A stretch of DNA of 64,000 bases from Planctomycetota bacterium (GTDB lineage Bacteria; Planctomycetota; B15-G4; SIAN01): positions 96,001 to 160,000 of the forward strand of contig JANNXA010000051.1 in the NCBI GenBank assembly GCA_031409275.1. The letters are read 5' to 3'. Shown in pieces: positions 1 through 64,000 of the stretch (positions within the stretch are counted from its first letter, which is position 1; every line of letters begins with the position of its first letter). The notes under the pieces were generated by a model. That model had not been told where the DNA came from. It saw only the letters and a list, made by a program, of their open reading frames with translations, and did not search any database. Made by a program: the position numbers and the translations under genes.

Positions 1-827
1 GAGATCTGCGCGAGCGCGCGGTGCGGCACCAGCAGCACCGGCCGCCACCAGCCAAAGCAGGCCGGACTCGAAATCTCGCGAGAGACGCGCAGGACGACTC
101 GCGCCGCGACCGGCTCGCTTGCAGCAAGCTCGCTCCAAAGCGCGGAGAGTTCCGGTGGAAGCTCCCGCTCGGAGCGGTGCACCAGCCGCAGCGTGCGCAG
201 AAGACGCAGCGCTCGCCCGACGACGACCCACAGCAGTCCGGCGCAGTAGATCGCGAGCGCCAGCCGTCCGTCGAGCAAGCCGCGGAGGCGTTCCAGCGAC
301 AAGCTCGAGGACGCCGCGCGGTTCGTTTCAGGCACGGCGTCGTGCGACGGTGCCCTTGAGGCCGCGGGGTGCGCCGGCGGCAGCGGCGCTCGCATGCTGG
401 CCAGGATGCCGTACTCCGACGGCAGCGAAGCCGCCGCCAGTTCAGGACGGTCGTGTCGCGACGCTGCAGCACCGCGCGCCTCGGTGCGCTCGAACTCGCG
501 CTCGAGTGGCAGGTCGACCAGCAACGAACGGTCGTCGATCAGCGGCCACTCGATCCGGCGGCCGGGAGGTTCGGGTGCCGACGGCGTCGGCTCGAAGACG
601 CGCGTGATCCAGCCGCGAATCGGCGTTCCCCACGCCGCCGCCGCGCCGCGAAGCGCCCACTGCACCGGCAGAAGCGCCAGCGCAGTGACCAGCAGCGCGC
701 ACGCCAGCGTGTAGGCGAGCGCGGGGTCGCGCTTCAGGAGTCGCCGAGTGAGCAGCGCCGCCAAACCGGCGAATGCCATCCCGAGCGATGCGATCAGGAG
801 CTGGCCCATCCACGGCGCCCCGCTCAT
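1..827 (-). CDS. BlaR1/MecR1-like M56 family membrane metallopeptidase (5' part; runs off window)
   Basis: Manual translation from ATG 827: MSGAPWMGQLLIASLG... with TM segments and ...LRVSREISSPACFGWWRPVLLVP, typical of the M56 region before HExxH. ATGA overlap with the blaI-like stop. Absent from the ORF track because it is open at the edge. Confidence 0.85.
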   Translation of the reverse strand, partial: MSGAPWMGQLLIASLGMAFAGLAALLTRRLLKRDPALAYTLACALLVTALALLPVQWALRGAAAAWGTPIRGWITRVFEPTPSAPEPPGRRIEWPLIDDRSLLVDLPLEREFERTEARGAAASRHDRPELAAASLPSEYGILASMRAPLPPAHPAASRAPSHDAVPETNRAASSSLSLERLRGLLDGRLALAIYCAGLLWVVVGRALRLLRTLRLVHRSERELPPELSALWSELAASEPVAARVVLRVSREISSPACFGWWRPVLLVPHRALAQI

Positions 828-1273
828 CGGCCGCCCTCCACTTCGCGATCAGTAGCCGGCGTCGGCGGCGCATCGTCGAGCCGCTCGTCGATCATGCGAC
901 GCAGCTTCTCGAGCTCGGGCCGCGACAGCTCTTCGCGTTCGACGAGGTTCAGCAGTAGCGGCTGCACCTGGCCATCGAACAGGCGCTCGACGAACTCCCC
1001 CACCATGGAGGTGGTGACCTGCGCCTGCGAGACGCGCGGCTGGTAGAGGTGCGCGCGGCCGCTGCCGGCACGCGTTCGCACGACCGACTTGTCGCGCAGG
1101 ATGTTGAGGACGGTCTGGACCGTGTTGTAGGCCAGCGGCTTGCGCCGCTCGAGGTTGACCCGCTCCACGACTTCGCGCACGGTCAGCTCGGGGGAGCTCG
1201 CCCCGGCCCAGAAGGTGCGCAGCACCTCGAGCTCGAGCTTGGTCAGCAGAACCTTCGAACGTTCACGCGCCAT
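824..1273 (-). CDS. BlaI/MecI/CopY family transcriptional repressor
   Basis: LTKLELEVLRTFW...LTVREVVE...LAYNTVQTVLNILRDK...AHLYQPRVS...FVERLFDG matches the penicillinase-repressor wHTH; coupled to the M56 gene. Confidence 0.93.
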   Translation of the reverse strand: MARERSKVLLTKLELEVLRTFWAGASSPELTVREVVERVNLERRKPLAYNTVQTVLNILRDKSVVRTRAGSGRAHLYQPRVSQAQVTTSMVGEFVERLFDGQVQPLLLNLVEREELSRPELEKLRRMIDERLDDAPPTPATDREVEGGR

Positions 1274-1290
1274 CGCCGTCTCCCGTCGTG

Positions 1291-1354
1291 ACTCCGAATG
1301 TCTTAGGAGTCCCGGATCGACCTGGCAACGGTTTTCTCCGAGATTCTTAGGAGA
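1291..1354. promoter_or_regulatory. Two 20-bp palindromic operators, putative BlaI-like binding sites
   Basis: ACTCCGAATGTCTTAGGAGT (1291-1310) and TCTCCGAGATTCTTAGGAGA (1335-1354), both WCTCC-N10-GGAGW, just upstream of the repressor start. Confidence 0.7.
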
Positions 1355-1477
1355 TGAGCCAGAGCCGCCGGCCAAACGGCGCCGGCGCCGCGCCGTTGCC
1401 TTCTCGTTACTTTTCGCGAACTCCCCCGCACGTAGTCGGTCGAACGGCTGTCGCCCCGCCCTGTTCCGGAGCTTCCC

Positions 1478-4400
1478 ATGCGCCGCCCCCACCTCCTCGC
1501 ACTCGCTCTCTGCGTCGCCGCGACCGCGCTCTTTGCCCTGCCGCCGCTCGCCGCTCGCGACGAGCGCCCGCCGCTGGACGAGGCGCCCGCGGCGCTGCGC
1601 GATGCGCTCCTCGACGGCGACTTCGAGAACGCCCTGGCGCAGCTCGTCGAACTGGAACGCAGTGAGCCGACGCGCGGCGACCTCTGGGCGATGCTGCGCG
1701 GCCAGATCCACGCAACGCGCGGGGAGGCGGCGCTCGCCGAACAGGACTTCGCCGCGGTCGAGAGTCGATTCGCTGGCACTCCCTGGCGGAGCAAGGCGCG
1801 TTTCGGCCGGGCCAGCGCCTTGCGCGATCTGCGTCGCTTCGCCGAGGCGGAAGCGATCGTCGCGAGCGAGGCGGCACGGTTGCGCTCCCCGGAGCGGCGC
1901 ACCGAGCTCGCGCAGCTCGCGGTCGATCTCGCCGACGCGGCGCTCGATCCGAAGGCCGCGGGTGCCGCCGAGACGCCGGCGTCCGACCCGGCGCTCGCCT
2001 TCGCGCTTTACGAGCAAGTGCTCGGGCTCGATCCGCCGGCGCCCGTCGTGGCGCATGTGCAGCGCCAGCGCGGCCGCTGCCTCTTGGCGCTGGGCCAGCC
2101 AGGACCCGCGCTCGTCGCCTTCACGGCCTACCTCGCCAGCCCGGCGGGTCGCGAACGGAGCGGGGTATCGATCGATGCTCGCCTCGCGGCGGCGCGCTGC
2201 GAGGCCGCCCTCGGCCGCGTCGGCGATGCACGCCGCTCGCTCGAACGGCTGGCGACCGAGCTGTCGCAAGCGCCCGAGCCGGCCATGCGCGCGCGACTCG
2301 GCGACGCGCTCGAAGCGGCCGCGCGCACCTGGCGTCCCGACCTCGCCACCGAACGACTGCTCGCGGTGACCAGCCTGCGCCGTTTCGTCGAGCAGTGCCC
2401 GGACCACCCGCTCGCGTGGACCGCTCGCCTCGACGCTGCGAGCTACCTGGCCGCGGCCGGGGAGACCGAGGAGGCGCTCGCCGCCTTCGACGCGATCATC
2501 GCTGGGCCGGCGGGAGCTGCCGCGGAAGAGGCGACGCGCGCGCGCGCTGAAGCGGCGTTCCGGCGTGGCCAGTTGCTGTTGAGCCAGGGGCGCTGCGAAG
2601 CAGCAGGAGCCGCCTTCGCCGACTGCGTGGCGCGCGACCCGACGGGCCCCCGTTGGGCCGAGGCGCAAGCGGCGATGGTCGAGGCGGAGTATCGGGTCGC
2701 GGCGATCGCGCGCGACCGCAAGGAGTTCGCGGCCGCGCGCGCCGCTCTCACCCGATTCATCTCGCTCCACCCGCTCGATCCACGCGTCGCCGAGAGCCGC
2801 TTCGAGATCGGCGCGCTCTACCGCGATGAGGCCGAACAACTTCGCCAGGCGAACGGGTCGAGCTCGGTCGAGCCGGCGCTCTCGCTCGAACGCTCGGCGC
2901 TCGAGGAGTGGCAGCGTTGCGTTCGACTCCATCCGGGCAGCGACGTCGCCTCGCACGCACTCTTCGCGAGCGGTCGACTCTGGCACGACTCGCTGCTCGA
3001 TCTCGAGAAGGCGGTCGAGATGTGGCGTGCGTGCAGCTTCGGGGCCTACGCCGGCGAAGCTGCCGGCCGCCTCGCGGAACTGCTCACGCCGAGCCTCTCG
3101 GTCGTGACGCCGCGCTCGTTTCGCAGCAATGAGGCGGCGCACCTCGAACTGCTGGCGCGCAACGTTGCTCAGGTCAAGGTGAAGCTCCATCGGCTCGACC
3201 TCGAGGCCTACTTCCGCAAGTTCCTCGCGGCCGACGCCGTCGAGGAGCTCGACCTCGACCTGATCGCGGCCGACCTCGAATTCACGTTCGACGTCCCGGA
3301 CTACGCGCGCTGGAAGGCGTGCCGCGCCCCCATCACGCTGCCGCTCCTCGGCAGCGGCGCGTGGGTCGCCGTCGTCGAGTCGGAGCAGCAGCGCACCACG
3401 ACCTTGGTGCTGAAGAGCGACATCGATCTGATCGTCAAGTCCGCGGCGCGCGAACTGCTCGTCTTCGCCGAGAATCGCCTGCTCGGGACAGCCGCTGCCG
3501 GCGTCGAATTGCTGATCGACCTCGGAGCCGGCGAAGATGGCTCCCGCCGCCAACACACGGGGACCACGGGCAGCGACGGCCTGTTCCACCTGCGCACCGA
3601 GACCCCGTTCGAGCCGAGCGCGCTGCGGATGCTGGCGAAGAGTGCCGCCGACTTCGCCGTGGTTCAGGTGCCGCTGCAGGGGGGCGCCAGCGCACCGACG
3701 CTGCTGCCGCGCGGCCTCGTCTTCACCGATCGGCCCGCCTACCGGCCGGGCCAGCAGGTCGAGATCGCGGCGTTCCTGCGCGACGTGAAGGAGGGAAGCC
3801 TCACCGCCAGCAAAGGCTCCCGCTGGACGCTCTCGCTGCATGACCCGCGCGATCGCCTGGTCCGCAGCGAAACGCTGCTCCTCGACGAATTCGGCACCGC
3901 CGCTGCGAAGTTCGAACTCGACGCGTTCGCGACGCTCGGCACCTGGATGGTGGTGGTCGAGCGGCAGGATGGCCCCACCTTTCGCGGCAGCTTCCTCGTC
4001 GCCGACTACCAGCTCGAACGGGTCACCCTCGACCTCACAGCGCCGCGACGAGTCTGGTTTCGCGGCGAGACGATCGAAGTCGAAGGGCTCGCGCGCTGGC
4101 AACACGGTGCTCCAGTCGCCGACGCCGCGCTGCGCGTGGAACTCCCTGATGGTCGCATCGAAGAGATGCGCACCGACGCGCAGGGGCAGTTCCGCATCCG
4201 CTTCGAGACCGTCGATCTGCCCGAGGAGCGCGCGCTCGCGTTCCAGGCGACCTTGCTCGACGGCGGCGTCGTCGCGTCGGAGACGATCTTCCTCGCGCTG
4301 CGCGAGTTCGACTTGAGCCTCGAACTGCCGACGCGCGCGCTGCTGGCGGACGAGCGTTTCGCCATCGGCGTGCGCGCCACGCGCCGCGACGGCACGCCGA

Positions 4401-7400
4401 TGGCAACGCCCTGCCGCGTCGCGCTCCTGCGCAAGGAGAGCGGCGGCGGCGAAGTGCGTGCGCAGCAGCTCACGGGCACCACGCTCGCCGCCGATGGGCG
4501 CACCACCTTCGAGGCGACGCTCGCGCGCGGCGGCACCTACGTGGTCCGCGCCGAGGCGACCGATCGCTTCGGGCAGCGCATCGTCGCCGAAGGCATGGTG
4601 CTGATCTCCGACAGCGACGACGAGCAGAAGCTGCGCCTGCTTTCCGATCGCACGCGTCTCGAAGTCGGCGAATCGACCAAGGTGCGCCTGCTGCAACGCG
4701 ATGGCGGCGGCTTGCTGCTCCTGACCTGGGAGCTGCACGATGGGCTGCGCTGGCAGGTGCTCGACGCCCGCGAAGCGACGCGCGAGCTCACCATCACCGC
4801 CGACGCCGAACTCGCGCCCGGCTTCGTGCTGGCTGCCGCCGCGATGCGCGGCACTCGTCTCCACATCGCCAGCACCCCTTTCGAGGTGACGCGCGCGCTT
4901 CGCCTCACGGTGGTGCCGCGCACCGCCACGGCAACCCCGGGCGGCGAGCTGACCGTCGACTTCACCACTGCCGATCCGCTTGGACGGCCGCTTTCGGCCC
5001 GCGTCGCGTTGGCTGTCGTCGACGACGCGCTGCTGCGGCAGTTTCCCGACACCACGCCGCTCCCGGAGCGCGTCTTCGCGCTCGGCGGTGGTGCGCCCGC
5101 GCCGTGGCGCCTCTCTTCGAGCTGCACCTTCCGCTACGAGGCGGCACCGGTCGCGATCGCGCGCACCGTCCGCGACGAAGAAGCGCGGCAAGTGGCGACC
5201 GCCGAGTTCGACCGAGAGAAAGGCGGCTTCTTGACGATGCTTGGCTACCTCGGCGACGGCGGCGGCGGCGATGGGCCAGCTAGCGAAGAGCGCCCGGCAG
5301 CCGATCCCGCGGGCAACGCGGACGATCTGGTCCGCGCCACGACGGGTGGTGGCGGCGGCGGCTTTCTGTCGGGCCGCTTGAACCGAAATGCAGTGGCGCG
5401 TTCCAAGCAGCGGGAGGAGGCTGGACGCGCCGCACCCGCGGGTCTCGCCGAAGCGGGGCTCGATGATGACACCGCCTGCTTCGCGCCGGCGATCACCACC
5501 GATGCAGAAGGGAAGGCGAGCGTCACCTTCCGCCTGCCGCAGCGCTCCACCACCTGGCAACTGGTGGCGCGCGGCCTCTCGGTCGACTCGCGCGCCGCGC
5601 TGGCGCAGCAGTCGATCGTCGCTCGCGAGCCCTTCTTCGCCGAGCTGCGAGCACCGGCGACGCTGCGCCAAGGCGACACGCCGCGCCTGCTCGCCACGCT
5701 CTTCTCGGAACCGGGCGCGGTCGGTCAGGTCGAGCTGCGACTGCGCGTGCACCTCGGCGACCAGGTGACCTCGTTGCCGGCCACGCTCGCCCTTTCGCAG
5801 AGCGGCACCACGGAACATCTCTTCCCGGCGCTCGCCGCGCTGCCGCTCACGGCCGACGCGAAGTTCGAGTTGGTGGCCACGCAGGTCGGAGTCACGCCGG
5901 CTCGCGAGCAGCGGAGCACGCTCACGTTGCCCATCGAGCCTTTCGGCCTTGAACGGCGCGCCGCGAAGAGCGGCGAGCTGCGCTCTTCCGCCCGCTTCAC
6001 CCTCGAGCTGCCGGGCGAGGTCAGCTACGTCGCGCGCTCTCTCGATCTCTGGATCGCGCCGAGCGCGGCGCGCCTGCTGCTCGACGACGCGCTCGAGCGG
6101 ACGCTCGATCGGCGCAACGCGCCGCGCGTGCAGCCGCAAGCCGACGTCGCCACCGAACTGCTCGGCACCTGCGAGGTGTTGGCGCTCGGGCAGCAGCTCG
6201 TCACCGGCGCCGCGGCGAGCGAGCTCGACCTCGCCGCCTTGCGTTCGCAGGCGCAAGGGCTGCTGGCTCGCCTCGTCGTCACCCAGCGGGACGACGGCGG
6301 CTTCGCCTGGGCCGGCGACCATGGCAGTGACCGTCCGACCACGGCGCTCGCGCTCGTGGCGCTTGCCCGCGCGCAAGCGCTCGGCTTCGCGGTGCCGGTG
6401 GCGACGATGGGCGCGGCGCGCCAGTACGTCGAGACGGCGTTTCGCAACTCGGGCCCCGACTCCGACGAGCTGAAGGCGATGCTGCAGCTCGCGCTCGCGG
6501 GCCAGGGCGCTGCCGACGCGGCCGCGCTGCAGCGACTGCATCGCGTGCGCGCAACGCTCTCACCCGCGGCGCTCGCCTACACCTGCCTGGCGTTGGTGGC
6601 GAGCGGCAAGGAGCCGATGGCGATCGATCTCGCCGCGCTGATCGAGCAACGCGCGATCGTGGCACCGGCGGGGGGCGCCAGCCGCTGCTGGGACGCGCAG
6701 CAGAATCGCCGATTCCAACGCTCGCCGTTGGAGACCAGCGCGCTAGCGCTGCTCGCGCTTTCAGCCGCGACCCCCGCCTCGCCCACCCTTGCGGGCGCCG
6801 TCGACGCGCTGCTGGCCGAGCGGCCGTGGGCACCGGCGCGCGCCGCCGGACTCGTGCGCGCCGCCCTCGCCCGCTTCTACGCCGATGTGGTTCCCGAACG
6901 CAGCGAAGCGGTCGTCCGCGTGCGCGTGAACGATCGCCTGTTGCCGCCGGTGCTCATGCCGGCCGGCGCCGGCGCGCAGGCGGTCGCCATCCCCGCCGAG
7001 CTGCTGCGGGAGGGCAAGGTGAAGGTGGAGCTCGAGCTCGAAGGACGCGCACGACCGAGCTACGCGGCGCTGCTGCGCGGCTTCACGCCCGACGTGCGGC
7101 GCACCGACCGCGACGACCTGCGCTGGTCGAACGTGGTGGTCAGCGCCCCCGCGCCTCTGCTGCGCGGTCGGCCGCTCGACACCGGCTTCAGCGTCCTTTC
7201 GGAAACGCCGCGCGACAGCTGGATCAACACGCGCGCCGAGCTTGCCGTCGGCGAACTCGCCGAAGTGCAGCTCTCCTGCTACCTCGGCCGCGAATCGGTC
7301 GACGCGGACGACACCGACCCCTACGAGCTCGCCGTTGCGCTGCCGGCCGGTGTCGAGCTGCTGCCCGGGTCGTTGAACGGGAACTTCACCACCTTCGCGC

Positions 7401-9355
7401 TGCGACCGGGCGCGATCGACGTTCGGCTGCTTCGCACGAGCTCGTGGACATCGCTCCGATTCACCGTCGTCGGACGCGTGCCCGGCGACTGGCGCGCGCT
7501 GCCGCCGCAAGCGCGCTCCGCCGTCGAGCTCCATCGCGCCGCGAACGGCGAGGAGTGGAAGCTGCGCGTCCTGCCGGTCGGCGCGAAGAGCGCTGACCCC
7601 TATCGCCCGACGCCCGACGAACTCTTCTCGCGCGGCAAGCGGCTCTTCGAGGCCGGGGAACGCGCCGCAGCTGCCGTTCCGCTCGAGGCGCTGGTGGCCG
7701 AGTTCGGCGCCAAGCTGAAGGAGGCGGCTCAGCGCGAGGTCGCGCGCATGCTGCTCGCGTGCGCGCTCGAAGCGGGCGATGCCACGCGCATCGTGCGCTC
7801 GTTCGAGACCGTGAAGGAGAAGGACCCGGCGCTGGCGTTGCCCGCCGACGAAGTGCGCGCGGTGGCGGCCGCCTACCGCTCGCTCGAGGAGCATGAGCCG
7901 GCGCTCGAACTGACGCGCGCGCTGATCGACGAGACGTTCCGCCGCGACCTGCAGCTCCCGGCGATGCTGGCCGGGGCGAATCGCATGCGCGCCTCCTTCG
8001 AGTTGCGCGAGCGCCTCTGGCTCGACTACCCCGACACGCCCGCGGTGAAGCAGTCCTATCTCGCCCTCTCCGATGACCTGCTCGCGCTGGCTCCACGCGC
8101 CCACGAGAGCGCGCTGCTGCGCGCCGAGAAGCTCGATCGCGCGACGCTGCAGCGCGATGGCATGCGGATCCTGATGCGCTTCCTCGCCTTCAGCCCGAGC
8201 GACCCGCTCGCGCCGGAAGCGGGGCTCGGGTTGGTCACCGCGTGGCTGGCCATCGAGGAGTGGGAGGCTGCTTCGGGCCTCGCCGAACGTCTCGCGAAGC
8301 GCTGGAGCGAGCCGCGCTTCGCCGATTCGTTCCTCTACAGCAAGGCGGTCGCCGAATGGTCGCTCGGCCACGACGACGCGGCGCGCGCGCTGCTTGAGCG
8401 AATCGCCGTCGCGGAGTACGTCGACGCGAGCGGTCGCAAGGTGCCCTCCGTCAACCGCGACCTCGCCTGGTACATCCTCGCGCAGATCCACCACGCGCGC
8501 CGTGACGCCGCCGCCGCGATGCGCTGCTACGAGAAGGTCGCCGGCGCCTTCCCCGATGCGCGCGACGCGCTGCATGGGTTGCGCGAGCGACTGCTCGAAC
8601 TGCCCGAAGTGACCAGCGCTCGGCCGGGCGAGAAGCCACAGGTCGAGCTGCGTTCGAAGAACCTCGCGCGGGCGCAGTTGCTGGTCTATCCGGTCGACTT
8701 GATGACGCTCTGCCTGCGCGAGAAGAACCTCTCCGGCATCGCGGGAGTGAACCTTGCCGGCATCGCGCCAGCGGCGCGCCTCGACGTCGACCTCGCGAAG
8801 GAGTCGCAGTTCGAGCCGCACACGACGAAGGTCGCCCTCGACCTGCCGCAGGCGGGCGCCTACCTCGTGCTGGTGCGGGCGGACGAGCACCACGCTTCGG
8901 GCCTCGTGCTGGTGACGCCGCTCGACCTGCAGGTGAAGGAGGAGAGCGACGGTCGCATGCGCATCCACGTGCAGGATGCGGCGAGCGGCGCCTTCCTGCG
9001 CGACGTCGACGTGCGGGTGATCGGCTCGCGCAACGACGCCTTCACGGCGGGCCGCACCGATCCGCGCGGCCTCTTCGTGGCCGAGGGGCTCGAAGGCACC
9101 GCGACGGTCATCGCACGCGCCGGCGAACGCGCCTACGCCTTCTGGCGCGGCGCGCGCCAACTCGGGCGCGAGGAGCAGTCGAAGCGCAAGGAGGCGGAAC
9201 ACGGCGGCGACGACCAGTTCCGCGAGCAGGGCGACTACTTGAAGAACGTCGTCGAACTGAACCGCGGTCTGCAGCAACAGCGCGCCAGCAACCTCGAACA
9301 GGAGTTCAAGAAGGCCGGGCAGGCGGTTCCGGTGCAGAGCCAGCAGGAGGAGTAG
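1478..9355 (+). CDS. Secreted TPR-containing alpha-2-macroglobulin family protein (2625 aa)
   Basis: Signal peptide, N-terminal TPRs, MG motif FTDRPAYRPGQ, Gly-rich bait-like region, TTDAEGKASVTFRLP...TTWQLVARG, TED-like QRDDGGFAW, C-terminal TPRs. Confidence 0.9.
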   Translation: MRRPHLLALALCVAATALFALPPLAARDERPPLDEAPAALRDALLDGDFENALAQLVELERSEPTRGDLWAMLRGQIHATRGEAALAEQDFAAVESRFAGTPWRSKARFGRASALRDLRRFAEAEAIVASEAARLRSPERRTELAQLAVDLADAALDPKAAGAAETPASDPALAFALYEQVLGLDPPAPVVAHVQRQRGRCLLALGQPGPALVAFTAYLASPAGRERSGVSIDARLAAARCEAALGRVGDARRSLERLATELSQAPEPAMRARLGDALEAAARTWRPDLATERLLAVTSLRRFVEQCPDHPLAWTARLDAASYLAAAGETEEALAAFDAIIAGPAGAAAEEATRARAEAAFRRGQLLLSQGRCEAAGAAFADCVARDPTGPRWAEAQAAMVEAEYRVAAIARDRKEFAAARAALTRFISLHPLDPRVAESRFEIGALYRDEAEQLRQANGSSSVEPALSLERSALEEWQRCVRLHPGSDVASHALFASGRLWHDSLLDLEKAVEMWRACSFGAYAGEAAGRLAELLTPSLSVVTPRSFRSNEAAHLELLARNVAQVKVKLHRLDLEAYFRKFLAADAVEELDLDLIAADLEFTFDVPDYARWKACRAPITLPLLGSGAWVAVVESEQQRTTTLVLKSDIDLIVKSAARELLVFAENRLLGTAAAGVELLIDLGAGEDGSRRQHTGTTGSDGLFHLRTETPFEPSALRMLAKSAADFAVVQVPLQGGASAPTLLPRGLVFTDRPAYRPGQQVEIAAFLRDVKEGSLTASKGSRWTLSLHDPRDRLVRSETLLLDEFGTAAAKFELDAFATLGTWMVVVERQDGPTFRGSFLVADYQLERVTLDLTAPRRVWFRGETIEVEGLARWQHGAPVADAALRVELPDGRIEEMRTDAQGQFRIRFETVDLPEERALAFQATLLDGGVVASETIFLALREFDLSLELPTRALLADERFAIGVRATRRDGTPMATPCRVALLRKESGGGEVRAQQLTGTTLAADGRTTFEATLARGGTYVVRAEATDRFGQRIVAEGMVLISDSDDEQKLRLLSDRTRLEVGESTKVRLLQRDGGGLLLLTWELHDGLRWQVLDAREATRELTITADAELAPGFVLAAAAMRGTRLHIASTPFEVTRALRLTVVPRTATATPGGELTVDFTTADPLGRPLSARVALAVVDDALLRQFPDTTPLPERVFALGGGAPAPWRLSSSCTFRYEAAPVAIARTVRDEEARQVATAEFDREKGGFLTMLGYLGDGGGGDGPASEERPAADPAGNADDLVRATTGGGGGGFLSGRLNRNAVARSKQREEAGRAAPAGLAEAGLDDDTACFAPAITTDAEGKASVTFRLPQRSTTWQLVARGLSVDSRAALAQQSIVAREPFFAELRAPATLRQGDTPRLLATLFSEPGAVGQVELRLRVHLGDQVTSLPATLALSQSGTTEHLFPALAALPLTADAKFELVATQVGVTPAREQRSTLTLPIEPFGLERRAAKSGELRSSARFTLELPGEVSYVARSLDLWIAPSAARLLLDDALERTLDRRNAPRVQPQADVATELLGTCEVLALGQQLVTGAAASELDLAALRSQAQGLLARLVVTQRDDGGFAWAGDHGSDRPTTALALVALARAQALGFAVPVATMGAARQYVETAFRNSGPDSDELKAMLQLALAGQGAADAAALQRLHRVRATLSPAALAYTCLALVASGKEPMAIDLAALIEQRAIVAPAGGASRCWDAQQNRRFQRSPLETSALALLALSAATPASPTLAGAVDALLAERPWAPARAAGLVRAALARFYADVVPERSEAVVRVRVNDRLLPPVLMPAGAGAQAVAIPAELLREGKVKVELELEGRARPSYAALLRGFTPDVRRTDRDDLRWSNVVVSAPAPLLRGRPLDTGFSVLSETPRDSWINTRAELAVGELAEVQLSCYLGRESVDADDTDPYELAVALPAGVELLPGSLNGNFTTFALRPGAIDVRLLRTSSWTSLRFTVVGRVPGDWRALPPQARSAVELHRAANGEEWKLRVLPVGAKSADPYRPTPDELFSRGKRLFEAGERAAAAVPLEALVAEFGAKLKEAAQREVARMLLACALEAGDATRIVRSFETVKEKDPALALPADEVRAVAAAYRSLEEHEPALELTRALIDETFRRDLQLPAMLAGANRMRASFELRERLWLDYPDTPAVKQSYLALSDDLLALAPRAHESALLRAEKLDRATLQRDGMRILMRFLAFSPSDPLAPEAGLGLVTAWLAIEEWEAASGLAERLAKRWSEPRFADSFLYSKAVAEWSLGHDDAARALLERIAVAEYVDASGRKVPSVNRDLAWYILAQIHHARRDAAAAMRCYEKVAGAFPDARDALHGLRERLLELPEVTSARPGEKPQVELRSKNLARAQLLVYPVDLMTLCLREKNLSGIAGVNLAGIAPAARLDVDLAKESQFEPHTTKVALDLPQAGAYLVLVRADEHHASGLVLVTPLDLQVKEESDGRMRIHVQDAASGAFLRDVDVRVIGSRNDAFTAGRTDPRGLFVAEGLEGTATVIARAGERAYAFWRGARQLGREEQSKRKEAEHGGDDQFREQGDYLKNVVELNRGLQQQRASNLEQEFKKAGQAVPVQSQQEE

Positions 9356-10149
9356 CAGGCGGAGCCGCAGGAGGAGTGGACGGCGGCGGCGGCGGCTCGT
9401 CGGCCAGCAGGACCTCGAGCATGCGGGCGGGGTTGCGCAGGAAGTCGCGGGTCAGCACGCAATGCGCCGACTCCTCCCACGCGACCGCGCGCATGCCGTT
9501 TGGGTCGAGCTCGACGATCTTGGCGTCGGGGTAGGCCGCCGGGATGGAAGCGCTCGAGCGCGATCCAGAGGAAGAACTCGCCGTGCGACTTCTCGTGGAG
9601 CGGTTCCCATTCGTACTCGTACGCCTCGCGCTCGGCTTCGGTCGCGATGTTGAACAGCGACTCGGCGCGCAGGAAGAAGCCGCCGTTCTCGCGCCGCGGC
9701 CCGCGAGCGAGTCGCAACGCCTCATGCAACGACGACTCGCTCGGCCGCGTCGCCGAACGGAAGTTCTTGGTCCCGCCCTCCGCGTTGAAGACCGCGTTGA
9801 TGGCGATCGCCTCGATCAGCGTCGACTTGCCCGATCCGTTTTCGCCGACGAGGAACGTGACCGCGGGACGGAACTCCAGCCGCTCGAGCCGTGCGATCGC
9901 GGGGATCGAGTAGTGTCCTAGAACAGAAGTTCGCGAACACGGACCGAGGCGATGTTTGGGTCAGGCGAGGAGTGCCGACGAATCAACTTCCCTGGCAGTT
10001 GGTGAGGAGGCGAGACGAAGCATGGCGCGAAGAGCGCCCGGTTTCGTGGAAGCGAACCTCTGTTCCAGGACACTAGGGATCGCCGTTCCAATCGCCGACC
10101 TTGTCGCGCAGCGCTCGATGTGGCGCAGGATGCCCGCGATGGCGCTCAC
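9306..10149 (-). pseudogene. COG3910-type predicted ATPase pseudogene
   Basis: Reconstructed DKVGDWNGDP|YSIPAIARL...VTFLVGENGSGKSTLIEAIA...FFLRAES...SHGEFF...RFHPGG / AYPDAKI...LTRDFL. Broken by a frameshift near 10113, a MITE at 9913-10073 and a deletion of the Walker B region near 9535. Confidence 0.85.
9913..10073. mobile_element. MITE (non-autonomous IS derivative), 161 bp, 22-bp terminal inverted repeats, TA target duplication
   Basis: Left end GTGTCCTAGAACAGAAGTTCGC; right end reverse complement GTGTCCTGGAACAGAGGTTCGC (20/22). TA at 9911-9912 and 10074-10075. Removing it restores CCC TAC TCG (P-Y-S) in the ATPase. Confidence 0.88.
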
Positions 10150-10230
10150 CGCTCCCGCGCGCCGCGACGCCGCCGCGCGCCGCGCGCCGCGATGCCGCGA
10201 CCGCGACGAGCGCAACGCCTCACGGCGTGA

Positions 10231-12789
10231 TCATTTCCCCTCGAGCCAATCGGCGAAGAGCTGCGGGTCGTCCTTGAACTTCTGGTCGAACGAGGTGTGT
10301 CGGATCAGCTTGCGCGTCTTCGGGTCGATCGCGATGTAGTACGACTGCGCGTGGTAGCCGATGTAGCCGCGCTCGATCTCGATCCACTTCTCTCCCAGCG
10401 TGTCGTGGTCGGTGTGGAGACGCGCTTCGATGAACCCTGCCTTGAAAGCCCGGCGCACGGCCGGGTGCGGGAAGATCTCCTCTTCCATGACGCGGCAGTT
10501 GATTCAGGTAAAGCCGGTGAAGTTCAACAGCACCAGCTTCCCCTCCTTCTGCGCGCGAAGGCACGCGGCATCGAGGTCGTCGACGATCGTCACGTGGGCG
10601 GCATCCACTGCCGATTCGCCCCCGCCGCCGCCGCTGCGCGTCGAATAGGGCGGCGCCATCACCGTCATCACCCAGTCGAGCTTGCTGCCGAGCGCGCCGT
10701 TCAAGTTGTAGAGGCCAAACAGCATGAAGGCGACGCCGGCCACCATGCGACCGGAGCCGACCGACGCGTGCAGCCGAACCGGCACTCCCGGCTCGAGGAC
10801 GACAGGCTCGCTGTCCTCATGCAGCCGGATCACGCCCCAGAGATAGAGCGCCGCGGCCAAGAAGATGCCGGCCCACCAGAGATAGAAGAGCTCGCGCGAG
10901 ATGACGCCCCACTGCAACACGAGGTCGGCGTTCGAGAAGAACTTGAGCGCCGCCGCCAGCTCGATGAATCCGAGGCAGACCTTGAGCGTGTGCATCCACT
11001 CGCCGCTCTTGGGCAGCGTCTTCGCCTTGGCGGGCAGCAGCGACAGGAAGACGAACGGGATCGCCATCGTCAGCCCGAAGACGGTCATGCCCAGCACGAC
11101 GCGCAGCATGCTCGACGCGCCCGCCGCCAGCAGCGAGCCGACGAACGGAGCGGTGCAGGTGAACGAGGTGATCACCAGCGTCGCGCCCATCAGGAAGACG
11201 CCGACGTAGCCGCCCTTGCGCGTCGCCTTGCCGGCCGCCTGCAGCAGGAACTGCGGCGGCTGCAGCAGGAGCAGCCCGAAGAGCGAGAGCGAGAAGACGA
11301 CGAAGAAGGTGCCGATGATCAGGTTCGTCACCCAGTGGGTCGCGAACGGGATGATGATCGGACCGACGAGCGCCCCGATCACCACGTAGATGATCACGAT
11401 GCCGGCACCGTAGGTCAGCGAGAGCGGCAGGATCGAGGTCTGCCGCGCCGTCGCCTGCTTGGTGAAGTAGCTGATCGTGATCGGGATCATCGGGTAGGTG
11501 CACGGCATCAGCAGGCTGAAGAGCCCCCACCCGAATGCGGTGAGCAGGAAGACTCCGAGCGGCAGCTCTTCGAGTTTGGCCGCGGCCTTGTTGACCGGCG
11601 CGGCGGAGGCCGTCTCGTCGGGCGCCTCGTTGCCGTTCGCCGCGCCGCTCGCCGCGCCGCTCACCGCACCGTCCTGCGCCAGCGCCGCGCCGACCACGAG
11701 ATCGGCCGGGAATGCGGCGAAGAGCGCATCGAGGCCGGTGCCCGCGTTCTTCACGCGCTGGGCGTACGGCACGCAGCCGCTCGAGTTGCATGTGTCGCCA
11801 TCGAGGCTCAGCGTCAGTGCCGAGAGGTCCGCGCCCGCTGCTGCCGTCCCGCGCAGGTAGACGACAAAGGTCCCCTCGTGGACCCAGAGCCACGTCTTGG
11901 TGGCGCCGAACTCCTGCGGCTCCCTCTTCGGCTCCGGGAAACGCGCGGCACTCCACTCGACGGCCGCCCCCTCGAACGCGAGCGTGGTCGGCTTGCCGAT
12001 CGCGTCCGGGCCGCCGAGGTCCGCGTCCGTCGGCCCGTGACCGATGTGGTAGCCCGGATCGACGGAGATCTGCACCGCCGCCGTGACGTCGGCCCCATCC
12101 GCGCGGACGAAGAACTGCGCGTGCGCACGCAGATCGTCGAAGGCGCCAAACGACGGGACGGAGAACTCGCGGGCCGGCTCGACTTTCGGTTCGGGCGCGC
12201 CCGGCGCCAGCAGATCGGCGGGGAACTTCTCGAAGAGCTTGTCGCGGCCCGCGCCGCCGCTCGTCACCTTCTGCTTGTAGGGCACGCAGCCGGCCGCATT
12301 GCAGGTCTGACCGCGGATGGTGAGTTCGATCGTCGCGGGGTCGGCGGCCGCGTCGGTCCTGCGTCCGCGCACCCACACGACCGGCGAGCCGTAGTGGACG
12401 TTCAACCAGGTCTTGATCGCTCCGAACTCCTGCTCCTCGCGCTCAGGATCGGGGAAGCGCGGGACGCTCCACTCGAAGCCGGCGCCGGCGAAGGCCAGCG
12501 TCGTGGGCATGCCGGCGGCATCGGGTCCGCCGACGTCGGCGGCGGTGGGACCGTGACCGATGTGGTAACCCGGCTCGAGCACGATCTCGACGGCGACCTT
12601 CACGTCGTCGCCGTCGACGCGCAACCACAGCTTGGTGTCGGCGCGATTCTGAGCGAACGCCGCCGTCGACAGCAGCGCCAGGACGACGCAGCGCAGGCTC
12701 ACCTGCAGGAAGCGTGCGAGTCGAGAGCGTCCACTGCGGCGCCGCGCGCCGCGCTCCGTCTCGATCGGTAGGGACGACGTGACCACCAT
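10231..12789 (-). CDS. dsbD: DsbD-type thiol:disulfide interchange protein with in-frame UGA (candidate selenocysteine, UxxC)
   Basis: Two N-terminal domains each ending in C-x4-C; TM domain with LLMPCTYPMIP and SFTCTAPFVG; thioredoxin domain LLNFTGFT-TGA(10504-10506)-INCRVMEEEIF continuing in frame to 10231. Start position approximate. Confidence 0.85.
10460..10496 (-). promoter_or_regulatory. Putative bacterial SECIS hairpin
   Basis: mRNA +18..+34 after the UGA: GGAAGA-GGAGA-UCUUCC (6-bp stem, loop starting GG), extendable by GCG/CGC and GCC/GGC with bulges. Confidence 0.55.
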
Positions 12790-12934
12790 CGGCTGAAGTG
12801 CTCCTCGACGCATCGCGCGACCTCGCGCCTCGTTGCGCCCGCTTCGTCTACGAACCGCGCCGTCATTGGTGCCGCTCGGAGAAGCGCGGGAGGTTAACCG
12901 ACCGCGTGCGCGCTGGCGTGCGCCCGGGGTGGGC

Positions 12935-14077
12935 TCAGCTGGCGAGGAGCTCGTCGTAGAGCGCGCCGTAGCTTCGGACCATGGCTGCGAGGTCGAACTC
13001 GGCCTGCGCCTTTTTGCGGTTCGCCGCGCCGATCGCCGCACTCGCCGCCGGATCATCGAGCAGCGCCGCAAGCGCGGCGGCGAACGTGGCCGGCTCCCGG
13101 GAGGCGACCACGCTGCGCTGCCCCTCCGGCGCGACCATCGTTGCGACATCGCCCACCGCGGTCGCAACGGCCGGAAGTCCGCACCCCATCGCCTCGATCA
13201 GCGAGATCGGCATCTGCTCGGTGTGCGAGGTGAGGGCGAAGAGGTCCATCGCGTGGTAGGCGTCGCGCGGATCGGGGAGGTTGCCGGCGAAATGGACTCG
13301 CGCCGCGATGCCGCGTGATTCGGCCAGCGCGCGCAGGCGCCCCTCTTCCGGCCCGTCGCCGACGATGAGCAGTTGCGCGGTGCGCAGCGCGCCGCTCGTC
13401 GCCGCGCGCGCCGTCGCCACGGCGTCGATCAGCAGCTCGAGCGCCTTCTCCGGTCGCAGCCGCGCCACGGTCCCGATCACCGGCACCGCCTCGGCAAGTC
13501 CGAGCGCGGCCCGCGCCGCACGCTTCGCGGCGACGTCTCGCACCGGCGCGAAGTGGTTCAGGTCGATGCCGTTGCGGATGTAGACGCGTTGCGCCGCCGG
13601 CACGTGCCAGGTGTGCTGGGCATGGCGCAACAGGAGCTGCGAAGGGACGACGACGCGCGACACGAGCGGCAGCACGAGTCGGCGGAAGCGGACGCGGCGC
13701 GGCAGCTGGCCGCTCGCCTCATCGGGCCCGAATCCATCCTCGGCGTGCAGCAAGCGGCGATAGCCGAAGAGGCGCGCGCCCGGAATCGCCTCGATCGCGC
13801 CCCAGTTGTAGGTCACCACGAGATCGGGTTGAAGGCGCGAAATCAGCCGCCCGAGTCGCCAGGAGTAAGCACCGAGCACTCCCTTCTTCGGCGGATCGGC
13901 GTAGGCGACGCGCGAATGGCCGGCGAGGCGCGCGGCACAGGCGAAGTTGCCATCGAGCCCGACGATCGTGTGGCGGTAGCGATCGGGCAGCGCGTGGATC
14001 AGCGTCGCCGTGCGCACTTGCGGCCCGCCGGCCGCGAACGTGCTGAAGAGGTGGAGCAGGTGGCGCTCGCCCGCCAT
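12935..14077 (-). CDS. Glycosyltransferase family 4 (GT-B)
   Basis: GGPQ N-terminal motif; IGTVARLRPEK, IVGDGP, EQMPISLIEAMGCGLPAVATAVG. Confidence 0.92.
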   Translation of the reverse strand: MAGERHLLHLFSTFAAGGPQVRTATLIHALPDRYRHTIVGLDGNFACAARLAGHSRVAYADPPKKGVLGAYSWRLGRLISRLQPDLVVTYNWGAIEAIPGARLFGYRRLLHAEDGFGPDEASGQLPRRVRFRRLVLPLVSRVVVPSQLLLRHAQHTWHVPAAQRVYIRNGIDLNHFAPVRDVAAKRAARAALGLAEAVPVIGTVARLRPEKALELLIDAVATARAATSGALRTAQLLIVGDGPEEGRLRALAESRGIAARVHFAGNLPDPRDAYHAMDLFALTSHTEQMPISLIEAMGCGLPAVATAVGDVATMVAPEGQRSVVASREPATFAAALAALLDDPAASAAIGAANRKKAQAEFDLAAMVRSYGALYDELLAS

Positions 14078-14081
14078 CGAA

Positions 14082-16271
14082 TCAGTGCCGCGCGGTCGCG
14101 CGCACGGCCGTCGCGCGCGGCGGAGGCAGCGTCGCAGCGAGGAATGCTGCACGATCGGCGATCGGTTGCCAGCCGAGCTCGCGCTTGGGTGCGGTGTTGT
14201 CGAACGGCCGCGCCGCGGAGCGCGTCGCCAGATCGCGGAAGCTCGGCGCTTCTGCGCCCGGCTTGCGGATCGCAAGCTTCACCGCGTACTTGAAGAGCTC
14301 TTCGAGGTACCAGCGCGTGATCGACTCGGGGTGGAACTGGAAGTCGCGATGGAGGCGATTGCGCAGCAGCTCGACCCATTCGCGCGCGGTGAGGCGCACG
14401 TCGCCGACGAGGTTGTAGGAACGGTTGGCAGCGGCCGGCAGCAGCGCCATTCGAGCGAGGCCGTCCGCCACATCCTCGACGGTCACGAAAGGCAGCGCCT
14501 TGTTGCCGCCGCCCCAGCCGAAGACCTGGCTGTCCTTCGCCCAGAAGCCGACGCCGGAGTGCTGCGGCGCTCCGCGCGACCCGACCACGAGGCCCGGACG
14601 CGCCAGCACGAGTTCGAGCTTCGGTTCGAGCTTCTGTTCCACGGCGAGGGCGCGCAGCAGCGCTTCGGTGGCGATCTTGCCGCGCGCGTAGAGGCTGCGT
14701 CTGGCCGGATCAGGGTCGAGCGGCGCATCCTCCGTCACCGGCGCCGCACTCGCGTCGCCAAGGTCGTAGACGGCGATCGAGCTGGTGTAGACCAGCCGCT
14801 TCGCCCCGCTCGCGGCGCACGCATTCGCGACGGTGCGCGCGCCGCCGAGCATCGTGCGCTCGAAGTCGGCCCACGTGTCGCCGCCGCCGGTCGCCAGGTG
14901 GACCACCGCGGCGCAGCCCGAGAACGCACGCTCGAGTGCCGCCGGATCGGAGAGCTCGCCGGAGAAGAGCGTGACGCCGTCGCGACGCAGCGCGTCAGGG
15001 ACGAACGCCGGCTTGCGCACCAGGGCGTGAACGCGCTGGCCGGCACGCAGCAGCCGCTCGACGAGATGGGTGCCAAGGAAGCCGTTGGCCCCCGTCACCG
15101 CCACCGCGACGTCGCCGCTCGAGGCGGCCGCATCGAGGCGCGCGGCCGGCGTCGCGGCGACCGCGGCAGGAGCCGCCGAAGTCGCAACGCTCGCCTCCGC
15201 ATCCGGCACCGCAGCGGCGGCGAGATCGCAGCACTCGACCACCTGCAGTCCTTGCTGCGCATCGCACGGATACGCGAGCCCGCCACGCAGGCTCGCGTGG
15301 AACGCGGCCAGCGAATCGCGCATGCCGACGAAGAAGAGGTCGCTGCGGCCGCGCAGCTTCAACGTCGAGCCCATGTAGTCGAGCGCGCCACGTCCACCGG
15401 CGCGCAACAGCGCCAGCGCATTCGACTGCGCGTTCTTCCATTGATCCCAGAAGTCGGGCCAGGGCGTCTTGCGCGTCTGCGTCACGTGGCCGCGCAGCAG
15501 ATCGACGTGCAGCGATCCGTCCTGGCCGAGCAGCCGCACGAAGCTCTCGGCGAAGTCGCGGCCGAAGGAGAGATGCAGCGACGCGGTGCCGCGCTCGTGG
15601 GTGAGCGCCAGCTGCCAGGTGTCATAGAAGACGACGCCCGGCGCGAGCTCGCGGCGGCCGCCGGGAACCGACGTCACCGAACGGACCGGTCCCAGCAGAT
15701 CGACGAGTTGCGAGAAAGGGTGGGTCGCCTGCTCGAAGATGATGTTGCGCGGCGTGCGGAACATGAAGTGGGCGAAGTCGCGGGTGTTCAGCTGCCGCAG
15801 CGGCACCGACAGGCAGGCGAAGACGTGGTCGAGCTCGCCGAGTTCGCCACGCGCCAGCGTCGCCTTCGCGGCCCGGAACGACGGATGGAAGGTCGCGTTG
15901 TGGTTCACCGCCAGCGGCAGACCGCGCGCCGCGGCCAGCAGCAGCAGCCGCTGCGCATCACCGCGGTTCGTCGCGAGCGGCTTCTCGAGGAAGACGCCGA
16001 CACCCGCTTCCAGCAGCTCGGTCGCGACGTCGACATGGCGCTGCGGCGGGACCAGCGCGTGGGCGACGTCGGGCTTGCCGGCCGCCACCATCTCGGCGAT
16101 CGAAGCGTGCACGCGAACGACGCCGTGCTTGCGCGCCAGCGCCTCGGCGCGCGCGCGGTCGACGTCGACCAGCGCGATCACCTCGACGCCCGGCAACCCC
16201 TTCAGCACCTGCAGGTGGTAGTCGGCGATGAAGCCGGCCCCCACCACCGCCACCTTGCTCTTCGCGTTCAC
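14082..16271 (-). CDS. Gfo/Idh/MocA oxidoreductase fused to NAD-dependent epimerase/dehydratase
   Basis: N-terminal VAVVGAGFIA...FLEKPLA; C-terminal VAVTGANGFLG...YTSSIAVY...YARGK. GTG start overlaps the amidohydrolase stop. Confidence 0.88.
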   Translation of the reverse strand: MNAKSKVAVVGAGFIADYHLQVLKGLPGVEVIALVDVDRARAEALARKHGVVRVHASIAEMVAAGKPDVAHALVPPQRHVDVATELLEAGVGVFLEKPLATNRGDAQRLLLLAAARGLPLAVNHNATFHPSFRAAKATLARGELGELDHVFACLSVPLRQLNTRDFAHFMFRTPRNIIFEQATHPFSQLVDLLGPVRSVTSVPGGRRELAPGVVFYDTWQLALTHERGTASLHLSFGRDFAESFVRLLGQDGSLHVDLLRGHVTQTRKTPWPDFWDQWKNAQSNALALLRAGGRGALDYMGSTLKLRGRSDLFFVGMRDSLAAFHASLRGGLAYPCDAQQGLQVVECCDLAAAAVPDAEASVATSAAPAAVAATPAARLDAAASSGDVAVAVTGANGFLGTHLVERLLRAGQRVHALVRKPAFVPDALRRDGVTLFSGELSDPAALERAFSGCAAVVHLATGGGDTWADFERTMLGGARTVANACAASGAKRLVYTSSIAVYDLGDASAAPVTEDAPLDPDPARRSLYARGKIATEALLRALAVEQKLEPKLELVLARPGLVVGSRGAPQHSGVGFWAKDSQVFGWGGGNKALPFVTVEDVADGLARMALLPAAANRSYNLVGDVRLTAREWVELLRNRLHRDFQFHPESITRWYLEELFKYAVKLAIRKPGAEAPSFRDLATRSAARPFDNTAPKRELGWQPIADRAAFLAATLPPPRATAVRATARH

Positions 16272-17788
16272 GATCCCCCCGCGCAGCAACTGCCTGCCGC
16301 CCCGCCTGTGGCCGCCGCCGGCTTCGGCGCGCGGCGCGCCTCGGTGACGATCGCCCGCACCCGCTCCATCAACGTCGGCCCGTGGTACGGGATGCCGTCC
16401 TTGATCGTCCATTCGACGCCGCCGGCGTGAACCGGGCGGCCCGCCACGTTCACGTCCGCACCGGTCGGATAGAGCAGCCGCAAGTTGTCGAGCGGATTGC
16501 CGTTCACCAGCACGAGGTCGGCGAGGTGGCCGGCGCGCACGCGGCCGAGCTGCCGCTCGACGCCGACGACCCGCGCCCCGTTCAGGGTCGCCTGGCTGAT
16601 CACCTCGAGCGGCTGGAAGCCCGCCTCCTCGTGGAGCTCGAGCTCGCGCAGGTAGCCGAAGCCGTACATCTCGTAGATGAAGCCGGCGTCCTCGCCGCAG
16701 GTCACCGTGCCGCCGAGGTCGGCGAAGCGCTTCACCGCCGCCATCCAGATGCGGTAGTTCTCGCGCCAATACGCCTCGTCGGTGCTGCTCCAACCGATGA
16801 AATAGCTGCCATGCGATTCGAGGTTGGGCTCGAAGAACTTGGCGAGCCCGGGATGGAGCAGGTCGCGGAACCACGGCTGGTTCTGCGCGCGGGTCAAGTC
16901 GCGCGACGCCTCGTAGATCGCCAAGGTCGGATCCCAGGCGAGCTTCGCGGTGACCATCGCGCGCAGCACTTCGTCGAGTTTCGCCGCGTCGGTCTCGCGC
17001 CACAGACGGCCGGCGTAGCGGAAGCGGTCGACCTCGTCGCTGTAGGAGAAGTCGGCAGGGAAGCGCTGCAGCCCGTTCAGCGCGGCGTCGGGGATGCCGT
17101 ACCAATGCTCGATCGACGTCATGCCGAGCCGACAGCAGTCGAGCACGTTCGTCTCTTCGACGCCCATGTGGATCGTGGTCGGGAGCCCGAGTGACTTCGC
17201 CTCGTCCACCACCGCGTTCAGCGCGTCGCGGTCCATACTGAAGAGCTTGAGTCCGTCGGCGCCGCGGTTCTTCAACTCGCGGACCTGCGCCCGCAGCTCG
17301 TCGGGATTGCCGTTGTTCAGGAACGGGTAGATCCAGAAGCGCGGCGCGGCGAGGGTGCCCTCCTTGCTCTGCTGGCGCAGCACGAGGCTGCGCTCGAACT
17401 CGCTGCCGACATCGCGGACCGATGTGATGCCGCAGGCGAGCCAGAGGTTGAACTGGTACTCGTTCTCGATCGCCAGGCCGCCGCGCTCCTCCTGGATGTG
17501 GCCATGCAGGTTGAAGAAGCCCGGCAGCAGGAACTTGCCCTTCCCGTCGATCACCGTCGCGAAGGAGGTGTCGGCCTTCGCGCGTTCGACCGCCTCGATC
17601 CGATTGCCGCGTACCAGCACATCGGTCGGCCCGGTCGGCGGCGTCCCGTTGCCTTTGATCACCATCACGTCACGGATCAGCAGCGACTCCGCGCGCACGC
17701 CGTGGGTCGGCGGCGGAGCGTCGGCGGCGGAAGGTGCCGCGAAGATCGGCACCACGACGAGCGTGCAGAACAGGAGCGCCGGCGACAT
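16268..17788 (-). CDS. Secreted amidohydrolase family protein
   Basis: Signal-like N-terminus; IDGKGKFLLPGFFNLHGH, GITSVRDVG, SIEH, ATLNGA...GHLADLVLVNGNPL. Confidence 0.88.
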   Translation of the reverse strand: MSPALLFCTLVVVPIFAAPSAADAPPPTHGVRAESLLIRDVMVIKGNGTPPTGPTDVLVRGNRIEAVERAKADTSFATVIDGKGKFLLPGFFNLHGHIQEERGGLAIENEYQFNLWLACGITSVRDVGSEFERSLVLRQQSKEGTLAAPRFWIYPFLNNGNPDELRAQVRELKNRGADGLKLFSMDRDALNAVVDEAKSLGLPTTIHMGVEETNVLDCCRLGMTSIEHWYGIPDAALNGLQRFPADFSYSDEVDRFRYAGRLWRETDAAKLDEVLRAMVTAKLAWDPTLAIYEASRDLTRAQNQPWFRDLLHPGLAKFFEPNLESHGSYFIGWSSTDEAYWRENYRIWMAAVKRFADLGGTVTCGEDAGFIYEMYGFGYLRELELHEEAGFQPLEVISQATLNGARVVGVERQLGRVRAGHLADLVLVNGNPLDNLRLLYPTGADVNVAGRPVHAGGVEWTIKDGIPYHGPTLMERVRAIVTEARRAPKPAAATGGAAGSCCAGGS

Positions 17789-17889
17789 CTCGATCCCCTC
17801 GAAGGACGCGCCGTGGAACCGCCGGCGCAGGAGGCGCGCGATTGTAGGCACGCCTTCGGCCGCGGCGGCGCTCGCCCGCACCGCCTTCG

Positions 17890-19998
17890 TCACTTCTTCG
17901 CGGGCTTTCCGGCTGGCTCGGTGGCGTTCGCGCTCCCCACCGTCTTCTGCCAGAAGGGGCTGTTCGCAGGCAGCGCCAGCAGCGCTTCGGGCCCCTTCTC
18001 CTTCACGTCGACGAACAGCCCGTACCACTCGCCGGTCTGCACGACGTTGTCGCTGCGCGTCGCCTTGGTGTAGCTGTCCTTGCCGCCGCCGAAGTCGAGC
18101 AGCGCGCCGATCGCCTGGAACGTGTGGTAGCTCGAATCGCCGCTGCCCCCCTGCGAATCGGCACCGCCACCGCCGCCGAAGCGATCGTCGCCGCCGCCAT
18201 CGAGCAGCACGGCGACGGCGGTGTTGGCGGTACCGCCGAGGGCGAGGCCACCGACGTCGTATTGATCGTCGCCCGCTTCGTCGATCAGCCAGCCGACCCC
18301 CTCGTCCCATGCAGCGCCGCAGTTGGCGGCGCACTGCGTGAGGTAGCGGTCATTGCCGCCCGCATCCCAGCGGATGCCGACCGCTTGATGGACGCCGAAA
18401 CCCTGGCTGTAGCGGAAGCCGTGATTCTCGTCGTCGCCGCCGCCGTCGAACATCAGGCCGAATCCGAAGTAGTAGGCGCCGCCCTGGCTGAAGTTGCCCG
18501 ACTCGTAGTAGTCCTTGCCGTTGCCGAAGTCGGCCAGCATCGCGAGTCCGCCGGCGAGCGGCTGCCCGTCGCGGAAACCGAAGCTGTAGCCCTGCGACGC
18601 GCCATGGAAGCTGCCCGGCCCCGAATCGCCGTAGACGTCTGGCCAGTGGCCATTCGCGACGTAGCGATCGTCGCCGCCGCCATCGACGAGCGCCGCGAAG
18701 CCGTTGCCGTCGCCCGCGCCTTGCGCATACGCCCACGCGTCGTAGCGATCGTTGCCGGCGCGATCGATCAGCACCCCGACGCCCGCGAACGAGTAGCCCT
18801 GCGCGTAGTCGTGCGCGACGTACTCATCGTCGCCGTCGAGATCGAGCAGCAGCGCGGTGCCGAAACACGCCGCCGCCTGGCCAAGACGCGCGCTCTCGTA
18901 ACGCTCCTTGCCCTTCGCGTCGACCAGCAACGCCACGCCGCAACTGGCGTAGGCGGGACCCGCCGCGCTCGTCGCGTAGCGCTCGTTGCCCGCAAGCTCG
19001 ATCACCACGCTCACGCGCTGCCCCTCGCCCTCGACCACCGCGGCGCGCTCCCAGGTGTCATCGCCGCCGAGGTCGATCACCAGCGCGGCGGCGCCGCTGA
19101 CGCTCGTCTTGCCGGGACCGAGCAGCACGACGCGTCCCTCGTCGCGGATGCCGACCGCGGCGATCACGTCGCCGCTGAAGCCGGGGAGCTTCTGCTTGGT
19201 GCGCGCCGTCTTCGCCAGGCGACGGCCAAGCGTCGCCACGAAGGCGGGATCGCCGAGGCGCGCGACGCGTTCGCTCACCGCGAGCAGTCGTGCCCGATCG
19301 AGTTTCCACGCCAACGCCTTGAAGCGTTCGAGCGTCGCGTTCTGCTCCGGCGACACCACGGGCTTGGGCGAGTGGCATTGGAAGAAGGCCTCGCACCATT
19401 GCGGGAACGCGGAGGCCGCGAGAGTCCGCTCCTCCGCGCTCACGCCCGGCAGGAGCGCGTCGAGCGAGTCGTGGCAGGTCGCAAGGTAACTCGACAACAG
19501 TTCGAGCAGCTCTTCGTTCTCGACCGCACCGCCATCGCGCGCAACGCCTCCAACCGGCGGCGCGATCTGCAACCAGAGCGCATCGAGGTCCGCGAGCGTC
19601 GTGCGGAACGGATCGGCGGCCTCGACCGGCAACGGCGGCACGTCGAGCCAACCGCCGATCTGCAACAGGAAGCTCGACAACGCGACGCCGCCGCTCTTCG
19701 GCAACGCGGCGCTCGCCCCATCGCGCAACTGTGCGGCGACGCCGGGCGCGCTCCACGGCTGCGTCAACGCCTCCACCACCATCGGCAACCGCGTTCGTCC
19801 CAGCACCCGTTCGCTGGCGCGCACCATCGCCGCGAGGTGGGCGGCGACGCCGGCGAACTCCTTCTCGAAACCGCGCGCGGCCGCGATCCGCTCGAGGAGT
19901 TGCCACGCCGGCGGCTTGACGACCGTCGGCGCCTCCTCCGCAACCGCGCACGGCAGGGCGAAAAAGGCAGCGAGCAGCGCAGCAGGTTCGATGGCCAT
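17890..19998 (-). CDS. Secreted hypothetical protein with many Gly/Asp-rich D-x-x-G-[DN]-D-x-Y repeats
   Basis: Signal peptide; about 10 repeats such as DLGGDDTW, DLDGDDEY, DRAGNDRY, DGGGDDRY, DAGGNDRY, DEAGDDQY. Confidence 0.75.
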   Translation of the reverse strand: MAIEPAALLAAFFALPCAVAEEAPTVVKPPAWQLLERIAAARGFEKEFAGVAAHLAAMVRASERVLGRTRLPMVVEALTQPWSAPGVAAQLRDGASAALPKSGGVALSSFLLQIGGWLDVPPLPVEAADPFRTTLADLDALWLQIAPPVGGVARDGGAVENEELLELLSSYLATCHDSLDALLPGVSAEERTLAASAFPQWCEAFFQCHSPKPVVSPEQNATLERFKALAWKLDRARLLAVSERVARLGDPAFVATLGRRLAKTARTKQKLPGFSGDVIAAVGIRDEGRVVLLGPGKTSVSGAAALVIDLGGDDTWERAAVVEGEGQRVSVVIELAGNERYATSAAGPAYASCGVALLVDAKGKERYESARLGQAAACFGTALLLDLDGDDEYVAHDYAQGYSFAGVGVLIDRAGNDRYDAWAYAQGAGDGNGFAALVDGGGDDRYVANGHWPDVYGDSGPGSFHGASQGYSFGFRDGQPLAGGLAMLADFGNGKDYYESGNFSQGGAYYFGFGLMFDGGGDDENHGFRYSQGFGVHQAVGIRWDAGGNDRYLTQCAANCGAAWDEGVGWLIDEAGDDQYDVGGLALGGTANTAVAVLLDGGGDDRFGGGGGADSQGGSGDSSYHTFQAIGALLDFGGGKDSYTKATRSDNVVQTGEWYGLFVDVKEKGPEALLALPANSPFWQKTVGSANATEPAGKPAKK

Positions 19999-20090
19999 GG
20001 CGCGATCGTAGGCCGGGGCGTCGCGAACCGGCGCGGCGCGCTTCGCTATCCTTCCGCGCCTCGCATGACGGCTGCCGGCTGTCGTGCGCA

Positions 20091-21843
<1,753 letters not shown>

Positions 21844-21880
21844 AAGCGCGTCGCAACGCGTCACCTCGTCGCTTCTCCGC

Positions 21881-21911
21881 CACCGCGCGCGTCGCAATGA
21901 CGCGTGCGGTG
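21881..21911 (+). terminator. GC-rich hairpin after thiC (possible terminator or activator site)
   Basis: CACCGCGCGCGTC-GCAAT-GACGCGTGCGGTG, 13-bp stem with one G-U; no U-tract. Confidence 0.4.
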
Positions 21912-21944
21912 CGGTCGATCGCCCATGCGGTCGGCGGGTGGTGA

Positions 21945-21960
21945 TGGCACGAAGCGTGCA
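21945..21960 (+). promoter_or_regulatory. Putative sigma54 (-24/-12) promoter for hsp20
   Basis: TGGCACGAAGCGTGCA versus consensus TGGCACG-N4-TTGCW, correct GG-N10-GC spacing, 50 bp before the ATG. Confidence 0.65.
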
Positions 21961-22010
21961 TTGCTCCTCACGCCGCCCGCGAGTGCGCGCGGCTCGGAGG
22001 AGTTGAACCC

Positions 22011-22487
22011 ATGGATTGCATGATTCCGTTCCGTCGGCGCGCGCCAGGTTCCTCGACCGCCGCGCTTGCCCGCAGCCCGAATTCGCTGCTCGATCGACTG
22101 ATCAGCGACCATTTCGGCGACTCGTGGTTTGTGGTCCCCAACGGCCCACAGGAGTCGAACTGGCTGCCGGCCGTCGAGCTCGAGGAGACCGAGGCGCAGA
22201 TCACCGTTCACGTCGAGCTGCCTGGCATCGACGCGAAGGAGGTCGACCTCCAGCTGCACGATGACGTGCTGGTGATCTCGGGCAAGAAAGAGACTCGATC
22301 CAAGGGTTCGCAGGGGGGCCGAACCTGGTCGGAGCGCCGCTTCGGCTCGTTCCGGCGCGAGCTCGAGTTGCCCGCGACGGTGGCCGCGGACAGCGTGCGC
22401 GCGACCTGCGAGAAGGGAGTGCTCACCATCACCATGCAGAAGTCGAAGAGCGCCGGCGGTCGCAAGATCGCCGTCGAAAGCAAGTAG
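22011..22487 (+). CDS. Hsp20/alpha-crystallin small heat shock protein
   Basis: PAVELEET...VELPGIDAKEVDL...ERRFGSFRRELELP...GVLTITMQK; GGAGGAG SD upstream. Confidence 0.95.
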   Translation: MDCMIPFRRRAPGSSTAALARSPNSLLDRLISDHFGDSWFVVPNGPQESNWLPAVELEETEAQITVHVELPGIDAKEVDLQLHDDVLVISGKKETRSKGSQGGRTWSERRFGSFRRELELPATVAADSVRATCEKGVLTITMQKSKSAGGRKIAVESK

Positions 22488-22526
22488 GCGGCATCGATCC
22501 GGCACCGATCCGGCGCCGATCCGATC

Positions 22527-22563
22527 ACGCGGGTGCCGCTCCCCTTCGGAGCGGTGCCCGCGT
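22527..22563 (+). terminator. 16-bp stem-loop downstream of hsp20
   Basis: ACGCGGGTGCCGCTCC-CCTTC-GGAGCGGTGCCCGCGT (two G-U pairs); no U-tract. Confidence 0.45.
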
Positions 22564-22676
22564 CCGTTGCCAGGGTGGTCGCTGCGGGCTAGGAACGTGA
22601 GCGCGTCGCTTGCCCGAAAGTCCGGAGCCGTCGCGCGTCGATCGCAAGGACGTGCCGCTCGAAGCGAAGGACCACG

Positions 22677-24623
22677 GTGCATCTCCTCCCTGTGCTCTGG
22701 ATTGCATGGCTGACCGCCGCCGCCCCTCCACCGGCGGTCGCCGCGGCACCATGGCCGGTCGTGCAGGAGGACGAGGTGGCGCGCTTGCAGGCGCTCGCCG
22801 CGATTCCTGACACCGACGAGGCGGCGCGAGCGCGGGCACGCCTCGTCAGCATCGCGCTCGGCGCCGACGCACCGCTGGCCGACTCCGCCGTCGAGGCGCT
22901 CGGCGCCTTCGGCGGACACGCGGATCGAGCGCTCGACGAAGTGGTCCGGCTCGGCGTCGCGCTGTCGGCACGCCAGCGCGCACTCGAGATCCGCCTGGCA
23001 CGGCGCGCGCCGGCGCAGGCCGCCGGGTTCGCGCGCCTCGCCGGTCTCGATCTGCCGGTCGTGCTGCGCCTGCTGGCGCTCGACGGCATCGGAACTTCGC
23101 CCGACGGGCTCGCCGCCATCGAACCGCTGCTGCGCTCCAACGAACCGCGGCTGCAGACGCGTGTGCTGCGCATGCTGACCGCGGCACGCGCCCCGGCGGC
23201 CTTCTCGTTCGCGCACAGCGTGTTGACGCCCGAGTCGCGCCAGCCCGTGCAATTGCAGGTCGCCGCGATCGATGCGCTGCGCGAAGAGCGTTCGCGTCCG
23301 GCGATCGAGCGACTGCTCGACACGGCCGCGCAGCAGACGGGCGAGGTCCGCGAGTTCGCCTTCAAATCGCTGCTGGTCATGGAGCGCGGCGCCGTCGTGC
23401 TGACGCTGCTGCCGATGCTCGCGCCGCTGGCACCGACGCCGCGCACCCTGGTCGCGATCGAGGCGATCGCCCGCTTCGACCTGACCGACCTCCCGGAGCT
23501 GCGCTCCGCCCTGCGCGGGACGCTCGCCCACTCCGATGCCGAGGTCCGCGCGGCGGCGCTCGGCGCGCTGGCCGCCGCCAGCGATCGCGAAGCGCTGCCG
23601 CTGCTCGAACGGGCGACCCTCGATCCCGACCCGCTCGTCGCGGTGGCGGCGATCGAGGCCGTCTCGCGCCTGCGCAGAGGCGAGCCGGCCTGGCAGCAGC
23701 GGCTGTTGCAGCTGGCGCGCGCACGCATGCCGTTGCAGCGGATCGCCGCCGCGCAGGCACTCGCCGATGGCGCCGACCCGACCACCGAGGCGGTGCAACT
23801 GCAGCTGCTGGCCGACGACCAGTGGCGCGTGCGCGAGCAGGCGGCGCGAGGGCTCGGCGAACTGCGCAGCGTCATGGCGGTCGGACCGCTGATCGAGTTG
23901 GTGGCGAGCGAGCGCCGGCGCGTTCGCCTCGTCGCCGCCGCGGCGTTGCGCCGCATCTCCGGAATGCCGTTTCGCGATCTGGCCAGCGATTGGCGCCGCT
24001 GGTGGAGCGACCACTCCACCGGCTTCGTCGCGCCGCCGCTGGAACAGGTCACCGCCATGGAGGTGCGCCTCGCCACCAACCGCGCGCAAGCGACGACGCG
24101 CGCGAGCTTCTACGGCGTGCCCATCGAGTCCGACCACCTCACGCTGGTGATCGACGTTTCGGGAAGCATGGCCGCGCCCGACGGCACCGCCGAACGCACC
24201 CGGCTCGACGTTGCCAACGACGAAGTGAATCAGCTCACGCGTCAGCTCGAACCGGGCGCTGCGCTCAACCTTGTGTTCTTCGCCGACAGCGTGCGCAAGT
24301 GGAAGCCGCGCTTGTGCCGCGTCGACCGCTCGACCGCGGCGCAGGTCGACGCCTTCGCGCGAATGCAGCGTGCCGGCGGCGCGACCAACCTCTTCGATGC
24401 CCTGATGGCAGCGCTCGACGACCCCGAAGTCGACACGATCTACCTGCTCTCCGATGGCGCCCCGACGGCCGGTCGCATGGTCGATCCCGCCCTGCTGCGC
24501 GCGGAGGTGCGCCACCGCAACGTCGGGGGGCGCGTGCGCATCCATGCCGTCTCGATCGGAGGAGCGAGCCCGCTGCTGCGCCACCTGGCCGCCGACTCGG
24601 GCGGAAGCTACGTCGACCGCTGA
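22677..24623 (+). CDS. HEAT-repeat and VWA domain protein
   Basis: HEAT repeats (DAEVRAAALGAL, DDQWRVREQAARGLG); VWA MIDAS DVSGS, GGATN, LLSDGAP. Confidence 0.88.
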   Translation: MHLLPVLWIAWLTAAAPPPAVAAAPWPVVQEDEVARLQALAAIPDTDEAARARARLVSIALGADAPLADSAVEALGAFGGHADRALDEVVRLGVALSARQRALEIRLARRAPAQAAGFARLAGLDLPVVLRLLALDGIGTSPDGLAAIEPLLRSNEPRLQTRVLRMLTAARAPAAFSFAHSVLTPESRQPVQLQVAAIDALREERSRPAIERLLDTAAQQTGEVREFAFKSLLVMERGAVVLTLLPMLAPLAPTPRTLVAIEAIARFDLTDLPELRSALRGTLAHSDAEVRAAALGALAAASDREALPLLERATLDPDPLVAVAAIEAVSRLRRGEPAWQQRLLQLARARMPLQRIAAAQALADGADPTTEAVQLQLLADDQWRVREQAARGLGELRSVMAVGPLIELVASERRRVRLVAAAALRRISGMPFRDLASDWRRWWSDHSTGFVAPPLEQVTAMEVRLATNRAQATTRASFYGVPIESDHLTLVIDVSGSMAAPDGTAERTRLDVANDEVNQLTRQLEPGAALNLVFFADSVRKWKPRLCRVDRSTAAQVDAFARMQRAGGATNLFDALMAALDDPEVDTIYLLSDGAPTAGRMVDPALLRAEVRHRNVGGRVRIHAVSIGGASPLLRHLAADSGGSYVDR

Positions 24624-24671
24624 TCGGCCGCCGCGTTCAGCCGCGAGCGCCGTGCGGTCGATGTCGACTGC

Positions 24672-25751
24672 ATGGACCTCCCCCCGCGCGAACTGACCTC
24701 TCGCTCACCGCCGTCGAAGCGGCCGCTGCTGGTGCCCGCGCTCGTCGTCGGCGCCATCGGCTTGCTGGCACTCTCCGCGGTGATCGACTGGCCCAAGAGC
24801 GAGCCACAGGCGCGCCGCCAATTGACGCTGCGAGCCGCGGAGCTCGAAGCGTGGCTTCGCCAGGAGCTCCTCGTTCCGCAAGATCGGGTCGCGCTGTGCG
24901 AGCCCGGCGGCGCGCCGGAGTCGGCCCCCGCATGGCAGGCGCTCTTCGCGGAACTCGAAACGGTCGCGCGCGCCGGTTCGCCGCAGTTCGCGCTGCCGAG
25001 CCTTGTCGACTCGATCGAGCTTGCCGCGCACGTCGATGCCGCGCTTGGCGCGCGTCGCTTCACCCCCTTCGGGTCGCTCGACGCGTTGCTCGATGATGAA
25101 TGGCCGCGCCGCGCACGGCTGCTCGCGACGTTGATCGAGCGGACGCAGGCGCCTGCGGACGGGTCGCTGGTGCGCTGGCTCGACGTCGCGCTGGTCTTCG
25201 CCGCTGACCTTCGGGCCACCGGCCTGCTGGCGCCAGCGCTCCACGCCGCCCGGCTGAACGACGTCGTCGAGCGCCGACTGCTGCGCCGCGACGACCCGCT
25301 CGACCCGTTGGCGCTGGCGACGCTGCACGACCATGCGCTCGCCGCGCGCGCGACGCTGCCGCCCTCGAGCCTGCTCGCCGAGCGCGAGCAGCGCCTGCTG
25401 CAGTCTTCGATCTGCATGCTCGCCGACATCCCGCCGTTCCAGTCCGCGCATGAGCGGCTGGCTCCGCAGGAGAGTTGGCCACTCGTTGCCGCCGCCTTCG
25501 CAGTCGAGCGACTCGAGGGTTACGACGATCAGCTCGCGCTGCTCCTCGCCGTTCCGCCGAGCGAGCATGCGCGTGCGAACTACGAGAAGTTCTCGGAACG
25601 ACTCTGCGAAGAGGTCCCGCAACTGGCGCCCTTGCTCGCCGACAGCGGGATCACGACGCCGCTTCGCGGCGAAGCGCAACGCCTCGAACGGATCGCTCAC
25701 CTGGCGGCGGCACGCTCGCCCGGAATTGATCCGAGCGGCAGGCGCCAGTAG
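24672..25751 (+). CDS. Hypothetical membrane-anchored protein
   Basis: 359-aa ORF with one N-terminal hydrophobic helix, filling the gap between co-oriented genes. Confidence 0.6.
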   Translation: MDLPPRELTSRSPPSKRPLLVPALVVGAIGLLALSAVIDWPKSEPQARRQLTLRAAELEAWLRQELLVPQDRVALCEPGGAPESAPAWQALFAELETVARAGSPQFALPSLVDSIELAAHVDAALGARRFTPFGSLDALLDDEWPRRARLLATLIERTQAPADGSLVRWLDVALVFAADLRATGLLAPALHAARLNDVVERRLLRRDDPLDPLALATLHDHALAARATLPPSSLLAEREQRLLQSSICMLADIPPFQSAHERLAPQESWPLVAAAFAVERLEGYDDQLALLLAVPPSEHARANYEKFSERLCEEVPQLAPLLADSGITTPLRGEAQRLERIAHLAAARSPGIDPSGRRQ

Positions 25752-25784
25752 CGTCCGCGGCTTTCCCCACCGGGATCGCCCGCC

Positions 25785-27452
25785 ATGAGCCAGGTCCGCA
25801 ACGTGCTCGCGACCGCCCTCGATCGCGACAGTGCGCGCTACGTCGAGCAGCGCGCGGCGATGGACCGTCTGCTGCTGGCGCTGCGCGCCGACGAGCGGCG
25901 CATCGCCCAGGGCGGCGGCGCGAAGGCGATCGACAAGCAGCACGAGAAGGGGCGCCTCACCGCGCGCGAGCGGATCGAGCGGCTGATCGATCCGGGCAGC
26001 TCCTTCTTCGAGCTCTCGATCTTCGCGGCACACGGGATGTACGAGGAGTGGGGCACGCCGGCCGCCGCGGGCGTCGTGACCGGCGTCGCGCAGGTCGCCG
26101 GACGCCGGTTCATGGTGGTGGCCAACGACGCCACCGTGAAGGCGGGAGCCTTCTTCCCGATGACCTGCAAGAAGGTGCTGCGCGCGCAGCGCATCGCGCT
26201 CGACAACCACCTGCCGGTGATCTACCTGGTCGACTCCGCGGGCGTCTTCCTGCCGCTGCAGGACGAGGTCTTCCCGGACGAGGACGACTTCGGCCGCGTG
26301 TTCCGCAACAACGCCGTCCTCTCTGCGCAGGGGACGCCGCAGCTCGCGGCGATCATGGGGATGTGCGTCGCCGGTGGCGCCTACCTGCCCGTGATGTGCG
26401 ACACGCTGCTGATGACGGAAGGGTCGGGGCTCTTCCTCGCCGGGCCGTCGCTCGTGAAGGCCGCGATCGGTCAGCAGGTCGGCGCGGAGGAGCTCGGCGG
26501 CGCGTCGATGCATGCCGAGATCTCCGGCACGGTCGACTTCAAGGAGAAGGACGACGACGCCTGCCTTGCGCGCGTCCGCTCGATCGTCGAGCGGATGGGG
26601 CCGCGCCCTGGCGCCCCCTTCGACCGCGTCGCCGCGCGGCCGCCGCTGTTCGATCCCGCCGAGCTCGGCGGAATCGTGTCGGTCGACGGCGGCAAGGAGT
26701 ACGACATCCACGAGGTGATTGCGCGCCTCGTCGACGGCAGCGAGTTCGACGAGTACCGCAAGGACTACGGGCCGACGCTCGTCTGCGGTTTCGCGCGCAT
26801 CGGCGGCTTCGCCGTCGGCATCGTCGCCAACCAGAAGCAGCACCAACGGCGCGCCGGCCATCCCATCGAGTTCGGCGGCGTGATCTACAAGGAGTGCGCC
26901 GAGAAGGCCGCCCGCTTCATGCTCGACTGCGGCCAGAACCGCATTCCGCTGGTCTTCCTGCACGACGTGAACGGCTTCATGGTCGGCCGCGACTCGGAGC
27001 GCGGCGGCATCATCCGCGCCGGCGCCAAGATGGTGAACGCGGTCAGCAACGTGCCCGTGCCCAAGATCGCCGTCATCCTCGGCGGCAGCTTCGGCGCCGG
27101 CCACTACGCGATGTGCGGCAAGGCGTACGACCCGCGCTTCCTCTTCGCGTGGCCGAGCGCGCGCTACGCCGTGATGGGCGGAGCACAGGCCGCCGGCACG
27201 CTCGTCGACGTCCGCGTCGCCCAACTCGAGAAGAGCGGCAAGAAGCTGACCGCCGAGGAGATCGCGGCGCTGCGCAAGGACACCGAAGCGCGCTACGCGA
27301 CGGCGCTCGATCCTCGCTACGCCGCCGCCCGCCTCTGGTGCGACAAGATTCTCGAGCCCGAACAGACCCGCGATGCCTTGATCGTCGCGCTCGAAGTCGC
27401 CGCCCTCAACCCCGAGCTCCCGCCGCTGCGGACGGGCGTCTACCCGTCGTAA
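25785..27452 (+). CDS. Acyl-CoA carboxylase beta subunit (methylcrotonyl-CoA carboxylase beta-like)
   Basis: GRLTARERI, ANDATVKAGA, YLVDSAG...QDEVFPD, CVAGGAY, GGSFGAGHYAMCGKAY. Confidence 0.92.
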   Translation: MSQVRNVLATALDRDSARYVEQRAAMDRLLLALRADERRIAQGGGAKAIDKQHEKGRLTARERIERLIDPGSSFFELSIFAAHGMYEEWGTPAAAGVVTGVAQVAGRRFMVVANDATVKAGAFFPMTCKKVLRAQRIALDNHLPVIYLVDSAGVFLPLQDEVFPDEDDFGRVFRNNAVLSAQGTPQLAAIMGMCVAGGAYLPVMCDTLLMTEGSGLFLAGPSLVKAAIGQQVGAEELGGASMHAEISGTVDFKEKDDDACLARVRSIVERMGPRPGAPFDRVAARPPLFDPAELGGIVSVDGGKEYDIHEVIARLVDGSEFDEYRKDYGPTLVCGFARIGGFAVGIVANQKQHQRRAGHPIEFGGVIYKECAEKAARFMLDCGQNRIPLVFLHDVNGFMVGRDSERGGIIRAGAKMVNAVSNVPVPKIAVILGGSFGAGHYAMCGKAYDPRFLFAWPSARYAVMGGAQAAGTLVDVRVAQLEKSGKKLTAEEIAALRKDTEARYATALDPRYAAARLWCDKILEPEQTRDALIVALEVAALNPELPPLRTGVYPS

Positions 27453-27485
27453 CCCGCTCGATTCACGCGCGACGGCGCGGAGTCG

Positions 27486-29306
27486 CTACTTCACGTAGCC
27501 GAGCTCGCGCAGCTTCTCGAGCCCTTCCTGCTGGAGCGAGGAGACGGCCGCGCTCGTTGACGCGCTCGGGCGAACCGGCGCGATGTACGGGCCGAACGAA
27601 TCGATGCGCGGCGGAATCGTCGCGCGGCACTCCGGCGTGAGCGCGGCGAGGAACGGCGTGCCGTCCTGCGTCGATGCGGTCGGCAATCCCAGCAGCGCTT
27701 GCACGGTCGGCGCGATGTCCTCGAGGCGCGGACGTTCCGTCAACGCAACGCCGCGCGCGAGGCCGGCGCCCCAGGCGAGGAAGACGCCGTCCGGGCCATG
27801 CTCGTGGGCGAGTTGCGGGCCCTCCACATACTCCCAACCGTGGTCGGAGACGATCACCACGCTGGTGCGGTCATCCGCCTGCTGCAGGAGCTGGCCCAGC
27901 ATGCGATCGGTGTACTCGTACCAGCGCTGCACCACCTCGATGCGGCGATGGCTGCGGTGGCTCAGGTTGTCGATGCCGGAAACGAAGAGCGCCAGCAGAT
28001 CGAGCGAGTCGTTCTCCAGCAGGTGCGCCGCCGAAGCGAAGACGAACTGGTCAGTGAGCTGCACGGTGCGAAACGCCTGGAAGAACTTGCCGCGGGTCGC
28101 CACCCAGCGCGCTCGCTCTTCGTCGGTCAGATCCTGGAAGAAGGGCTGCGCGACGATCGCCTCGCGCTCCTCGCCAGGATCGTGCTGCTCGAGCTGCATC
28201 AGCTCGTCGAGCAGCGACTCGGGATAGGTGAAGCCCGAGCTCCCTTCGATGGCGCCGCCGAACTTGCGCTCGAGGTAGGAGGCACGCGAAGGATTGTTGT
28301 CGGAGACGAGGTAGCCGTTCACCAACTCGGCGGGCCAGCTCGCGTACCAGTTGAGCGCCGCCACGCGCCGCCCACGCTCGCCGGCGAGGTTCCACAACGC
28401 GGGCTTGCGCCGCTGGCACGAGGTGACTGGCACCTCGTGGAGCAGGCCGAAGCGGAACGCGACCTCCACCAGCTCACGGACGCCGCCATGGTCGGGGAGC
28501 AACGCCTCCTTTCGCAACCGCTGCACTCCGCGCGAGAGGCCGGGAACGCTCGCTTCGGTGAAGTCGAGCACGCCGTGCGCCTCGGGTCGGCAGCCGGTCG
28601 ACACCGTGTTCCAGAGGCGCGGCGACCAGGTCGGCAACAGCGTCCGCAGGGGCGCCCGCACCCCCTCGTTCACCAGCTTCCGGAACGTGGGCAGCCGGCC
28701 TTCCGACATCAGCAGATCGAGCTGACGCCAGTCGGCGCCGTCGAGCCCGATCAGCAGCACGCGGCGCGGTGCGGCGCCCGGCTCGAAGGAGGCCGCCGGT
28801 GGATCGACCGCGATCCGCGCCGCGAGCGGCGTCACCACCGCGAAGCCCAACGCCACGGACACTGCCAGCACTCGCAACGCGACGCTGCCGGCGAAACGGC
28901 GGGCATAGGCGCTGCCGAACGCGGCGACCACGACGATCGCCACGACCACGGCAAGCGCCGTCGCCCGCAGGCGCGACGTCCCCGCGGCGACGAGCAGGCC
29001 CTGGCCTGCGCCTGCGAAGGCCAGGAACAGCACGCCGTGCGCGATCCCGGAGGTGAAGGGGGCGCGTGCGGCGGGGTCGTTCGGGGCGCGGCGCGCCTTC
29101 GTCGTGACGCGGCGCAAGAGCGCGCTCGCGGCCCCGGCGAGCAGCGTCGCGCTGCCATAGATCGCCATGAGCCACGCCACGAGGACGAGCCCGTCGCGCA
29201 CACCGACGATCGAGCCGTTCACACGCACCAGCGTCCACGCGGCCGCGGCCCCCGCCGCCGATCCCGCGAGCGAGGTTCCGGCCGCGCGCTTCAGCGTCGC
29301 GCCCAT
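27486..29306 (-). CDS. Membrane-anchored alkaline phosphatase superfamily (phosphodiesterase/nucleotide pyrophosphatase) protein
   Basis: TM N-terminus; VLLIGLDGADW, PTWSPRLWNTVSTG, IVSDHG, DIAPT, C-terminal LRELGY. Confidence 0.85.
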   Translation of the reverse strand: MGATLKRAAGTSLAGSAAGAAAAWTLVRVNGSIVGVRDGLVLVAWLMAIYGSATLLAGAASALLRRVTTKARRAPNDPAARAPFTSGIAHGVLFLAFAGAGQGLLVAAGTSRLRATALAVVVAIVVVAAFGSAYARRFAGSVALRVLAVSVALGFAVVTPLAARIAVDPPAASFEPGAAPRRVLLIGLDGADWRQLDLLMSEGRLPTFRKLVNEGVRAPLRTLLPTWSPRLWNTVSTGCRPEAHGVLDFTEASVPGLSRGVQRLRKEALLPDHGGVRELVEVAFRFGLLHEVPVTSCQRRKPALWNLAGERGRRVAALNWYASWPAELVNGYLVSDNNPSRASYLERKFGGAIEGSSGFTYPESLLDELMQLEQHDPGEEREAIVAQPFFQDLTDEERARWVATRGKFFQAFRTVQLTDQFVFASAAHLLENDSLDLLALFVSGIDNLSHRSHRRIEVVQRWYEYTDRMLGQLLQQADDRTSVVIVSDHGWEYVEGPQLAHEHGPDGVFLAWGAGLARGVALTERPRLEDIAPTVQALLGLPTASTQDGTPFLAALTPECRATIPPRIDSFGPYIAPVRPSASTSAAVSSLQQEGLEKLRELGYVK

Positions 29307-29322
29307 CGTCCGTGCCGCGCGC

Positions 29323-30660
29323 TCATCCACGCTCGGTGATCTCGACCATCCGCTCGAGCGCGCGGCGCGCGTCGGCGACCAGCGTCGCCCGCTCGTCCGC
29401 GCCGAGCCGCTCGCGCACGCCGGAGATCTCGTCGACCACATCGCCGGCGACGACGCGATTGGCGTCGGGAGCCTTGCCCTTGCGCAACAGATCGATCAGC
29501 GCGACGAGGTGCGGCGGATCGTTGCGCGCCATCGTCGCGCAGCCACAGCCCATCGAACGGAACGCGGGGTCGGGCACGTCCGCGAGGTGGACCACCTCGA
29601 CCCCCTTCGCCTGCGCCAACGCGCGCGCGTTGCGGACGAAGTGCCCCTCGGTCGCGATCGCGAGCTTGTCGCCGGGCTTCGCCTGCTCGACCGCCGCCCA
29701 GAGGTACTTGGTCGAACCGGCGCCATCGGCGGCCTGCACGACCGGCAGCGGACTCTCGGGATGGACCAGCACGCGGAAGCCGCGGGCGCGCCAGTATTCG
29801 ACGAGGTCGACGCGGAAGACCGTGTGAACGCCGCAGGAACTGCCCCAGCGGATCACGCGCGCGCGATCGAGCTGCTCGCGCTGCGACGGCGTCATGCGCG
29901 CCACCTTCTGGCGCGCCCCCTCTTCGCCGCCACCCCACTGGAACTGCAGTTCTGGCGCGATGCCGCACCACCAGCAGGTGACCTCGGCGAGGTTCTGGTC
30001 GGGCACGAAGAGGATCTTCTTCCCCTGCGCCAGCGCCCACTGCATCACCTTGCGCGCATTACCCGAGGTGCACACCGCTCCGCCGCTCGCACCCGCCAGC
30101 GCCTTCACGCGCCCCGACGTGTTCATGTAGGCGATCACCATGAGCGAGTCGCCGTAGCACGCGCGCAGCTCCTCGTAGGCAGGGCCGACGTGGTGCTCCT
30201 TCGCGAACATCTCGAGCGTGCAGCCCGCGCGCGGATTGGTGATGAAGACCTGCTGGTGCGGATGGGCCAGCGTGGCGATGGCGTCGGCCATGAAGTGGAC
30301 CGCCGACTCGACGATGAACTCCGCCTGCGTGTTCGCGCGCGCCTGCAGCGCGAGTTCGTAGCTGTCGGCGATGCGGCCGCCGTAACGCTCGACCAGCTTC
30401 ACGATCTCGCCGCCCATGTAGTAGTGGGCCAGCAGCAGCACGCGCGGACCGAACTCCTTCAGCGCCGGCCGCAGGTAGCCGTCCATCCACGGCAGCACCG
30501 ACTCGGGCGTGCGATCGGGCAGCGCGAGGTACTCCTGCGCATAGGGCTTGAACTCTTCCTGGTACCAGTCGAACGGCAGGTCGACCTGGCAGATCGGAAT
30601 GCCCGGCTCGATGCGGATGCCGCTGGAACGGTAGAGCTGCTCGACGGTGCGGGTGGACAT
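29323..30660 (-). CDS. nadA: Quinolinate synthase
   Basis: LAHYY, ADSYELA, VHFMA, AGCTLE, AYMNTS, CTSGNA, FVPDQNL, CGVH, VHPE, GST, CGCATM. Confidence 0.93.
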   Translation of the reverse strand: MSTRTVEQLYRSSGIRIEPGIPICQVDLPFDWYQEEFKPYAQEYLALPDRTPESVLPWMDGYLRPALKEFGPRVLLLAHYYMGGEIVKLVERYGGRIADSYELALQARANTQAEFIVESAVHFMADAIATLAHPHQQVFITNPRAGCTLEMFAKEHHVGPAYEELRACYGDSLMVIAYMNTSGRVKALAGASGGAVCTSGNARKVMQWALAQGKKILFVPDQNLAEVTCWWCGIAPELQFQWGGGEEGARQKVARMTPSQREQLDRARVIRWGSSCGVHTVFRVDLVEYWRARGFRVLVHPESPLPVVQAADGAGSTKYLWAAVEQAKPGDKLAIATEGHFVRNARALAQAKGVEVVHLADVPDPAFRSMGCGCATMARNDPPHLVALIDLLRKGKAPDANRVVAGDVVDEISGVRERLGADERATLVADARRALERMVEITERG

Positions 30661-30688
30661 GCCGCGCAGTTCTAGGGAAGCTCGCCGC

Positions 30689-31609
30689 ATGGACAAGCAT
30701 CGCGAGGCGGGCCGCGGCGGCGGCGGCGAGCGGATCGCGCTGGTCGAGTGCCCGCGCGACGCCTTCCAGGGCTATCGCCGGCCGATCCCGACCGAGCGCA
30801 AGGCAGCGCACCTGCGCACGCTGGTCGACGCTGGCTTCAAGGCCATCGACTTCGGTTCCTTCGTGTCCCCCAAAGCCGTTCCCCAGATGGCCGACAGCGA
30901 GCAGCTCTTCGCGGCCCTGGCCGCGACCGGCGCAACGGCCGACGTCGACTGGATCGGCATCGTCGCCAACGAGCGCGGCCTCGAGCGCCTGCTCGCGCTG
31001 CCTGGCGTCACGACCGCCGGCTACCCCTTCTCCTGTTCCGAGACGTTCCAGCAACGCAACACCGGCGCGTCGATCGCCGAGAGCTTCGCGCGCCTCGATG
31101 CGCTCGTTGCCGCGACGCGCAGCGCCGGCCGCCGCCTGAACGTCTACCTCTCGATGGCATTTGGCAATCCGTTCCACGATCCGTGGTCGCCGGCCGCCGT
31201 CGTGCGCCTGGCTGAGCAGCTGCAGCAGCGCGGAGTCGACTGCCTGCAGCTCGCCGACACCGTCGGGACCGCGACCCCCGCGAGCGTGCACGAACTCGTC
31301 GCCGCGGTGCGCGCCGTGTTCGTCGGTCGACGCTTCGGCGTCCACTTGCACGCGCGCGCCGACGACTTCGCCGCGAAGGTCGACGCCGCGCTCGCGGCGG
31401 GTTGCCGCTCCTTCGACGCCGCGCTCGGGGGCGCGGGCGGCTGCCCGTTCGCCGGCGACGATCTCGTCGGCAACCTGCCCACCGAAGCGCTGATCGCCCA
31501 CCTCGCGACCTGCGGCTTCGAGGTCGGCATCGCGCCGACTGCACTTGCGCGCGCCTCCGCCTCGGCAGCCGCACTGATCCACGACTTCTCGGGAGCGCCC
31601 GCGCCATGA
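30689..31609 (+). CDS. Hydroxymethylglutaryl-CoA lyase
   Basis: ECPRDAFQG, GSFVSPKAVPQMADS, LADTVG, GVHLH, GGCPFA...GNLPTE. Confidence 0.93.
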   Translation: MDKHREAGRGGGGERIALVECPRDAFQGYRRPIPTERKAAHLRTLVDAGFKAIDFGSFVSPKAVPQMADSEQLFAALAATGATADVDWIGIVANERGLERLLALPGVTTAGYPFSCSETFQQRNTGASIAESFARLDALVAATRSAGRRLNVYLSMAFGNPFHDPWSPAAVVRLAEQLQQRGVDCLQLADTVGTATPASVHELVAAVRAVFVGRRFGVHLHARADDFAAKVDAALAAGCRSFDAALGGAGGCPFAGDDLVGNLPTEALIAHLATCGFEVGIAPTALARASASAAALIHDFSGAPAP

Positions 31610-32397
31610 GCCCCACCCCGATCTCGGTCGAAACGCGCGGCGACGTGCGACTCCTGACGCTCGCGCGACCCGAAGCGAAGAACGCGCTCTCGGCCGAGCT
31701 CGTCGACGCGTTGCTCGGGGAGCTCGACGACGCCGCCGCCGATGAGAAGCTGCGTGGCCTGGTGATCACCGGGGCGGGCCCCGACTTCTGCGCCGGCGCC
31801 GACCTGAAGGCGCTGCAGCAGCTGGCGACGCGCACCTTCGAGGAGAACCGCGCCGACTCGCGCCACCTCGCGAGCCTCTTCGCGCGACTCCACCGCCATC
31901 CGTTGCCGATCGTGGCGGCGGTGCGTGGCCACGCGCTCGCCGGCGGATCGGGACTCGCCTGCGTGTGCGATCGGGTCGTCGCGGCGAGCGACGCGCGGTT
32001 CGGCTTCACCGAGGCGCGCATCGGCTTCGTCGCCGCCATCGTCGCGCGCTTCCTCGTCGAACGGGCCGGCCCGCGCGCCGCGCGCGAACTGCTGTTGAGC
32101 GGCCGCCGTTTCGAAGCGCTCGAAGCGCAGGCGCTCGGCATCGTCGATGAACTCGCGCCGGCCGCCGACGTCGTCGAGCGCGCCGTGGCGTGGCTCGCCT
32201 CCTTGCGCAGAAGCTCCCGCTCCTCGATCGCGGCGACCAGGCTGCTGCTGGCGGAGCTGCCCGGCCGTGGCGTCGATGCGGCGCTCGAGTGGGCGGCCGA
32301 CCTGAATGCGCGCACGCGCGCGACCGACGACTGTCGCGAAGGGGTCGCCTCCGTCCTCGAGAAGCGCGCGCCGCGCTGGTGGCCGCCCACCCCGTGA
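31606..32397 (+). CDS. Enoyl-CoA hydratase (methylglutaconyl-CoA hydratase-like)
   Basis: FCAGADL, GHALAGGSGL, FGFTEARIG; ATGA overlap with HMG-CoA lyase. Confidence 0.9.
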   Translation: MSPTPISVETRGDVRLLTLARPEAKNALSAELVDALLGELDDAAADEKLRGLVITGAGPDFCAGADLKALQQLATRTFEENRADSRHLASLFARLHRHPLPIVAAVRGHALAGGSGLACVCDRVVAASDARFGFTEARIGFVAAIVARFLVERAGPRAARELLLSGRRFEALEAQALGIVDELAPAADVVERAVAWLASLRRSSRSSIAATRLLLAELPGRGVDAALEWAADLNARTRATDDCREGVASVLEKRAPRWWPPTP

Positions 32398-33815
32398 ACC
32401 CGTCGCGAGCCCGCGTGCTGGTCGCCGGCACGCTGCTGGCCGGCGCCTGCACGGCGCTCGCGTGGCTGCCGTCGCTCGCTGCGCCAACCGGCGCGCGAGT
32501 CGCGGCGCTGGCCGCACTGGCGGCGGCGCCGTTCCTCGCGCTGGCGACCCTGGTCTCGCAGCGGAGCACGCGAGCGGCGACCACGGTCTCGCCGCTGCTG
32601 CTGATCGGCGGCGCGCTGCTGATGCGACTGCTGGTCGTCGCCGCGCCTCCTTGGCTCTCCGATGACCTGTGGCGCTACCTCTTCGAAGGACGCGTGCAAC
32701 GGGCCGGCTTCTCGCCGTACGTCCATGCGCCAGACGACCCCGCGCTCGCCGCGCTTCGCGATGACCTGCAGGCGCGCGTCGCCTACCGCGACATTCCGGC
32801 GGTCTATCCACCGGCGGCCCAGTTGCTGTTTCGCTGGCTGCCAGCGTCGCCGCTGGCGTGGAAGTGCTTCGTCGCGCTGCTCGACGTCGCGTTCATCGCG
32901 TGGATGGTGCGACGGCTGGCGCGCCACGGCGACGCCTCGCGGGTGCTCCTCTACGCGTGGAACCCCCTGGTGGTGATCGAGGGCGCGGCAAGCGGCCATC
33001 TCGACGCGGTGGCGTGGATCGCGACGCTGCTGGCCGTGCATGCCGCCGAACCGCTGGCGCGGCGCGCCGGCGCGCGCAGCCGCGAGCTGGCGATCGGCGC
33101 GGCCGCCGCGATCGCGGGAATGGTGAAGCCGCAGGGATTCGTGGCCGTGCTGGCACTGCTGCGACCTCGGCGCGACCTCGCGCTGATCGGCGCGGCTCTG
33201 ACGAGTCTCCTGTTGTGGCTGCCGTTCGCCGGCGATGGGCTCGCGCTGTTCGACGGCGTGCGCCGCTACGCGCACGACTGGGAGTTCAACGCGCTGTGCT
33301 ACCCATCGCTGGTGCGCGGCGCCGAAGCGCTGAAGGAGTGGCTCGAAGCGCTGCCGACGCAGCCGTTGTCGCTGTGGCGCGTGCGCGAACTCGGCTACGA
33401 GATCATCCCGAACCAGCTGGCGCGCAAGCTCGCCACCCTGCTGTTCCTGTTGCTGGTCGTGCTGCTGTTGCGTCGCTGGCGCGGACGTCCCGTGGCGCTC
33501 GCCTTCTTCGTCGTGACCGCGTTCGTCGCGACGACCCCGGTCGCCCATCCGTGGTACGTCGCCTGGCTCGCCGCCTTCCTGCCGTTCCTGCCCCCCACCT
33601 GCGGCCGCTTCGCCTTGCTGCTCACGACCACGACCCTGTTCGCGCATGTCGTGCCCGCCGAACGCCTCGCGACCGGCATGTGGCGTGAGCCGCCATGGGT
33701 CTCGCTCGTGACGTGGCTGCCGCCCTGCGCGCTGTTCGCCCTCGATTCATGGCGCGGCCACTTCCTCGCTGTTTCAGTGCAGCCGGCGTCGAAGGAGTCG
33801 ATCACTCGATCGTGA
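32394..33815 (+). CDS. GT87/GT-C family membrane glycosyltransferase
   Basis: LSDDLWRYLFEG...SPY, YPP, YAWNPLVVIE...GHLD, WEFN, HPWY; many TM helices. Confidence 0.8.
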   Translation: MNPSRARVLVAGTLLAGACTALAWLPSLAAPTGARVAALAALAAAPFLALATLVSQRSTRAATTVSPLLLIGGALLMRLLVVAAPPWLSDDLWRYLFEGRVQRAGFSPYVHAPDDPALAALRDDLQARVAYRDIPAVYPPAAQLLFRWLPASPLAWKCFVALLDVAFIAWMVRRLARHGDASRVLLYAWNPLVVIEGAASGHLDAVAWIATLLAVHAAEPLARRAGARSRELAIGAAAAIAGMVKPQGFVAVLALLRPRRDLALIGAALTSLLLWLPFAGDGLALFDGVRRYAHDWEFNALCYPSLVRGAEALKEWLEALPTQPLSLWRVRELGYEIIPNQLARKLATLLFLLLVVLLLRRWRGRPVALAFFVVTAFVATTPVAHPWYVAWLAAFLPFLPPTCGRFALLLTTTTLFAHVVPAERLATGMWREPPWVSLVTWLPPCALFALDSWRGHFLAVSVQPASKESITRS

Positions 33816-35682
33816 CGAGCACGGCGTTGGTGAAGCAGCCGGGCGCGCGGCGCCGCTTCGCGGCCGCCTGTACCAGGAACTCGAGGCCCGCCAAGGCCGG
33901 ATCGTCGGCAAGCGGCTGGATCAGCACGAAGTCCTCGCTCGGTGCCGGCAGCAGCGCGAACGGCACGAACGGGTCGATGCGCAGCTGGTAGCGGAGCGGC
34001 GGCAGCGTCAGCGAGACCTCGGGCGGCACGCCGAAGAAGGCCAGCACCATCTCGCCCGGCTCGACGAGGAACCGCAAGGCGACGTCGCTGCCGATCCTCG
34101 CGGTCGGCGAGGTCATCAGCGCCGGCGCTCGCGCGAAGGCGTCCGCTTGCGCGACGCTGCCGAACGACGTGGTCACGACGATCTCGAGGGGGCCCGGCGC
34201 ACCGGCCGGGACCTCGCAGGTCGCGGTGAAGTCATCGAGCACCACCAACGCGTCGACCGCGATCCCGCCGCAGGTCACCGACAGCGGCCCGGCCTGGAAG
34301 TGGCGGCCTCGCAACGTGACCGTCGTCGCAACATCGCGCCGCCCGCGGGATGGCGTCACGGAGTCGAGCCTGGGCGTTCGGTCGACGCGCCAGTTCGAAC
34401 TCACCGCGGCAACGCGCCCCGAGCGGGTGCCGTTGGCGCCGCTCATCGGCGCGCCGCTCGCGTAGTCGGCGGTGCCGCTTGCATCGAGGTCGCCGACCGC
34501 GGCGAGCGCCGAGCCGAAGCGCTCGCCGGCCGCGGCGCCGAGCGTCGCGAACAGCTCGCTGCCGTCGGCGCCGGAGCGCACGGTCACCTTGCCCGCCGCT
34601 GCGCCCGCGCCGTCGTGGCCCCACGCGCCGGCCGCGAACTCCTCGCGGCCATCGCCATCGACGTCGCCAAGCCCGGCTACCGCGGAACCGAGCAGGTCGC
34701 CGGCCGCGTCGCCGAAGAGGCTGAAGAGGCGCGTTCCGTCGATCGCGTGCAGAGTGATGCGCCCCGCGTTGACGCCGCCGCCGTCATTCCACGGCGCGCC
34801 GACGAGGAGCTCGCCGCGCCCATCGCCATCGAAGTCGGCGGTCGCGGAGAGCGCGTAGCCGAAACGATCGCCGGCCGCGTCGCCATCGATGCGAGCGATC
34901 TCGCGGCCGTCGCGACCGGAGCAGACGTAGATGCGACCGCGGTCGAGCCCGGAGCGATCGTGGCGATCGGCGGCGATGGCAAGCTCGACGGCGCCATCGC
35001 CGTCGACGTCGGGCAGTACCGCCAGTGCGGCCCCGAACCAGTCACCGGTCGCCTCGCCGATCCGGGTGTAGAGCGTGGCGCCACTCGCCGAGTTCACCAC
35101 GTTGACGCGCCCGCGATCGACCCCCTGGCCGCTCGCGCGCGGCGCGCCGATCGCCAGTTCGACGTGGCCGTCACCGTCGAGATCGCCCATCGACGCGACT
35201 GCCCAGCCGAAGCGCTCGCCCGCAACTCCCACCAGGGGCGCAAGCGCGTGGCCGTCGGCGCCGGAATAGAGCGCGACGCAGCCGCTGCGCGCGCCATTGC
35301 CACCGGTGTGCTCGGGCGCCCCGACGAAGTAGTCGCTGCGGCCATCGCCATCGACATCGCCGGCGCGACCGAGCGTGAAGCCGAACGCGTCGCCGGCGGC
35401 GGAGCCGCGCCAGGTTGCGAGCAGACCACCGTCGACGCCGGAGCAGAGGTAGGCGCTCCCGGCGTCCGGCGCCGCGGCGTCGTTGCGATAGGCGCCGATC
35501 AGCACGTCATCGTGGCCGTCGCCGTCGAAGTCACCGGCCGCTGCGACCGCGCTGCCCGACTCATCGAGCGGCGCCTCGCCCGCCCGCGTCCAGGCGATCT
35601 GCTGTGCCTTGAGCGGCGTGAGTGCGCCACCGGCGAACAGCAGCGCCCAGACCATGCGCTGCCGCGAGTTCGAGACGATCAT
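33802..35682 (-). CDS. Secreted FG-GAP (integrin-alpha-like) repeat protein with IPT/TIG domain
   Basis: Seven GDxDGDG...GAP-type repeats; PRLDSVTPSRG...VTLRGRHF IPT/TIG domain. Confidence 0.88.
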   Translation of the reverse strand: MIVSNSRQRMVWALLFAGGALTPLKAQQIAWTRAGEAPLDESGSAVAAAGDFDGDGHDDVLIGAYRNDAAAPDAGSAYLCSGVDGGLLATWRGSAAGDAFGFTLGRAGDVDGDGRSDYFVGAPEHTGGNGARSGCVALYSGADGHALAPLVGVAGERFGWAVASMGDLDGDGHVELAIGAPRASGQGVDRGRVNVVNSASGATLYTRIGEATGDWFGAALAVLPDVDGDGAVELAIAADRHDRSGLDRGRIYVCSGRDGREIARIDGDAAGDRFGYALSATADFDGDGRGELLVGAPWNDGGGVNAGRITLHAIDGTRLFSLFGDAAGDLLGSAVAGLGDVDGDGREEFAAGAWGHDGAGAAAGKVTVRSGADGSELFATLGAAAGERFGSALAAVGDLDASGTADYASGAPMSGANGTRSGRVAAVSSNWRVDRTPRLDSVTPSRGRRDVATTVTLRGRHFQAGPLSVTCGGIAVDALVVLDDFTATCEVPAGAPGPLEIVVTTSFGSVAQADAFARAPALMTSPTARIGSDVALRFLVEPGEMVLAFFGVPPEVSLTLPPLRYQLRIDPFVPFALLPAPSEDFVLIQPLADDPALAGLEFLVQAAAKRRRAPGCFTNAVLVTIE

Positions 35683-35864
35683 GAGCGTGGCTCTCCGGCC
35701 CGCTCCCCAGCGTCGCCATTCCCTTGCCGCCGGACTCTTCGGTCGCGTTCCATGGCTGCTGAAGCGACGGCGGACGGGAGTTCGTTTCCATCGCAACGAA
35801 GCGCGCGGCGGCCGGCACCGAGGCCAACCGCCGCGCGCGATCGATTCCTTGCGACTCGCTTCGA

Positions 35865-36869
35865 TCAGGAAGCGTTGATCGTGTCGAGCAGTTCCTTCAG
35901 GCGCGGGTTGATCTCGAGGCCGAGCTCGGAGACCTTCTTCGCGTACTTCTTCGCCACCTCGGAGTTCTTCAGGAACTGGAAGTTCCAGAAGGCCGCGTTG
36001 ACGTAGAGCTGCATCGCGATCTCCTTGTCCTTCATCGGCCCCAGCGCATCGAGATCGTCGATCTTCTTCGCCGCCGCCTTCAGCTCCTCTTCGCTGCCGA
36101 TCGAGCCGGTTTCGGCGAGGACGACCTGCTCGAGCAGCCCGTTCTCGTTCTTCGGATCGAGCTCGCGCGCCGCAGTCACGACGTCGGCAGCGATATCGCC
36201 AGCGTGCAGGAGCGCCTTCACCGCCTTCAGCTTGCGGCCGGCCTTGTTCTCGGCATCGAGCGTCAACGCGAGCCGCGCGATGACCGAGAACTTCGCGGCA
36301 GCGGGCGCGTCGCCGTCGAGAGCGGCGAGCTTCTCGATCGCCTCGTCGAGCAGCTTCTCCTTCTCGGCGCCGGTGGCCGCAGCGAACTTCGCCTCGAACG
36401 CCTTTGCGTCAGCGAGCGCCGCCTTGCCGCTGGTCCGCATCTCGGTGATGTGCGTGACGTACGGCGCTGCTCCGCCTTCGCGGTAGCCGGATCGGCCGAA
36501 GACCTCGCCTTCGGGCGTCATCAGCAGGACCGTCGGGTAGCCGCTGATCTTGTACTGCTTGGCGAGCTCCGCGTTGCGATCGGGGTTCGGGACCTTGGCC
36601 TTCGCCTCGTCGCCTTGCGGGTAGTCGAGCGCGACCAGCACGAACTGATCGCTGACGCCCTTCAGGAACTCCTCATGGGAGAAGACCTCTTCGTGCAGCT
36701 TGATGCACCAGCCACACCAATCGGAGCCGGTGAAGTCGACGAAGAGATCCTTGCCGGACTCCTTGGCGAGCTTGGCGGCCGCATCCCAGTCGGCAACCCA
36801 CGAGTCGGAACGATGCGTCGCCGGACTGGCGAACGCGGTAGCGGCGGTAAGGAAGAGGTGAGCGAGCAT
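35865..36869 (-). CDS. Exported thioredoxin-family protein with helical C-terminal extension
   Basis: Signal peptide; FTGSDWCGWC, LDYP, GYPTV. Confidence 0.88.
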   Translation of the reverse strand: MLAHLFLTAATAFASPATHRSDSWVADWDAAAKLAKESGKDLFVDFTGSDWCGWCIKLHEEVFSHEEFLKGVSDQFVLVALDYPQGDEAKAKVPNPDRNAELAKQYKISGYPTVLLMTPEGEVFGRSGYREGGAAPYVTHITEMRTSGKAALADAKAFEAKFAAATGAEKEKLLDEAIEKLAALDGDAPAAAKFSVIARLALTLDAENKAGRKLKAVKALLHAGDIAADVVTAARELDPKNENGLLEQVVLAETGSIGSEEELKAAAKKIDDLDALGPMKDKEIAMQLYVNAAFWNFQFLKNSEVAKKYAKKVSELGLEINPRLKELLDTINAS

Positions 36870-36992
36870 GTCCGAGGGACGTCCTTTCGTTCCAGAAGAA
36901 GCGCTTCCGCCATCGCTGGCGCTAGCCGACGACGACACGGAAGTGCGGGGTGCGGCAGCCCGCCGCACGAATCGATACGACGGGGCGAGAGC

Positions 36993-38213
36993 TTAGTGCC
37001 GGAGTTCGCCGCGCAGAACGTCGGCGAGTCGGACGTACTGCTCGCGCCGGTTGTAGAGCTGCGCCGAGATGCGCAGGAGGCGCTTCTGGGGCGTCGGCCA
37101 CAGCGGCAGCGGCACCTCGATCCGATGGTGGTCGAACAGGCGCACCTGCAGCGGATCGAGGCCCATCGGAGGCGCTCCCGGGCGCTCCTGATCGGGCAAC
37201 GGCACCGCGGCGAGCGATCCGACCATCGATTCGGGGCAGGGTGCCGGTATGCCGAGCGCCGCCAGAAGGAGCGCCCGCCCCTCCATCGCCAACGCATGGT
37301 TGCGGCGGCGGATCTCCGTGAAACCGCCCGGCACTAGCCCTTCGAGGAAGGCGATCGCTTGCGGGATCACCAGCCATGGAGTCGGATCGAAGGTGCCGGG
37401 CCAGTCGAATTCGAGCCGGAAGCGCGAGCGATCCCGCCGCTGCGAGTTGGCGCCGTGGCTGATGGCCAGCGGACGGATCCGCGCCTGCCGATCGCGGCGC
37501 ACATGCAGCAGCGCCGATCCCTTCGGGGTGCACATCCACTTGTGGCAGTTGCCGGTGTAGTAGGCGGCGCCAAGCGCATCGAGCGCGAGCGGCAGCTGAC
37601 CGGGTCCATGCGCGCCATCGACGAGCGTGTCGACGCCGCGCGCCGACAGTTCGGCGACGAGGCGCTCCATCGGGAAGATCACGCCGGTCGGACTGCTGAC
37701 ATGGTCGAGCAGCGCGAGGCGCGTGCGCGCAGTGACCTGCGCAACGACGCGCTCGACCACTTCGTCGGCACTTCCGATCGGGAACGGGACGCGCGCGACG
37801 ACCACCGTCGCGCCGTGCTGGCGCGCGACGAAGTCGAGCGCGTTGCGACTGGCGTTGTACTCCTGATCGGTGGTCAACAGCTCGTCGCCGGCAGCGAAGG
37901 TCAGGCTGCGCAGCACCGTGTTGACGCCCGCGGTCGCGTTGGCCACGAACGCAAGGTCCTCGCTCTGCGCGCCGACGAAGCGTGCCAGCGCTTCGCGCGC
38001 CGTGTCGAGATGCGTTTCGAGCTCGCGATGGAGGAAGCGGACCGGGCCCGCTTCGAGGCGGCGCTGCCATTGGTGCTGCGCGGCCAGGACGGCGTCGGGG
38101 CACGCACCAAAGGAGCCGTGGTTCAGGAAGTCGATGGCCGGATCGAGCGACCAGTGGCGGGACAGCTCGTTCACAGCAGCTCCAATCGCGGGCAGCGAAG
38201 ATAGAAACGCCAT
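36993..38213 (-). CDS. Class V PLP aminotransferase (isopenicillin N epimerase / C-S lyase-like)
   Basis: FLNHGSFGACP, NATAGVN, DHVSSPTG, VDGAHGPG, GNCHKW...PKG, RISAQLYN. Confidence 0.88.
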   Translation of the reverse strand: MAFLSSLPAIGAAVNELSRHWSLDPAIDFLNHGSFGACPDAVLAAQHQWQRRLEAGPVRFLHRELETHLDTAREALARFVGAQSEDLAFVANATAGVNTVLRSLTFAAGDELLTTDQEYNASRNALDFVARQHGATVVVARVPFPIGSADEVVERVVAQVTARTRLALLDHVSSPTGVIFPMERLVAELSARGVDTLVDGAHGPGQLPLALDALGAAYYTGNCHKWMCTPKGSALLHVRRDRQARIRPLAISHGANSQRRDRSRFRLEFDWPGTFDPTPWLVIPQAIAFLEGLVPGGFTEIRRRNHALAMEGRALLLAALGIPAPCPESMVGSLAAVPLPDQERPGAPPMGLDPLQVRLFDHHRIEVPLPLWPTPQKRLLRISAQLYNRREQYVRLADVLRGELRH

Positions 38214-38287
38214 CCCGGAATCGACCGGCGACGCGGGGGCGCGAGGCTAGCAACCCCGCGCGCGCCTGCCGCCACGAGGAGCCGACA

Positions 38288-40027
38288 ACGGCCGCACGCG
38301 TCCCCCACCGACTCGCGATCGCCGCGCTGCTGGCATTCGCGGCGCTGCTGCGGCTGCACGGGCTGACCTTCGGACTGCCCTATCCGTTCGCAGCGATCGA
38401 TGAACATCTGGTCACGGACCACGCGATCGCCTTCACCAGCGGCGACTTGAACCCGCATTACTTCGCCTACCCCGCCGGCTCCTTCCTCCTGCATGCGGGC
38501 GCCTACCTCGTGGCGTGGCTCTTCTCGCCGCAGCCGACGCTCGCGGAATTCCGCGCCCACTTCTGGGTCGCGCCACAATCGCTGATCCTCGTGAGTCGCT
38601 GCGTGACGTTGGCGACCGCGCTGCTGGCCGTCTGGGGCTGCGGGCGGCTCGCGGCCGAGTTCGCGCGACAGGTCGGCGCGCGCGCCACGCGACGGCCGGC
38701 CGCCTGGATCGCGACCGCGGCCGTCGCCGCCTCGCTCCTGCACGTCGCGAATTCGCGCTGGACCACCGTCGACGCCCCACTCGTCGCGGCGGCGACGCTT
38801 GGCATGGTGCTGGCGTTGCGCCATCGACGACGCGGCGGATGGGGCAGCGCCGCCGGCAGCGCGCTCGCGATCGGGATCGCGGCTTCGTTCAAGTACTACG
38901 GCGCCCTCTTCGCCAGCGCGCTCGCCCTCGCCGTCGTGCTGCGCGCGTGCGACGAGCGGGCCACCTCGCCGCGCTGCGCCCGTTGGCGGAGCAGCGCCGC
39001 GCGCCTTGCGGCGGCCGGCTTGCTGACGGCGGCGACCTTCCTCGCCGCGGCTCCCTACACGCTGCTCGACTTCACGACCTTCCAGTCCGACTTCGCCACG
39101 TTGCGCACGCACATGGAAGGCGGCCATTTCGGACACGATCCCACTCGGTCGGGCGCGGCCGTCTACGCCGCTCACCTCCTGTCCCCGCAGGTCGGACCGT
39201 GGTTGCTGATCGCGGCGGCGCTTGGCGGGCTGCTGGCGCTGCGTCAACGGACGGGGCGCGCCGCGCTCGCCATCGTCGTCGTCCCGGCGCTGCTCCATTT
39301 CGCCCTGATCGCGCAGTTCCGCGCCCAACCCGTCGACTATCTGCTGGCGCTGCTGCCGACGCTCGCGGCAGGTGCCGGAGTCGCCGCCGCCGGTGCGGCC
39401 GCGTGGGTGGCTTTGCGAACGGGGCGTCGCACCGCGCTGGTGGCGTTGCTGGCGCTCGCCACTCCCTTGCTCGCGGGCGCGACCGCCGCGTGGCAGCAGG
39501 GCAACGCCTTGTCGCGTCCCGACAGCCGCGTGGTGATGCGGCAGTGGATCGAGGCGAACCTGGCGCCGGGCACCCTGATCGCCGCCGATACCTGGCTCGA
39601 CCTGCCGCTGACCGTCGAGTGCCTCGAGCAGATGCGCGCCGCGAAAGCCAGCGGCGATGCGATTCCGCAACGGCGCGCCCGCGATGAGCCGCTCGAAGCG
39701 CTGGATGCCAAGCTCGCCGCCGCACGCGGCGACGCCGGGCGACGCGCCTTCGACTTCGCCTACCTCTCGCCCATCGAGATCGGGCTGCGCGATGAGCTCT
39801 TCGCGCTGCTCGGCGAACACGGCGGGCGTTGGCTCGTACTCGACGGCAGTCGCGCCAATCGCGCGGCCCGCAGCGGCCCGGCGCTCGCGGAGTTGACCGA
39901 GTGGTATCGACGCCACCTCGACGGGCCGCAGGTCGTCCTTCGGATCGACGCCGCCGACGGCAAGTCGAGCGGTCCGCCGCTGGCGCTGCTCGACCTCACG
40001 CTGCCGCTCGCTCCCGCAACGCGCTGA
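38288..40027 (+). CDS. GT39/ArnT-like (GT-C) membrane glycosyltransferase; start uncertain, possibly ACG
   Basis: LRLHGLTFGLP...IDE...LNPHYFAYP, SRWTTVD, GIAASFKY, PYTLLD; many TM helices. Confidence 0.75.
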   Translation, partial: TAARVPHRLAIAALLAFAALLRLHGLTFGLPYPFAAIDEHLVTDHAIAFTSGDLNPHYFAYPAGSFLLHAGAYLVAWLFSPQPTLAEFRAHFWVAPQSLILVSRCVTLATALLAVWGCGRLAAEFARQVGARATRRPAAWIATAAVAASLLHVANSRWTTVDAPLVAAATLGMVLALRHRRRGGWGSAAGSALAIGIAASFKYYGALFASALALAVVLRACDERATSPRCARWRSSAARLAAAGLLTAATFLAAAPYTLLDFTTFQSDFATLRTHMEGGHFGHDPTRSGAAVYAAHLLSPQVGPWLLIAAALGGLLALRQRTGRAALAIVVVPALLHFALIAQFRAQPVDYLLALLPTLAAGAGVAAAGAAAWVALRTGRRTALVALLALATPLLAGATAAWQQGNALSRPDSRVVMRQWIEANLAPGTLIAADTWLDLPLTVECLEQMRAAKASGDAIPQRRARDEPLEALDAKLAAARGDAGRRAFDFAYLSPIEIGLRDELFALLGEHGGRWLVLDGSRANRAARSGPALAELTEWYRRHLDGPQVVLRIDAADGKSSGPPLALLDLTLPLAPATR

Positions 40028-40046
40028 GGCGGCGCCGCATGCTCGA

Positions 40047-41555
40047 TCAGGGCGTGGCGCGCGCCGCGAGGTCGGGGGCCGCGACGCGACGGAAGCTGCG
40101 GCCCGAGAAGAGCGATCCGAGGCCGACGTAGAAGAAGCCTGCCGCGAAGAGGGTCATGAAGAAGACCACCATCCAGACCTGGTGGATCACTCCGACCCAG
40201 ACGATCGCGAGCATGTAGCAACCGAAGGCTAGCTCGACGAACGGCATCAGCCCCGCAAGGCTCTTGTAACGGCGCTTGGGCGCGACCGTGTGACGCTGCT
40301 GATCGGTGACGTCGTACTTCGGCGTCCGCACGAACGGCGTCTCGTACGAGCAGAGCGCCTCGATCACGGCGCGCGCATTGTTCACCGCCAGGCCGATGCC
40401 CAGAGCGAGCACCGCCGGCAGGAACTTGAGCCCGCGCCGCCAATGCGGGTCGATCTCGCGCTGCGCCGCCGTGTAGAACGAAAGCACGGACGCCGTCGCG
40501 AGCACGAACACCGACCAGTCGAAGAGCGAGCTGCGCAGCCGATCGGGCTCGGCGAGGCGGGCGATCAGCGCCGGCAACATCAACAGGCACATCGCGAGCA
40601 TCAGCAGGTAGCTCAGGTTCGCGGTGAGGTGGAACGTCGCCTCGCTCTTCACCTTGAACGGGAGGTCGCTCTTCCACACCGCCGGCAGCACCTTGAGACC
40701 GGTCTGGATCGAGCCCTTGGCCCAGCGATGCTGTTGCGCCTTGAAGGCAGTCATCTCGACGGGCAACTCGCCCGGCGCGGTGAAGTCGCGCAAGTAGATG
40801 AACTTCCAGCCGTTCATCTGGGCGCGGTAGGAGAGGTCGAGGTCCTCGGTCAGCGTGTCGTGCTGCCAGCCACCCGCCGCTTCGATGGCCGTGCGCCGCC
40901 AGATGCCGCCGGTGCCGTTGAAGTTGAAGTGGCGCCCGGAGCGATTGCGCGCGGTGTGCTCGATGACGAAGTGCCCGTCGAGGAGCATCGACTGCAGCCG
41001 GGTGAGCACGCTGTAGTCGCGATTCAGGTGGCCCCAGCGCACCTGCACCATGCCGATCTTCGAATCGGTGAAGTAATCGACCGTGCGTTCGATCGTGTCC
41101 GGGACGGGCAGGAAGTCAGCGTCGAAGATGGCGATGAACTCGCCCTTCGCGGTGGCCATGCCGGCGGCGAGCGCTCCGGCTTTGAATCCGCGACGATCGA
41201 CGCGGTGGTGGTAGCTGATGTCGACGCCGCGCGCGCGCAGTTCGTCGACCTTGCGGCGCGCCAGCTGCTGCGTTTCGTCGGTCGAGTCGTCGAGGACCTG
41301 GATGTCGAGGCGATCCGCTGGCCAGCGCAGCTGCGCCACGGTCTCGAGCAGGCGCTCGACGACGGTCGCCTCGTTGAAGAGCGGCAACTGGACCGTCACC
41401 CTCGGCAAGACCGTGAAGCGCTCGGTCGGAGTCGGATTATCGCGTCGGTGGCGGTAGTAGAGGAACATCAGCGCATAGCGGTGCAGTCCGTAGACGGAGA
41501 GCAGCGCCAGCAACCCGAAGTAGACGATCAGTACGGTGTCGTGCCACGACTTCAT
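40047..41555 (-). CDS. GT2 cellulose-synthase-like glycosyltransferase
   Basis: [49 protein letters not shown] (D,D,D,QxxRW). Confidence 0.92.
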
Positions 41556-41681
41556 GCGAGACGATTCGCTCCATCCCCGCCCCTCTTGGGGCATCAGGCG
41601 CCGACGCCGGATGTCCGGCTCGTGGAAAACGCGGCATAGTAGCGCGCCCATTCCCCCGACGGAATCGAGCCGGTAACTCCC

Positions 41682-45810
<4,129 letters not shown>

Positions 45811-45905
45811 ACAGGAAAAAGGTGCCTGCCCGTGAGACTCGCTGGCGCCACCCCGGATCGCCGATACCTGATCCATCGTCGACTCAGGCGGGGGATGGTG
45901 CAGCG

Positions 45906-47063
45906 ATGGGGCTACTCGGGACGCTGCTTGAACGAATCGGCTGGCGCCGCGCGGCGGCGAAGGCACCGGCGACACCGGTGGGAAGCGCTCCGCCTCGCGT
46001 CGTCGTGACGCAGACTCCGGTCGCAGCGCAGCCGCCATCGCCATCGCCATCGGCCCCGCAAGCAGCGGCGGCTCCCACCCCGCACAAGGCTCCGGCGCCC
46101 ACGGCGGCGCCGCCCGCGGCGCTGAGCGCCGAACAGCTCGACGCGCAGCGCAAGGAACAGGAGCGCGCCGCGCCGCTCCACTCGTTCCAGGCATCGATCC
46201 TCGACGCGCGCTTCCAGGAACTCGACGTCGACCATCGCTTCGTCGACGAGATGGGTGCGCTGCTCCAGCGATCGCGCGATGACTTCGCGCTGCCGCCCGC
46301 TGCCGCCTTCGACGTGATGCGACTCCTCGACAACGCCACCTACCCGGTGAAGAAGGTTTCCGCCGCGATCTCCTGCGACCCGGCTCTCGCGGGAGCGGTG
46401 CTGTCGCTCGCCAACTCGCCGCTGCATCGCGGTTCGGTCGCCGTCGAGAGCGTGCCGAACGCCGTCGTGCGCCTCGGCCAGCGCCATCTGCGCCTGCTGC
46501 TGATGGACATCGCGCTCCATTCGACGCGCGTCCACGGCCGTCCGTACGAGGCGTTCTCGACGCTGCTGTGGAAGCACTCGCTGCTCACGGCGCAGCTCGC
46601 CCATGCCATCGCTGGCGTCGTGCATGTCGACCAGGAACACGCCTACATCGCCGGCCTCTTCCACGACATCGGCTGCCTCGCGGCCCTTTCCGCCTCTCGC
46701 CGCGTGGCGTTGCGCCAGGAACGCCACATCAGCCCGCAGACGCTGCTCGCGATCCTGCGTCGCTTCGGCTACGAGTTGAACGAGCCGATCGTCTCGCGGT
46801 GGCGAGTGCCGGAAGCGGTCGCGCGCGCCGTGGCGAATCGTCGCGACCTCGCGAAGGCGGGCGACCACGCGAGCCTCGCGGCGGTCGTCGAACTCGCCAA
46901 TGAGCTGTCGCGGCCGTTCGGCGCCTGGGTCGAGAAACGCGAGATCGACCTTCCCAACCACCCTGCGGTGGTCCACCTGCAGGTCGATCTGGGACGGCTT
47001 CCGGACGCGAACACCATTCTCGAACTCGCCGGCAAGATCGAACGAGTGGCGAAGATCGGCTGA
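45906..47063 (+). CDS. HDOD domain protein
   Basis: DPALAGAVLSLANS...AVVRLG, LWKHS, AYIAGLFHDIG, W..PE.V. Confidence 0.9.
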   Translation: MGLLGTLLERIGWRRAAAKAPATPVGSAPPRVVVTQTPVAAQPPSPSPSAPQAAAAPTPHKAPAPTAAPPAALSAEQLDAQRKEQERAAPLHSFQASILDARFQELDVDHRFVDEMGALLQRSRDDFALPPAAAFDVMRLLDNATYPVKKVSAAISCDPALAGAVLSLANSPLHRGSVAVESVPNAVVRLGQRHLRLLLMDIALHSTRVHGRPYEAFSTLLWKHSLLTAQLAHAIAGVVHVDQEHAYIAGLFHDIGCLAALSASRRVALRQERHISPQTLLAILRRFGYELNEPIVSRWRVPEAVARAVANRRDLAKAGDHASLAAVVELANELSRPFGAWVEKREIDLPNHPAVVHLQVDLGRLPDANTILELAGKIERVAKIG

Positions 47064-47077
47064 GCTAGTAACTCTGC

Positions 47078-48904
47078 ATGAACGCGCCCCGCAGCGTCGC
47101 CGAACTCCTCTTCGCGCAGGCGCGACGCCACGGCGCGCGACCGCTGTTGCGATTCAAGGAACAAGGCGCCTGGTATCACTGGAGCGCGGAACAGGCCGCG
47201 CATGCGGTGGCCAACCTCGCCGCGCACCTCGTCGCGCTGGGGCTGCCGCCCGGAGCGCGCGTCGCGATCCTCTCCGAGAACCGTCCCGAGTGGCTCCTCT
47301 CCGATCTTGCGTGCCTCGCAGCCGGACTGATCGATGTGCCGCTCTATGCGACCTGCCCGGCCAATGAGCAGATCGAGCTGCTGACACGCAGCGGCGCCGT
47401 CGCGCTGTTCGTCTCGACGCCGGAGCAGTGGCGCAAGATCGCACCCGCGCGCGCCACGCTGCCGGCGCTGTGCCACGTCATCGGTTTCGAGCATCGCGAC
47501 TTCGGCGACCCGGCGGTGCTGCCGTTCGCGTCGCTCGCGGCCGAGGCGACGTTCGCCGGCGCGGACACCGCGGCGGTCGAGGTGAAGCGGCGGCTCGCGG
47601 CGCTCACTCGCGCTGACGTGGCCACCATCCTCTACACCTCGGGAACGAGCGGCGAACCCAAAGGGGTGCAGCTCACGCACGGCAACCTGCTGTCCAATTG
47701 CGAAGCGATCCTGCAACACATCGCGCTTGGCCCCGACGACCTCACGCTCTCCTTCCTGCCGCTGTCGCACAGCTTCGAGCGCACCGCCGGCCACTACGCG
47801 CTGCTGCTCGCGGGCGGCGCGATCGCCTACGCGAGCGATCTCGACGCGGTCGCGCAGGAGATCCGCGAGGTGGCGCCGACGCTGCTGCTCGGCGTGCCGC
47901 GCTTCTACGAGAAGGTGCACGATCGGATCCTCGGCAACCTCGAACGCGCGCCGCGCTACCGCCGAGCCCTCTTCGAGTTCGCGCAACGCGTCGCCGACGA
48001 GACGCGTTCCTACCGGGAGGCGTCGGGCAGCGGCGGCGCCTTGCCGCTCAAGCTGCGTTTCCGTCATGAGCTCGCCGAGCGGCTGGTCCGCTCGCTGATC
48101 CGGCGGCGCTTCGGCGGGCGACTGCGTTTCCTGGTCAGCGGCGGCGCGCCGCTCGACCCCGAGCTCGTCCGCTTCTTCGAACAGATCGGCCTGCCGCTGC
48201 TCGAAGGCTACGGGCTCACCGAGTGCTCGCCGGTCGTCGCCTGCAATCGTGTCGGGCGCGCGCGCGGCGGCACGGTCGGCGAGGTCCTGCCCGGCGTCTC
48301 CGTGAGCTTCGCCGACGATGGCGAGATCCTCGTGCGCGGCGACAACGTGATGGCGGGCTACCTCGACGAGCCGGAGGCGACGCGCGCCGTGATGACCGCC
48401 GACGGGCGGCTCTGCACGGGCGATCTCGGCCACCTCGATGTCGACGGCTACCTGCATGTCACCGGCCGCAAGAAGGACCTGATCATCGGCTCTGGTGGCA
48501 AGAACGTCGCGCCTGCGCGCATCGAGGAGATGTTGAAGCGCCAGCGCATCGTCGCGGACGCCTGCGTGATCGGCGATCGACGCCCCTACCTCGTGGCGCT
48601 GCTCGTCCCCGACGAAGCAGCGCTGAAGACGCTGCTCGCGGAACGTGGCATCGACTGGAGCGGGCGCGCCGAGATGCTGCTCCGGCCGGAAGTGCAGTCG
48701 CTCTTCGCCACGGCGATCGAACAGGTGAACCAGGCGCTCGCGCCGCCCGAGCGGGTGCGCCGCTTCGCGCTCCTGCCCGAGCCGTTCAGCGCTGCCGCGC
48801 GCGAACTCACGCCGACGCTGAAGGTCCGGCGCGCGGCGGTGGCCCAGCGCTGGGCCGCGCAGATCGAGGCGCTCTACGCGACCCCCCATCGCGGCGCTCT
48901 GTGA
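47078..48904 (+). CDS. Long-chain fatty acid-CoA ligase
   Basis: YTSGTSGEPKG, SGGAPL, EGYGLTE, TGDLG, GRKKD, ELTPTLK. Confidence 0.92.
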   Translation: MNAPRSVAELLFAQARRHGARPLLRFKEQGAWYHWSAEQAAHAVANLAAHLVALGLPPGARVAILSENRPEWLLSDLACLAAGLIDVPLYATCPANEQIELLTRSGAVALFVSTPEQWRKIAPARATLPALCHVIGFEHRDFGDPAVLPFASLAAEATFAGADTAAVEVKRRLAALTRADVATILYTSGTSGEPKGVQLTHGNLLSNCEAILQHIALGPDDLTLSFLPLSHSFERTAGHYALLLAGGAIAYASDLDAVAQEIREVAPTLLLGVPRFYEKVHDRILGNLERAPRYRRALFEFAQRVADETRSYREASGSGGALPLKLRFRHELAERLVRSLIRRRFGGRLRFLVSGGAPLDPELVRFFEQIGLPLLEGYGLTECSPVVACNRVGRARGGTVGEVLPGVSVSFADDGEILVRGDNVMAGYLDEPEATRAVMTADGRLCTGDLGHLDVDGYLHVTGRKKDLIIGSGGKNVAPARIEEMLKRQRIVADACVIGDRRPYLVALLVPDEAALKTLLAERGIDWSGRAEMLLRPEVQSLFATAIEQVNQALAPPERVRRFALLPEPFSAAARELTPTLKVRRAAVAQRWAAQIEALYATPHRGAL

Positions 48905-48938
48905 TCGGCCGCTCCGCCGCGGTTGAATCAGCGACCCC

Positions 48939-50780
48939 ATGGACGCTCCGCTGCCGCTCCCCACGCTGACGGCCCGCCTCGACGCGGCCTTGCGCCGCCA
49001 CGGCGAGCGACCGCTCGCCATCACTCCGGGGCGCGACGCTGCCGATCGCGTGCTGACCGCGCGCGCCGCGCGTGACGCGGCCGGTCGCTTCGCGGCGGGA
49101 CTCGTCTCGCTCGGCGCGCGCGCGGGCGAACCGGTGCTGGTCTGGAGCGAGAATCGCGAACGCTGGCTGATCGCCGAGCTCGCGCTGCTGCTGATCGGCG
49201 CGCCGGGTGTGCCGCGCGGCGCCGAAGCTCCCGCCGACGAGATCACGTTCATCGTCGGCAAGGTCCGCGCACGCATCGCGATCGTCGAGAAGCCAGAACT
49301 GCTGCGCCGACTCGCCGCCACCCACCCGCAGGTCGAGCACGTCGTGCTGCTCACCGGCAGCGATCCCGACGGCCGCGCGTTGACGTTCGAGCAGTGCCTC
49401 GAACTCGGCACCACCGCGAGCGCGATGCGGCTGCTCGCCGAAGAGCCGGCGCGGCGCCGACCCGACGACATCGCGACGATCGTCTTCACCTCGGGCACGA
49501 CCGGCCGCCCCAAAGGCGTGGTCCTCACGCAGGCGAACCTCGCCGCCAACCTCACGCAGGTGCTGTCGATCATCGACTTCGTGCCGGCCGGCGCCACCGG
49601 CCTGTCGATCCTGCCACCGTGGCACATGTTCGAGCGGATGGTCGAGTACGCGCTGATCGAGCTTGGCGTGCAGTTCGTCTACAGCGATCGGCGCCGCTTC
49701 GCGAAGGACCTGGCGCAATGGCGGCCCGCGGTCCTGCCGGCGGTGCCGCGGCTCTGGATGGCGATCGAGGAAGGCGTCCGCCAGAAGCTTTCGAGCGCGT
49801 CGCCGCGGCGCCGCGCACTGATCGACTACGCGCTGCGCCGCGGCGTCGCCCGGCAGCGCCTGCGTCGCATGGAACGCTCGGCCGGCGATGCGACGCCGTC
49901 CGCGTGGTCGCGCCTCTCGGCGCCGCTCGACGCGGTGCTGCAGCGATTCGTGCTCCGCAAGATCGCGCGCGCCCTCGGAGTCGATCGCCTCGCCGGCGGG
50001 CTGCCGATCAGCGGTGGCGGCTCGTTGCCCGATCACGTCGACCTCTTCTTCGCGGCGATCGGAGTACCGCTGCTGAACGGCTACGGGCTTACCGAGACCT
50101 CTCCCGTGCTCGCGCTCCGGCGACCGCGGCACGTGCGCGGCGGCACCGTGGGTCCGCCGTTGCCCGCCACCGAGATCGAGATCCGCCGATTGGAGGATGG
50201 CACGCCGCTTCCGCGTGGCGAACGCGGAGTGATCCACGCGCGCGGGCCACAAGTGATGGGCGGCTACTTCGAGGAACCGAAAGCGACCGCGGCGGTGCTG
50301 GCGCGCGATGGCTGGTTCGACACGGGCGACCTCGGCGTCCTCACGGCTGACGGCGAACTCGCGATCACCGGACGCGCGAAGGAGACGATCGTCCTGCTGT
50401 CGGGAGAGAACGTCGAGCCCGAACCGCTCGAGAACGCGCTGACGGCTTCGCCATGGATCGCGCAGGCGCTCGTCGTCGGACAGGATCAGAAGCAGCTCGG
50501 CGCCCTGCTCGTCGCCCGCCTGCCCCAATCGGCGCCGCCGCCGCCGCGCGAGCAGCTCCAGGCGTTGCTCCGCGCGGAACTCGATGCGCGCGTGTCGACC
50601 GCGGCCGGCTTCCGGCCCCACGAGCGGATCGGCCGGTTCGTACTGCTCGACGAGCCGTTCACGGTCGAGAACGGCGGCCTGTCGCAGACGCTCAAGATCA
50701 AGCGAACGGTCGTGCTCGAGCGCTGCGCGAAGCAGATCGAGGCGCTCTACCGCGCAGGCGGCGACGACTCCGCGAGCTGA
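48939..50780 (+). CDS. Long-chain fatty acid ligase, Aas/AAE15-like (possible acyl-ACP synthetase)
   Basis: FTSGTTGRPKG, ILPPWHMFER, ISGGGSLPDHVD, GYGLTETSP, GWFDTGDLG, GRAKETIVLLSGENVEPEPLE. Confidence 0.88.
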   Translation: MDAPLPLPTLTARLDAALRRHGERPLAITPGRDAADRVLTARAARDAAGRFAAGLVSLGARAGEPVLVWSENRERWLIAELALLLIGAPGVPRGAEAPADEITFIVGKVRARIAIVEKPELLRRLAATHPQVEHVVLLTGSDPDGRALTFEQCLELGTTASAMRLLAEEPARRRPDDIATIVFTSGTTGRPKGVVLTQANLAANLTQVLSIIDFVPAGATGLSILPPWHMFERMVEYALIELGVQFVYSDRRRFAKDLAQWRPAVLPAVPRLWMAIEEGVRQKLSSASPRRRALIDYALRRGVARQRLRRMERSAGDATPSAWSRLSAPLDAVLQRFVLRKIARALGVDRLAGGLPISGGGSLPDHVDLFFAAIGVPLLNGYGLTETSPVLALRRPRHVRGGTVGPPLPATEIEIRRLEDGTPLPRGERGVIHARGPQVMGGYFEEPKATAAVLARDGWFDTGDLGVLTADGELAITGRAKETIVLLSGENVEPEPLENALTASPWIAQALVVGQDQKQLGALLVARLPQSAPPPPREQLQALLRAELDARVSTAAGFRPHERIGRFVLLDEPFTVENGGLSQTLKIKRTVVLERCAKQIEALYRAGGDDSAS

Positions 50781-51451
50781 CCTCCCATGCGCGCGGGCAA
50801 CTGCTCGGCGATGGCGGTCATCACCTCGTCGCGCAGCAGGCGACGTGCGTCGCGTGGCAGCACCCCAGGAGCCGCCGCCGCCGGAGTCACCACGCGCGAG
50901 AAGCGGACTTCGACTGCACGCGGTTTGGGGAAGCCGCCGCCGCGCGGCAGCGCGTCGAAGGTGCCGACCAGCGCGGCCGTGAGCACCGGCGCGCCGCCCT
51001 GAAGCAACAGCGACGCGACGCCGAGTTGCCCCTCGCGCAGCCGACCGTCGTCGCTGATCCCGCCTTCGGGAAAGATCCCGACCACGCGCCCGCGCCGCAA
51101 CGCCGCGAGCGCCAGGCGCATCGCCTCGACGTTGGTGGCGCCATCCTGGACGCGGATGCACCCGAAGAGGCGCATGACGAAACGGTAGCCCGGCGCATCG
51201 AAGACGCTCGAGGTGACCAGGAAGGTGATGCGACGGCGCACGGCCAGTCCGAGCATCAACGGGTCGAGGTAGGAGACGTGGTTCGCCGCGACGACCAGCG
51301 CGCCGCTCGGGAACGGGCTCGGTCGACGGCGCACACGGAAACGGAACCAGGCGATGCAGAAACCCTGGGTGAAGAACCAGAGCGCCGCGTGCAGCAACAG
51401 GAAGGGCTGGCGCGGCGGCGCCAGCCCTTCGTCACGAGACCCGGGCGACAA
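50747..51451 (-). CDS. plsC: 1-acyl-sn-glycerol-3-phosphate acyltransferase
   Basis: ANHVSYLD and IFPEG motifs. Confidence 0.88.
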   Translation of the reverse strand: MSPGSRDEGLAPPRQPFLLLHAALWFFTQGFCIAWFRFRVRRRPSPFPSGALVVAANHVSYLDPLMLGLAVRRRITFLVTSSVFDAPGYRFVMRLFGCIRVQDGATNVEAMRLALAALRRGRVVGIFPEGGISDDGRLREGQLGVASLLLQGGAPVLTAALVGTFDALPRGGGFPKPRAVEVRFSRVVTPAAAAPGVLPRDARRLLRDEVMTAIAEQLPARMGGQLAESSPPAR

Positions 51452-51475
51452 CGACGAGCCCGCGCGAACGGGTCG

Positions 51476-52555
51476 TCACTTCTTCATCGCCGCCTTCTTC
51501 GCCCACTCGGAAGTCGGGAACTCCTCGGCGCAGCGGCTGAAGAGGATCTTGGCTCGCTTCTGGTTGTTCTCGCCCTCGCGCGCGCCGAGGCAGAGGCCGC
51601 CCTTGTAGAGCGCCTCGCCGAGCAGCTCGCTCTGCTTCAGGCTGTCACCGTAGTGGAAGATCGTGCGGAAGAAGAGGAAGAGCGCCGCGTCGTAGTCCGC
51701 CTTGCTCGGCGTTTCCTTGGCGAGGTAGGTCGATCCGAGCCCGTTGTAGGCACCCGCCACGATCGCGATGTCGGACGCGGAGGCCTGGCGGTCCTTGATG
51801 ATGTCCTCGAAGAACTTCTTGGCCTTGTCGACCTGCTTCTGGTCGATCATCACGTAGCCGACCCGAAGACGCGCCATGTTGGCGACGTCCGGGAACTCGG
51901 CCGCCTTGCCTTGCAGCTCCTGGTAGCCAGTGAGCGCCGCCTTCGAGTCGCTCTTCTCCAGCAGCTCGAGCAGGCGGAAGTCGGCCAGCAGCTCCCAGCG
52001 CGCGCCGAGGTTCTTCAGCGTCACCTGCCCCTTCAGCTGCTCGTAGGTCTTCTTCGCCTCTTCCGGCTTGCGCAGCGCACGCTGGCACATCGCGATGCGC
52101 TCGTAGCAGTCGCCGAAGAAGCGGGTCTTCGGAACCGCGGTGAGCAGTTCGTTGTACGCCTTGATGGCGTCCTCGAGCTTGTTCGAAAGGCGCATGCACT
52201 CGGCGACGTTGAAGAGGCCGTACTGCTTCTCCCAGTTCTTCGCGCCCGCTGCAGCGGTCTTGTAGAAATCGGCCGCCTTGGCGTAATCGCCGACCGCGAA
52301 GGCGTCGTCGCCGAAGCCATAGAACTTCGAGCGCTTGGTGTAGATGACCTCGCGCACCTTGGCCGCCGCGTAGTTCTGCGGCGCCGGGATCCCCTTCTGC
52401 CGATAGACGACCCCTTCGTAGGTCTCGTCGGTGACGGTCACATCGGCGCGCGTCTCGCCCTTGAACAGGACGATCTCATCGGCGCGCGCGTGAACCGCCA
52501 GCGCGGCGAGGAGGAGAGCAGCGAGGGAAGCGCGGAAGAACTTCGAGTGCGACAT
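51476..52555 (-). CDS. Exported TPR-repeat protein
   Basis: Signal peptide ending ARA-DEI; TPR-like helices; C-terminal EFPTSEWAKKA. Confidence 0.8.
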   Translation of the reverse strand: MSHSKFFRASLAALLLAALAVHARADEIVLFKGETRADVTVTDETYEGVVYRQKGIPAPQNYAAAKVREVIYTKRSKFYGFGDDAFAVGDYAKAADFYKTAAAGAKNWEKQYGLFNVAECMRLSNKLEDAIKAYNELLTAVPKTRFFGDCYERIAMCQRALRKPEEAKKTYEQLKGQVTLKNLGARWELLADFRLLELLEKSDSKAALTGYQELQGKAAEFPDVANMARLRVGYVMIDQKQVDKAKKFFEDIIKDRQASASDIAIVAGAYNGLGSTYLAKETPSKADYDAALFLFFRTIFHYGDSLKQSELLGEALYKGGLCLGAREGENNQKRAKILFSRCAEEFPTSEWAKKAAMKK

Positions 52556-52688
52556 CGGGGGCGGCTCCACTACGTTCAGGTTCTCGTGCGTGAGGGTCTT
52601 GCTCGGGATCCTTCGCGCATCCGAGCTCGGCGCGGAAAGGCGGAGGATCAAAGCTGTCGTTGCGAACACGGTCAAGGTGAACGGAGAG

Positions 52689-53636
52689 TCAGAGCAACGG
52701 TTCCGGGAGCGCGTCGCCGTCGCCGGGTGGAACGTCGATCGCCTCGGGGTCGCCGCGGACGCTCCAGCGCCCCTCCGGCTTGCCGCGACGCACGGCGATC
52801 ATCTCGGCGACGATCGAAACGGCGATCTCATCCGCCGTCCGCGCTCCGAGTCGAAGGCCGACCGGCGTGCGAATGCGTTTGAGCCAACCACGATCGACCC
52901 CCGCCTCGACCAGCTTGTCGAAGGTCAACCGTGCCTTAGTACCACTGCCGATCATCCCCAGGTAACGCGGGGCGACCCGCCGGCGCCAAAGTTCCTCGAG
53001 AATGACACGGTCGTCGGCGTGCGACCGGGTCATCACCAGGACGTAGCTCGCGGCATCGATCGGAAGGCTCCGCGCCGCGGCGTCGGGGTAATCGACCTGC
53101 GCCATCGCCGCCATCGGGAAGCGGGCGGTGGAGGCGTAGTCGGGGCGATCGTCAGTCACGACGATGCGAAAGCCGACGCGGGCGGCGAGCCCCGCCACTG
53201 CCCGGCTCACGTGACCGCCGCCGAACAGGACGAGCGATGGAGCGGTGATCGGCTCGAGGTAGACCTCGACGTGCCCGCCGCAGATCAGCGCGCCGTCCGG
53301 GGCGTCTTCGGCCGTCAGCTCCATCGCGACGCGTCGCGGCCGCTCTTCCTCGATGACGCGTTGCGCCTGGCGCTTGACCTCCTCTTCGAGGCAGCCGCCG
53401 CCCACCGACCCGAGCGTGCTGCCGTCGGCGCGCACCAGGATCTTCATCGGTTCGCGCGCCGGCGCGGAACCGCGAACCGCGATCACCGTCGCGAGCGCCG
53501 CCGCCGTCCCCTCTTCGCGGCAGCGCACGATCTCGCGGAAGAGCCGATCTTCGATGCTGTGGGAAGCTCCCGGCGGGAGTTCCACTTCATCGAGCGGGTG
53601 GACGCGGACGCGTGACGAGTCAGCGGGCGAGGCCAT
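52689..53636 (-). CDS. XdhC/CoxI family molybdoenzyme maturation factor
   Basis: GSAP, GSVGGGCLE, LICGG, FGGGHV, DDRP, YLGMIGS, PVGLRLGA..EIAVSIVAE. Confidence 0.92.
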   Translation of the reverse strand: MASPADSSRVRVHPLDEVELPPGASHSIEDRLFREIVRCREEGTAAALATVIAVRGSAPAREPMKILVRADGSTLGSVGGGCLEEEVKRQAQRVIEEERPRRVAMELTAEDAPDGALICGGHVEVYLEPITAPSLVLFGGGHVSRAVAGLAARVGFRIVVTDDRPDYASTARFPMAAMAQVDYPDAAARSLPIDAASYVLVMTRSHADDRVILEELWRRRVAPRYLGMIGSGTKARLTFDKLVEAGVDRGWLKRIRTPVGLRLGARTADEIAVSIVAEMIAVRRGKPEGRWSVRGDPEAIDVPPGDGDALPEPLL

Positions 53637-53711
53637 GGCGCCGGAGCTTACGCGGCGCGCGGGCGGTGCCGTCCCCGACGCACCGGCGCGCGGCGATTCC
53701 ACGCGTCCTCC

Positions 53712-53760
53712 ACAACCAACCAATTTGGATGGTTGACAACCAACCATTCGACGCCAACAT
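53712..53760 (+). promoter_or_regulatory. MocR/PdxR-type operator overlapping a sigma70-like promoter
   Basis: ACAACCAACCA direct repeats at 53712-53722 and 53736-53746, inverted copy TTGGATGGTTG at 53725-53735, TTGACA at 53733-53738. Confidence 0.7.
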
Positions 53761-53768
53761 CCCGCACC

Positions 53769-55247
53769 ATGTACTTGCCGGTCGATCGCACCAGCTCCAC
53801 GCCTTTGCGCAGCCAGATCGTGGCAGCGATCCGCGCGCGCATCGAGTCGGGCGAGTGGCACGCCGGCACTCGCTTGCTTTCGAGCCGTGAACTCGCCGAC
53901 CGGCTCGGCGTCAATCGCACGACGGTCGTGCAGAGCTACGGCGACCTCAGCGCCGAGGGGCTGCTCGAGTCAGGCGTCGGTCGCGGCACCTTCGTGCGCG
54001 CCACCGCGGCGGAAGCTTCCGTCGCCGCACTCGCTCCCGACGGCCCGATCGCATGGGACGCACGTCTCTCGCCGAATCGCCCGCTGCCGCGACTGCCGGC
54101 CGCCAGCGACGACACGGCACCGCGCGTCGCGCTGGCACGCGCCGTCGGCCACCCAGCGCTCTATCCCGTCGACCGGATCAAGACGGCCCTCGACCGCGTC
54201 TTCGCTCAGCGCGGCCGCGAACTGCTCGCCTACCCCTCCCCGGCCGGCTACGCGCCGTTGCGCGACGTGTTGCGCCGGCGGCTCGCGCGTCACGGCGTCG
54301 ACGTGCAGCGCAACGAACTCGTCATCGTGAACGGCTCGCAGCAGGGGCTCGACCTCATCACGCGCCTGCTCCTCGCGGATGGCGGGACGGTGCTGACCGC
54401 GCAGCCGACTTTCTCGGGTGCGCTCGACCTGTTCCGGTGGCATCGAGCGCAACTCGTCGGCGTTCCAGCCGACGCCACCGGCTTCGACCTCGCCGTGCTC
54501 GACCGCACCTTGGCAACGGTGCGCCCCCGCTTCTGCTACGTGATCCCCGACCGCGCGAACCCGACCGGCCTTTCGCTGCCAGCGCCCGCACGAGCGGCGC
54601 TGCTCGAACGGCTGCAAGCGGCTCGCATTCCGGTCGTCGAGGACGATTGGCTCGCCGAGCTGCGTCGCGACGACGAACCGCCGCCGCTCAAGGCGCAGGA
54701 CCGCCTCGATCAGATCCTCTACCTCGGCACCTTCTCGAAGGTGCTCGCGCCGGGGCTGCGACTGGGGTGGCTGTTGGTGCCGCGCGCGTTGTTCGAGCCG
54801 CTGTTGGCGCTGAAGAAGATCAGCGATCTCGCCACCAACTTCCCGGCGCAGGCGGTGCTCCACGAACTGCTCGAAAGCGGCTTCATCGACGACCACGCGC
54901 GCGACCTGCGCCTCCAGTTCGAGCGGCGCCGCGATGCCGTCGACGCCGCGATCGACCGCCACTTCCCGCGCGACGTTCGGCCGCTGCGCCCCCATTCCGG
55001 CATGGTCTGCTGGATCGAGCTTCCGCGCGGCGGTGACGTCGCGCGCCTCGTCGAGGAAGCGCGGCGCGAAGGGATCGACATCTCGCCCGGCTCGCCGTTC
55101 GATCCCAATGGTCGTCCGCTCTCCGCGTTCCGGCTCTCCTACTCGGCCGCCAGCGAAGCGGAGCTCGAGCCGGCGATCGCGCGACTCGGCGGCCTCCTCC
55201 ATCGTCAACTCACCAGCGGCAGCCATGCGGCGCCGCCTCTCGTCTGA
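53769..55247 (+). CDS. MocR/GntR family PLP-dependent regulator (PdxR-like)
   Basis: GntR HTH SSRELADRLGVNRTTV...GRGTFV; aminotransferase domain NGSQQGL, NPTG, VEDD, GTFSK..APGLRLG; upstream of pdxST. Confidence 0.9.
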   Translation: MYLPVDRTSSTPLRSQIVAAIRARIESGEWHAGTRLLSSRELADRLGVNRTTVVQSYGDLSAEGLLESGVGRGTFVRATAAEASVAALAPDGPIAWDARLSPNRPLPRLPAASDDTAPRVALARAVGHPALYPVDRIKTALDRVFAQRGRELLAYPSPAGYAPLRDVLRRRLARHGVDVQRNELVIVNGSQQGLDLITRLLLADGGTVLTAQPTFSGALDLFRWHRAQLVGVPADATGFDLAVLDRTLATVRPRFCYVIPDRANPTGLSLPAPARAALLERLQAARIPVVEDDWLAELRRDDEPPPLKAQDRLDQILYLGTFSKVLAPGLRLGWLLVPRALFEPLLALKKISDLATNFPAQAVLHELLESGFIDDHARDLRLQFERRRDAVDAAIDRHFPRDVRPLRPHSGMVCWIELPRGGDVARLVEEARREGIDISPGSPFDPNGRPLSAFRLSYSAASEAELEPAIARLGGLLHRQLTSGSHAAPPLV

Positions 55248-55283
55248 AACTTCCCATCGCTCGCCCGTAACCGAGGAACTTCG

Positions 55284-56207
55284 ATGCAGCGCACGAATGG
55301 CCCGTCCGAGTCCGCGTCCGCCTCTCTCCCGCTCGGCCTCGACGAGGTCAAGATCGGCCTGGCGCGCATGCTGAAGGGCGGCGTGATCATGGACGTCACG
55401 GACGTCGAGCAGGCGAAGATCGCCGAGGATGCGGGCGCTTGCGCCGTGATGGCGCTCGAGCGCGTCCCATCCGACATCCGCAAGGAAGGCGGCGTCGCGC
55501 GCATGGCGGCGATCGAGATCATCGCGCGCATCCAGGAAGCGGTGACCATCCCGGTGATGGCGAAGGCGCGCATCGGCCACTTCATCGAAGCACGCGTGCT
55601 CGAGCACCTTGGCGTCGACTTCATCGACGAGAGCGAAGTGCTGACGCCCGCCGATCCCGAGAACCACATCGACAAGCGCGCCTTCAAGGTGCCGTTCGTG
55701 TGCGGAGCGACCTGCCTCGACGAGGCGCTGCGCCGGGTCGGCGAAGGCGCCGCCATGCTGCGCACCAAGGGCGAAGCGGGCACCGGCAACATCATCGAAG
55801 CGGTCCGCCACCTGCGCCTGATCCAGAAGCAGATCCGCGAGCTGTCCGTCACTCCGACGGCGGAGCTGATGAGCCGCGCCAAGGAGCTGCGCGCGCCGTT
55901 CCACCTCGTCGAGTACGTCGCCAAGCACGGCGCGCTGCCCGTTCCGAACTTCGCGGCTGGCGGCGTCGCGACGCCCGCCGACGCGGCGCTGGTGATGGCG
56001 CTCGGTGCGGAGGCGGTCTTCGTCGGCTCCGGCATCTTCAAGTCGGAGGCGCCGGCCAAGACGGCGGCCGCGATCGTCAAGGCGACCGCGCAATGGAACG
56101 ATCCGGCCGTGATCGCGGAGGCGTGCCGCGGCACCGGCACCGCAATGCGCGGCCTGTCGATGGAGTCGATCCCGGAGTCGGAACGTCTCGCCAAGCGTGG
56201 CTGGTGA
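55284..56207 (+). CDS. pdxS: Pyridoxal 5'-phosphate synthase lyase subunit
   Basis: [59 protein letters not shown]. Confidence 0.98.
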
Positions 56208-56220
56208 GCGGAGCCGCTTC

Positions 56221-56829
56221 GTGAACGCCGACAGCGCCGGCGTGCTCTGCCTGCAAGGGTCGAGCGAGCCGCATCTCGCCCGTCTGCGCGACCTCGGGTT
56301 CGCGCCGCGCGAGGTGCGGCAGTGCAAGGACCTCGACGGGCTCACCCACCTGATCCTGCCCGGCGGCGAGTCGACCACGATTCGCCACCTGCTCGACCTG
56401 TTCGGCTTGACCCGCGAACTGATCGAGCGCCACCGCGACGGCCGTCTCTGCCTGTTCGGCACCTGCGCCGGCGCGATCCTGCTCGGACAGGAGGATGGCA
56501 CGCGGCCGCCGCGGCTTGGCCTGCTCGACGTCGCCGTGACCCGCAACGCCTACGGTCGGCAGGTCGACTCCTTCAGCACCGAGCTCGCGCTGATGCTGGA
56601 GGAGATCGACGATCACTCCCCGTTCCACGGCGTCTTCATCCGCGCTCCACGCTTCGCACGGATCGGACCGACGGTGAGGGTGTTGGCGAGGAGGGACGAG
56701 GAGGCGGTGCTGGTCGAGGCGCCGGGGCTGCTCGCCGCGACGTTCCACCCCGAATTGACGCGCGACCTGAGAGTCCATCGCCATTTCGTCGAGATGGTTC
56801 CCGTGAAGGCGCGCGCGAGGGCGATGTAA
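56221..56829 (+). CDS. pdxT: Pyridoxal 5'-phosphate synthase glutaminase subunit
   Basis: GVLCLQG, PGGEST, GTCAG, RNAYGRQVDSF, FIRAP, FHPEL. Alternative GTG start at 56197. Confidence 0.96.
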   Translation: MNADSAGVLCLQGSSEPHLARLRDLGFAPREVRQCKDLDGLTHLILPGGESTTIRHLLDLFGLTRELIERHRDGRLCLFGTCAGAILLGQEDGTRPPRLGLLDVAVTRNAYGRQVDSFSTELALMLEEIDDHSPFHGVFIRAPRFARIGPTVRVLARRDEEAVLVEAPGLLAATFHPELTRDLRVHRHFVEMVPVKARARAM

Positions 56830-56886
56830 CCGGCCATCCAACGGCGGCATCAGGTGCGTACTTTGGATCGCCCTTCGGAGTCCTTG

Positions 56887-57744
56887 ATGGCCACGCCGCT
56901 CCCCTCGCTCGCGCTGATGCTCCTCGCCCACTGCGCACCCACCGACCCGTCGCAGGCGGCGCCGCCCGCAGCGCCGGCGTCACCCGTCGCGCCGGTCCCG
57001 ACGTCCGCCGCGTTCGACCACTCCGAACTCGATGCGCTGCTGAAGAAACATGGCCGTGGCGATCGCATCGACTACGCCGCTCTGAAGACCGATCGCACCG
57101 CGCTCGATGGCTACCTCGACCGCATCGCCAAGTTGCCCGCTGACGCCGTCGCCAAGATGGAGCGCGCCGAGCAGATGGCGTTCTGGATCAACGCCTACAA
57201 CGCCTGGACGCTGCGCACGATCGTCGATGCCTATCCGATCGCTGGTTCCGGCCTGTCGGGCCTGCGTTTCCCGAAGAACTCGATTCGACAGCTGAGCGAC
57301 CCGTGGGGCACGAAGCACCCGATCGCCGGCGCGCAGCGCTCGCTCGACGACCTCGAGCACAAGATCCTGCGCGCGCAATTCAAGGACCCGCGCATCCACT
57401 CGGCGGTCAACTGCGCGAGCGTCGGCTGCCCACCGCTGCGCCTCGAAGCCTTCGCTGCCGCCACGCTCGAAGCGCAACTCGATGACCAGATGCGGAAGTT
57501 CCTGGCCGACCCGAAGCGCAACCTCGTGGACCCCGCGAAGAAGAAGATCGAGCTCTCGTCGATCTTCGACTGGTTCGGCGAGGACTTCGGCACCAAGGCG
57601 ACGGGCGCCGCCGGCGAACGCGCGTTGCTCGCGTGGATCGAGAAGTACGGCAAGCCGGAGTGGAAGGAGTTCCTCTCGAAGTTCGATCCCGACGACGTCG
57701 ACTTCCTCGACTACGACTGGGCGTTGAACGATGTGGTGCAGTGA
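56887..57744 (+). CDS. DUF547 domain protein
   Basis: AFWINAYNA, SLDDLEH.ILR, DPRIH.AVNCASVGCP, LSSIFDWFGEDF, YDWALN. Confidence 0.92.
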   Translation: MATPLPSLALMLLAHCAPTDPSQAAPPAAPASPVAPVPTSAAFDHSELDALLKKHGRGDRIDYAALKTDRTALDGYLDRIAKLPADAVAKMERAEQMAFWINAYNAWTLRTIVDAYPIAGSGLSGLRFPKNSIRQLSDPWGTKHPIAGAQRSLDDLEHKILRAQFKDPRIHSAVNCASVGCPPLRLEAFAAATLEAQLDDQMRKFLADPKRNLVDPAKKKIELSSIFDWFGEDFGTKATGAAGERALLAWIEKYGKPEWKEFLSKFDPDDVDFLDYDWALNDVVQ

Positions 57745-57826
57745 GGGGACGGCGCGCACGCTGAACAAACCAACGTCTCGGCGGCCTCTTTTGCGTTGGT
57801 GAGTGCAACCAAGCGGGAGAGGCCCA

Positions 57827-60733
57827 ATGAATCGCGCGACCGTCGATCCCGATCTGCTCCGAACCCACGCGCCCTTCCTGCGCTCGCTCGCGCGCGCGCT
57901 CCGCGATGACATCTCGGAAGCCGAAGACCTCGCGCAGGAGACGATGCGACGCGCCCTTGAGCGCTCACCGAGGGAGTCGGCCACCGGAGCCGTACGCGGA
58001 TGGCTCGCGCGAGTCATGAGGAGCGTGCGGCGCGAGGCGAGTCGCGCCTCTCAACGTCGGCGGGCGCGGGAGCAGAAGGTCGCGCCACCCGAGGCGAGCG
58101 ACTCCCACGATCCCGCGCGAATCGTCGAGCGCCTCGAGCTCGTGGGGCACCTGGCGAGAGCCGTCGCCGAACTGCCCGAACCGTATCGCGGCACGATCAT
58201 CGCGCACCACCTCGACGAACTCTCGCCGGCTGCGATCGCGAGGCGCAGCTCCATTCCCCTCGCGACGGTGCATACCCGGCTTCGGCGTGGCCGCGAGTTG
58301 CTCCGAAAGAGGCTCTGCCCGCGCGATGACTCCGACGCGCGCGTGGCATGGATGGCGGGACTCGACCTGCTGACCCACCAGGGCGGCACCGTGCTGCCGG
58401 CATGGATCTCCCTCCGGATCGCCGCGGCGCTGCTCGTCTGCCTCACCACCGGCATCGGCGGATGGTGGTGGCTCACGGACGGGGAGTCGCACCGCTTCGC
58501 CAGCAGCCGCGCGAGCCGATCAACGGAGCCGATGATTGCAGCAGCAGCCACGACTCCACCTCACGATCCCGTTCCCGCTCGTGAACCTGCCCCATCCGCG
58601 AGTGACTGGACGATTACCGAGGACCGACCATGCGTCGCGGCGCAGGTCGTCCTGGCCGAGAGGGGCGAGCCGGCCGTGGGTGCGACCGTGAGCTTCCGCG
58701 AGATCGGCGCCACCCCGCTCGCTAGGGAGCAGTTCACCGTCCGGCTCTACTCCCGCATCCACGACTGGTGGTTCGAGGATGACGATCAACGGCAGCGCGA
58801 CGTCGAGGCGTTCCTCGCCGATGCCGGCGGGCCGCTTCGCAAAGTCGGGACGACCGATGGAGAAGGAGTCGTTGTCCTGCCGCCGTTCGAGGACGCGATC
58901 GTCTTGGCCACGCTCGGAGAGCGGCGGCTGATCCGGCGCCTCTCCAGCACCGACGCTCGCCCCATCCGCCTTGCGCTCGAACTCCCTGCCGCGCTGACGA
59001 TCCGGGTCGTCGATCGGCACGGCGAGCCGGCCCCGAGGACCTCCGTCGCGATGGAAGCCGACAACGGCCGCAACCGCGAACTCCTCTGGCGCAGCCACAC
59101 TGGACTCGATGGTTGCGTCGTCGTTCCGCCCCGCCATTTCGAGCGCTTCCGAGAGGAATACGCGAGTTCACTCTGGGCCGTGACGTTGGGCCTAGCGGCG
59201 ACAGGCTCGCCAACGGTGACGATCGATCCGGCAGAGCTGCCGACGACGCCGGTGGAGCTGATGCTGCCCGCCTGCGGAAGAGTGCGAGTCGAGCTACGCG
59301 ATGCGGACGACCGGCGAATCACGTCGCCCGCCCTGGTCGGACTCGCGCGCGCCGACCCTGAGCGTCCCGTGAACCAGTCAGACATCGGCATGGCGTGGCG
59401 CCTCACCAGCGATGGGTTCGCGGAGTTCGAAGAGGTGCCGCTCGGCCTCCCACTGATCGCCTGCCCGGTGGATCGTCGGCATTCGAGCGCGCCGCTCGAG
59501 TTCTCCGGACCAACTCGCGAAGGAGAGACTGCGCAAATCGTGATGAAGTTCGGCCCGCGGCTCCCGATGCTTCGCGGGCGCATCGTGCAAGCGGACGGTT
59601 CACCGATGGGAGACTGGAGCTTCCGATCGCGCTGGTCGATCGCATCGGCTCCTCACCTCGGGCGTGTCGTGACGGATCGCGAGGGCCGCTTCGAGCTCTC
59701 ACTCGCGCGGTACGACTTCGAGACCGACGAGCCTCATGGGACTCCAGTCGACGTCGGCTGGTTGACGCTGCGCCCCTTCGAGCCCGACCTGCTCGACCCC
59801 GCGCTCTTGGAAGCGGCGATCGTGCTGCGACTCGAGTCGCACCTGCTCGAACCAGGCGATCACGATCTCGGCGACCTGCGCTGCGCCGACTCGCAGGTGG
59901 TCGCTGCGGGGCGCATTGTCGATTCCGCCGGCGAGCCAGTGCGCGGCGTCGACCTCGCCGTCCTGGCGAACACCGAGCGCGGCTGGCGCAAGGTCTCCGG
60001 ACTCGAGTCGAGGAGTTCGGACGAGGGGGCCTTCACGATCGTCGGCTGGACAGCGCTCACACCGCTGCAGTGCGCGGTCGAGTCGTCCGGTTGGCGCAGC
60101 GCCAGCCCGATCGCATTCACGCCGGGCATGCGCGACCTCGTCGTGGTGGTCGATCCGACCGCCAGCCTGCGCGGCCACGTGCTGCTCGACCCGGACATCC
60201 CCGTCGATCAGATCGCCCTGCGACCGTCGGAGTCGCTGCAACCGCTCGGCGACGTGCGCGAACTGGTTCGGCGCGGCACCCCGCCCGTCACGCTGAGAGA
60301 GGACGGAAGCTGGTGCATCGCGCTGCTCAGCGCGGGCCGCGGAACACTCGAAATCGGGCTCGGCAACGGCGTCGTCGGCCACTTCGCGATCGAGCCGATG
60401 GTGACCATCGAGGGCGTCGCCAACGAGAAGGAGGGCGAGCAAGATCCCCGCCTCGCCGCGATCGACCTGCGTGGACGGCTGCGCGTGATCCCGATCGAGG
60501 TTCGCGATCGCGACGGAGCGCCGCTACCGGGCGCGCGAATCGAGGCGCGCTCCGTGACTGGCGACGGAGCGCTCGGGCCGCGTCGGAGGTTCATCACCGA
60601 TGGCCGCGGCGACGCGAAGCTGCTGGCGGCAGCGGCGCGCTACACCTTGCTCGTAAGCAAGGACGGCTTCGCGGAGCGCGCGCTGGCCGATGTCGGTAGC
60701 GACTGCACGATCGAACTCGATCGTCAGCGTTGA
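57827..60733 (+). CDS. ECF sigma factor fused to a TM helix and carboxypeptidase-regulatory-like beta-sandwich domains
   Basis: AEDLAQET, GWLARV (region 2); LPEPYR...IPLATVHTRLRRGRELLR (region 4); TM helix; repeated G.VVD..G.P...TD..G.F modules. Confidence 0.85.
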   Translation: MNRATVDPDLLRTHAPFLRSLARALRDDISEAEDLAQETMRRALERSPRESATGAVRGWLARVMRSVRREASRASQRRRAREQKVAPPEASDSHDPARIVERLELVGHLARAVAELPEPYRGTIIAHHLDELSPAAIARRSSIPLATVHTRLRRGRELLRKRLCPRDDSDARVAWMAGLDLLTHQGGTVLPAWISLRIAAALLVCLTTGIGGWWWLTDGESHRFASSRASRSTEPMIAAAATTPPHDPVPAREPAPSASDWTITEDRPCVAAQVVLAERGEPAVGATVSFREIGATPLAREQFTVRLYSRIHDWWFEDDDQRQRDVEAFLADAGGPLRKVGTTDGEGVVVLPPFEDAIVLATLGERRLIRRLSSTDARPIRLALELPAALTIRVVDRHGEPAPRTSVAMEADNGRNRELLWRSHTGLDGCVVVPPRHFERFREEYASSLWAVTLGLAATGSPTVTIDPAELPTTPVELMLPACGRVRVELRDADDRRITSPALVGLARADPERPVNQSDIGMAWRLTSDGFAEFEEVPLGLPLIACPVDRRHSSAPLEFSGPTREGETAQIVMKFGPRLPMLRGRIVQADGSPMGDWSFRSRWSIASAPHLGRVVTDREGRFELSLARYDFETDEPHGTPVDVGWLTLRPFEPDLLDPALLEAAIVLRLESHLLEPGDHDLGDLRCADSQVVAAGRIVDSAGEPVRGVDLAVLANTERGWRKVSGLESRSSDEGAFTIVGWTALTPLQCAVESSGWRSASPIAFTPGMRDLVVVVDPTASLRGHVLLDPDIPVDQIALRPSESLQPLGDVRELVRRGTPPVTLREDGSWCIALLSAGRGTLEIGLGNGVVGHFAIEPMVTIEGVANEKEGEQDPRLAAIDLRGRLRVIPIEVRDRDGAPLPGARIEARSVTGDGALGPRRRFITDGRGDAKLLAAAARYTLLVSKDGFAERALADVGSDCTIELDRQR

Positions 60734-60799
60734 ACCTCGCCACGAGTCGCGACGAGCCGCGCGCCGCAGACGAAGTCCGCGATCGAGCCGCAATCCCCC

Positions 60800-61507
60800 C
60801 TACTTCGTCGGCTTCCTCGCCATCAGTCGCACGACGTGGGTCGGCTCGCCGAGGTTCCAGTCGCTCTCGAAACGGCCGTCCTCGTAGGCCAGGACTCGCC
60901 AATCGGAAAACGTCTTCAGCAGCTGGCCCGGCTTGAAGAGCGTCTCCTTCGGCGGACCGCCGCCTTCGTGCTCGCTCCCCTGCCCCTCGATCACGATCAC
61001 GCCGCCCGGCTTGACTGACGCCTTCAGCTTCTCCGCGATCGAGAGCGCCGGGTTGAAGTAGATCAAGCTCAGCACGTCCCACTGCTCGACGCCGTAGTCG
61101 AACGCGTAGAGGTCCGCCTCGCGCGCATCGAGCGTCAGCTTTTTCTCGGCCGCGGCGGCGCGCGCCTTGTCGAGCCCGACCTTCGAAACGTCGATCCCCG
61201 TGGTCGCGAAGCCGCGCGCCGCGAGCAGCGACGCGTTGCGGCCGTCGCCGCAGGCGAGGTCGATCGCAGTGCCACCGGCGAGCCACTTCTCGTCCGCAAG
61301 CCGCTTCAGCGAGCGGGTGAGGAAATCGTTGGGCTCGGTCCGATAGCGCGGCTGTTTGGCGCCGAAGACCTTGTCCCAGCGCGCCGGTTCGCTGACGCCG
61401 CCGCCTTGCTGCGGGCGCCACGCGACCGCGCCGAGCGAGAGGCCGGCCAGCACCACGCTGGCGATGAGGAGCCCTGCACGACTCGTGAACGGAGCGCTTT
61501 TCCCCAT
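60800..61507 (-). CDS. Class I SAM-dependent methyltransferase with N-terminal hydrophobic segment
   Basis: AIDLACGDGRNA, GIDVS, KPGG. Confidence 0.88.
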   Translation of the reverse strand: MGKSAPFTSRAGLLIASVVLAGLSLGAVAWRPQQGGGVSEPARWDKVFGAKQPRYRTEPNDFLTRSLKRLADEKWLAGGTAIDLACGDGRNASLLAARGFATTGIDVSKVGLDKARAAAAEKKLTLDAREADLYAFDYGVEQWDVLSLIYFNPALSIAEKLKASVKPGGVIVIEGQGSEHEGGGPPKETLFKPGQLLKTFSDWRVLAYEDGRFESDWNLGEPTHVVRLMARKPTK

Positions 61508-61718
61508 CGGAGATCTCCTTCGTGCTGCAGTTCGAGAGCAGTCGTCAGCGAACGTCGCGTGCACCAGCGTAGCGCCGGAAAATCATGCGAGACGCCCTTC
61601 GCGCTCGACCTTTCGACGCGTCTCGATCCACCCGCGCGCCGATCAAGGCGACCGAAGGGGAGGGCGGTGCGGCGCTTCGACCGGCCTGCACCACGATGCA
61701 CCACCCAAGATCGACACC

Positions 61719-62612
61719 TTGATCCAAACCGCCGCCGCCCTCCTCTGCTTTTTCGTGGCGCCGCTTCGCAGCGACGAACCCGCTGCGATCGTCGATTCGG
61801 CGCCGGAGCCGTTGTCCACGCTCGCCGACGGACGGCGCCGCTGGCGCTACGCGGGCAAGCCGTTGTTCGGCGGCGATCGCTCGCTCCTCGCCACCGGGAT
61901 GCTGCCCCCGCATGGCAGCCCCGCGCCGTGGGTCGTCATCGCCAGCGATCCCAACGCTCCGCCGGCGCGCTACGAACGTTGGATCGAGGCGCTGTCGAGT
62001 CGAGGCTACGGCGCACTGCTGGTCGAGCGTCAGTCCGACGAGCCTTGGTGGCGTTATGCCGAGGCGACCGCGAACCTCATCCGACTGCTGCGCATCGACG
62101 CGACGACGCCAGGCCATGTCGCCTACGGAGAACTCGACGCGCCTTCCGTGGCCCTGCTCGCCGACGGGGTCGGAGCGGCCGCCGCGGTGCGCGCCGTCGC
62201 CGAGATCGACGGCATCGCGGGCGTGCTGCTCCTCGATCCAGAGGGACCGACGACGGCGCTACCCTGGCTTTCGAGAGTCGAAGCCCCGATTGCGACCGTC
62301 GCGAGCGGGCTCGCGCGCGAAGCGAGCGCGAGGAGCTGGCACGGAGCGGGTTGCGGAAGCGATGACGCACGCTGGTGGGTTGGCATCAAGAGCGAGGTCG
62401 GCATCGCGCGCGCAGACGGGCCACCGACGCCAGCGCTCGAACGCGACGTCCGCGAGTTGTGCACCGCGTTCATCGAGAGCGTGCTGCCACGCGGGTCGGA
62501 ACCGCGACGCGGCTTCACGACGACAGCGCGAAGCGGCGCGATCGACCGTACGGTCGAGTGCACCGCGACGAGCGCGCGCGTCGTTCTGAGCGATGATCCA
62601 GCGCGGGAGTGA
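61719..62612 (+). CDS. Secreted degenerate alpha/beta-hydrolase-fold-like protein
   Basis: Signal-like N-terminus from TTG; EALSSRGY, YGELDAPSVALLADGVGAAAA, GVLLLDP, P.ATVASG. Start uncertain. Confidence 0.5.
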   Translation: MIQTAAALLCFFVAPLRSDEPAAIVDSAPEPLSTLADGRRRWRYAGKPLFGGDRSLLATGMLPPHGSPAPWVVIASDPNAPPARYERWIEALSSRGYGALLVERQSDEPWWRYAEATANLIRLLRIDATTPGHVAYGELDAPSVALLADGVGAAAAVRAVAEIDGIAGVLLLDPEGPTTALPWLSRVEAPIATVASGLAREASARSWHGAGCGSDDARWWVGIKSEVGIARADGPPTPALERDVRELCTAFIESVLPRGSEPRRGFTTTARSGAIDRTVECTATSARVVLSDDPARE

Positions 62613-62699
62613 GCGGCTCCTGACCTTGGCGGAACGATCGCTCGCGCGCGTCGTAGCTCCTTCGTCGCCAACCCGGCGCGACGTCATGGAGCTGGTCGG

Positions 62700-63296
62700 A
62701 TGCTCAAGAGAGTGGCCTGCATCGCACTGCTTTCCTTGCCGGCGATCGGCTCGACCCAGGTCGTCCCGTCGCAGCCGCAGCGCGCGTTCCCCGAAACGAG
62801 CACGCGTGGCAGCGCGCGGCTCTTTTACTGGGGCGGCGACCGCTCGGCGGGACAGCTCACGCTGGACTACGGTCAGCCGCCTTGGAAGGACGCGTACGAC
62901 CAGCAGATCGACGCGCAGCTCGGTGTCCGCTGGCGTCTCGGCCAGAACTTCTGGACCACGCTCGACACCAACGTCGACTTCACGGTCGCGACCAGTGAAG
63001 TGCTCGCGGGCTACTACTACGTCGTGCTCGAGCGCAAGAAACCTGACGGCGAGTACGTGCTGTGGCTGCTCGATCCGGTGGCGATCCGCGACGCGCACCA
63101 GGACGCATTCCACGCCGCGCGAACCGAAGGCGGCATCGAGATCCCGCTGATCCATCGCGAAGTGGCGACGAAGGCCGCGCAGCTGACCATGCGCCTCGAC
63201 GTCGACGCCCAGCGCAAGGACGGCGCGAACCTCGTCCTCCAGTTCGGCCGACACGAGCTGACCGCGGCACTCGCCCTCTCGCCGGCGCGCGGCTGA
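62700..63296 (+). CDS. DUF2911 domain protein
   Basis: Signal peptide; LDYGQP, WRLGQN..TTLDT..D, LAGYY. Confidence 0.75.
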   Translation: MLKRVACIALLSLPAIGSTQVVPSQPQRAFPETSTRGSARLFYWGGDRSAGQLTLDYGQPPWKDAYDQQIDAQLGVRWRLGQNFWTTLDTNVDFTVATSEVLAGYYYVVLERKKPDGEYVLWLLDPVAIRDAHQDAFHAARTEGGIEIPLIHREVATKAAQLTMRLDVDAQRKDGANLVLQFGRHELTAALALSPARG

Positions 63297-63376
63297 ACGC
63301 AAGGCGAACGCCCGCGCGCCCTCCACGGTACGATCGCCGCACTTTTGCCGCGTCGTACTCGTTGGGGGAACTTCGA

Positions 63377-64000
63377 ATGTCCGCGAATGCTCGTGCCTCG
63401 AATTCCAGCGGCCGCACGCTGCAGCTGCTGCTCGTCGTCATCGCGCTCGGCGTGGGCGGCTACTACCTGCTACCAGGGTTGCGCACGAGGGTCGATCAGC
63501 AGCTCGAAAAGGTGGGCGGCTGGAACGACGCGGCGCGCCGCCACGACCCGGTCGGTTTCATCGACTTCTCGATCACCAAGCTCGAGACGAACATCGGCAA
63601 GTTCGACGAGGTGAAGGGAAGCCTCGCGATCGCCAAGGTGCAGCTCGCGAAGCTGCACGAACAGAACGCGTCGAAGCTCGCCTTCGCCGGCAAGCAGCTC
63701 GACGAGTTCAAGGGCGCCTTCAAGGCAGCGACGGGCGGCAAGGGATGGCCCGTCGACCTCGCGGGCAAGAGCTACTCCGAAGCCGACCTGAAGCAGCAGG
63801 TGAACCTCCTGTTGAACCAGAAGAGCTCCTTCGAGAGCGTGTTGAAGCAGACGCAGTCGGGGCTCGACGCCACCGGCAAGCGCGAGATGGAGATCGTCGG
63901 GCGCGTGACGGAGAGCCGCGCCAAGCTCGACCTGCTGAAGACGCAGCGCGAACTGGTGAAGGTCGCCAAGCTCACCGCCGACACCGAGAAGCTGCTCGGC
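63377..64000 (+). CDS. Membrane-anchored coiled-coil protein, PspA/IM30-like (runs off window)
   Basis: Manual translation MSANARAS...LLLVVIALGVGGYYLL...HDPVGFIDFSITKLE... with long heptad-rich helices, open to the window end. Confidence 0.6.
   Translation, partial: MSANARASNSSGRTLQLLLVVIALGVGGYYLLPGLRTRVDQQLEKVGGWNDAARRHDPVGFIDFSITKLETNIGKFDEVKGSLAIAKVQLAKLHEQNASKLAFAGKQLDEFKGAFKAATGGKGWPVDLAGKSYSEADLKQQVNLLLNQKSSFESVLKQTQSGLDATGKREMEIVGRVTESRAKLDLLKTQRELVKVAKLTADTEKLLG

Follow-up and report, generated by a model that had tools for sequence, protein, structure and literature searches.

A predicted selenocysteine codon in a DsbD-family membrane protein gene of Planctomycetota

An in-frame TGA divides a DsbD-like gene on the minus strand of the 64,000-nt stretch of planctomycete DNA analysed here (the window) into two open reading frames, 10504..13167 and 10231..10488, and the question is whether this codon ends the protein or is decoded as selenocysteine (Sec). 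An earlier note on the sequence had assigned both pieces to one shared frame and read the gene as a DsbD with Sec in its extracytoplasmic thioredoxin domain. The shared frame was confirmed: with TGA translated as U, the gene (10231..12789, minus strand) runs from the ATG at 12789 to the stop codon at 10233-10231 and encodes 852 residues in the order alpha1-alpha2-membrane-gamma, the sole internal break being codon 762 (10506-10504, minus strand), a predicted Sec codon according to the sequence, the homologue alignment and contigs. The surrounding codons (10521-10486, minus strand), TTC ACC GGC TTT ACC TGA ATC AAC TGC CGC GTC ATG, give the peptide FTGFT-U-INCRVM, continued by E, with U762 and C765; 90 open codons follow the TGA, and the Pfam domains DsbD_TM, DsbD_N and Thioredoxin_7 were all found above cut-off. 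Our analysis indicates one intact DsbD-family gene in which UGA762 very likely specifies Sec, so that the product would be a membrane reductant conduit with a predicted Sec-x-x-Cys site facing outwards; the earlier proposal is supported to this extent, with Sec insertion itself deduced from sequence. The duplication of the alpha domain, the pair of RNA hairpins, and the replacement of a usual Pro, all described below, go beyond that note.

The protein starts with a leader (12652..12789, minus strand) that is likely a signal peptide, a hydrophobic stretch ending in AFA-Q with its hydropathy peak at residues 27-46. Two DsbD-alpha-like domains in tandem follow on the same strand. Domain 1 (12205..12651), with Cys163-x4-Cys168, scores 25.8 bits against PF11412 (cut-off 25), and domain 2 (11695..12135), with Cys334-x4-Cys339, was recognised by its likeness to domain 1 (59% identity over 146 aa, E 5e-63). 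The DsbD/CcdA membrane domain (10936..11550, minus strand; PF02683, 90.6 bits, cut-off 27.1) matches the CcdA chain 5vkv_A (E 8e-4) and contains Cys430 (MPCTYP) and Cys545 (FTCTAP), neither of which varies in an alignment of 45 proteins. No other DsbD_TM match exceeds the cut-off in the genome, which is 93% complete. When the whole protein was compared with the NCBIfam model of proteobacterial DsbD (NF001419), it scored 111.5 bits, far below the cut-off of 330, and no NCBIfam model covers it.

The C-terminal gamma domain (10234..10587, minus strand), which has a thioredoxin fold and carries U762-x-x-C765, scores 31.3 bits against PF13899 and resembles the solved chain 3f9u_A (E 2e-9) both in the FTGxxCxNCRxME motif and in the remaining part of the domain; 3F9U is presumably a Bacteroides protein. 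The TGA had been claimed to sit on the attacking Cys, and it does align with the first Cys of FTGYGCVNC in 3f9u_A, the difference being Cys there and TGA here, as well as with TGC/TGT codons of relatives. Position -6 from U762 is occupied by Asn (Asn756), as in 102 of 116 Sec forms and 43 of 57 Cys forms. Ser816 stands where Pro is usual (112/116 Sec and 57/57 Cys homologues), the Ser being found in this protein and three genus mates. We take this conserved Pro, opposite the active site, to be the cis-Pro of the thioredoxin fold, and its replacement may change or weaken the active site.

Codon 762 is covered by contigs of three runs from one study (X1, X2, and X3), none of which has another letter there; these are contigs, not raw reads, and the window may itself derive from X1 and X2. 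Together with the conservation of the codon, their agreement ruled out an assembly error. Two RNA runs contained only 5% of the sequence words. The TGA is not peculiar to this assembly but is common to more than 100 homologues. In a protein search of 61 related genomes, 39 matched, with only TGA or no stop inside the frame, and 15 rows (own included) had one internal TGA. The alternation between TGA and TGC/TGT over a conserved downstream frame, suggested as a test in the earlier note, was observed: among 30 loci of relatives, our own included, the codon is TGA in 14 and TGC or TGT in 15, one locus being cut by the contig end. A pattern scan of 25 of the 64 GTDB parts yielded 119 loci (about 310 estimated in total), 115 of them gamma-domain homologues with an open frame past the TGA and four due to chance. 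Uncut TGA loci have 63-260 open codons downstream of the TGA, and the membrane domain is encoded in the same frame in 74 of the 76 true matches with long flanks. The 90 thioredoxin-fold codons noticed earlier as clean are likewise open and conserved, with no decay. The titles of the GTDB matches are mostly Planctomycetota, two are Armatimonadota, and one is the cultured Engelhardtia mirabilis Pla133.

In an even sample of 301 genomes of the phylum, 103 matched a shorter pattern; 79 were judged true from a 29-nt match, one of which proved to be a chance hit on fetching, leaving 78 genomes with the TGA form. All 78 belong to the 218 genomes with selA, and the TGA-form DsbD was found in none of the 83 selA-less genomes, where all 15 pattern matches (14 genomes) are not DsbD. 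Since selA and selB are likewise present in most relatives with the Cys form, the protein does not generally depend on Sec. Of the 120 best database matches, 73 break off precisely at FTGxx, 42 extend over the full length with C, five are unclassed, and none shows U at the site, which bears out the expectation that ordinary annotation would take the gene for a cut-short one; the closest homologue with a name, at 86% identity, carries the label Planctomycetes. We regard this Sec-DsbD as a real, widespread, and mis-annotated predicted selenoprotein, and the Sec reading would amend many database entries that stop short.

The genome contains the Sec machinery that the earlier note had proposed to look for, its absence being what would have spoken against Sec: selA (484 bits), selB (334), selD (338), and tRNA-Sec (76) all exceed their cut-offs, and the selD gene itself carries a TGA. 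The sole UCA tRNA of the genome has the canonical Sec shape; a normal tRNA-Cys is present, and a second 'Cys' tRNA call is poorly paired. TGA is the main stop codon, closing 1167 of 1419 long ORFs, and genome-wide reassignment of UGA was ruled out on this ground. A codon-bias scan of the genome gave 150 candidate read-through TGAs, 23 of them with redox-like motifs; 12 were kept besides dsbD and, with SelD, make up a candidate selenoprotein set that is a lower bound. Three candidate genes exceed the cut-offs of curated selenoprotein families (VPGUxxT type 2, ArsC-like, and Trx7/PDZ). Several resemble TlpA, thioredoxin, or peroxiredoxin, and roughly seven begin with a signal-like stretch, as judged by eye.

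Two hairpins follow the UGA within the coding sequence. Hairpin H1 (10470..10486, minus strand) has a 6-bp stem and a GGAGA loop that starts 23 nt past the UGA (-6.6 kcal/mol); hairpin H2 (10449..10465, minus strand), a candidate distal SelB-binding hairpin, has a 6-bp stem and a CGUGC loop from +44 nt (-11.1 kcal/mol). The bacterial SECIS model, as set out in the published descriptions, places the loop 16-37 nt past the UGA, although some genes do not fit (PMC13188914, PMC10778597), and requires G in the first two loop places and an energy of at most -7.5 (PMC13188914). H1 agrees with the model in distance and G but misses the energy limit, whereas H2 agrees in loop and energy but lies outside the distance range. 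The likeness to the model consists in an in-frame hairpin with G (often G-U) opening a small loop, and the difference in the position of the conserved G-U loop, at 44 nt and behind a second hairpin.

H2, defined as a hairpin whose G[G/U] loop falls at +43 to +46, was counted in 81 of 122 TGA forms, compared with a mean of 34 (maximum 44) after synonymous recoding; it occurs in 2 of 15 Cys forms, and random TGAs of the genome are followed by an H2-like hairpin at these positions in about 1% of 4000 draws. The loop, CGUGC in this gene, is GGUC in the family consensus. Double-sided changes occur at all five H2 pairs, in 61 cells versus 20 in shuffled data, more than in every slid control. The Ala-Val-Ala encoded at H2 is spelt exactly GCG GTC GCC in 62 of 69 cases (about 8% expected from codon use). 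Among proteins with Asn at -6, 70 of the 102 with Sec retain it, versus 7 of the 43 with Cys; the constraint therefore follows the UGA. H2 is missing from 41 TGA forms, and 33 of these have a hairpin with a G[G/U] loop within the usual range of 16-37 nt; loops of the types GGUC, CGUGH, and AGUU occur at +18 to +31 in the other predicted selenoprotein genes of the genome. Evidence on the other side is that RNAalifold gave no consensus structure over all 119 downstream sequences and that the corresponding 107-nt region of the window folds no better than shuffles (z -0.9). The TGA form, H2, and tRNA-Sec are also present in a cultured bacterium, Engelhardtia mirabilis Pla133.

The history of the site was traced on a tree of 134 proteins, for which the U/C column had been masked. 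The Sec/Cys label changes 19 times on it, well-supported branches requiring 14 of these changes, and numerous Cys rows sit inside groups of Sec rows; this tree is unrooted, was built with FastTree only, and contains kin that are not independent. Cys-form DNA nested in the Sec clade is scarce (3/301 genomes, one of them, L310, from the main clade). In L310 the codon is TGT and the H2 stem is broken, and selA and tRNA-Sec are still present in the genome. This is the one nested row confirmed in DNA; most nested Cys rows are proteins taken from databases.

It is very improbable that UGA762 is a real stop, in which case the gene would encode an alpha-alpha-membrane CcdA-like carrier served by a separate thioredoxin, and the tail would be a remnant or a small ORF starting from the ATG at 10488. 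Gene callers do choose this stop, as the 73 entries ending at FTGxx attest, and CcdA is described as working with a separate thioredoxin (PMC2631958). However, such stops would have arisen, always as TGA, at one and the same catalytic position in 115 homologues that have open codons behind it, and the TGA form was found solely in genomes with selA; the 39 matches of the protein search have only TGA or no stop at the site, and the ORF from 10488 has neither active-site residue. Reading of UGA762 as Cys by a SECIS-dependent tRNA (tRNA-ReC/SelC*), or as some residue other than Sec, is hardly credible either. Such tRNAs exist, some Armatimonadota having them according to the published account (PMC13582414), and the two Armatimonadota labels among the GTDB matches would suit this explanation, but the single UCA tRNA of canonical Sec shape, the normal tRNA-Cys, selA and selD, and the three other TGA genes above curated selenoprotein cut-offs all argue against it. 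A third explanation, which we consider unlikely, makes the UGA a selenium-dependent switch, the full-length Sec-DsbD being produced with selenium and a useful truncated alpha-alpha-membrane form, served by other thioredoxins, being produced otherwise. UGA recoding in E. coli is reported to be only 30-40% efficient and selenium-dependent (PMC4513850), so a truncated product is likely made here too; it would retain all membrane segments and both alpha domains, and the genome has no second DsbD_TM match above cut-off. The frequent replacement by Cys nevertheless suggests that it is the complete protein that counts.

With Sec insertion as the preferred reading, the remaining choice concerns the hairpin that directs it. 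We lean slightly towards SelB binding the G-U loop of H2, with H1 folding up the intervening stretch; H1 alone or both hairpins together are the alternatives. H1 also covaries (32 double-sided changes versus 11 shuffled) and has a G-first loop at +23; hence, H2 need not be the SelB site. It is possible, if somewhat doubtful, that H1 is an ordinary SECIS and that H2 has another use, e.g., in ribosome spacing or mRNA stability. In favour of this are the 6-bp stem and the loop position of H1, which lie within the model as published (PMC13188914), and its occurrence in 93 of 122 TGA forms versus 50 after synonymous recoding. Its energy short of the limit and its loop, which is not conserved in the family (position 27 is G in 52, C in 43, A in 17, and T in 10 of 122), speak against it, as do the loop types of H2, which are those used by the other predicted Sec genes.

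In the published description of E. coli DsbD, the membrane domain accepts electrons supplied by cytoplasmic thioredoxin and delivers them to the C-terminal and then to the N-terminal domain (PMC2631958). If the present protein works in the same way, electrons from cytoplasmic thioredoxin would reach Cys430 and Cys545 of the membrane domain and then the U762-C765 selenenylsulfide of the gamma domain, and the U762 selenolate would reduce the Cys pairs of both alpha domains, which would serve envelope clients. Likely clients are the maturation of cytochrome c and the genome's exported TlpA/thioredoxin-like proteins, several of them predicted selenoproteins, because ScsB was reported to reduce TlpA and a periplasmic peroxiredoxin (PMC3322552) and because the genome encodes exported redoxins. 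If true, envelope reduction would be tied to selenium supply in about one in four of the Planctomycetota genomes sampled. At neutral pH Sec is ionised, and both Sec762 and the Asn at -6 would point to a more reactive nucleophile. In E. coli DsbD, Cys461 is described as having a pKa of 10.5, shielding it against periplasmic reoxidation (PMC2631958), and Asp455, six places before it, as helping to raise this pKa (PMC3961690). A selenolate at this site, with Asn for Asp, would reverse the low-reactivity strategy of E. coli, so the natural Sec/Cys sister pairs could directly test the benefit of Sec in an oxidising compartment.

Sec-DsbD shares with E. coli DsbD, as described, the domain order, the membrane Cys pair, the alpha Cys pair, and the C-terminal thioredoxin fold (PMC2631958, PMC3961690), as well as an attacking first residue and a Glu seven places after it. 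It differs in having two alpha domains with Cx4C (Cys103-Cys109 of E. coli is Cx5C), Sec for Cys461, Asn for Asp at -6, and Ser for the usual Pro. DsbD homologues of Bacteroides and Leptospira have been described as distinct branches (PMC3322552). A selenoprotein family 'Thiol:disulfide interchange protein' (PF13098, with the motif UxxC) is already catalogued (PMC13188914, Table 1), which makes the present finding less surprising; the family was listed in the GOS survey as 'Trx-like 2' (cd02953) with 22 reads (PMC2398784). The likeness lies in a UxxC within a thioredoxin fold of the same general class, but none of the 22 GOS reads shows either the FTG motif or a membrane domain of DsbD, and most of them begin with their own signal peptide. 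We take cd02953 to be the DsbD-gamma model, and one read (JCVI_READ_100177) resembles a classical DsbD-gamma fragment with U.

TsoB (NF045694), a rhodanese/DsbD fusion-like protein, also combines a DsbD-like membrane domain with Sec. The shared part of our protein scores 120.5 bits on its model against a cut-off of 805, there is no rhodanese match, and a single U is present here, unlike the catalogued UxxxxU with two Sec. A search of 121 genomes of the phylum found no TsoB; the control matched nowhere either. The Prx-like/PF11412 fusion described in a later GOS paper is distinct from Sec-DsbD (PMC9402790). Full-length Sec-DsbD is not among the 119 families of the catalogue as published, though UxxC 'thiol:disulfide interchange' thioredoxins are. 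Searched by term, the main texts of deep-Sep (PMC12013277), Peng 2016 (PMC5029168), Zhang 2006 (PMC1794560), and a 2022 review (PMC9312934) show no DsbD selenoprotein, and the supplements of deep-Sep and Peng could list some. The accessible literature on DsbD, CcdA, ScsB, or DipZ with selenoproteins and on planctomycete selenoproteins yielded no description of a full-length Sec-DsbD. What is familiar here is the UxxC chemistry in a thioredoxin fold; what is new is the multi-domain membrane host, together with an apparent double origin and a hairpin at a distal position.

The double origin refers to a second DsbD subtype. The pattern TADW-TGA-x-x-C-[K/Q]-x-N-E, applied to 58 of 64 metagenome parts, gave 120 loci, 117 of them genuine; among the 78 with long flanks, 68 have the Cys motif of the DsbD membrane domain in frame upstream. 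The hairpins of this subtype are found at about +23, the usual distance, and have GGUC, CGUGU, or AGUU loops, among them the GGC-GGUC-GCC core seen in H2. Homologues of one such locus carry the labels Akkermansiaceae and Verrucomicrobiales, and among its 120 best matches 79 stop just short of the TGA. The same pattern had five raw matches in 151 genomes of the phylum, and one strict pattern for a classical DsbD with Sec (YADW-U-V-x-CK) had none in metagenome contigs. A membrane-domain tree without outgroup cleanly parts the FTG and TADW subtypes, each with Cys members, which fits at least two origins of Sec.

Taken as a whole, it is about an even question whether PVC bacteria put Sec at least twice into a membrane conduit for envelope reduction that feeds exported selenoenzymes (the FTG type in Planctomycetota, the TADW type in marine Verrucomicrobiota and others), with the main FTG clade using an undescribed two-hairpin SECIS whose SelB loop at 44 nt is beyond the range of gene finders. 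A SECIS working at that distance, if true, would extend the geometry now accepted for UGA recoding in bacteria, with relevance to gene finders and to selenoprotein expression.

As regards the surroundings of dsbD, the promoter scan and the search for a terminator behind the gene found none, and neither sel genes nor tRNAs were found in the window, of whose ORFs a selection was scanned. Its upstream neighbours are glycosyltransferase and oxidoreductase genes, and the same genome carries a cytochrome c assembly gene.

Judged by sequence, the genome to which the window belongs (G000) is rich in predicted selenoproteins. One of these, with an S-C-U-G motif (locus L173, 420-1640, minus strand, G000:C23), had no match in Pfam or NCBIfam; among its 23 homologues, the shorter ones stop near the TGA, and longer ones carry Cys-Cys. 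The motif itself resembles that of vertebrate selenoprotein N. Another predicted selenoprotein, predicted to be exported and containing G-C-V-U-N-N-G (L177, 452-1684, plus strand, G000:C43), had no family match; its gene has a clean hairpin with a CGUGA loop starting 18 nt after the UGA. Ten more redox genes with a read-through TGA (L171, L172, L174-L176, L178-L182) are thioredoxin-, TlpA-, peroxiredoxin-, AhpD-, glutaredoxin- and ArsC-like, VPGU, and Trx7/PDZ kinds, many of them with signal-like N-termini.

A second DsbD subtype, TADW-U-xxC, has TGA at the attacking Cys; of 120 matches, 117 are true (metagenome contigs L183-L302; e.g., L193, 1355-3232, minus strand). Relatives of this subtype are labeled Akkermansiaceae/Verrucomicrobiales, its database entries are truncated, and the genes have a GGUC- or CGUGU-loop hairpin at about +23. 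Several related genomes among G009-G057 contain two or three selB matches and two selA matches, all above the cut-off.

At codon 816 of the window dsbD (10342-10344, minus strand), Ser, common to the window protein and its genus mates G001, G003, and G004, stands where 169 of 173 homologues have Pro. Some TGA-form DsbD extend 100-170 residues beyond the C-terminal gamma domain, with 258-260 (L056, L062, L127) or 194-197 (L080, L082, L085, L114, L116) codons after the TGA. The TGA-form gamma domain of L111 is preceded by only 68 open codons, a short frame that reflects a split gene or frameshift.

The window also encodes a second thioredoxin-like protein, Cys-type (35865-36968, minus strand, PF13899), possibly a DsbD client, and, downstream of dsbD on the opposite strand, a bacterial alpha-2-macroglobulin-like protein of 2625 aa (1478-9355, plus strand).
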